A stretch of 64,000 bases of DNA from Mustelus asterias (Eukaryota). The first letter of the stretch is position 1; every line of letters begins with the position of its first letter. Below the pieces are notes generated by a model. The model saw nothing but the letters and a program-made list of their open reading frames with translations, searched no databases and had not been told where the DNA came from. The position numbers and the translations under genes were made by a program. The stretch lies in contig NC_135823.1 of NCBI RefSeq assembly GCF_964213995.1, positions 310,001 to 374,000 of the forward strand. The letters are read 5' to 3'. Shown here piece by piece: positions 1 through 64,000 of this stretch.

Positions 1-1916
1 CAGATTCACCACTCTCTGACTGAAGAAATTCCTCCTCATATCTGTTTTAAAGGTTCGTTCCTTTAGCCTGAGGATGTGCCCTCTGGTTCTAGTTTTTCCT
101 ACCAGTGGAAATATCCTCTCCACGTCCACTCTATCCAGGCCTCGCAGTATCCTGTAAGTTTCAATAACAACCCCCCCCCCTCGCCCCCCCCCCCCCGCCC
201 CCCGCCATCCTTCTAAACTTCAACGAGTACAGACACAGAGTCCTCAACCGTTCCTCATATGACAAGCCCTTCATTCCAGGAATCATTCTTGTGACCATCC
301 TCTGGACTCTTTCCAAGGCCAGCACATCCTTCCCTGGATATGGGGCACAAAACTGCTCACAATACTCCAAATGCGGTCTGACCAGAGTCTTATACAGCCT
401 CAGCAGTACATCCCTGCCCTTGTATTCTAGCCCTCTCGACATGAATGCTAACATTGCATTTTCCTTCCTAACTGCCGATTGAAACTGCACCTTAAGAAAA
501 TCTTGAACAATGAGTCCCAAGTCCCTTTGTGTTTCTGATTTCCGAAGCATTTTTCCATTTAGAAAATAGCCTATGCCTCCATTTCTCCTTCCAACGTGCA
601 TAACCTCACACTTTTCCACATTGTATTCCATCTGCCACTTCTTTGCCCACTTTCCTAACCTGCCCAGTTCTTTTTCCAACCCTCCTGCTTCCTCAAGACT
701 ACCTGTCCCTCTCCATACCTTTGTATCATTTGGAAACTTAGCAACAGTGCCTTCAGATCCTTCCTCCAAATCGTTAATGTATATTGTGAAAATTTGTGGT
801 CCCAGCACTGACCCCCGAGGCACGCCACTAGTCACCGGCTGCCATCCTGAAAGAGACGCCGTTATCTCCACTCTCTGTCTTCCGCCAGTCAGCCAATCCT
901 CTGTCCATGCCAGGATCTTACTCTTAACACCATGCGCACTGAACTTATTTAACAGTCTCCTATGTAGCACCTTGTCAAAGGCCTTCTGGAAATCCACTGG
1001 TTCTCCTTTATCGAACTTCCTTGTTACCTCCTCAAAGAACTCTAACAGATTCGTCAGATATGAGCACCCATTGACAAAGCCTTGCTGACTCATTCCTACT
1101 TCATCATGAACTTCAAAGTACTCTGCAATCTCATCTTTAATAATTGTCTCTATAATCTTGCCAATGACCGACGTCAGGCTAAGTGGCCTATAAAACCCCA
1201 TCTGCTGCCTCCGTACCTTCTTAAACTGCGGTGTTACTGTCCTACTTTCCAATCCTCTGGTACTCTCCCTGCCTCCAGTGATTCCTGAAGTTCACCACCA
1301 TTGAGTCCACAATTTCCTCAGTTATCTCTTTTAGAACCCTGGGATGTAGTCCATCTGGTCCAGGTGACTTATCCACCTTCAGACCTTTCAGTTTCCCCAG
1401 AACCTTCTCCTTAGTGATGGCCACTCCACTCATCTGTGCCCCTTGGCTCTCCTGGAGCTCTGGCATCCCACTGGTGTCTTCCACCGCGAAGACTGATGCA
1501 AAGTAACTGTTCAGTTCCTCTGCCTTCGCTTTGTTTCCTGTTATTACTTCTCCAGCCTCACTTTCCAGTGGTCCAATGGCTATTTCTGCCTCTCTCTTAC
1601 CTTTTATATATTGAAACAAAACTCTTCCTATCTTCTTTTATACTACTCGCTAGCTTACACTCATATTTCATGTTCTCATCGCTAATTGTTTTTTTTTCAG
1701 TTGTGCTCTGCTCGCTTTTAAAGGCTTCCCAATCCTCTGGCTTCCCACTGATCCTTGCCACTTTGTAAGCTTTTTATTTTGCTTTTATGCTGTCCTTGAC
1801 TTCCCTCGTCAGCCATGGATGCCTCGTCCTCTCCTTAACATGTTGCCTCCTTCTTGGGATGAATTTCATTTGTGCCTCCCGAATAACTCTCAAAAACTCC
1901 TGCCATTGCTGTTCCA
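1..1916 (-). mobile_element. CR1-clade LINE, ORF2 reverse transcriptase region, degenerate and 5'-truncated
   Basis: ORFs 161-1252 and 1242-1619 contain KSPGPDGLHP, DFQKAFDKV and VTSGVP.GSVLGP motifs. Confidence 0.95.
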
Positions 1917-2070
1917 AAGTCTTCGATATTTTACTCAGTATATTGAAGAGTAAGGTCTATTGATTTTTGGATAAGAACAGAAACGAGGTATTTGGAGATA
2001 GTGTGGCAAAATGGAACTCGGGTACAAGGTCTCGGTGAAGGAAATGTCTTCTCTTGCTCATGTTTCTCAC

Positions 2071-4252
2071 CTGTATGCTCAGGGTCTCAACATTTTGACG
2101 AAGCCTTTGGTAGCTATGGGGTGTTGCTGGGAAACACATCCTTGCATTAACACATGGTGGGGGAAAAACCTGGAACTCAGAATTGAGTTCTGTTGCATTT
2201 GCAGGATGCGTTTGATTGATGTGTGTCACATGTTGTCAAAGTTATGCCAACTGTAAAGTGGATTCCTAACCCTCCGTTCTGAAACTGCATGCATCAGTGG
2301 CGGCACTGTAGCACAGTGGTTAATCCTGCTGCCTCACAGTATAAAGGACCTGCGTTCGATTCCCAGCTTGGGTCACTGTCTGTCTGGAATTTGCACCTTC
2401 TCCCCGCGTCTGCGTGCGTTTCCTCCGGATGCTCATGTTTCCCCTCACTGTCTGAAAGCCGTGCTGCTCAGGTGCATTGATCGTGCTGAATTCTCCCTCA
2501 GTGTACCTGAATAGGCGCTAAAGTGTGGCGATCAGCGGATTTTCACAGTAACCTCATTGCATTGTTAATGTAAGCCCACATGTGACAGGAATAAAAAAAA
2601 ACTTTAATGCTCTCCAGCATGCTATTTCTCTGAAAGTTTTCTCCCCTTCATCTTCGTCCATCACCTCGTAAGTTGGATTTTCCCAAATATTTATTCATTT
2701 TGATTCTCAAACCGCTTTTAGGGCGATACGGTGGTACAGTGCTGCCTCACAACGCCAGGGACCCGAGTTCGAATCCTGGCGTCGGTCACTCTCTGTGTGG
2801 AGTTTGCACGTTCTCCCTGTGTCTGTTCGGGTTCCCTCCTGGTGCTCCGGATTCCTCCCACAGTCCGAAGGATCTGCTGGTTCTGTGCATTGGCCATGCT
2901 AAATTCTCCCTCTGTGTACCCGAACAGGCGCTGGGGTTTGGCGACTAGCGGATTTCACAGTAACTTCATTGCAGTGTTAATGTAAGCCAACTTATGAAAA
3001 ATAAATAAAATTTTAAAAATATTATCGATGAATTAGTTTCTTCGGATTTATTGCAAGAAGGCTGCATGAGAAGAGTAAGGTTTACTGCAATGAAGGTGTA
3101 GAAGCCTTTGAGGTTTCTATGTCATTGAGTGGGTTCTATGCATATTTCCTCGGGGGCAGGGCAGTGTGTGGTAATCCCATTAAAATATATAAGATACTGG
3201 CTGTGCTTTGAGGGCAAATGTTGATAGGCTTTTTCTCCCACTTTATGGAGATTCTGGAACTGGGAGTGACAGTCTCCGGATCAAGACTGAGATGGTGAGA
3301 AGTTTCGTCAGTCGCAGGCTTGTGATCCTTTGGGATTCTCTATTGCACAGATGTCCATGTGTTTTCGGGAATGAGCAGCATGTGAGGCAGAGCAATTTGG
3401 CCCATCGAGCTTACACCGGCAACAATCCCACCCAGGCCATGTCCCCGTAACCTCGCACGTTTACCATGGTTAATCCAGCCAAACAACACATCTCTGGACA
3501 ACAATTGGAATTTAGCAGGGCCAATGCACCTAACTGCCACATCTTTGGACACAAAGGGGCAATTTAGCATGGCCAATCCACTTAATCTGCAAATCGTGGG
3601 ACACTGAAGGGCAATTTAGCATGGCCAATCCAGCGAACCTTCCCACCATTGAACACTAAGTGACAATCTAGCATGGCGAATCTACCTAAACTGCACATTA
3701 TGGACACTCAGGGGCAATTTAGCAAGGCCAATCCACCTAACATGCACATCTTGGGACACTAAGGGGCAATTTAGCATGGGAGGAAACTGGAACACTCTGA
3801 GGAAACCCACGCAGAAATGGGGAGAACGTGCAAGCTCAACAGAAGCAGTGACCCAAGCCAGGAATCCAACCCGGATCCCTGTCAGTGCGAGGCACTGTGC
3901 CACCGTGCCGCCCTACTTGCACCGACTCTCCAGAAGAGCATCTTACCCAGACACACTTTGCCCTCTAAAGAGGTATAATCGTTTGAAATACCATCTGCTT
4001 TCTGGGTTCCAAATAATTTTTATTATTATTTCCACAGGAGGTCAATACTTCCAAAAGAATTTAGAATTGTTCATAAGGGATCCTGCGACAGAGACTGTAG
4101 CTGCTTCCACTCCTGGCCGCACGGTGTCGCTCTAACTCTGGAGCACGCCTTTCCTACCCGCAGTCGCATCTTGCCCGCTCCGTTTCCCGGTCGCTGCTCT
4201 TTGTCAAATCCCGATCACGCCCCCATGACGGGGAGCGACGTCTGCCATTCAT
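2071..4252 (-). CDS. Putative 5' exons of an unidentified gene leaving the window: join(4158-4252, 3947-3964, 2071-2113) = MNGRRRSPSWGRDRDLTKSSDRETERARCDCGGQSVSGYQRLRQNVETLSIQ
   Basis: Splice sites are CGG|gtagga, ctctttag/TGG|gtaaga and ccatag/CAG|gtgaga. Phases 2,2,0 join without a stop and the first exon is CpG-rich. No homology recognised. Confidence 0.35.
2295..2605 (+). mobile_element. HE1-like V-SINE (tRNA-derived)
   Basis: GGCGGCAC..GCACAGTGGTT A-box, GTTCGATTCCC B-box and a V-domain core. Confidence 0.85.
2720..3010 (+). mobile_element. HE1-like V-SINE
   Basis: Same head and core; tail ending ...gtaagcc...aataaa. Confidence 0.85.
3385..3915 (-). mobile_element. HE1-like V-SINE with an internal tandem expansion of a ~45-bp unit
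   Basis: Repeated ggacactaaggggcaatttagcatggccaatccacctaa units at 3480-3780. Confidence 0.85.
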
Positions 4253-4796
4253 TCGTGATGTCAAATCCTTTTCAAATATTCACATCGCCATTGGAAGGTG
4301 TTGATACAGGGTGATTGTGCGTTAATTCTCAATGATTAATGTGCTGACTGTTGGTATCATGCTGTGGCTGTTAATAACAACATTTTGTCTGTGAGTATTA
4401 TTGGAATTATTCTGACAGGACTGGGCGTACTTAGCTTTTTTCAGATGAGCGTAAAATAAAGGTTATTTATCTATTTCTAGTGGTCAATTGTTTGCTTTAA
4501 AATGAAAGATAAGGATTATTCCGAGCACATGTCTCTGGGCTTGTTGGCTCTTGGATCTGGTTGAGAACGCCTGGGTGATTTCTGGTGTCCCACTTCAAAG
4601 ATTTGCTTCGATTTACTTTCAATGCCGAACACGCGCAGAGCAATATCAAAATTTTGTCCCAGACGAGGCAAAGATATATTTGGAAGGGTGATGTTAAGCT
4701 ATTTCAAGGAGGTGTGTGTTAAGGAGACTCTTACATTGGAAAATGAGGACGGAATTTTTAGCAGGTCAGCGAATGAATTCGAGACCTTATTGGCTG

Positions 4797-5125
4797 GGGG
4801 CCACTATGGTTAGCACTGCTGCCTCATATTGCCAGGACCGGGGTTCGATTCCTGGCTTGGGTCACTGTCTGTGTGGGGTCTGCACATTCTCCCCGTGTCT
4901 GCGTGGGTTTCCTCCAGGTGCTCTGGTTTCCTTCCACATGCTGATTAGATGCAATGGCCATGCAAACGAAAGGCATGCTGGTCAGATGCACTAGCCATGC
5001 AAATTATCCGAAAGTGTTCCGGAATAGGCACCGGAGTGTGACGACGAGGGGGATTTTCACAGCAACTTCATTGCAGTGTTAATGTAAGCCTACTTGTGAC
5101 GCTAACAGATGAGCTAAACTTGAAA
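4797..5125 (+). mobile_element. HE1-like V-SINE
   Basis: tRNA head and V-domain core. Confidence 0.85.
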
Positions 5126-5271
5126 GCTTCAATGGTTGAACGAAGGGAAAATGGAGCGTATCCATGTGGCTGCACTTTTCAAGCACATTAAAGTTAAATT
5201 CATTAATTAGTCACAAATCGGCCTACACCCATGATTGTCATTGCCAAATGAAGGCACACACTTTCTGAAGT

Positions 5272-5740
5272 GTATTTATTGGTCACCAGTAGGCTTAGAT
5301 TCACATTACAATTAAGTTACTGTGAAAATCCCCTCGTCGCCACACTCCAGCGTCTGTTTGGGTACACTGAGGGAGAATTTAGCATGGCCAATGCACGTCT
5401 TTGGACTCTGGGAGGAAACTAGAGCACCCGGAGGGAAACCACATAGACACAGGATTGTTGTTTGTGCAGACTCGATGGCCTCCTGCTGCACTGTAGGATT
5501 TTATATTCTGTAACTTCTGAACGCAAAGTTCCCGTCCTGAATCATAAAACACGGTTCCACGTGAGGGCATGTGATTTGCTTATTGGATGACACAGAGCCT
5601 AATTGAAGACGTGAACTCTCTGGATGACGGCTAGCTGAAGCCTTTCAAATATAGGCAGTGACCCCAAGCAAGGAATCGATACCGTGGTCCCTCGTGCTGT
5701 GAGGCAGCGGTGCTATCCACTGTGCCACCGTGCTGCCCCA
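5272..5740 (-). mobile_element. HE1-like V-SINE interrupted by a 200-bp inverted insertion
   Basis: The SINE halves at 5272-5450 and 5652-5740 flank a copy of 6195-6394. Confidence 0.75.
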
Positions 5741-6394
5741 GGAACTTAGTCAATGAAGTAAAAGTCAATGGTGACTGGCAGAAGCAGTATCAATCAATTT
5801 AATGTTGTTACTGGAAAATCCGGGCTTGAATGACAACTATCTGTTAGTACCTAAATCGCCATTACCTCCCGTTGCAAGTGTCATTGATCTCTTTTTAGGG
5901 CAAGTGTCATTGAAGTTAACTCGAAATGTCAGGAAAATATTCCTGGAATCTTTCCTCAATCCACAAACATCATCAAATAAACTCGTGGGGAATATTTCAA
6001 CAATCAAGCTTACAATGATCGATGTGTACATACTATTCCATGTCAACAACGTATCAGAATGAAATTTGGTTTATTGTGGAAGAAAGCAGATTTGTGTAAC
6101 TTATTCTGTTTTGTAAGATCAATCTTCCATTTGACCAAAATGATAAACATACCACCAAATACAGTAGATTTATCGAACTCATTCACAAGAAAATTATTTG
6201 CAAGTCTTCAGCGAGCCGTCATCCAGAGAGTTCGCGTCTTCATTTAGGCTCTGTGTCATCCAATAAGCAAATCACATGCCATCAAGTGGAACCGTGTTTG
6301 ATGATCCAGGTCGGGAACTTTGAGTTCAGAAGTTACAGAATATAAAATCCTACAGTGCAGCAGGAGGCCATCGAGTCTGCACAAACACCAATCC
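5452..6394. repeat. Inverted repeat with arms at 5452-5651 and 6195-6394
   Basis: The arms are reverse complements over about 200 bp with scattered mismatches. Confidence 0.9.
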
Positions 6395-6645
6395 CACCCA
6401 GCCCCTATCCCCATAACCCCTTGTATTTACCCTTGCTAACCCCCCGACACGAAGAGGCAATTTAGCATGGCCAATCCACATAACCCGTACATCTTTGGAC
6501 TCTGGGAGGAAACTGGAGCAGGCGGATGAAACCCACGCATACACAGAGTGAAAATGCAAACTCCACACAGACAGTGACCCAAGCTGGGAATTGAACCTGG
6601 GTCCCTGGCGCTGTGAGGCAGCAGTGCTAAACACCGTGCTTCCGT
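6345..6645 (-). mobile_element. HE1-like V-SINE with a CR1-type tail
   Basis: Tail cctacagtgcag..ggaggccat; tRNA head at the right end. Confidence 0.85.
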
Positions 6646-6734
6646 ACATGCTGTAAAGACAACCTTTCCTTCTCATGGCTGCATAAGAAGATTCTGGGGT
6701 GAAGATAAATAAGATGTTTCTGGTGTCAAGACTC

Positions 6735-7517
6735 TGTTAAGACCCAGGCCAGAATCTTCAAGGTGTTTTATGAAGATACCCTAGATCCTATGTTTTCACT
6801 TTTGAATTTGGCACCCGTCAGCATAAGATGTTTCACTCCAGGTTTGATTAAAGAGATCCAGGAGGAAGCTTTTATCAAAGAAAATTTATTTAAGAATACG
6901 GTTACAATACAATGAAAGGAATTAGCATAACATTGACCAATCATAAGATGTATACGTGATACAGTAAAAACCTTAACTGCGAGCTATCTATGGTATTCCA
7001 AGTAAAACACCATCCCACAAACACACACCCCTTTGTAGACAAGGCAGAAAGAGCAACTGTGCCCACGTGATACTAGGTTTTCAGCTTTTTAACCTGCTGT
7101 ATATTGGTCATGTGGATGTTGGATTAAATTTCTGAGGCTTCCGAGTCATGGAACTTTCTAAAAGCCTCTGGAGAGAGATAAAGCCGGAACCACGCTACCT
7201 TCTCCCACGAGATCCTGGAAGATACGAAAAGAAAACTAAAAACTTGGACTTTACTGTGGTCGAAAAGAATCTGCCCCCGGGCATCACCTGACCTGCCAGT
7301 CATGCTCCACCCAGCAATTCCAAAAGGATCATAAAACCCGAGGACACTGCATTAGGTCAGATTAAAAATAAACATGGTGTTCATTACATTGCTCCAGTAA
7401 CAATGAGAGACACTGGTTTCATACAAAACGATGCCAACAAAAGGCTAGGAGCTGCTTGAAGAAACCTGCAAAGAAAGATGATTAAAATACATTTCTTAAA
7501 GGCACTGTATCGTCACA
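6735..7517 (-). mobile_element. Solo LTR (~783 bp, TG...CA)
   Basis: tgtt...caca termini with flanking actc/acgc (near-perfect 4-bp TSD); 6735-6930 is homologous to the reverse complement of 37240-37457. Confidence 0.6.
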
Positions 7518-7604
7518 ACGCAGTCTCGAGGATTGATAGCAGAGAACAGACTGACAACTGAATACTCACAGGTGCCCTACTGCACTCAAGGCCCTCTTAC
7601 AGAC

Positions 7605-7980
7605 AACAAAGTACAATGAACAAAGAACATTACAGCACAGGAAGAGGCCCTGCTACTCGCCAAGCCTATCGGACTAAAACCCCTACCCTTCTGGGGACCA
7701 TCATCCCTCCATTCCCATCCTATTCATGTATTTGTCCAGACGCCCCTTATAAGTCACTATCGTATTTGCTTTCACTACTTCCCCTGGCAGCGAGTTCCAG
7801 GCACCCACCACCTTCTGTGTAAAAAAACTGCCTTGTACATCTCCTGTAAATCTTACTTCTCGCACCTTAAACCTACGCCCCTCATAATTGACTCTTCCAC
7901 CTCGGGAAAAAGCTTTTGACTATCCACTCTGTCCATGCCCCGACTAATCTTGTAGACTTCTATCAGGTCGCCCCTCAACT
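7605..7980 (-). mobile_element. CR1 LINE 3' end fragment
   Basis: Tail gaacaaagaaca..acagcacagga and ORF2 C-terminal sequence. Confidence 0.8.
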
Positions 7981-8449
7981 TCTTAGTAGTAATTAAAACC
8001 CTGGACGCTATTTTGGAGGAAAGGAACCAACGTGCCTAAATGAGATCATTAGGGAATCAACACATTTCCTTGGGTTGTAACTTGCTTTCAGGAAGTGAAA
8101 GGGATTCCTACATCACAGCAGTAACTTTAATTTAATATGTTCTCAAAAAAATCTTGAACTGTCTACGACCTGAACTGAGGCATGAATCCACAAACATTCT
8201 GACTCAACAGAAAAATACTTCAAGTCAAACTGAATCACTCACGAATTAATTACATTTAATATGCGGCTAATAAATAAGTTACTTTCAATTAACAATTCTA
8301 ATGTAAATCGATTTTCCAGTCTTGGTCACTCTTGGGGTAAAGAACAATCGTGTCAATGTTGCCTCTTTGTAGACATATAATAGTGAGCTAGCGATCGGGG
8401 TCAATATTTTCTACAATTAAGGAACTCGCTGATATTGGTTAATTGGGAT

Positions 8450-8800
8450 TTGGTTTGATCTGATTTGATTTATGATTGTCACTTGTTTGAGTATGAAGTG
8501 AAAAGCATTATTTTTTGCATGCTATACAGACAAAGCTTACCGTACATAGGGAAGGAAAGGAGAGATTGCAGAATGTAATGTTACAGTCATAACTAGGGTG
8601 TAGAGACAGATCAACTTAATGTGAGGTAGGTCCATACAAAATTCTGATGGCAGCAGGGATGAAGCGGTTTTTGTGTCAGTTGGGACCTGTCTTCAGACTT
8701 CTGTATCTTCTTCCCAATGGAAGAAGGTGGAAGAGATTATATCTGGGGTAAGTGGGGTCCCTGATTATGCTGGCTACTTTTCCGAGTCAGCGGGAAGTGT
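8450..8800 (-). mobile_element. Rex1/Babar-like LINE 3' end
   Basis: (ttgat)n tail and body homologous to 31990-32335. Confidence 0.75.
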
Positions 8801-8989
8801 CCTGATCATGTTTGGAGACTAGGGAGCAATTTAGAATGGCCATGAACGATGATGTTATTGAATGGTGGTGCAGGCTTGAACGGCCGAATGGCCTACTCCT
8901 GCTTTGTGCTCGTGAAAGTAATACTGTGATGGACAGTGTTGATTGGTAATAGATGAAACTTAAATGAATGTGGGCAATTTCAAATCATT

Positions 8990-9282
8990 TTTTTCTTCAT
9001 TGGATGTGGGCATCGTTGACAGGACCAGCATTTATTGCTCACCCCTAATCACTCTTCAATTACTCGGCTATTTAAGAGTCTATCACATTGCTGTGGGTCC
9101 GGAGTCACATGTAGGCCAGACCGTGTAAGGAAGGCAGACTCCCTTCCCTAAAGGCCATTAATGAATGAGATGGGTTTTTACAACAGTTTCATAGTCATCA
9201 TTAGGCTTTTAATTCCAGATTTTTTATTGAATTCAAATTTCACCAGTTGCCATGGTGGGATTCGAACCCGGGTCCCCAGAGC
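8990..9282 (-). mobile_element. Second tRNA-SINE family with an L2-like tail
   Basis: Homologous to the copies at 23010-23360 and 57236-57590. Confidence 0.7.
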
Positions 9283-9479
9283 ATTTAGATTAATTTTATT
9301 CAATTTCATTTAATCTCATGCAACCATTTTATTGTCATTCTTTTTCACTTCTATTTTTCCACTTCTCCATTCCAGCTCTCCTTGTCGCCACACCCTCCCG
9401 CCCTTCAGTGCAGCTGCCACATTCCTCAGGCAGCCCTTTAACATTTTGTACCTCTTCTGCCATTCTTCCATTCTGATCA

Positions 9480-9735
9480 CTTAATGGACACACTTAGCAC
9501 GTTATCAGCCTTCTCTCTCCTCATGTAAATTGCCATTGTCCAATTCCACACCCCCTCCTGCCTACCCCAAGCGTATAAACCTTTGCTGATTCTTTTTGCT
9601 CTTAGCTCTGACGAAGGGTCATCGAGACTCAAAACGTTGGCTCTATTCTCTCTCCACAGATGCTCAGACCAGCTGAGACTTTCCAGCATTTTCTGTTTTT
9701 ATTTCAGATTCCAGCATCCGCAGTATTTTGCTTTT
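9480..9735 (+). mobile_element. Penelope-like element 3' end with a degenerate hammerhead ribozyme core
   Basis: CTGACGA-AGGGTC-atcga-GACTC-AAAAC at ~9608-9635, followed by the ..ccacagatgct..ttccagcat.. tail. Confidence 0.7.
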
Positions 9736-9914
9736 ACCCCAGAACATTCCCCTGAGTATCTGGTTTACGAGCCCAGTGACAATATCACTGTGCCTCCCAT
9801 CGGAATGGGTACTGGGGATGAACTTATTTTGACACGGTGTTAAATGCAATGAGACTGCTAATTATGAAATTTGTGAAATGGGTTCGATTATCGTATTTCC
9901 TTTCATTAGATGAG

Positions 9915-10200
9915 ATTATTATTAGTGCCACGAGTAGGCTGACATTGCAATGACGTAACTGTGAAAATCCCCTAGTCGCCACACTCCGGTGCCTACTCGG
10001 GTACACTGAGGGAGAATTTAGCATGGCCAATGCACCTAAAAGCACGTCTTTCAGACTGTGGGAGGAAACTGGAGCACCCGGAGGAAACCTATGTGGACAT
10101 AGGGAGACTTGACACAGACAGTGATCTAAGCCTCGAGTCGAACCCGGGTCTCTGGCACTGTGAGTCAGCAGTGCTAACCACTGTGCCATCATACTGCCCG
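9915..10200 (-). mobile_element. HE1-like V-SINE
   Basis: V-domain core and tRNA head. Confidence 0.85.
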
Positions 10201-10277
10201 TCACGGACTACGTTGGAACAATCGCTCTTAGGTCACTTCTGCCTCAAAAACACACAATTCTCGAACTAGGAATGAAA

Positions 10278-10555
10278 GGAAATCACTGCGGATGCTGGAA
10301 TGTGAAGCCAAAGGAGAACAGTCTGGAAAATCTCAGTAGTTCTGGCAGTATGTGTAAGGAGAGAAAAGAGCTGACATTTCGAGTCCAGATGACCCTCTGT
10401 CAAAGCTAAGCGGCATGTCTTTTAACTTCGACAAAGCCTTCTAAGCTTTTTAGCTTTGACAGTGTGTTATCTGGACCAGAAACGTGAGCACTTTTCTCTC
10501 CTTACAGATAATGCCAGACCAGCTGAGGTTTTCCAGCATTTTCTCTTTTGGATTC
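10278..10555. mobile_element. Inverted pair of Penelope-like 3' ends
   Basis: ctgcggatgctggaa...tttcgagtccagatgaccctctgtcaaagc together with its mirror copy. Confidence 0.65.
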
Positions 10556-11364
10556 TCAAACTATGGATCAAACACCGATGGCTTAAAGTTCAAATGTTAA
10601 AAATCAAAACACATTTTGTAAAAAGGATTTTGAGTAGGAGCTATTCACTCTGTTATGAAACAAGAAACTAGTTAGTATTTTAAAGACATGCACATTAGAG
10701 GAACATTTATTCTAATGCCCCAGTTAGACATCCCGTGAGGATCAGCCGCTTTAGTGAAACAAAGCCCTAATTAGGATGTAGTTTAGAACACGGTTTTCCG
10801 TGATACTTACTGCAAAGGGTCAATATGCACCACCCTAACAGAACAAAAACACTTAGAAGCAGCCGTTGAATCAAATCATTCATTTTCGGGAGACTCTCAT
10901 TAGACAGTTGATATAATGAGAAAATTGAAGCAGTAAATTCAATGCTTCAGCTCCTCTGCAAGAGCCTGTAGCAATTATTCCACCAGGGTATGTTCAAAAG
11001 AATGGGGAGGAACAGTGCTGGGAGACCAGAGCGAGATACAGACATCTTAATGTGAAGACCCTAGGAGAACGAATTAATGCCACAACAGGTTCGGAAGTGA
11101 ACAGAGAGGGTGCTCCTTCCAGAGTGATTGAAATTCTCTGCAAAATGCTATCACCTTTAAAGTCAAAGAAAAGAGTCATTAGCTTTTGCAGCAGAGAGTG
11201 GGGTTTGGCAGCAGACAGAGCGAGGGAGAGAGACGTTGGCTGTGGCCACGCTTGTTTTGGTATGACCTTAAGAAAGACGCCTTCCTCACTGCCCTTTCAG
11301 GGAGTGTGCAAAGTACATCTACAGCAGAAATCGCTGATCGAGATTTTGACCACGTTACGCTTTG

Positions 11365-11695
11365 AAACATAGAAACCCTACAGTACAGAAAGAGGCCATT
11401 CGGCCCATCGAGTCTGCACCGACCACAATCCCACCCAGGCCCTACCCCCATATCCCTACAGATATACCCACTAATCCCTCTAACCTACTCATCTCAGGAC
11501 ACCAAGGGCAATTTTTAGGATGACCAATCAACCTAACCCGCACATCTTTGGACTTGGGAGGAAACCAGAGCAAACCCACGCAGACACGAGGAGAATGTGC
11601 AAACTCCACACCGAGAGTGACCCAAGCCGGGAATCGAACCCATGTCCCTGGAGCTGTGAAGCAGCAGTGCTAACCACTGTGCTACCGTGCCGTAC
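11365..11695 (-). mobile_element. HE1-like V-SINE (young, CR1-type tail)
   Basis: Near-consensus copy. Confidence 0.9.
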
Positions 11696-12104
11696 CGCTT
11701 GAGATAGAAAATTGCCTGAGACGGCAGCTCACTGTGGTTTTTCGTTTTTTACAGTTGAGGCGCTACACCTACCCAACAGCCTCCAGAGATCAGAAGCTGA
11801 AACACAATGTTAAACCGCAGAGAGAAGACGGTTGGGCATTCAAGATAGATTAAGCTGATCAGAGAACCTGTTTGTTTACAATTAAGCCATATTCCAGGAA
11901 CCTATTCAAAAGACAATTAGTCACTATTTGCAAGCATTCCGAGGATTGGGTACAATTCGCAGAAACCCCCTCTGATTCACAACATACGCACGCAAGTCAC
12001 AAATAATTTGTAGAATATTTTCACTTCTCTTTATGAGGCAGCTTGCATCAGGAATCATGTGCAACCTCTTTACAGAATGAATTAGATTGGACACAATTAC
12101 ATTA

Positions 12105-12580
12105 CGGCATGCTGGCACAGTGGTTAGCAGTGCTGCCTCACCGCGTCTGGGACCTGGCTTCGATTCCCGCCTTGGGTGACTGCGTGGAGTTTGATGTTGT
12201 CCTCATGTCTGCGCAGGTTTCCTCTGGGTGCTCCGGTTTCCTACCACAGTCTGAAAGTGTGCAGGTTTGGTGGATTGGCCATGCTAAATTGCTCCTTAGT
12301 GTCCAACTATCTAGAGGTCAGGTGGAGCAGCCATGCAGAATTGTCCCTTAGTGTTCAAAGATGTGCAGTTTAGGTGGATTGGCCATTCTAAATTGCACCT
12401 TTGTTTTCAAAGAAGTGCAGGTTAGCTGGATTGGCCATGCTAAATTGCCCCTGAGTGCCCAACGATGTATGGGTTAGGTGGATTATCCGTGGTAAATCTG
12501 CGCAGTTATGGGGATAAGGTGGGGTGACGTGACCTGAGTAAATTGGTGCTTCTTTCTGCACTGTAGGAAGTCTATGATTA
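12105..12580 (+). mobile_element. HE1-like V-SINE with internal tandem units
   Basis: Repeated tggattggccatgctaaattgc units. Confidence 0.85.
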
Positions 12581-12809
12581 TATTCCGAATTCCTTTCGTT
12601 TCGCATTGTAACACAAAGGGTTCTACCCCCAGACGACAGTGACAGATTAAGAGGAACACCAAAATGATAACGTGCCCCTCGAAAATGCGGAGCATTCTGA
12701 TTTGGAACTATATCACCAACTATTCCGTCACTGCCCCGGTTACAAATCTGGTGACTCCTTCCCTAAAATGAACTGTGAGCAAACACAGGGATTAAAGAGG
12801 ATGGGTCAT

Positions 12810-13195
12810 CATAGAATCATCAAACCCTACAGTGCAGAAGGATGCCGTTCGGCCCATCGAGTCTTCACCGAACACAGTTCCACGCAGGCACTATCCCCAT
12901 AACCCCATGCATTTACCCGAGTTGGTCCCCCTGACCAACTATCCCCATAACCCGATACATTTACCCTAGTTGGTCCCCCTGACACTATGGGCCAATTTAG
13001 CATGGCCAATCCACTTAACCGGCATATCTTTGGACAGAAAGGGGCAATTTAGCATGACCAATCCACGTAACCCGCACATCCTTGGACACTAAGGGACAAT
13101 CTAGCATGGTCAATCTACCTAATCTGTACATCTTTGGACACTAAGGTGCAATTTGGCATGGCCACTGCAGCTAACCTGCACATCTTTGGACATCA
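12810..13195 (-). mobile_element. HE1-like V-SINE 3' half with tandem units
   Basis: Tail plus several ~45-bp units; no tRNA head. Confidence 0.75.
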
Positions 13196-13329
13196 TCATC
13201 TTGGAAAGAAAAATACACTCTGCCCTTGCCAAGGAAATTCACATCCCGTGAATGAATTGAAATTTAGCTGAAATAGAAAACATATCACCACACAATTACT
13301 GTACAATAACACTCCTTGAAGACACGCTG

Positions 13330-13510
13330 CCAGTTCACCGCTGTGACGCACGGTCGAGGACCACACGGTGTCAAATGAATTGGAATTCACCAGCACACCG
13401 CACCAAACTTGTGTCATACTTTCCATTGCATAGCTCGTCATAATTTCCACTGTATCTGAAAGGGACGAAACTCTCTGGGTCTGAGCTGAGGTCAACCTGC
13501 GGCCATTAAC
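13330..13510 (+). promoter_or_regulatory. Diverged homologue of the VJ-C1 promoter, in the opposite orientation
   Basis: Its reverse complement aligns co-linearly with 51880-52060. It has an exact 20-mer TTGTGTCATACTTTCCATTG (13409-13428), a second composite at 13434-13448 and GACCACA at 13359-13365, with near-identical spacing. Confidence 0.75.
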
Positions 13511-13569
13511 CCTACAGAAACCAACTGGTCACATAACATGTAGAAATAACGCGTAAAGGTATCCAAAGA

Positions 13570-13627
13570 ATGCTTATCTGGAAGACTTATTTTCTTGCTG
13601 TGGCGTGTTTATGACAAGTGAAAGAAG
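13570..13627 (+). pseudogene. Leader exon of a probable paralogous IgSF gene with a premature stop: MLIWKTYFLAVACL*QVKE(G)
   Basis: The ATG lies about 142 nt after the conserved 20-mer (about 134 nt in the intact gene). It has a hydrophobic leader, a phase-1 donor AAG|gtaaga and an in-frame TGA at 13612-13614. Confidence 0.6.
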
Positions 13628-13630
13628 GTA

Positions 13631-16210
13631 AGAACTAGAACATAGAACATTGAACATAGAACAGTACAGCACAGAACAGGCCCTTCGGCCCACGATGTTG
13701 TGCCGAGCTTTATCTGAAACCAAGATCAAGCTATCCCACTCCCTATCATTCTGGTGTGCTCCATGTGCCTATCCAATAACCGCTTAAATGTTCCTAAAGT
13801 GTCTGACTCTACTATCACTGCAGGCAGTCCATTCCACACCCCAACCACTCTCTGCGTAAAGAACTTACCTCTGATATCCTTCCTATATCTCCCACCATGA
13901 ACCCTTTAGTTATGCCCCCTTGTAATAGCTCCATCCACCCGAGGAAATAGTCCTTGCACGTTCACTCTATCTATCCCCTTCATCATTTTATAAACCTCTA
14001 TTAAGTCTCCCCTCAGCCTCCTCCGCTCCAGAGAGAACAGCCCTCGCTCCCTCAACCTTTCCTCATAAGACCTACCCTCCAAACCAGGCAGCATCCTGTT
14101 AAATCTCCTCTGCACTCTTTCCAGCGCTTCCACATCCTTCTTATAGTGAGGTGACCAGAACTGCACACAATATTCCAAATGTGGTCTCACCAAGGTCCTG
14201 TCCAGGTGCAGCATAACCCCACGGCTCTTAAACTCCAACCCCCTGTTAATAAAAGCTCACACACTATAGGCCTTCTTCACAGCTCTATCCACTTGAGTGG
14301 CAACCTTTAGAGATCTGTGGATATGGAACCCAAGATCTCTCTGATCATTCACAGTCTTCAGAACCCTACCTTTGACCCTGTAATCCACATTTAAATTAGT
14401 CCTACCAAAATGAATCACCTCACATTTATCAGGGTTAAACTCCATTTGCCATTTTTCAGCCCAGCTTTGCATCCTATCTGTGTCTCTTTGCAGCCTACAA
14501 CAGCCCTCCACCCCATCCACTACTCCATCAATCTTGGTGTCATCAGCAAATTTACTGATCCACCCTTCAGCGCCCTCCTCTAAGTCATTAATAAAAATCA
14601 CAAAGAGCAGAGGACCAAGCACTGATCCTTGTGGCACTCCGCTAGCAACCTGCCTCCAGTCCGAAAGTTTTCCATCCACCACCACCCTCTGTCTTCGATC
14701 AGATAGCCAATTACCTATCCAATCTGCCAACTTTCCCTCTATCCCACAGCTCCTTATTTTCATCATAAGCCGACCATGCGGACCTTATGAAACACCTTAC
14801 TAAAATCCATGTAGATGACATCAACTGCACTACCTTCATCAACACACTTCGTTACCTCCTCAAAAAATTCAATCAAATTTGTGAGGCACGACTTGCCCTT
14901 CACGAATCCGTGCTGACTATCCCGGATTAATCCGCATCTTTCTAAATGGTCGTAAATCCCATCCTTAAGGATCTTTTCCATCAATTTACCAACCACCGAA
15001 GTAAGACTAACCGGTCTATAATTACCAGGGTCATTTCTATTCCCTTTCTTAAACAGAGGAACAACATTCGCCACTCTGCACTCCTCTGGGACCATCCCGT
15101 GGACAGTGAGGCCCAAAAAATCAAAGCCAAAGGCTCTGCAATCTCATTCCTTGCCTCCCAAAGAATCCTAGGATATATTTCATCAGGCCCAGGGGACTTA
15201 TCGAACTTCAGTTTATTCAAAATTGCCAGTACATCCTCCCTCCGAATAACTATTTCCTCCAGCCTATTAGCCTGTCACACCTTCTGTTCCTCAAGAACAT
15301 GGTGAACACTGAAGAAAAATACTCATTCATCACCTCGCCTATCTCCACTGACTCCATACACAAGTTCCCATTACTGTCCTTGAACGGCCCTAACCTCACC
15401 CTGGTCATTCTTTTATTCCTCACATAAGAGTAAAAAGCCTTGGGGTTTTCCTTGATCCGACCCGCCAAGGACTTCTCATGTCCCCTCCTAGCTCTCCTAA
15501 GCCCCCTTTTCAGCTAATTCCCTGCTAACTTGTAACCCTCAATCGAGCCATCTGAACCTTGTTTCCTCACCCCTACATAAGCTTCCCTCTTCCTTTTCAC
15601 AAGACATTCCACCTCTTTCGTGAACCATGGTTCCCTCACTCGGCCATTTCCTCCCTGCGTGACAGCGACATACCTATCAAGGACACCCAATATTTGTTCC
15701 TTGAAAAAGTTCCACTTTTCATGAGTGCCTTTCCCTGACAGTTTCTGTTCCCATCTTATGCCCCCTAATTCTTGCCGAATCGCATCATAATTACCTCTCC
15801 CCCACTTGTAAACCTTGCCCTGCCACACGGCCCTATTCCTCTCCATTGCAATAAGAAAAGACACCGAATTGTGGTCACTATCTCCAAAGTGCTCTCCTAC
15901 AACCAAATCTAACACTTGGCCCGGTTCATTTCACAGTACCAAATTCAATGTGGCCTCACCTCTTGTCGGCCTATCCACATATTGTGTCAGGAAACCCTCC
16001 TGCACACACTGCACAAAAACTGCCCCATCCGAACTATTTGACCTACAAAGGTTCCAATCAATATTTGGAAAGTTAAAGTCCCCCATGACAACTACCCTGT
16101 GACCACCACACATATCCATAATCTGCTTAGCAATTTCTTCCTCCACATCTCTATATCTATACTTATATCTATAAGTATCTATATCTATAATTTCTTCCTC
16201 CACATCTCCA
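13631..16210 (-). mobile_element. CR1 LINE, ~2.6 kb, frameshifted ORF2 (endonuclease C-terminus to RT) with an intact 3' tail
   Basis: ORFs contain VVMGDFNFPNIDW, SDHN, KSPGPD, PQGSVLGP and KFADDTK; (agaacat)n tail. Confidence 0.95.
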
Positions 16211-16338
16211 CACTATACATTGCAATCAGCTAGAATCAGCGTTCACACAGTAGAAACTGTGACGCCCATATTCAGGTGAAGGGAATTACCCTGTTCATGC
16301 GCGTTTGCTTTATTTTCCTCACAGAAATGTTCAGTAAA

Positions 16339-17055
16339 AGTTCACTAATGCTCTTCAGGGAAGGACATTTGCCGTCCTTACCTGGTTTGCCCGACATGTG
16401 ACTCTGGAGCCGCTGCAATATTGTTGACTCTCAACTGCTCTCGGGCAACTAGGGATGGGCAACAACATTTTTAAAGTTAAAGTTTATTTATTTGTGTCAC
16501 AAGTAGGCTTACATTAACACTGCAACGATGTTACTGCGAAAATCACCTAGTCACCACACTCTGGCGCCTGTTTGCGTCCAATGAGGGAAACGTTAGCAAG
16601 GTCAATGCACCTAACGAGCACGTCATTCCGACTGTGGGAGGATACCGGAGCACCCAGAGGAAATCCATGCAGTCACGGGGAGAACGTGCAGACTCCGCAC
16701 AGATGGTGACCAAAGTCAGGAATCACAGGCGGGTCCCTGTGAGGCAGCGACGCGAAACAGTGTGCCACAGTGCTTTCTAAAGTTCTGGGAGACCCGGGTT
16801 CGAATCCCGCCTCCGCAGATGGTGGAATTTGAGTCCAACCAAAAAATATTTGGAATGAAGATTAACCATCATCGATTGTCGGAAAACTCCACCGGGTTAA
16901 CTAATATCCTTTCGGGAAAGAAATCTGCCGCCATGACCATCGTCTGCCCCATTACGTGACTCCAGAGTCACAGCAATATGGTAGACTTTCGAGTGCCCTC
17001 AAAGGGCAACGAGGGGTCAGCAATCGATGCCCATTTCCGCCGAATGAATAAAAAG
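16339..17055 (+). mobile_element. Cluster of L2-tailed tRNA-SINE pieces with an HE1 copy (16475-16770, minus) between them
   Basis: Homology to the other copies in the window. Confidence 0.7.
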
Positions 17056-17626
17056 ATTGATAGAGCGATCGATCTCCCTGTCTATCAACCTANNNNNNNN
17101 NNNNNNNNNNNNNNNNNNNNNNNNNNNNNNNNNNNNNNNNNNNNNNNNNNNNNNNNNNNNNNNNNNNNNNNNNNNNNNNNNNNNNNNNNNNNNNNNNNNN
17201 NNNNNNNNNNNNNNNNNNNNNNNNNNNNNNNNNNNNNNNNNNNNNNNNNNNNNNNNNNNNNNNNNNNNNNNNNNNNNNNNNNNNNNNNNNNNNNNNNNNN
17301 NNNNNNNNNNNNNNNNNNNNNNNNNNNNNNNNNNNNNNNNNNNNNNNNNNNNNNNNNNNNNNNNNNNNNNNNNNNNNNNNNNNNNNNNNNNNNNNNNNNN
17401 NNNNNNNNNNNNNNNNNNNNNNNNNNNNNNTCTTGCAGGGTAATCGAGAAGGAGGTGGCAGATTTAAATCTGAGATGGGGGAAATTTTACTTCTGCCAAA
17501 GAATGGACAGTTTGTGGAACTCACTACCATAGAGTGCGGTGGATGCCGGGACCTTGAGTAAATTAAGGATTAGGTAGACGACACATTAATTGGGAACGGT
17601 TTGAAGGGCTATGATGAACAGGCAGG

Positions 17627-18893
17627 ACAAAGAGAACAAAGAACATGGAACAGAACAGTACAGGAAACAGGCCCTTCGACCCCCCAAGCCTGTGCCGTTC
17701 ATTGGCCCAACTAGACCATTCGTTTGTATCCCTCCATTCCCAGACTGCTCATGTGACTATCCAGGTAAATCTGAAACGATGCCAGCGTGTCCGCCTCCAC
17801 CACCCTACTTGACAGCGCATTCCAGGCCCCCACCACTCTCTGTGTAAAAAACGTCCCTCTGATATCTGAGTTATACCTCGCCCCTCTCACCTTGAGCTCG
17901 TGACCCTTCGTGATCGTCACCTCCGACCTGGGAAAAAGCTTCCCACTGTTCACCCTATCTATACCCTTCATAATTTTGGACACCTCTATTAGGTCTCCCC
18001 TCATTCTGCGTCTTTCCAGGGAGAACAAGCCCAGTTTACCCAATCACTCCTCATAGCTAAGACCCTCCATATCAGGCAACATCCTGGTAAACCTTCTCTG
18101 CACTCTCTCTAAAGCCTCCACGTGCCTCTGGTAGTGTGGCGACCAGAACTGGACGCAGTACTCCAAATGTGGCCTAACCAGCGTTCTATACAGCTGGATC
18201 ATCGGACTTCAGCCTTTATACTCTATACCCCGCCCTATAAGGCAAGCATACCATATGCTTTCTTCACCACCTTCTCCACCTGTGCTGCCATCTTCAAGGA
18301 TTTGTGGACTTGCAGACCTAGGTCCCTCTGTGTTTCTATACTCTTGATGGCTCTGCCATTTATTGTATAACTCCCCCCTACATTAGTTCTTCCAAAATGC
18401 GTCACTTCGCATTTATCTGGATTAAATTACCTCTGCCATTTCTCCGCCCAATTTTCCAGCCTATCTATATTCTGCTGGATTGTCCAACAATGTTCATCGT
18501 TATCCGCAAGTCCAGCCATCTTCGTGTCATCCGCAAACTTGCTGATAACACCAGTTACACCTTCTTCCAAATCATTTATATGTATCACAAATAGTAGAGG
18601 TCCCAGTACAGAGTCCTGTGGAACACCACTGGTCACAGACCTCCAGCCGGAAAAAGACCCTTTGACTGCTACCCTCTGTCTCCTGTGGCCAAGCCAGTTC
18701 TCTTCCCATCTAGCCACCTCTCCTTGTATCCCATGAGCCTTAACCTTCTTAACCAACCTGCCATGAGGGACTTTGTCAAATGCCTTACTGAAATCCATAT
18801 AGACAACATCCACGGCCCTTCCTTCCTCAACCGGTTTTGTCACTTCCTCAAAAAACTCCACCACATGTGAAGGCACGACCTCCCTCTTACAAA
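17627..18893 (-). mobile_element. CR1 LINE 3' 1.3 kb, inserted in an older CR1 end
   Basis: RT ORFs at 18427-18876 and 17711-18043; caggaca is duplicated at both ends. Confidence 0.9.
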
Positions 18894-19339
18894 ACAGGAC
18901 AGTAAAGCTGAGGATCAGATCAGATCAACTATGATGGTAATAAATGGTAGACCAGTCTAGAGAGGCCAATTTGCCTTTTCCTGCTCTCAGTTCTTATGAC
19001 TTGTGTGAGAGAGAGAAAGGGTGACTGAGAGGGAGAGCGATGGGGGAGCGCCGGGGGGGCGGGGAGGGGGGGGGGTGCGGGGGGGGGGCGGAGCTGCGGT
19101 GGGGGGCGGGGGGGTGGTGCTGTTGGGAGGGACACAGCCAAATACGTGGAAATAAGTTATTCAGCCTCTCATATATACGCTGTCTCTTTGAACGAGCTCT
19201 GCAATTGGATCCAAAGTTTTCCAATAGCATTTCCAAATTCTTCCCGTCAAGTCACAATCTGACTTCCGTTTTGCAAGCTACTGTTGAATATGCTTCCAAC
19301 CCCCTTTGCAGGCAATGGATTTGGAATGGAGTCAATGGG

Positions 19340-20600
19340 CAGCCTTGCGACGACAAGTGGCAAAGTATCAATGGTGCGACACATGGGCCAGGCAATGACT
19401 ATATCCAACATGTGAGAATCGGACATTTCATCTTGACATTAAATTGAAATGCCATTGCCAAATCCCCTAGTATCAAATTCCTGGGCGTTACCATTGACCA
19501 GCAGCTTAATTGGACTGGCCATATAAGTGTATTGATTGAAAGGGAATATCAGAGGCTACGAATCTTGCAGCGAAAAGCTCGCCTCCTGACTCCAAAGATA
19601 CTTTTTGCTACCCAGAAAGCACGAACCACGACAGAGGTTTTAGCACTACTGTTTCACCGGGCCTTGGACCCGGGTTCGATTCCAGGCTTGCGCCACTGTC
19701 TGTGCAGTGTCTGCACGTTCTCCCCGTGTCTGCGGGAGTTTCCTCTTCGTGCTCCAGTTTCCTCCCACAGTCCGAAAGACATGCTGGTTAGGCGCATTGG
19801 CCATGCTAAATTCTCGCTCAGTGTACCAGAACAGGCGCCAGAGTGCAGCGACCAGGAGATTATCACAGTGACGTCATTGCAGTGTTCATGGAAGCCTACT
19901 TGTGACACGAATAAATGAACTTTCACTAAAGTCAGAAGTGTGATGGGATACTTTCCAAATTGCCTGCATGAGTGTAACCCCAAAAGCATTCATGAAATTT
20001 GGCGCCATCCAATGCAATGCGGCCCAGTTGGTTGGCTCCATTTCCACAAATATTCACTCCTCCCACCATCGAGGAACTGTGCCAGCAGTGTGCACCATCT
20101 ACAAGATGAATTGCATAAGTTCACTAAGGCTCCTTATACAGGACTGATACCTTCTTGAAGGGACCTGGACACGAGATAAATGGAGCACCAGTTCCTGAAT
20201 GTTTCCCTGACTTGGAAATATACCATCTGTTCTTCACTATTGCTCAGTCAAAATCCTGAGAGGGAGAGAGATGAGGGGGGGGGGGGGGAGAGGGGGGGAA
20301 GGGGGGGGGGGGGAGTCGGGGGGAGGGTGCTGTTGGGGGATGGGGGGTCACAGCCAAATACGTGGAAATAAGTTATTCAGCCTCTCATATATACGCTGTC
20401 TCTTTGAACGAGCTCTGCAATTGGATCCAAAGTTTTCCAATAACATTTCCAAATTCCCTTCCGAACAGCATTATGGGTGTAACAACACCAATTGGTGTGT
20501 ACCGGTTGAAGAAGGCATCTCACTATCACATTCTCAAGGTATTTTAGGGATGGGCAATTAGCTCTGGCCTGGCCAGCGACGCCTACATCCGGTACATTAA
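19340..20600 (+). mobile_element. Degenerate L2/CR1-group LINE 3' part with a nested HE1 SINE (19625-19925)
   Basis: Co-linear with 28700-29500. Confidence 0.7.
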
Positions 20601-21097
20601 TTTTAATAATCCAATCCTCTTTTCCAATTGATGCCAGTACCTTTGCACCATTCTCTTCTCAGCTGGCACCGTGCTGAGGAATGCAGTAAAGCTTGGGACA
20701 GCCGCTACAGAGGCACAATGGGGGAAGGTCGAAGGCTAAGACAATTCTGCCATTGTCCACCTTGGGGTGGGTAATTTTCTGGAGCACCTCCCTCATAATG
20801 AAAATACATGGTGAATATTAGATAGATCATAATTGTATTCAAGCATCTCTAACTGCCACTTGATCAATGTGGGCAACGCAAGTGCTGTTGCACTTTTGCT
20901 ACTGGCCGATTTGAAGTTTCTCTTGTGTTCCTTTGACTGTATTGAAGCACATCAGAGGCAACATGATCTATGAAGAAAAGTTAAATATCATTGAAATGAA
21001 GATAATTCCAGTTACAGACAAATATCGCTTTATTAATATGTAAATGTATGTCTCAGGTATAAGTGAACAATTAAATTAATCAGCTTGGGGAGAATAA

Positions 21098-21720
21098 GTG
21101 TGCGTGTGTTTGTGTGACAGTGTGTGTGTGACTGTGGGTGTATGAGTGAATGAGTGAGAGTGTGTTTGTGTGTGTCTGTAAGTGTGTGTGCATGCTTGTG
21201 AATGTATGTGAATGAGTATGTGAGCGCGTGTGTGTGTGAGTGTGTGTGTGCATGCGTGTGTATGTATGTTTTTGAGTTTGTGAGTGTGTGTGTGAATGAG
21301 TGTGTGCTTGTGTGAGTGTGTGTCAGTGTATGTGTGCGTGAGTGCGTGTGTGCGTTTGTGTGTGTGGAGTGAACGTGTGTATGTGTGTGAGAGTGTATGT
21401 GTGGGAGTGTGAGTACATGTGTGAGTTTGTGCGCATGTATGTGAGAGTATATGTGGGAGTGTGAGTGTTGTGTGTGTGCGTGTATTTATGTGTGTGAGTT
21501 TGTGAGTGTGTGTGTTCTCGTATGCGTGTGTGAATACGTGTGTGTTTGTGTGAATGTGCGTTTGTGTATGTCAGCGCGTGTGCGCGTGTTTTTGTGTTTG
21601 CATGTGTGTGTGAGTATTTGTCTGCGTGTGTGTATGTGAGTGTGAGTTTAAGTGCTTGTATGAGTGTGTATCTGTGAATGTGTGAGTGTGTGTGAGAGAG
21701 TGTGAATGTGCGATTGGATA
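21098..21720. repeat. Degenerate (TG)n microsatellite
   Basis: Direct reading. Confidence 0.95.
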
Positions 21721-22254
21721 CGTTTGTCTGTGTATTTTTATGAATGTTTGCGCTTGCTTGCTGTACCTCAGAGGGTCGCTGCTTATCTCTTATAACATCC
21801 ACAAACCCCACCTTCCAACACGCAGTAGAAAGTGGGAAACTGAAAGACAAATATAGGGAAAGCAATTATGTTACGTAGATACCTTTTTCAAAGAACTAAC
21901 ACAATGGACCGGATGGCTTCCAAGATTGGATGATGCTCGGATACAGGATGGGCTAATTTGAAATCTTATTGGAGTATTTTTGAATCTTCCGAATTAATAT
22001 ACATCCCAGAATCAATGCGGAATCTTTCTGCTACACTGGGGTGTTTTGCACTGGAAAAGGAATGGAAAACAAAAGGTGGGTCACAGAAAAGAAACCGGAT
22101 GTTTTCCCTCTGATAAATTAGAGAGGCAGGACTTTCTTGTGGAAATAGACAGGGAGCCATGGAGATGCCCAGGAAATAAAGAAACCACCCTGTCCACTCA
22201 CCATGTTGTCCAAAATACTGACAACATTTGCAAAATGCAAAATAAACTGTTTTC

Positions 22255-22600
22255 ATTTGATTTTGATTTGAGTTGATTCATCATTGTCACATGTATTAGC
22301 ATACAGTGAAACGTATTGTTTCTTGTGCGCTATACAAAGCATAGCGTTCACAGAGAAGGAAAGGAGAAAGTGGAGAATGTAGTGTTACAGTCATTGCTAG
22401 GGGGTAGAGAAAGATCAACTTAATATCAGGCAGGTCCACTCAAAAAGGCTGCTGGCAGCAGGGAAGAAGCTGCCTTTGAGTCGGTTGGTACATGTTCTCA
22501 GAATTTTGTATCATTTTCCAGACAGAAGACGGTGGAAGAGAGAATGTCCAGTGTGCGTGTGGTCCTTGATCATGCTGGCTACTTTTGCCGAGGCATCGAG
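22255..22600 (-). mobile_element. Rex1/Babar-like LINE 3' end
   Basis: Homologous to 31990-32335. Confidence 0.75.
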
Positions 22601-23009
22601 GTGAAGATTGAGCACTGCTGATGATATTCCACTGTATTTTTATAATCCCAGTATGTAGTGAACGTTAATCAAAATTTAGGGACTTTGCTGAGATTCTCTG
22701 AACCTATCTTGTTGATCCTGAAACTTCAGTTGTTGACAAAATTTTAATCTCTTCGCAAATGACAGTTCGTATCTGAAAATCAATTATTCTTCGGTGATGG
22801 AGATTCAGAAGAGATTTGTATTTATCGGTAATTGACTAATAATTCGATGTGAAATGGATGAAAATGCAATTCGTGGTGAGTTTACAATATCAACATGGGA
22901 TTTGATGCTGTGAGCGGTCGGTTGTCTGTCTGAGGTGCAACTTGTTCAACCAATTACAGAATTGAAACACAGCAGGGACTGGACACGGGCAGTGATGCAC
23001 GGACGTCAG

Positions 23010-23360
23010 GGAGGCGATGGCCAAGTGGTATTACCGCTGCATTGTTAATCCAGAAAGTGTGCTAATGTTCTGGTGGCCCAGGATCGAATCCCACCACGGC
23101 CTGGGGTCGGTTTTGAGTTCACGAAAACAAATCTGGAATTAAGAATCTCTTGATAGCCATGAATCGATTGTCAGAAAAAAAGTACCTCTTGTTCGCGAAT
23201 ATCCTTTAGGGAAGGAAATTTCCCCTCCTTATCTCGTGTGGACTCTGGAGCCACAGCAATGTGGTTGATTCTCAGCTTCCCTCCAAGAGCAACTAGGGAT
23301 GGGCAATAAATGTTCGCCCAGCCAGCCACGTGCCCCAATAACGAATTAAAATAAAAACTT
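23010..23360 (+). mobile_element. tRNA-derived SINE with an L2-like tail
   Basis: Head gggaggcgatggcc..gtggta, B-box and tail ctagggatgggcaataaatg shared with the LINE at 28358-29500. Confidence 0.75.
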
Positions 23361-23807
23361 GCGATGGTTTCATTTTACCTTTACACAATAAAATGTGTTT
23401 TTATTTCAACCCATTGATTCACTGCACTGTGTTTTCGAAGTGGTCATATTTTTGAAGAGCCAAATTTTCCCAAAGCTTTCGCTCCTTTTCTTTATTTTTC
23501 TCCCTAACTTCGCTGTATTTCAGAGGGCATTTGAGAGTCAACCACATGGCTGTGGGTATGGAGTCAAATGTAGGCCAGACCAGATGAGGACGGCAGATTT
23601 CCTTCCCAAAACCAGTTGGGTTTTACGACACTCCGCATTGGTTTAATGGCTATCACTCGACTTTTAACCACTGATTTTAGTGAATTCAAATTTCACGATT
23701 TGCCTTGGTGGGATTTGATCCCGAGTCCCTTGAGCATCTCCCTGGGCCTTTGGATTAATCGTCTGGTGATAATTCCATTGTGCCATTGTCTCTCATATCC
23801 ATGATAT

Positions 23808-24496
23808 GGATGTAGATGTCGGCGTTAGACTGAGGTGGGCACAGTAAGAAGTCTCACAACACAGGTTAAGATCCGACAGGTTTATCTGGAATCGCGAGCT
23901 TTCGGAGCGCTGCTCCTTCCTCAGGTGAATGGAGAGCTAGGTTCACAAACACGGCCTATAAAGACAGAGACACAATTACAAGATAATGGTTGGAATGTGA
24001 GACTTTACACGTAATCAAGTTTTTTACAGGTACAGGCAATGCGAGTGGGGAGTGGGATAAACACACATTAAAGAGGTGTGAATTGTCTCAAGCCAGGACA
24101 GTTAGGATGATTTTGCAAACACAAGCCAAATGTTGGGGGATACATGGAGCGTGACATGAACCCGAAATTACAGTTGAGGCTCTCCTCCTGCATGCGGTAC
24201 TTCACTATCAGTTTGTGCTCGGCGATTCTGCATTGTCATGTGTCTTGTAGGCCGTCCAGGAGAATGCTTACCCATGATTATCCCTTGCTCCACTCTCATT
24301 GCCTGTACCTGTAAAGACTTGATTTCCTGTAAAGACTCGCATTCCAACTATTGTCTTGCAAATGCGACTCTGTCTTTATAGGCCGTGCTTGTGAACCCAC
24401 CTCTCCAATCACCTGAGGAAGGAGCAGAGCTCCGAAAGCTCGTGATTCCAAATAAAGCTGTTGGACTTTAACCTGGTGTTGTGGGATTTCTTACTG
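23808..24496 (-). mobile_element. Penelope-like retroelement remnant with inverted pseudo-LTRs and two hammerhead ribozyme cores
   Basis: Arms at ~23842-24060 and ~24285-24496. CTGAGGA-aGGAGC-agng-CTCC-GAAAG occurs at 23899-23924 (-) and 24413-24438 (+). The middle translates on minus to a GIY-YIG-domain C-terminus-like peptide (GLQDT..CRIAEHKLIVKYR..EESLN..FGFMS). Confidence 0.8.
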
Positions 24497-25054
24497 GCCC
24501 CTCATACCATAATAAAGATTCATTTCCATGACAACGCTGTTATCATTGTACTATGCAACTACTAGGATTGTAGAATGTAATCTTTATGGAGTTTTGCGTT
24601 TTTCAGTTTTGTAATTCATATGTTACTAAATCCAAGTTTGTCAGGCTTTGCAAGAAAGTTTTTAGTTGGCGATAGAGGGTTTCAGTGCACCTGGTTATTC
24701 TGCATCGGAGTCACATCTGTCTAAGCAGTTCCACCTTGTTTACTCTTCAATCAAAAGATACAATCAAATGAGGTTCAATGCAACATTTGCAGTTTCTGGT
24801 AAACTATATTGTAAAATTCATCTCCCAGATACTGGCCAACAAAATGCATTGACGATTTAGATGAGCTTTTGACTTTCCCGTTCTTGTGAATGTGAACTTT
24901 GATGATATTATAAACAGAAATGTCGGATAAACTCAGCACCTTTTGCAGATCCGTGGAGACAGAAACATCTTGTTTTTGTCACCAACATTACCAGGGACAA
25001 TTCAAAAATGGACAAACCTTCGATAAGGGAAACGAATTTACCAAGTAAAAGCAG

Positions 25055-25329
25055 ATAGATGGAGACGGAGAGACAGAGAGAGAGAGAGAGAGGGAAATAG
25101 AGTGAGTGAGGGAATGAAATAGGGAAGGATGGATAGAAATGAAGACAGATAGAAAAATAGATAAATGGATAGAGGAAAGAGTATACAGATGGGTGGGCAA
25201 ATGGATGGAGGCACGGACTGATGGAGGGATCGAAGGACAGATGGAGGGATGGACCGACGGATGGATGGATGGATGAACGGATGGACTGACGGACGGATCA
25301 ATGGATGGACAGCCGGACAATGGAGGATG
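25055..25329. repeat. (GA)n / (GGAT)n simple repeat running into a gap
   Basis: Direct reading. Confidence 0.9.
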
Positions 25330-39489: not shown

Positions 39490-39790
39490 GTAACTGGATA
39501 TCACTTGGCCACTGGATCTGCGGTCGGGTTTGACTCCCGGTTTGTGTCACTGCCTGTGCAGAGTTTGTATGTTTTCCTCGTGCGCCCGTTTGCTCCGGGA
39601 GCTCCGGTTTCTTCCCACAGTCCAAAAGACGTGCTGGTTAGGTGCATGGGACATGCTAAATTCTCCCTCAGTGTACCCGAACAGGCGTTGGAGTGTGACA
39701 ACTAGGGGATTTTCAAATAATTTCATTGCAGTGTTAATACAAGCCGACTTGTGACGAATAAACAATCAACTTAAATAAATGAATAAACTA
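39490..39790 (+). mobile_element. HE1-like V-SINE
   Basis: Core and tail. Confidence 0.75.
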
Positions 39791-40144
39791 ATGACATTCC
39801 AGTTAAAGTATTTGCATCATCATTGGGTTTCCGCCTGCTTTGTGTCAGAACCCAGGAGTGGTGGGAAAGGCAGTTCCGGTGAATCCTGACAACTCTTACG
39901 CCCGTCGCGAATCCCTTGTTTCCACCGACGCCCCATTCACCAGCGCAGCGGGATTCCCGCCGGTCGTCTGAAGATGTCAGAGAGTCGCCCCCTACTGCTC
40001 AGGCAGAGAAATCCACCAGTCACATAATCGCACAGGGTTCATATTGGTAATTGAAACGGATTTCAGTTCCACTCAGATTATGTTTAAGTGTAACAATTAT
40101 TGGTCAATGGAAACATTTGGTGCAGTGTTAGAATCGAAGAATGA

Positions 40145-40150
40145 TTTATT
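40145..40150 (-). terminator. Candidate polyadenylation signal AATAAA of the VJ-C1 gene
   Basis: tttatt on the plus strand, about 340 nt downstream of the stop codon in non-repeat sequence. Confidence 0.45.
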
Positions 40151-40490
40151 TTGTTTACATAAAGGAATTTTAAAACAAATAACAATCCCGTCATTAACTG
40201 GAGTTACAGAATCCGGATTGAAGGCTGAGGAAAAAAACAAGGAAGTCCCCAGTGTGTCATTTCACACTTGAATGACCTTACTATTGTAGAATATCTTTCA
40301 CAATGCTGAAGAAAACTCGCTACACATTTGATAAAATGAGCCAGTCTTTCTAATCTGCGGCCAGTCTGCGGGAAAAGTTTAGCTGTTTGACGGGATTGTA
40401 CTTGCTCCCATGTTGATTTCCACAGAGCAGAGCATACATTGGTAAATCCAGTCTCCTGCGTCATACATCACAGACAAAATTCCCCGATTC

Positions 40491-40568
40491 TCATTTCCGG
40501 TTCTTCATTTTTGACCTTTTTTCCAATGCAGCCAAGTCCAGGGAGGCGTAGAGAGGTCCACCCTGAGA
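40491..40568 (-). CDS. Exon 8: terminal coding exon SQGGPLYASLDLAALEKRSKMKNRK* with an ITIM-like Tyr motif
   Basis: Acceptor atatttcccag, phase 0; YxxL motif; TGA stop. Confidence 0.8.
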   Translation of the reverse strand, partial: SQGGPLYASLDLAALEKRSKMKNRK

Positions 40569-43500
40569 CTGGGAAATATGTTCAACAGAAATGATCGAAA
40601 TGATTAAAATAATGGGCTTTTACCCCAAATTAATTCCAATGCATTTTATTATAATGGTTTCAATGCACTCACCTGTATTCCACGCTGCGTTTTCAAGTTT
40701 ATGTCTGTTTGACGGTGATCCCCTATGGGTTAAGCATTAAACTATGAATTTAAATATCACCCAACCTATACAATCTATAATTACATAAAGACATCGTGTA
40801 CCGATATGCCAAAAATGTAAAGTTTATTTAACAGTGTCACAAATGGACTTACTTGCAAAGAAGTTACTGTCTAAATCCTCTCGTCGTCATGCTCTGGCGC
40901 CTGTTCAGCCACACTGAGGGAGAATTTAACATCACCAACGCACCTAACCAGCACATCTTTCGGACTGTGGGGGGAAACTGGAGCATCCGGAGGAAACGCA
41001 TGCAGACAGTGACCCAAGCTGGGAGTCGACCACGGATTCTTCACGCTGTGAGGCAGCTGTGCGAACCACTGTGCCGCCCCAATATGTTCACAGGCCACAA
41101 TCATTAACACACAGCCACTTAAATTTTGCCAACACGGCAGATCTGCCACAACGTTTCATTGTCAGTTAGACATAGCTCTGGAGACGAAGCGGATCAAAGG
41201 ATCAAACGGGGGAAGCCGTGGTCAGGCTATTCAGTTGGGTGATCAGCCAGGACCATAGTGAATGGCGGAGCAGAATCAAAGGACAGGATGGCATCATCCT
41301 GCTCCTATTTTGTTTGTGTCTATGTTATGTGGCAAATGCTTGATTGAGGAAAATCTCACACCAGTACTTGTCACTGACTGTCCACCTGGTATACCACTAC
41401 CTGTATTAATATCAACAATTTTCCCTTTATTGAAACCAACAGATACATCAATGACTGTTGAACTTGCTGAAGGTCAGAAACACACATTGTATACGGATAT
41501 AGTAAGCACACACATTGAGGCGAATTCAATGAAACAACGCAGGGGACAGCCATTCCCTGGTTCATTCTTCGGGCCAATGCCCTGGCCAATCAGTCAAACG
41601 ACCTCTTTTTAATTTTTCAGCAAGTAGTAAATAAGACAAGTGATTTGTTGGTCTTCATAGCGACAGGACTTGAGTATAGGAATGGGATATTTTATTGGAA
41701 TTGTATGGGGCGTTCGTGAGAAATATTGTGTACAGTCTTGTTATTCTTATCTGAGGAACGATCTACCTGTTATACAGGGAGTACAGCGAACGCTTACCAG
41801 CTGATTCCTGGATGGCAGGGCTGTTATATGAGGAGAGACTAAGTCGGTTAGGATTGTATTCACTGGAGTTGAGAAGAGTGAAAGGGGGATTCCAAAGGAA
41901 CGTATAAGGTTTTGACAGGATTCGATAAGATAGATTGAGAAAGAATGTTCCCAATGGTGAAGGAGTCCAGAAAAAGGGATCATAGATTGAGGATAAAGGG
42001 GAAACGTTTTCGAACTGAGGTGAGGAGAAACGCCTTCTCCCAGAGGTTGGTGAATGTGTGGAATTCGCTACCACAGAAAGTAGTTGAGGCCAAAACGTTA
42101 TGTGATTTCAAGAAGAATTTAGATGTAGCTCTTGGGGCTAAATGGATTAAAGGATGTGGGGTGGGGGGCAGGGGGTGGGGGGGAATGGGGAGGGGGGTGG
42201 GGGAGGGGGATCAGGATATTGAATTTGATGATCAGCCGTGATCATAATGAATAGCAGAGCAGGTTCGAAGGACCGAATGGCGTACTCCTTCTCGTTTCTA
42301 TGTTAACAAATGTAGGCAGATAACGGGCAATCATCAGTTAACTGCAGCATTCTCCATAAAAAGGCTGCAACCAATCAGAGTCCTTTTGCTAAACAGGGAA
42401 ATAGTGTCTCAGGAAGAATGCACAATTGTTCCCCTTACATCTGTTATTCTCGTGTTTTTTTGCTGATGAACACAAGGTCAAAAGCCTGGATGATATGTTT
42501 TTTTCAGCAAAACTCAAGTAGTGCAGTTATTCAAATTTTCTTTCAAACAAGTCTCAGCAGTTAACTGTCAGCACCAATGCACTGGCACGTTCTCCATAGG
42601 AACGCGTATGCCAATTAACTTCCACTTCAATTCTTTCATTCGGATCCTTAATCTCCGCTAACATTTCAAAGAAACCTACCCGTGTGTCGCTCCTTACGTC
42701 CCTCGTGCTGCCTTCTCTCGTTCAAGCTAAAATTGGATGTGGGAAAAGAACACCAAACAAATGTTAGATCTTGGATATTCTATCTCAGGTGCTGCAACTT
42801 GTTGAAAATAGGATTGTCTCGTGATCTTACAGAAATCATAGAAAATAGAGACTCACACCGCTGGAATCAGTTTGCAAATTGAAACTGGTTTGACAAAATG
42901 TAAAACAGAGAAAGATGGACGATGGTGAACTTTGCACATGGTTCTACTCACGTTTCATTGTGGGATCCCCTGTCTCTGTCTTCTAAAATAGAAGAACATA
43001 TGATTAGCTAATTAAAAACTACAAAGAGGAAATCGTATTGGAGAAACAGTTATTAAAATTTTCCAGATAATTATGAATCCTCACCTGATGTGTCATTTTT
43101 ACAACTCCAAATGGAAATAAGGACCAACAGTAGAATCAGTATGACCAGGACAGAAATTCCAACATAAATCGTCTGTCTGCACCATTCTATAGAGAAAAAA
43201 CACTTAGAAACTGCATCGGTCAAATCATTCCTTTCCGCGGTTCACTGAAGGGAAACGTGACCCAGTTAAAAAGGTGGAGTCACCAAAGCGGTGGGTAAAT
43301 GTGGAAACTAAAACACAGTTAGTGGAATGGATAGTGGAGAATGAACACACAGAATGGAATTGATGGCAAAATATTTGCTAGTGGATATCAACTAATTAAC
43401 AACACTATCAGAGTTGCCAATATTCACAGTGTATCAGAATGTATAATACCATACGACCATAAGATATAGGAGCAGAATTAGGCCACTCGGCTAATCGAGT

Positions 43501-46500
43501 CTGCTCCGCCATTCAATCATGGCTGATATTTTTCTCATCTCCATTCTCCTGCCTTTTCCCCATAACCCCTAATCCCTTATGAATCAAGAACCAATCTGCC
43601 TCTGTTCCAAAGAGATTCAATGACCTGCCCTTCACAGCCCACTACGTCAAAGATTCACCACTCTGTGGCTAAAGAAATTGCTCCTCATCTCTGTTTTAAA
43701 GGATCGCCCCTTTAGCCTGAGGTTGTGCAACCTGATTCTAGTTTTTCCTACTCGTGGAAACATCCTCTCCACGTCCACTCTATCCAGGCCTCGCAGTATC
43801 CTCTAAGGTTTAATAAGATCCCCCCTCATCCTTCGAGACTCCAACGAGAACAGACCCAGAGTCCTCAACTGTTCCTCCTACGACAAGTTATTCATTCCAG
43901 GGATCATTCTTGTGAACCTACTCTGGACCCTTTCCAAGTCCAACACTTCTTTCCTTAGACACGATGAAAGCATCATAGAAAATTATTATTTGTGAACAGA
44001 GTCATAGAAGGATAATGCCCAGAAGGAATCTCGTCGACCCATCCTTCCAATGTTGTCTCTTTGATTGTCCTAACTCCAACTCCTCGTTTCACCCATGGTC
44101 CTGGAAACGAATCCCCGTCAAGTATTTGCTCCGTTCTCCTATTGGAAATTCCTATTGAATCTGTGCACTCCGTCTTTTCCAGATCCTCCTTCCAGATCCC
44201 AAAACGCCATTGTGTCTAAAAAAATCATCAGAGCATTGAGTACAGGAGTTGAGACGTAATGTTACAACTGTACGAGACATCAGGAAGGCCACATCTGGAG
44301 TACTGCGTATAATTCTGGTCGCCCTGCCATAGGAAGGATGCTATTAAACTGGGAACGGTGCACAAAAAGATTTACAATGATGTTACCGGGACTGGAAGGT
44401 TTGAATTATAAGCAGAGGCTGGATAGGCTGGGACCTTTTTTCCTGAGCGTAGGACGATGAGGAGTGAACTTAGAGAAATGTATAAAATCATGAGATGCAT
44501 CAATGAGGTGAGTAGCCGATGTCTTTTCCTCAGGGTAGGGGTGTCCAAAGCTAGAGGGGATAGATTTAAAGTGAGAGGGGAAAGATTGGAAAGGGACGTG
44601 AGGGACAAGTTTTTCCACACAGAGGGTGGTGCATATTCGGAATGAGCTGCCAGAGGTGGTGGTAGAGGCGGGAAGAATTACAACATTTAAAAGACATTTG
44701 AACAGGTACACTGATGGGAAATTATTAGACGAATATGGGTCAAACGCTGGCAAATGGGAGTAGTTCAGATTAGGAAGCCTGGTCGACATAGATTGGATGG
44801 GCAGAAGGGCCTGTTTCGGTGCTGTATATCTCTACGACTCGATGTCTCCCTCTCGCTCTTTGTACCAAGCCTCTTCAGTCTGCGTCCCCCTGGTTACTGA
44901 CCCTACTGTCGACACATACCGAACCTACTATCAGTGGAAGATATTCTCATTTTTTTTACTAATCAAATGCTCTCCTGTTTGGAACTTCGATTACATGTCT
45001 TAACCTTGATTGCTCGAAGGAGTACAAGCCCAGCTCTTCCTCTCTCTCCACTTTAACTGAATTCACTCATTCCCAGCACCATCCTGGTAATTCTGCTTTG
45101 TGTCACCTCTAAGCGTTTGATATTCTTCCCAAAATATGGTGCTCGCAACTGAAGACAATGCTATTAACGTGGCTAACCAGTGATTCGAATATATTTAAAT
45201 TAACGTCCGAGCTTGATTTCTCAATTTTAAAATTTCAGGATAAATGTTTATGCCTTCAGCAGCCTCCTGAGTTTATCCTTCCATCGACCAAGATTTATGG
45301 AATCTCAGAATGATTGCAGCACACACGGAAACCATTTAGCTGATGCTGGAAAGACGGAGGCAAAGGGGCGAGCTGATAGAAGAAGTTTATAAAATTATGA
45401 GAACCATTGATAAGGTGAAGAGTTAGAAGCCTTTTCCCAAGGACAGGAATGACAATTACAAGGGGGCACAAGTTCAAAGTAAGGGGGAAATGTTTAGTGG
45501 AGATATGCGGGGTGGCGAGGCCCTGGAATGTACTGCCATGTGAGGTGGTTGAGGCAGACACGTCAGCGACATTTAAGACTTATTTGGATAGACACATGAA
45601 CGGGGGTGGTGCGACGCGGGTGGGGGGTGGAGGGCGGGCAGTGGGTGGGGGTGGAGGGATACAGGCGGTTGGTCTAGATAGGACAACGTGATCGGTACAT
45701 GTTGGTGGGCCGAAGGGCCTGTTCCTGTGCTGCACTGTTCTTTATCTTTGTTGTTTGGTATCTGCACGACAGTTCTCCAAGAACAACTAAGTCACATTCC
45801 TCGAATATTCCCCTCGACCTTGCTTTTTTTTACTCATTCCATTGAATTCTCCAATTCGCTGCGGGCAGCCTCGAGTGATTGGGCCTCCAGTGCAGTTCCA
45901 GATACTGCATTTCAGATCCTCACTATTCGCTGTACATTAAATGGCAGAATGACAAAAAAATGAAGTGGAAGTTAATTGGTGGAGGCGTTGCCATGGGCAC
46001 CAGTGGAAATGGTTGGGAGTTTTAGGTTTCGAGGTGTTCACATTACCAACAACCTGCCTTGGTCCCTCCACGCCGATGCTATCGTTAAGAAAGCCCACCA
46101 ATGCCTTTACTTTCTCAGCGGTTTAAGGAAATTCGGAATGTCCGTTACGCCTCTCACCAATTTTCACAGATGCAGTATAGAAAGCATCCTTTGGGGAGGT
46201 ATCACAGCATGGTATGACTCCTTCTCTGTCCAAGGCCACAAGAATCTACAATGGGTTGTGAACGAAGCCCAATCCCATCACGCAAACCAGCCTCCCACCC
46301 ATTGACTCCATCTACACTTCCCACTGCCTTGGAAAAGCGACCACCATAACCAAGGACCCCATGCACCCCGGACATTCTCTCTTCCACCTTCTTCGTCGGG
46401 AAAAAATATATAAAAGTCTGCGGTCACGTATCAATCGACTCAAGAACAGCTTCTTCCCTGCTGCCATCAGACTTTTGAATGGAATTGCTATATTTTCAGT

Positions 46501-49500
46501 TGATCTTTCTCGACAGGTTAGGTATGACTGTAGCTCGAGGTTCTACACACTCTCGTTTCCTTTTCCCCATGTACTCTATAAATGGTGCGCTTTGTATAGC
46601 ACGCAAGATACAATACTTTTCACTGTATCCCAATACATGTGACAATAATAAATCAAATCTATATGGTCTATGAACGGTATGCTTTGTCTTTATAGAGTGC
46701 AAGATACAATACTTTTCACTGTATCCCAATACATGTGACAATAATAAATCAAATCTATATGGTCTATGAACGGTATGCTTTGTCTTTATAGAGTGCAAGA
46801 TACAATACTTTTCACTGTATCCCAATACATGTGACAATAATAAATCAAATCAAATCTACGTACTCTATGAACGGAATGCTTTGTCTGTATAGCGCGCAAC
46901 AAACAATACTTTTCAATTTATCCCAATACATGTCACAATAATAAATGCATTCAAATCCATGTACTCGATGGATGGTATGCTTCGTCTGTATAGCGCGCAA
47001 GAAACAATACTTTTCACGGTATCCCAATACATGTGACAATAATAAATCAAATCAAATCTATGTACTCTATAAACGGTATGCTTTGTCTGTATAGTGCGCA
47101 AGAATCAATACTTTCCACATTAGCCCAATATATGTGACAATAATAAATCAAATCAAGTCAAATCAAATTGATGGGGACTGACATTTAACTGTCATTAATG
47201 CCGCCATTGTTTCTTTTGCCAATCTATTTAAATTCTCGGCCCTCTCCGCCTTTGTGAATCGTTTCATCTTCGCTGCTCTGTCCAGACTATTCAGGATTTT
47301 CACCACATTTCTCACATCTCCTCTTCACCTTCAGCTATTTCAGGAAACCAGCCCTCGCTTGTCAACGCTGTCCAGTTGACTGAAGTTCCTCATCTTTATG
47401 AACATTTCGTGAATATTCCTTACTGCACTTTCTTCATATTTCTCCTAAATTGTGGTGCTATTAACAGAACACAGTTAAGACCGAATCAGAATTCTGCAAA
47501 ATTTTGCTATTGATTTGATGTATCATTATTGTCACATCTATTGGTATGGAGTGAAACGTATTGTTTCTTGTGCACTATACAACAACACTTACATTTCACA
47601 GCATACACAGATTTGATTTGATTTGGTTTGACTTATTCTTGTCACACCTATTGGGATACAGTGAAAAACATTCCCTCTTGCGCGCTAAACAGACAAAACA
47701 TACCGTTCACAGAGTACATAGGGGAGAAATCAATGAGAGGATGCAGAATATATTGTCACCTTCATAGCGAGGGAGTAGAGGAAGATCAGCTTGATATAAG
47801 GTAAAAGCAAAATACTGCGGATGCTGGAATCTGAAAGAAAAACAGAAAATACTGGAAAATCTCAGCAGGTCTGACAGCGTCTGAGGGGAAACACTGTAAG
47901 AAGTTTAACCCCAGTTTACCCCAATCCAACGCCGGCATCTGCACATCAGCGTCTGAGGGGACAGAACAGAAACAAAGTTTCGAGTCTATTTGACTTTTCG
48001 TCAGAGCTTTGAAGAAGGGTCATCTAGACTCGAAGTGTTGGCTCAATTCTCTCCCCACAGATGCTGTCAGACCTTTTGAGATTTTCCAGCATTTTTTGGT
48101 TTGGCATAAGGTATGTCCATTCAAAAGTCTGATGGCAGCAAGAAAGAAAAAACTGTTCTTGAGTCGGTTGGTACGTGATCTCAAACTTTTGTATCTTTTT
48201 CCCGACGAAAGAAGGTGGAAGAGATAATGTCCTGCGTAAGTGGGGTCCTCGATTATGCTGGCAGCGTTTCTAAGGCAGCGAGAAGTGTAGACTTGCTTCA
48301 CTCCTTTTCGATTCTGTGACTCGATTTCGAAATCTCTGGATCTTCTATGCTTTCCTAACCGCCTGTCATCTCCAATGATTTCCAGGTGGCAGCATGGTGG
48401 TAGTACTGCTGCCTCACAGCGCCAGGGAGCCACGTTCGATTCCCGCCTTGGGTGCCTGTCTGTGTGGCGTTAGCACATTTCCCCCCTCTCTACATGTCTT
48501 TCCTTCGTGTGCTCCCCTTTCCCCCGCAGTCAAAAGATGGGCAGGTTAGTTAGATTGGCCATGCTAAATTGCCCCTCAGTGTCCATCAATGTGTGGTTTA
48601 TTTGAATTGGCCAAGCTAAATTGCCCCTTAGTGTGCAGCAATTTGCGGTTTAGATGGATTGGCCATGCTAAATTGCTCCTTAGTTGTCCAGAATGCGAAT
48701 GTTTGGTGGATTTGTCATGCGAAACTGCCTCTTAGTGTCCCAAGTTGTGTAGGTTAGGGGGATTCGCGGGTAAAAACGTGGGGTACGGGGATCGGGCCTG
48801 GGTAAGATGAGAGTCGGTGAAGACTTGATGAAATAAATGTCCTCCTTCTGCACTATAGGATTGTATGATTTGTATAGATTCACGGCGAGGCAATTATTTA
48901 CCGTGCGACGGATGAGTTGGAATCGTTTCCAACAATCCAAGTTCAATATTTGCTCGTAATTCATATAAAAGAGAAGCATTGGGGGAGACGTAGTCCATTC
49001 AGCCCATCGAGTTAATTTCCATATGATCATGGCTAATTAATAATGATGTATAAAGTTACTGACATCAGGATGCAAAATTTAAATGAAACTTATGTATGAG
49101 GAGGTAGGTATAGATTGATCAATAGGCTTCCTGGAGCAACGTGAAGTAATTTATTAACCGCAAAGATGTCAATTTCACCTCTTGTCTATTGTCTGTTTGT
49201 AAGTTACCTGCAGTTGAGAACTGATCTCACCCCATTCCGAGATTCATTTCCCGAAAAGGAAGGTGGGAGCAAATAATAACCTTTAAAAGGGACATCACAT
49301 CTTGACATGAAGGAGAAAACTTGAAAGGGCTATGGGTAAAATGGTGGGCAGAATAGCACAGCTCTTTCGAAGAGAGAGTCTCGGCATAATGAGCTGAATG
49401 AGATCGTTCTGGGTGCATTGCTCAAAGATCTTACATGTTTTCAGAAATATAAAGTGAAACGGGGAAGTGTGTATCAAAGACGAATACATTTTTGGCAGGT

Positions 49501-50242
49501 GCAATTCTAATGCAGTCTGACATATTTTAACAATTGAACGCACACCCACGCTCTGATAAATATCTATCTATCTCACACATACGCTCAGATATTTATCTAC
49601 ACACGCACATGGAGANNNNNNNNNNNNNNNNNNNNNNNNNNNNNNNNNNNNNNNNNNNNNNNNNNNNNNNNNNNNNNNNNNNNNNNNNNNNNNNNNNNNN
49701 NNNNNNNNNNNNNNNNNNNNNNNNNNNNNNNNNNNNNNNNNNNNNNNNNNNNNNNNNNNNNNNNNNNNNNNNNNNNNNNNNNNNNNNNNNNNNNNNNNNN
49801 NNNNNNNNCGCTCAGGTATATAACATTATTAACTCACGCTCAGATATTTATCTATATACACACACACTCAGCTATAAAACTATATACACACAAGCTCAGA
49901 TACATAACTATATACACAGACGCTCAGAGTTATACTTATGCACACACACGTCTAAGTCTGAGATCACCACCGACCTATTCAAGAACAGCTTCTTCCCTGC
50001 TGCCATCGGGCTTTTGAATGAATCTTCCTCATATTAAGCTGATCTTTCTCGACACGCTAACTATGACTGTAACACTACATTCTGCACCCTCTCCTTTCAT
50101 TCTCCCCTGCGGACTCTATGAACGGCATGCTTTGTCTGCATAGCGCACAAGAAACAATACTTTTCAGTATCTCCTATGTGACAATAATAAATCAAATGAA
50201 ATCAAACGAACACGCGATCAGATATATATCTGCACAAACACA

Positions 50243-50305
<63 letters not shown>

Positions 50306-51831
50306 ATATATACTTAGACACACACATATATATCCCCAGATGCCTGGGATCTACTAAATTAATCCAATTGACTCTAAAGTTGAACAAAAGTCTTCAATGT
50401 ACAGAGTAGCATCTCACCTTTCCATTTTTCAGTTGCTTTGGGATTCGAAACACTCTTCGTCCAATATTGCCCTGGAGTCCCCAATTCAACAATACAAGTA
50501 CAGACAGCGCCGCTTTTCCAGGTTTCCGCCGACACCATGACGTGACTTCTGATGCTGTAGGTCCCGTCGCCCTCCATTGTCCCGGGATCACTCGATCCCT
50601 CAGTGACCAAGCCGGAAATGTTCCAGAAAATAGCAATCTGGTTGGAACAAACTCCACTGACCAAACACGCTAAGGGCACGGTATCATTCACATCCAGCTG
50701 AGCCGGCGGGACAAATACTATCACAGCCGTCTTCTTCGTAGAACTGTCTGGACAGAGATTGGGACACAGTTCACGATTAATTCACACCAAGTGGTGTTGC
50801 TGTGCAGAATCTGAATTCATTTCACTTGCTCTCTTACCTCCAACCAGCAGTGTTGGTCCATTCTTGAGCGGTTGAAAGCCATGCTTACGAGCACAGTAGT
50901 AGGAACCCGAGTCATTCGCCTGAACATTGCGAATTTCCAGTAACAATTCACCTTTGCCGTGGCCCTTTTTTGAAATAAACTTACAACCGTCTCCCTGACA
51001 GGATTGGATATCGATTAGTTTCGGAATTTCACCAACACTTTGTTTGTACCAGAAATAGCTAGCCACGAATTCCACCTCGGATATGTGGTGACAGGTTAAA
51101 TTCACCGTCTGGCCGACTTCAGCTGTCATTGTGAAGGGCCTTTGAGGTAGAGAGGGCTCAGAATCTGTAACTAGAGAGGTTATTGACACATTACCACAGA
51201 TTATTTCGACATAGAAAGCTGCCGTTTGAAAACAAAAACGCCCGTAAATTAAGAACAATCTCGTTAATGTCTTCAATTATACTTCCTTAGATTTATTTTC
51301 CAAGTTGTGTTTTCTTCGCTTGAAAGGAGGAAACAGAAAACCCCTTGTACCGATCACTATGTCGCATTTGCAGTGCTGTAGCCGGGCGGCATGGTTGTTG
51401 GAACCATTGCTTCACAGCGCTCGGGACCCGGGTTCAATTCCTGGCTTGGTTCACTGTCTGTGCACGTTCTCCCCGTGCCTGCATGGGAGATTCCTCCCAC
51501 TGTCCGAAAGCCGTGCTGGTTAGGTGCATCGGCCGTGCGAAATTCTGCCTCTGTGTACCAGCACTGACGCGGGAGTGTGGCGACTCCGGGCTTTTCACAG
51601 TAACTTCATTGCAGTGTATGTAAAAGTAAAGATTATTTATTAGTCACAAGTAAGGCTCCCATTAACCCTATAATGAAGTTACTGTGAAATTCCCCTGGAA
51701 GCCGACTTCTGACACTAATGCTTAAAAACTAATTTGGCTGCTGCCATTTTAAATGTCTCACCTGGCAAATACTCAACATGAGCCCGCAACACGTGGAGAA
51801 TGAGTATCAGGGATAAAGATTGCTGGGACAT
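40491..51831 (-). CDS. Spliced gene for a non-rearranging VJ-C1 IgSF type I membrane receptor with an ITIM-like tail; join(51762-51831, 50838-51170, 50418-50747, 43085-43186, 42952-42982, 42680[or 42698]-42726, 40673-40722, 40491-40568), about 346 (or 340) aa
   Basis: All introns are GT-AG with compatible phases (1,1,1,1,2,1,0). The frame is open from ATG at 51831 to TGA at 40491-40493. Domain order is leader, V, C1, TM, cytoplasmic tail. Confidence 0.85.
40673..40722 (-). CDS. Exon 7: cytoplasmic (DHRQTDINLKTQRGIQ)
   Basis: Acceptor cccatag, donor CAG|gtgagt; 50 nt, phase 1-0. Confidence 0.75.
40818..41080 (-). mobile_element. HE1-like V-SINE (intronic)
   Basis: Core and tail. Confidence 0.8.
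41655..42305 (+). mobile_element. Degenerate CR1 3' end (intronic)
   Basis: FRTEVRRNAFSQRLVNVWNSLP plus tail. Confidence 0.8.
42680..42726 (-). CDS. Exon 6: cytoplasmic mini-exon (TLNERRQHEGRKERHT), with an alternative in-frame donor at 42698
   Basis: Acceptor ttcttttcccacatccaattttag; donors CGG|gtaggt or GAC|gtaagg, both phase 1. Confidence 0.7.
42952..42982 (-). CDS. Exon 5: cytoplasmic mini-exon (EDRDRGSHNE)
   Basis: Acceptor ttcttctattttag, donor AAC|gtgagt; 31 nt, phase 1-2. Confidence 0.75.
43085..43186 (-). CDS. Exon 4: stalk and transmembrane segment EWCRQTIYVGISVLVILILLLVLISIWSCKNDTS
   Basis: Acceptor ttttttctctatag, donor CAG|gtgagg; 102 nt, phase 1-1; about 21 uncharged hydrophobic residues. 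Confidence 0.9.
43448..43960 (-). mobile_element. CR1 3' end (intronic)
   Basis: ccataagatataggagcagaattaggcc tail; homologous to 1-330. Confidence 0.85.
44225..44845 (+). mobile_element. CR1 3' end (intronic)
   Basis: RPHLEYC / FKVRGERLERDVR motifs. Confidence 0.85.
45370..45755 (+). mobile_element. CR1 3' end (intronic)
   Basis: TRGHKFKVRG plus tail. Confidence 0.8.
45995..47170 (+). mobile_element. Rex1/Babar-like LINE ending in six tandem copies (~96-100 bp) of its 3' terminus
   Basis: FRFRGVHITNNLPWSLHADAIVKKAHQCLYFL; the unit caagatacaatac starts at 46604, 46700 and 46796. Confidence 0.9.
47803..48100. mobile_element. Palindromic Penelope-like end with hammerhead-like cores, nested in a Rex1 end (47510-48290, minus)
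   Basis: tttcgagtc..gacttttcgtcagag / ctttgaagaagggtcatctagactcgaag mirror pair; an internal insert is flanked by a duplicated agcgtctgagggga. Confidence 0.7.
48385..48870 (+). mobile_element. HE1-like V-SINE with tandem units
   Basis: Head, core, four ~45-bp units and tail. Confidence 0.85.
49950..50207 (+). mobile_element. Rex1/Babar-like 3' end
   Basis: FKNSFFPAAI.LLN; tail gtgacaataataaatcaaa. Confidence 0.8.
50238..50305. repeat. (CA)n microsatellite just downstream of the C1 exon
   Basis: Direct reading. Confidence 0.95.
50418..50747 (-). CDS. Exon 3: Ig C1-set domain
   Basis: VIVFVPP...VPLACLVSG...IAIFWNISG...DGTYSIRSHVMVSAETWKSGAVCTCIVE. Acceptor ctctgtccag, donor AAG|gtgaga; 330 nt, phase 1-1; only a 90-nt intron separates it from the V exon. 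Confidence 0.95.
50838..51170 (-). CDS. Exon 2: Ig V-set domain with in-exon J-like G strand
   Basis: GQTVNLTC...YFWYKQ..GEIPKLI...LLLEIRNVQANDSGSYYCARK...NGPTLLVG. Acceptor ctctctag (an alternative in-frame ttacag lies 6 nt further), donor GAG|gtaaga; 333 nt, phase 1-1. Confidence 0.95.
51384..51730 (+). mobile_element. HE1-like V-SINE in the leader-V intron
   Basis: Head, core and a tail with a short internal inverted duplication. Confidence 0.8.
51762..51831 (-). CDS. Exon 1: signal peptide MSQQSLSLILILHVLRAHVEYLP(G)
   Basis: ATG in the context gcaaaATG, a hydrophobic core, and a phase-1 donor CAG|gtgaga typical of IgSF leader exons. Confidence 0.85.
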
Positions 51832-51879
51832 TTTGCAGAGGTGAGCAATATCTCCCTGTTTCCAATCACCAGTTTATTT

Positions 51880-52060
51880 TTGCTGAGCGGCCAAGGACTG
51901 ACCTGGTCTCAGTCCCAGTTAATTGTTGCACTTTGAGATTGGGCGGAAACTATGACAAGAGACACAATGGAAAGTATGACACAATGCTGGTGGCGTAGCG
52001 CTGCGGAATGCCACATGCATTTGACGCACTGTGGTCGCCGCCGACGTGTCGCAATGTTCA
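51880..52060 (-). promoter_or_regulatory. Proximal promoter of the VJ-C1 gene: NFAT:AP-1-like composites (51965-51984, 51945-51959), RUNX TGTGGTC (52030-52036), CCAAT/GC box near 51938-51946
   Basis: CAATGGAAAGTATGACACAA and GGAAACTATGACAAG fit the GGAAA-N3-TGAC composite. The block is conserved in the paralogous copy at 13330-13510. Confidence 0.7.
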
Positions 52061-52189
52061 AGTGATAGAATATCCACGCAGAGTTTGACTGGTTTGTCGT
52101 TCCGAGGGGATCACAAGCTAATCATTGTGGGGATATGTGCTGAATATGTAAATTACAGTTTAATGTATTCTCAGAATGTGCGATATGGC

Positions 52190-52897
52190 GGCTTAGTTTA
52201 GAAAGATGAGGGCGGGGATCTCACTGAAACTTACAGAACACTGAAAAGCCTGGGTAGAGTGGACATGGAGAAGATCTTCAGAATAGAATAGAATAGAATG
52301 CAGAAGGAGGCCATTTAGCCCATCGAGGCTGCACTGACAATGACCCCACTCCATAACGCCACCTTACACTCCGAGCCCGCCGACACTAAGGGGCAATTTT
52401 GCATGGCCAATCCAACTAACCCATACATCTTTGGATTGTGTGAGGAAACTGGGGCACCGACAGGAATCCCATGCAGACGCGGGGAGAATGTGCAAACTCC
52501 ACACATTCACCCAAGGCCGGAATTGAACCCGAATCCCTGGTGCTGTGAAGCAGCAGTGCTAACCACTGTGCCACCGTCCATCAGTTGGAGAGACTCGCCT
52601 CCGAGTGCACAGACTCAGAGTAAAGGGTTGACCCTTTAGCACCGAGAAGAGAAGGAATTCCTTCAGCCAGAGAGACGTTAATCTGTGCAATTTATTGCCA
52701 CAAAAGGCCGTGGAGGCCAAGTCATTGAGTGTATTTAAGACAGAGATAGGTAAGTTCTTGATTGGTAAGTGGTTCAAAGATTTAGAGGAAAAGGCGGGAG
52801 AATGGGGTTGAGAAACATATCAGCCATGATCGAATGGCAGAGCAGACTCGATGCAGAATGGCGTAATTATGGTCCTTTATCCTATGGGCTTATGGCT
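52190..52897 (+). mobile_element. CR1 3' end with a nested HE1 SINE (52280-52577, minus)
   Basis: The CR1 sequence resumes at ccatcagttggagagactc. Confidence 0.8.
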
Positions 52898-53136
52898 TGG
52901 CCAACATGTATTAACCATCTCTATGATCCGATTGATTGATGGTGTTGGGTTGTCCTTTTAGAACATAGAGTATATATCATAGAAGTGTACAGCACTTCGA
53001 TGTTGTGCTGAACATGGCGGAAATTAAACTAATCCTTTCTGCCTGACCTTGGTCCATACCAAAGATGTGCGGGTTAGGTTGATTGGCCATGCTAAAAATT
53101 GCCCTTCGTGTCCTGAGATGTGTAGATTAGAGGGAT

Positions 53137-53705
53137 TAAAGAACAAAGAACAAAGAACAGTACAGCACAGGAAACAGGCCCTTCGGCCCTCCAAGCCTGT
53201 GCCGCTCCTTGGTCCAACTAGACCAATCGTTTGTATCCCTCCATTCCCAGGCAGCTCATGTGACTGTCCAGGTATGTCTTAAACGATGTCAACGTGCCTG
53301 CCTCCACCACCCTACTTGGCAGCGCATTCCAGGCCCCCACCACCCTCTGTGTAAAAAACGTCCCTCTGATGTCTGAGTTATACTTCGCCCCTCTCAGCTT
53401 GAGCCCGTGACCCCTCGTGATCGTCACCTCCGACCTGGGAAAAAGCTTCCCACTGTTCACCCTATCTATACCCTTCATAATCTTGTATACCTCTATTAGA
53501 TCTCCCCTCATTCTCCGTCTTTCCAAGGAGAACAACCCCAGTCTACCCAATCTCTCCTCATAGCTAAGACCCTCCATACCAGGCAACATCCTGGTAAACC
53601 TTCTCTGCACTCTCTCCAATGCCTCCACGTCCTTCTGGTAGTGCGGCGACCAGAACTGGACGCAGTACTCCAAATGTGGCCTAGCCAGCGTTCTATAGAG
53701 CTGCT
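53137..53705 (-). mobile_element. Young CR1 3' end inserted into an HE1 SINE (53060-53830)
   Basis: 151-aa ORF2 C-terminus; gggatta on both flanks. Confidence 0.9.
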
Positions 53706-54597
53706 ATACAGTGGGATTAGTGGGTAAATATGTAGGGATATGGGGGTAGGGTCTGGGTGGGATTGTGGTCGGTGCAGACTCGATGGGCCGAATGGCCTCT
53801 TTCTGTACTGTAGGGTTTCTATGATTTCTATGATATCCCCCTGTTCCTTGCATATTCATGTCCTTATCTAAAATCCCCTTAAACGCCCCTATCGGATCTG
53901 CCTCCAACACCACCTCAGACAGCGCGTTCCAGACACTTAGCACTCTCTGTGTCAAGAATTTGTTCCTCACTTCTCCTTTGAACTTTCCCCCTCTCACCTT
54001 AAGTGCATGCCCCTTAGTATTTGACATTTCAAACCGGGGAAAAAAGGATTTTGAGTGCCAACTCTATTCATGACTATGATAATTTTTATAGACTTCTATC
54101 AGTTCTCCCCTCAGCCTTCACTGCTCCAGAGAAAACAACTTCTGCATCTTCTCTGTGGTAGTCCATGTGCTACATCAGCAGTGCTAAATAAGGAGCGAGG
54201 ACCACCATTTTGACCACGCCGTAGTGAAGGAACGACAATAGATTTCCAACATATTGCCTCTAATTGGGAGGGGAGTTGATGGCGATGGTGTCCCCATGCA
54301 TCCACTCTCTTTGTCCTTCAGGGCCAATAAGGTGTGGATTTGCAAAGTGAATGACAGGAATATAGATTGAATGCAATAGTACACACTATGAGCCATTCTG
54401 AAAAAAAACTTTATTTTTACAATTATTGATATAGAAACATAGGCAACATAAGCAAGAAGAGCTCATTTGGCACTTTGAACCTGCTCCGCCACTCAGTTTG
54501 GTCAAAGCTAATCATCAAATTCAATGTCCTGATCCCCCCTTTCCCCCATATTCCTCTTTAGCCCCAAGAGCTATTTCTTCTAATTCCTCGAACTCCT

Positions 54598-55662
54598 TGT
54601 GGATTCAGAACTGGCTTGCCTGCAGAAAGCAGAGAGTGGTTGTAGACGGGTCTTTTTCCGAATGGAGGTCGGTCACCAGTGGATTGCCCCAGTGATCTGC
54701 TCTGGGACCCTTGCTGTTTGTCAATTTCATAAATGACCTGGATGAGGAAGTGGAGGGATGGGTTGGTAGGTTTGCCGACGACACGAAGGTTGGTGGTGTT
54801 GTGGATAGATTGGAGGGATGTCAGAAGCTGCAGCATGACATAGATAGGATGCAAGACTGGGCGGAGAAGTGGCAGATGGACTTCAATCCGGATAAATGTG
54901 TAGTGGTCCATTTTGGCAGGTCAAATGGGATGAAGGAGTATAATATCAAGCGTAAGACTCTTAGCAGTGTAGAGGATCAGAAGGATCTTGGGGTACGGGT
55001 CCATAGGACTCTTAAATCGGCCTTGCAGGTGGAGGAGGTGGTTAAGAAGGCGTATGGTGTGCTGGCTTTCATCAATCGAGGGATTGAGTTTAGGAGTCCG
55101 GGGATAATGATGCAGCTATATAAGACCCTCGTCAGATCCCACTTGGAGTACTGTGCTCAGTTCTGGTCGCCTCATTACAGGAGGGATGTGGAAATGATTG
55201 AAAGGGTGCAGAGAAGATTTACAAGGATGTTGCCTGGATTGGTTGGCATGCCTTATGAGGATAGGCTGAGGGAGCTCGGTCTTTTCCCCTTGGAGAGCCG
55301 AAGGATGAGAGGTGACCTGATAGAGGTGTAAAAGATGTTGAGAGGTATAGATCGGGTGGATGCTCTGAGGTTTTTCCCAGGGCTGAAATGGCTGCTCCGA
55401 GAGGACAAAAGTTCAAGGTGCTGGGGAGTAGGTACAGAGGAGATGTCAGGGGTTAGTTTTTCACTCAGAGGGTGGTGGGTGAGTGGAATCGGCTGCCGTT
55501 AGTGTTGGTGGAGGCAAATTCGATAGGGTCTTTTACGAGATTTCTGGATGAGTACATGGAACTTAATAGGATTGAGGGTTCGAGGTAAGCCTATATATAA
55601 GCCTCGGTTGGTCGGGACATGACCGGCCTCTTTGTGCTGTATTTTTTCTATGTTCTATGTTC
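54598..55662 (+). mobile_element. CR1 LINE 3' 1.06 kb inserted in an older CR1 end
   Basis: 206-aa RT ORF (FADDTKVGG, HLEYCAQFWSP). Confidence 0.92.
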
Positions 55663-56170
55663 CAAATCACAAAACGTTTTGGCCTCAACAACTTTCTGTG
55701 GTAGTGAATTTCACACATTGGCCCCTCTCTGGGTGAAGACATTTCTCTCCACCTCAGTTCTAAAAGGTTTACCCCTTATCCTCAAACAATCACCACTAGT
55801 TCTGTTCACCCCCACAATCAGGACCACTCTTTCTGTATCTCCTCTGTCTAAACCTGGTGGAACTTTATAAGTTACAGCGAAACCCTCTCACTCTCCTTAA
55901 CGCTGAAGAATTAAATCCGAACCAACTTAGTCTCTCTTCACTTGACAGACCTGTCATCTCAGGAATCAGCCTGGTGCACCTTCGCTGTCCTTCCTGTATA
56001 GCAAGGACATGCTTCCCTCAGATAAGGGCAGCCAATATTGTACACAACACTCCAGGATTATTTTTGAAATCACATAACGTTTTGGCCTCAACTACTTTAT
56101 GTGGTAATGAATTCCACACTTTCATCACTCTCTGGGTGAGGAAATTTCTCCTCACTTCAGTCCAAAAACT

Positions 56171-56462
56171 GGGGCGGCACGGTCGCACAGTGGTTAGCAC
56201 TGCTGTTTCACAGCACCAGGGACCTGCGTTTGATTCCCGGCTTTCGTCACTGTCTGTGTGGAGTATGCACGTTCTCGCCGTGCCCGCGTGGATTTCGTCT
56301 GGGTGCTCTGGGTTCCTCCCACATTCTGAAAGACGTACTTGTTCGGTGAATCGACCCGAACAGGCGCCCGACTGTGGCGACGGTGGGAATTTCAACTTTC
56401 ACAGTAAGTTAATTGCAGTGTTAATTTCAGCCTTACTTGTGACTAATAAATTGACTTTAAAC
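56171..56462 (+). mobile_element. HE1-like V-SINE
   Basis: Head ggggcggcacggtcgcacagtggttagcac. Confidence 0.85.
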
Positions 56463-57235
56463 TTGAAAAGGTTTAGCCATATCCTCAAGTATGATCCCTC
56501 GTACGTGACACAACCTGCTTGCACAGAAACTGGAAAATATTGGATGGACTGTGGGTGAATACATTTGAAATGCTCAGTGGCGGCCTTAATGAGTTGTTTC
56601 GATGCTCCCTGTATGTAAAGAATGCACTGCTCGCTGATTGAGGGAATAATCATTTGTGAGTGAATCTGGGCATCTTTAACCTGTCTTCCAAACTGGGCCT
56701 TGAATAAACACATGGACCTAGTGTCGTATTTATGAGGACACTGCACATAAGGTCATTCATACAATAACCTGGTCTTTGTTCGTTGTATCAAAGCTGGCAG
56801 CAGACAGTCTGCTGCTTGCGGTTTCAAGCTGAGAGCCAAGCTGTGCTCTCGGCAGGCAGCTCTGTGCGTGCAGCGTCTCAACGGTGAAAACAAGCAAACC
56901 ACTGAGAGTTTCTGGCTCGAATAATTTCCCATCATTGGTGTAAAGTGGATGGAATCTTGGCTAGCGACTTCCGCCCCTCGATGTCCTCTGCACACCTCAG
57001 AACATGCGAGCCGTCCTTGTGTGGGTAGAAGCTAACAGCCGTGGCCAGAGCTAATGTGCCTCTTTGCACTCTTTTTCGGTAATGTGCCTCTTTGCTACCA
57101 CGTCAAACCCTCTGTTGCAGGGTCGACTGACTCACTTCATTTTCATTCGAGGTCATGCACTTATGCAGGACAATTCAGGCACTCAATTCCCGGTAATGTC
57201 AGAAGCCATTCGACAAATCTCTTTATATTAAAGAA

Positions 57236-57590
57236 GGAGAGGCGATGGCCGAGTGGCATTATCGCTGGACTATTAATCCAGACACTCAGCGAGTGTTCTG
57301 GTGACCCTGGTTCTAATCTCGCCACGGTAGCTGGATGAGTATGAATTCAATGAAAGATATCTGGAATTCAAAGTCTACTGATGACCATGAAACCAATGTC
57401 GATTGTCAGGAAAAACCCATCCACTTCGCAAATATCCTTTCGCGAAGGAAATCTGCTGCCCTTATCTGTTCTGGCCTACATGTTACTCGAGACTCACGGC
57501 AATGTGGTTGACTCTCAACTGCCCTCGGGCAACTAGGGATGCGCAAAAAATGCGGGACAGCCAGCGATGCCCATGTCCCATGAATGTATG
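57236..57590 (+). mobile_element. L2-tailed tRNA SINE
   Basis: Head ggcgatggccgagtgg; tail gggcaactagggatg. Confidence 0.75.
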
Positions 57591-58740
57591 ATCTTTTTGT
57601 CGCAACGTGCTTTCCCCATCATTATACTGAAGATTATGTGACATGGGTTCCTGAATGGTCTGACAGAGAATTTGCACGTTTCACTGAATTCACAGCAGAA
57701 CTAGGTCATGTTTCCAATGAGAGAATCCAATAAGCAGCAACATTTGCCCCATTAACAGTTCCAAGTGTTTTGTCTGTTAGAATGATGCATTTTGACCCTT
57801 TGCAATAAGTGCCACTTCGATCGGGATTCTACTCTTTATTCTCATTGGAATTTCAAGTCATAAAACAGTTGATTAGGTGAGGACTGATGTTTAGCAGGCA
57901 CATTTTAAAATAAATGTTTTTTTTAATGTGCATTGATTTTGAACACCACTTGTAGCTCGTTTGTTTTTCCCTCAGAAATCTGAGTGAACAGCTCCCTCAA
58001 GGAAAAGTGAGCGAATGATCCATTTCATAATGTTGACCAGGAACATTGTTACTCTTTTGGTCGAGAGCGTCACCTTTCTCAGTGTGCAGATCACCAGCAA
58101 TCTGTCCTGGTCCCTCCACGCCGATGCTATCGTTAGGAAAGCCCACCAACGCCTCGACTTTCTCAGATGACTGAGGAAATTCTGCATCTCTGCTACGCCT
58201 CTCACGAACTTTTACAGATGCATCATAGAAAACATCCTTTCCGAATGTCTCACAGATTGGTATGGCTCCTGCTCTGGCCAAGACTGCAAAAAACTACAAA
58301 TGGTTGTGAATGAGGCCATCTGCATTTTATTGTGATCAGATAATTTAATCGAATCTGATGAACTCATTTATCTGTCACATTGGCAATTCCTGGAATAGGC
58401 TGTGGTGCATCAGCCACTGGACACTTCTAGTTGAAGTTTCTTACAACAGATTCAGCCTTGCATTTTGCACTGATGTGCTGGGCTCCGCCGTCATTGAGCT
58501 TAAAATATGATTGGAGCTTCCCAACCTGTTAACTGTCGTATTTAATACCTCTATTCCCGACTGAATGGAGCAGGACTGCAGTTGACAATGATCTGCTCAT
58601 TGTGGGGCCATTTAGCTCTGTCTATCGCATTCTGCGTTCGCTGTTTGTCACACAAGTCTTCCTGTGCTGTACCTTAACGACGTTACATTTTACTTTTAAG
58701 GTTCATCTCCAGCCAGTGCATCCTTCAAGTGGATTTCAAG

Positions 58741-60925
58741 ATAAGACCATAAGACCATAAGACATAGGAGCCGAAGTAAGGCCATTCGGCCCATCGAGTC
58801 CACTCCACCATTCAATCATGGTTGATTTCAACTTCATTTACCCGCTCTCTCCCCATAGCCCTTAATTCCTCGAGAAATCAAGAATTTATCAATTTCTGTC
58901 TTGAAGACGCTCAACGTCTCGGCCTCCACAGCCCTCTGTGGCAATGAATTCCACAGACCTACCGCTCTCTGGCTGAAGAAATTTCTCCTCATCTCTGTTC
59001 TAAAGTGACTCCTTTTATTCTAAGGCTCTGCCCCCGCGTCCTAGTCTCCCCTGCTAATGGAAACAACTTCCCTACGTCCATCCTATCTGAGCCGTTCATT
59101 ATCTTGTAAGTTTCTATTAGATCTCCCCTCAACCTCCTAAACTCCAATGAATATAATCCCACGATCCTCAGACGTTCATCGTATGTCAGGCCTACCATTC
59201 CTGGGATCATCCGTGTGAATCTCCGCTGGACCCGCTCCAGTGCCAGTATGTCCTTCCTGAGGTGTGGGCCCCAAAATTGCTCACAGTACTCCAAATGGGG
59301 CCTAACCAGTGCTTTATAAAGCCTCAGAAGTACATCCCTGCTTTTGTATTCCAAGCCTCTTGAGATAAATGACAACATTACATTTGCTTTCTTAATTACG
59401 GACTCAACCTGCAAGTTTACCTTTAGAGAATCCTGGACTAGGACTCCCAAGTCCCTTTGCACTTTAGCATTATGAATTTTGTCACCGTTTAGAAAATAGT
59501 CCATGCCTCTATTCTTTTTTCCAAAGTGCAAGACCTCGCACTTGCCCACGTTGAATTTCATCAGCCACTTCTTGGACCACTCTCCTAAACTGTCTAAATC
59601 TTTCTGCAGCCTCCCCACCTCCTCAATACTACCTGCCCCTCCACCTATCTTTGTATCATCGGCAAACTTGGCCAGAATGCCCCCAGTCCCGTCATCGGGA
59701 TCGTTAATATATAAAGAGAACAGCTGTGGCCCCAACACTGAACCCTGCGGGACACCACTTGTCACCGGTTGCCATTCTGAGAAAGAACCTTTTATCCCAA
59801 CTCTCTGCCTTCTGTCTGACAGCCAATCGTCAATCCATGTTAGTACCTTGCCTCGAATACCATGGGCCCTTATTTTACTCAGCAGTCTCCCGTGAGGCAC
59901 CTTGTCAAAGGCCTTTTGGAAGTCAAGATAGATAACATCCATTGGCTCTCCTTGGTCTAACCTATTTGTTATCTCTTCAAAGAACTCTAACAGGTTTGTC
60001 AGGCACGACCTCCCCTTACTAAATCCACGCTGACTTGTCCTAATCCGACCCTGCACTTCCAAGAATTTAGAAATCTCATCCTTAACGATGGATTCTAGAA
60101 TTTTGCCAACAACTGAGGTTAGGCTAATTGGCCTATAATTTTCCATCTTTTTTCTTGTTCCCTTCTTGAACAGTGGGGTTACAACAGCGATTTTCTAATC
60201 CTCTGGGACTTTCCCTGACTCCAATGACTTTTGAAAGATCATAACTAACGCCTCCACTATTTCTTCAGCTATCTCCTTTAGAACTCTAGGATGTAGCCCA
60301 TCTGGGCCCGGAGATTTATCAATTTTCAGACCTTTTAGTTTCTCTAGCACTTTCTCCTTTGTGATGGCAACCATATTCAACTCTGCCCCCTGACTTTCCT
60401 GAATTGTTGGGATATTACTCATGTCTTCTACTGTGAAGACTGACGCAAAGTACTTATTAAGTTCCTCAGCTATTTCCTTGTCTCCCATCACTAGATTACC
60501 AGCGTCATTTTGGAGCGGCCCAATGTCTACTTTTGCCTCCCGTTTGTTTTTAATGTATTTAAAGAAACTTTTATTATCATTCCTAATGTTACTGGCTCGC
60601 CTACCTTCATATTTGATCCTCTCCTTCCTTATTTCTCTCTTTGTTATCCTCTGTTTGTTTTTATAGCATTCCCAATCTTCTGACTTCCCACTACTCTTTG
60701 CCACATTATAGACTCTCTCTTTTGCCTTGATGCATTCCCTGACTTCCTTTGTCAGCCATGGCTGCCTAATCCCCCCTCTGATAACCTTTCTTTTGTTTGG
60801 GATGAACCTCTGCATTGTGTCCTCAATTACTCCCAGAAACTCCTGCCATTGCTGTTCTACTGTCTTTCGCACTAGGCTCTGCTTCCAGTCGATTTTTGTC
60901 AGTTCCTCCCTCATGCGCCTGTAAT
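58741..60925 (-). mobile_element. CR1 LINE, 2.2 kb, relatively young (385-aa and 273-aa ORF2 segments)
   Basis: Full RT motif set NYRPISLTS, DFQKAFDKV, PQGSVLGP, FADDTK; (ataagacc)n tail. Confidence 0.96.
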
Positions 60926-61649
60926 TAAGATGGAGGAGTATTGATACATGAGCTGATTCGGACAGTCTGAGGTAAATAGCAGGACGTTTCCTTGTCCATG
61001 GGTGTGCTGTTGGCAAGTAACGTCTTGTGCTCTGGAGAAGATTTTGGGAACTCAGTGTATAAATCTGAGATTCTACCTCCGTTCCGACTGCATGCTACTG
61101 TAGCGCCACCTCAGGGATGGTGATGGTGGTGTCTGGGACTTCCTCTGCCGGATGTGATTCCCTGAGTATGACGATTACAACCTTTTCCTTTCCTATTCGG
61201 AAAGAAGGAGCCGGCGGTGGAAGGGGGAGGGTGGGGGGGGGGGGGGGGTGGTGGGGGGGGGGGGGGGGGTGGAGGGGGGGGGGTGGGGGGGGGGAGAGAG
61301 AGGGAGGTGGGTAGGAATGCATTTCCTCTAAATTTGGAAGAGGCCCCCAGACGTTCTTAAGGACTACTTTGATGGGTCAACAGATTTGAGTTCGCATTTT
61401 ATTTCTGCTGTTGTTTTTGGTGTCTCCATCAATGTTGAGCGAATCTCCCTGATCTAGTCCTATTGTGCTGTTTTTATCCAATGGGGTGACATAAAAGCTA
61501 TCTCAGAGGTCTGGAATCATAAGTAGGCAAGGTCAGACTGGGCGCAGAGCGACCATTTCATTCACTAAATGAGAAAAAATGTATGCAATGTTTCTTTATG
61601 ACGATCGATCACGGTTTCGGGGTCTCTATAACTGGGGCGTGTTTTTGGA

Positions 61650-63580
61650 ACCATAGAACCATAGAAAATTACAGCTCAGAAACAGGCCTTTTGGCCCTTC
61701 TTGTCTGTGCCGAACCATTTTATGCCTAGTCCCACTGACCTGCAATTGGACCATATCCCTCCACACCCCTCTCATCCATGAACCCGTCCAAGTTTTTCTT
61801 AAATGCATTAACCGCTTTATCCGGCAGCTCATTCCACACTCCCACCACTCTCTGCGTGAAGAAGCCCCCCCTAATATTCCCTTTAAACTTTTCTCCTTTC
61901 ACCCTTAACCCATGCCCTCTGGTTTTTTTCTCCCCTAGCCTCAGTGGCAAAAGCCTGCTTGCATTCACTCTATCCATACCCATCAAAATCTTATACACCT
62001 CTATCAAATCTCCCCACAATCTTCTACGCTCCAGGGAATAAAGTCCCAACCTATTCAATCTCTCCCTGTAACTCAGCTTCTCAAGTCCCGGCAACATCCT
62101 TGTGAACTTTCTCTGCACTATTTCAATCTTATTTACATCCTTCCTGTAATTAGGTGACCAAAACTGTCCACAATACTCCAAATTCGGCCTTATATAACCT
62201 TACCATAACACTCCAACTTTTATACTCGATACTCCGATTGATAAAGGCCAATGTACCAAAGGCACTCGTTACGATCCTATCCACCTGTGACGTCACTTTT
62301 AGGGAATTCTGTACCTGTATTCCCAGATCCCTCTGTTCAACTGCACTCTTCAGAGTCCTACCATTTACGCTGTACGTTCTTCTTTTGTTTGTCCTTCCAA
62401 AGTGCAATATCTCACCCTTGTCTGCGTTAAATTCCATTTGCCACTTTTCAGCCCATTTTTCTAGTTGGTCCAAATCCCTCTGCAAGCTTTGAAAACCTTC
62501 CTCACTGTCCACTACACCTCCAATCTTTGTATCATCAGCAAACTTGCTGATCCAATTGACCACAGTATCATCCAGATCATTGACATAGATGACAAACAAC
62601 AATGGACCCAACACCGATCCCTGCGGCACACCACTAGTCACAGGCCTCCACTCAGAGAAGCAATCCTTCACAACCACTCTCTGGCTTCTTCCATTGAGCC
62701 AGTGTCTTATCCAATTTACTACCTCCCCATGTATACCTAGCGACTGAACCTTCCGAACTAACCTCCCATGAGGGACCTTGTCAAAGGCCTTGCTGAAATC
62801 CAGGTAGACAACATCCACTGCCTTCCCTTCATCCACTTTCCTGGTAACCTCCTCAATAAACTCTAATAGATTGGTCAAACATGACCTACCACGCACAAAG
62901 CCATGTTGACTTTCCCTAATAAGTCCCTGTCTATCCAAATATTTGTAGATCCTATCCCTTATCACACCTTCCAATAACCTGCCCACCACCGACGTCAAAC
63001 TTACTGGCCGATAATTTCCCGGATTTCTTTTGGAACCTTTTTTAAACAACGGAACAATTTGAGCCACCCTCCAATCATCCGGCACCTCCCCCGTGAATAC
63101 TGACATTTTAAATATGTCTGCCAGGGCCCCTGCAAGTTCAACACTAGCTTCCCTCAAAGTCCGTGGGAATACCCTGTCCGGTCCTGGGGATTTATCCACT
63201 CTGATTTGCCTCAAGACAGCGAGCACCTCCTCCCCTTTAATCTGTAAATGTTCCATGGCCTCCCTACCAGTTTGCCGTATTTCCGTAGACTCCATGCCCG
63301 TTTCCTCAGTAAATACGGATGCAAAAAAACCATTTAGTATCTCCCCCATCTCTTTTGGTTCCATACACAGTCAACCACTCTGGTCTTCAAGAGGACCAAT
63401 TTTATCCCTCACTATCCTTTTGCTCCTAACATACCTATAGAAGCTCTTTGGATTTTCCTTCACTCTGTCTGCCAAAGCAACCTCATGTCTTCTTTTAGCC
63501 CTCCTGATTTCCCTCTTAAGTAGCTTCTTGCACTTTTTATACTCCTCGAGCATCTGATGTGTTCCTTGCTGCCTGTACAT
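61650..63580 (-). mobile_element. CR1 LINE, 1.9 kb (404-aa RT ORF)
   Basis: RT motifs; (ccatagaa)n tail. Confidence 0.96.
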
Positions 63581-64000
63581 TGGATTGTTATTTCTGTTAT
63601 TTCCGTTATTAACAGAATTTTAATTCCACATTTTCCGAATTCGAATTCCACATTTTCCGAATTCTATTCCATATCCCAAACGGATTTGCCTGGACATGTC
63701 GACTGATATTACCACCGTTGCACTGTGCCCCTGTTTCACAAGTCAAGTGGTCTACTTCTCTTACACGATATTTTAATTTAAAAATTAATGGCATGGTTTT
63801 TCATTTGAAGTATTTCATGGCCAATATTCATCCCAGATTGCCTATGATCCACATGCCATTTTCATGTGTTATGCATTACGAATGAACTGATATGATACTG
63901 ATTTGACACCTATATATATGATTTCATCTATTTCCCAGGTTCAGTGGTGGTGCACAACCATACACTTAAAGCATTTTTCTGCATTGGACAAAGGTCGACA

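Follow-up and report, generated by a model that had tools for sequence, protein, structure and literature searches.

The stretch of DNA analysed here (64,000 nucleotides, G000:C23:310001-374000; hereafter the window) lies in a repeat-rich part of the 3.68-Gb genome of Mustelus asterias and contains an intact minus-strand gene with its ATG at 51831, in which eight exons with GT-AG junctions form an open frame of 346 aa for a V-C1-TM receptor. Its close protein relatives are all from sharks, and its exons are as follows:

51762..51831, minus strand: exon 1, leader (MSQQSLSLIL...), with its donor 15 nt downstream of the donor in the three closest sisters and the frame the same
50838..51170, minus strand: exon 2, V domain in a single exon including the G strand, without a V-J split (Pfam V-set, E = 4.8e-12)
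50418..50747, minus strand: exon 3, C1-set domain, separated from V by a 90-bp intron (Pfam C1-set, E = 1.8e-10)
43085..43186, minus strand: exon 4, juxtamembrane cysteine and uncharged transmembrane helix
40491..42982, minus strand: exons 5-8 (42982-42952, 42726-42680, 40722-40673 and 40568-40491), cytoplasmic tail

Within 51762-51780 the gene carries TT in place of the GT donor of exon 1 in the three closest sisters, and use of the in-frame replacement donor adds five residues. By its predicted domains the encoded product is an antibody-shaped, non-rearranging surface receptor. The canonical ITIM follows the consensus (I/V/L/S)xYxx(L/V), and the single tyrosine motif in the tail, GPLYASL, has proline at -2 instead of the hydrophobic residue and is thus only ITIM-like; the corresponding motif in sevengill shark and ray relatives is VLYASL or ILYASL. 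Decayed reverse-transcriptase-encoding LINE-like copies were found at 161-1923, 13637-16200 and 58989-63370, together with many SINE-like repeats, and self-alignment covers about half of the window.

The gene family

By genome searches with V and C1, approximately 47 V-C1 genes were found on the window's contig, of which 24 were of the type of the window gene (B type) and approximately 23 of a second type (A type). The cluster (G000:C23) occupies 80000-1720000 and 3.08-3.27 Mb and includes many head-to-head A/B pairs 10-23 kb apart, as well as four near-identical units of about 105 kb, one of which includes the window; at least 12 of the 25 B-type copies are broken in V or C1. A-type proteins are 40% identical to the B type and have a TLYARL tail, and both types carry a cysteine just before the TM. 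The J motif FGxG is present in the A type (FGNG, in FGNGSKL) and degenerate in the B type (LKNGPTL). MHC class I was absent from the window's contig, all 140 matches being on another contig. Similar proteins, all with automatic names, were found in rays, lungfish, coelacanth, turtles, a caecilian, a lizard, sturgeons, bichir and gar.

The PRARP pair of Fu et al. 2019 and the VJ-C1 genes of Ohta et al. 2019, both among the references of PMC10751288, reportedly comprise a germline single-exon V(J), a C1 domain, a juxtamembrane cysteine, a TM and one tyrosine motif, in two chain types. The shark family has the single-exon V with G strand, the C1-set exon, the TM and the tyrosine motif, and by these features it resembles PRARP and VJ-C1 genes, from which it differs in having approximately 47 copies with many pseudogenes and a B-type G strand without FGxG; no named PRARP sequence was among the protein matches to the family. 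UrIg and UrIg2 are, in the available part of PMC12227049, likewise non-rearranging shark VJ and C1 genes, but they have three and nine or more C1 domains, respectively, and are single genes linked to the MHC or an antigen-receptor complex and expressed in liver and gill, whereas the family described here has one C1 domain and a signalling tail and is multigenic.

Four conserved blocks above the leader exon

An earlier note, made from the window's sequence, had singled out four blocks as the best conserved between two promoters. They are GGAAACTATGAC (51945-51956), CAATGGAAAGTATGACACAA (51965-51984), CATTTGAC (52018-52025) and TGTGGTC (52030-52036), which together span 114-205 bp upstream of the ATG of the minus-strand gene, and their second copies lie on the opposite strand at 13437-13448, 13409-13428, 13370-13377 and 13359-13365, respectively. 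The features at the two places are as follows:

51945..51959, plus strand: site 1, the one nearer the gene, 114 bp above the ATG; GGAAA-CTA-TGACAAG, with an NFAT-type core, a 3-bp spacer and a bZIP-type half-site
51965..51984, plus strand: site 2, TGGAAA-GTA-TGACACA, 24 bp beyond site 1, the best conserved block
52018..52025, plus strand: conserved CATTTGAC block, in which TTTGAC is the kept part and the E-box-like CATTTG is not kept
52030..52036, plus strand: RUNX core TGTGGTC, present in three clades and lost through a 4-bp deletion in the fourth
13359..13494, minus strand: orphan promoter copy with its motifs on the minus strand, which would face rightwards; one of five in the cluster
13559..13628, plus strand: dead leader exon of the orphan, without the start codon and first donor; a retroelement insertion comes next to it downstream

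The statement about the blocks held, since only 1 of the 47 block columns differs between the two copies, compared with 57 of the 128 other proximal columns, a contrast inflated by the choice of the blocks on that very pair. By permutation, a 20-base identical run at the identity of the pair had a chance of 0.004 over the 284 aligned columns and of 0.023 over the best 138 columns. The evidence for a footprint from this pair alone is modest. The units of site 1 and site 2 share 15 of 24 bases, and the doublet probably arose by an old 24-bp duplication. Some 35-45 bp below site 1, at approximately 51899-51914, (C/T)TGACCT...TC(T/A)GA(G/C)(T/C)C is also conserved, in which TGACCT resembles a nuclear-receptor half-site; one broken paralogue has a perfect TGAGTCA in the matching stretch.

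Conservation among the B-type promoters

Because the evidence from the pair was modest, all 25 B-type loci were compared. A promoter copy was present at 23 of them, and promoter homology was absent within 10 kb for the other two (at 0.64 and 1.14 Mb). The promoter set (n = 29) consisted of the 23 B-type genes, one gene-less copy and five orphans, and was divided into four deep clades; the copy on contig C3499 lay outside this set. The gene at 1.004 Mb, with an insertion in V, and the gene-less promoter at 0.882 Mb were left out of the gene-body comparison. At 0.881-0.883 Mb, two promoter copies 1.2 kb apart were observed ahead of one broken gene.

For a held-out test, the blocks of the earlier note were fixed beforehand and the window's clade and the orphans were left out, leaving 15 genes. 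The 21 core columns required 0.81 parsimony steps, compared with 1.54 in 130 proximal non-block columns (p = 0.002), 1.64 at 36 four-fold sites (p = 0.006) and 2.36 in the distal columns, the p values being indicative only because neither columns nor copies are independent (recent 105-kb duplications, possible gene conversion). The CATTTGAC block required 0.88 steps against 2.01 in 17 held-out segments, with a background that included the faster distal columns; TTTGAC was found in 25 of the 29 segments and CATTTG in 18. Within site 2, TGGAAAGTATGACAC is identical in the consensus of all four deep clades and is the longest such run, and the deep clades differ at 39-47% of the other proximal columns in four of five cross-clade pairs and at 33% in the fifth. 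GGAAA-N3-TGAC is intact at site 1 in 18 of the 29 segments, at site 2 in 21 and at one site or more in 25, and at 1.199 Mb a gene whose V and C1 are open lacks an intact copy of either site.

A search of the 3.68 Gb with the doublet pattern gave 13 matches, all inside the cluster (control, 0). A transposon origin of the motif was ruled out by this confinement; 15 of the 18 matches of the 15-mer were in family promoters.

The doublet changed more slowly than its promoter neighbours and than four-fold sites, and is thus probably a selected cis-element; the sum of the evidence points to selection on both the doublet and TTTGAC. The footprint of constraint proposed from the window accordingly extends to the 15-17 held-out copies, paralogues that lay outside the view of the earlier note.

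Candidate factors and other readings of the doublet

In the available parts of the sources, the NFAT core is given as A/T-GGAAA (PMC13297361) and the RUNX core as TGTGGT (PMC2952845), and NFAT/AP-1 composites need a fixed geometry but tolerate incomplete halves, as in GGGAAACACTGAGCAG, which has such halves and likewise a spacing of 3 bp and belongs to an inducible T-cell (GEM intronic) enhancer (PMC5632840). The window has TGGAAA at site 2, which agrees with the NFAT core, and CGGAAA at site 1, where the base before GGAAA is T in 24 of the 29 segments; GGAAA itself is intact in 23 of 29 at each site. GGAAA and TGA stand in the same orientation with a spacing of 3 bp at both sites. The AP-1 heptamer TGA(C/G)TCA was found in none of the 29 segments at either site. 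The kept heptamers are TGACAC(A/C) and TGAC(G/A)A(G/A), and those at site 2 included TGACACA (11 segments), TGACACC (10) and TGATTCA (1); with A at position 5 in 28 of 29 and C as the last base in 14 of 29, the distal AP-1 half of site 2 has not been kept. Since incomplete halves occur in described elements, a non-consensus heptamer lowers the membership of the doublet in the class and not its likeness to it. Of the tandem NFAT:AP-1 composites in the earlier note, the NFAT core, the 3-bp spacer and the TGAC layout thus stood, and the AP-1 consensus did not; the NFAT:AP-1 reading is plausible but imperfect.

The RUNX part of the proposed module fared similarly. TGTGGT is present in both window copies and in only 13 of the 29 segments at that position, with a 4-bp deletion in 15, which form one clade of 15 members, and a point change in one; in a scan of 283 columns, TG(T/C)GGT was absent on both strands in 9 of the 29 segments. 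These counts make the RUNX core an accessory site.

In mammalian TCR-inducible genes (IL2, the CSF2/GM-CSF enhancer and the GEM intronic enhancer), NFAT:AP-1 composites share with the shark doublet GGAAA, 3 bp and TGA on the same strand with imperfect halves, and in the GM-CSF enhancer, like the shark promoter, more than one composite is found within a short distance and near a RUNX core, to judge from the available parts of PMC5632840 and PMC2952845. The shark module differs in that its AP-1 half is never consensus (TGACAC, TGACG), RUNX is missing from half of the family, and the candidate module lies 114-153 bp above the ATG of a surface-receptor gene and not of a cytokine gene.

We consider it marginally probable that the B-type doublet is an NFAT plus bZIP activation module. 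NFAT would bind the GGAAA cores, and a bZIP dimer (AP-1/ATF-type) would bind the imperfect TGAC half-sites cooperatively, the weak AP-1 halves enforcing NFAT dependence. The doublet made by the 24-bp duplication would add gain and would render the B chain type inducible by calcium and kinase signals in activated lymphocytes, with RUNX as an accessory, clade-specific site.

The doublet may instead be selected with a GGAAA partner other than AP-1, namely a T-box factor (T-bet/Eomes), MEIS/TGIF or CREB/ATF, or be read by another factor over the whole 15-mer, so that expression would be lineage-specific and not activation-induced; we regard this as somewhat unlikely. What does not vary at site 2 is TGACAC, and TGACG stands at site 1 in 17 of 29 segments; TGACAC is the reverse complement of the T-box core, GTGTCA, and TGACG a CRE half-site, and the kept heptamers also fit T-box, MEIS/TGIF or CRE half-sites. 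The promoters of the partner chain have a cytotoxic-lineage-like grammar: of the 11 aligned, 8 carry TTCACAC and 10 a RUNX core. On the other hand, both sites keep the orientation and the exact 3-bp spacing known for NFAT:AP-1, and hardly any variation is seen in GGAAA and TG, in contrast to the first spacer base (C, T or A at site 1, G or T at site 2).

The NFAT plus bZIP module, if this is what the doublet is, carries no implication of the checkpoint-like role that had been drawn from the motif, since it also precedes a paralogue of activating type: the gene at 0.90 Mb has open V and C1, two TM arginines and an intact site 2. Two arginines (SIVRIVLLIR) were observed in the B-type TM exons at 0.904 and 0.965 Mb and on C3499, and His or Pro in the others. 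These are 3 of the 15 TM exons read, two of them from a broken gene present in near-identical copies. The arginines suggest that these paralogues are adaptor-coupled activating forms.

Of the approximately 23 A-type genes, 14 promoters were found and 11 were aligned, and GGAAA-N3-TGAC was present in none of the 11. Besides the motifs given above, CAGGAAAAC was found in nine of them and TCACACCT in four. Conserved above A-type leaders (11 loci), CAGGAAAACC(G/A)CA was observed, an ETS- or NFAT-like core overlapping a RUNX site, as was the T-box-like TTTCACACCT. A second conserved upstream block (U block) was found at two places in the window:

56802..56921, plus strand: U block, about 4.8 kb above the window's B gene, common to many B-type genes
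11727..11879, minus strand: U block of the orphan promoter, about 1.5 kb above the orphan, with the RUNX-type sites TGTGGTTT and TGCGGTTT

Many B-type promoters have the U block 1.5-5 kb above them. In the opposite orientation it is similar to the core of the A-type promoter (AAACAGGAAA(A/G)CC(A/G)C), and it is possibly a remnant of a shared bidirectional control region. From the contrast between the promoters of the two chain types, a wider reading may be drawn, which we hold to be unlikely: the two types of this TCR-shaped family would be wired differently, B by a calcium/NFAT-responsive doublet and A by an ETS- or NFAT-like, RUNX and T-box promoter, and the head-to-head pairs would form an AND gate, at least as old as the horn shark split, by which dozens of germline heterodimers appear only on cytotoxic-type lymphocyte activation.

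The second copy of the blocks had been taken for a broken receptor paralogue and credited with a retained enhancer function or a recent inactivation. It proved to be an orphan promoter with a dead leader exon only, present five times as part of the 105-kb unit. Neither tblastn nor DNA profiles revealed V, C1 or TM sequence behind it in the readable window and four unmasked sister copies; the profiles, over 13-20 kb of the sister copies and 26 kb of the window, gave one match only, at E = 0.28, and the copy is thus not a second receptor gene. Late inactivation relative to the duplication was borne out, as the stem of the orphans shows 0 changes in 19 core columns against 23 in 112 flanking columns, and the promoter thus worked long after the duplication. 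It would have been functional for much of its separate history, after which the gene was lost and the promoter has drifted since. The retained function was not supported: since their death, the oldest orphan copy and that of the window have come to differ at 2 of 21 core and 12 of 132 flanking columns, a neutral ratio of low power.

The orphan copy at 13359-13494 could still be in use as an enhancer of the intact partner-type gene that has its leader some 20 kb further left, just beyond the edge of the window. The two are head-to-head in all five units, the partner promoters, as described above, lack the composite, and all 21 core bases are kept in four of the five orphan copies. Those four copies, however, diverge by no more than about 2% (5 of 271 outside the blocks), and the neutral comparison with the oldest copy, for all its low power, also weighs against this use, which we consider quite improbable.

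That the blocks are just the parts of a duplicated promoter which by luck stayed alike, sharing ancestry and no special constraint, is highly improbable. They had been chosen post hoc on one pair, in which the 20-base run had a p value of 0.023 in the best-aligned columns; 10 of the 23 promoter-bearing genes are broken in V or C1; and in the 15 held-out genes the cores were not significantly slower than 72 columns of the V-C1 intron (0.81 vs 1.38 steps, p = 0.07). Against shared ancestry alone, the columns chosen beforehand were slow in the held-out copies, and none of 183 contiguous background windows, in a background that included the faster distal columns, was as conserved as the cores. The contrast was also stronger in the seven held-out genes with open V and C1 (0.33 vs 0.92 steps, ratio 0.36, p = 0.001) than in the eight broken ones (0.62 vs 0.95, ratio 0.65, p = 0.08), which is the expectation if constraint relaxes in pseudogenes.

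Finally, a constraint on RNA, in which the gene strand would read as a pyrimidine-rich 3' splice acceptor or a 5' UTR element of transcripts starting further upstream, is extremely improbable. In its favour, two clades show CTTTCCACAG at site 2 on the gene strand, and in three horn-shark models a coding exon takes in the region, with homology ending just above site 1. Against it, the window's clade and the orphan clade lack the AG at site 2, the purines in GTGTCA are fixed, unlike a pyrimidine tract, and the database models may be ab initio extensions. The N-terminal extensions of the three models aligned with the translated promoter with scores of 68-84, compared with shuffled maxima of 47-54. 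At site 1, two of the three (VILST and VTFST; protein models only) are compatible with GGAAA-N3-TGAC on the opposite strand, and the third (LITAT) is incompatible with GGAAA. Because the codons are ambiguous, these models give weak support to the motif across species.

Meaning for the receptor family

In a literature search that did not extend to two papers of possible relevance, Fu 2019 and Ohta 2019, no work was found on the promoter or on where the shark family is expressed. Four sequencing runs cover the introns, showed no joints at exon boundaries among those listed and look like DNA, and they speak neither for nor against expression. The regulatory grammar itself is already known, and the gain therefore is a handle on the family and not a new mechanism: the doublet would be a known grammar in a new place, a PRARP-like family. 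If the reading is true, the NFAT composite grammar of the mammalian style is present in cartilaginous fish. The family is ancient, with members from sharks to turtles, and little-studied, and databases wrongly label it as antibody chains; a chain-specific, activation-type module offers a 250-bp fragment with which to ask concretely in which cells, and when, the receptors are used. The doubled motif is a likely switch by which the receptor genes would be turned on in activated immune cells.
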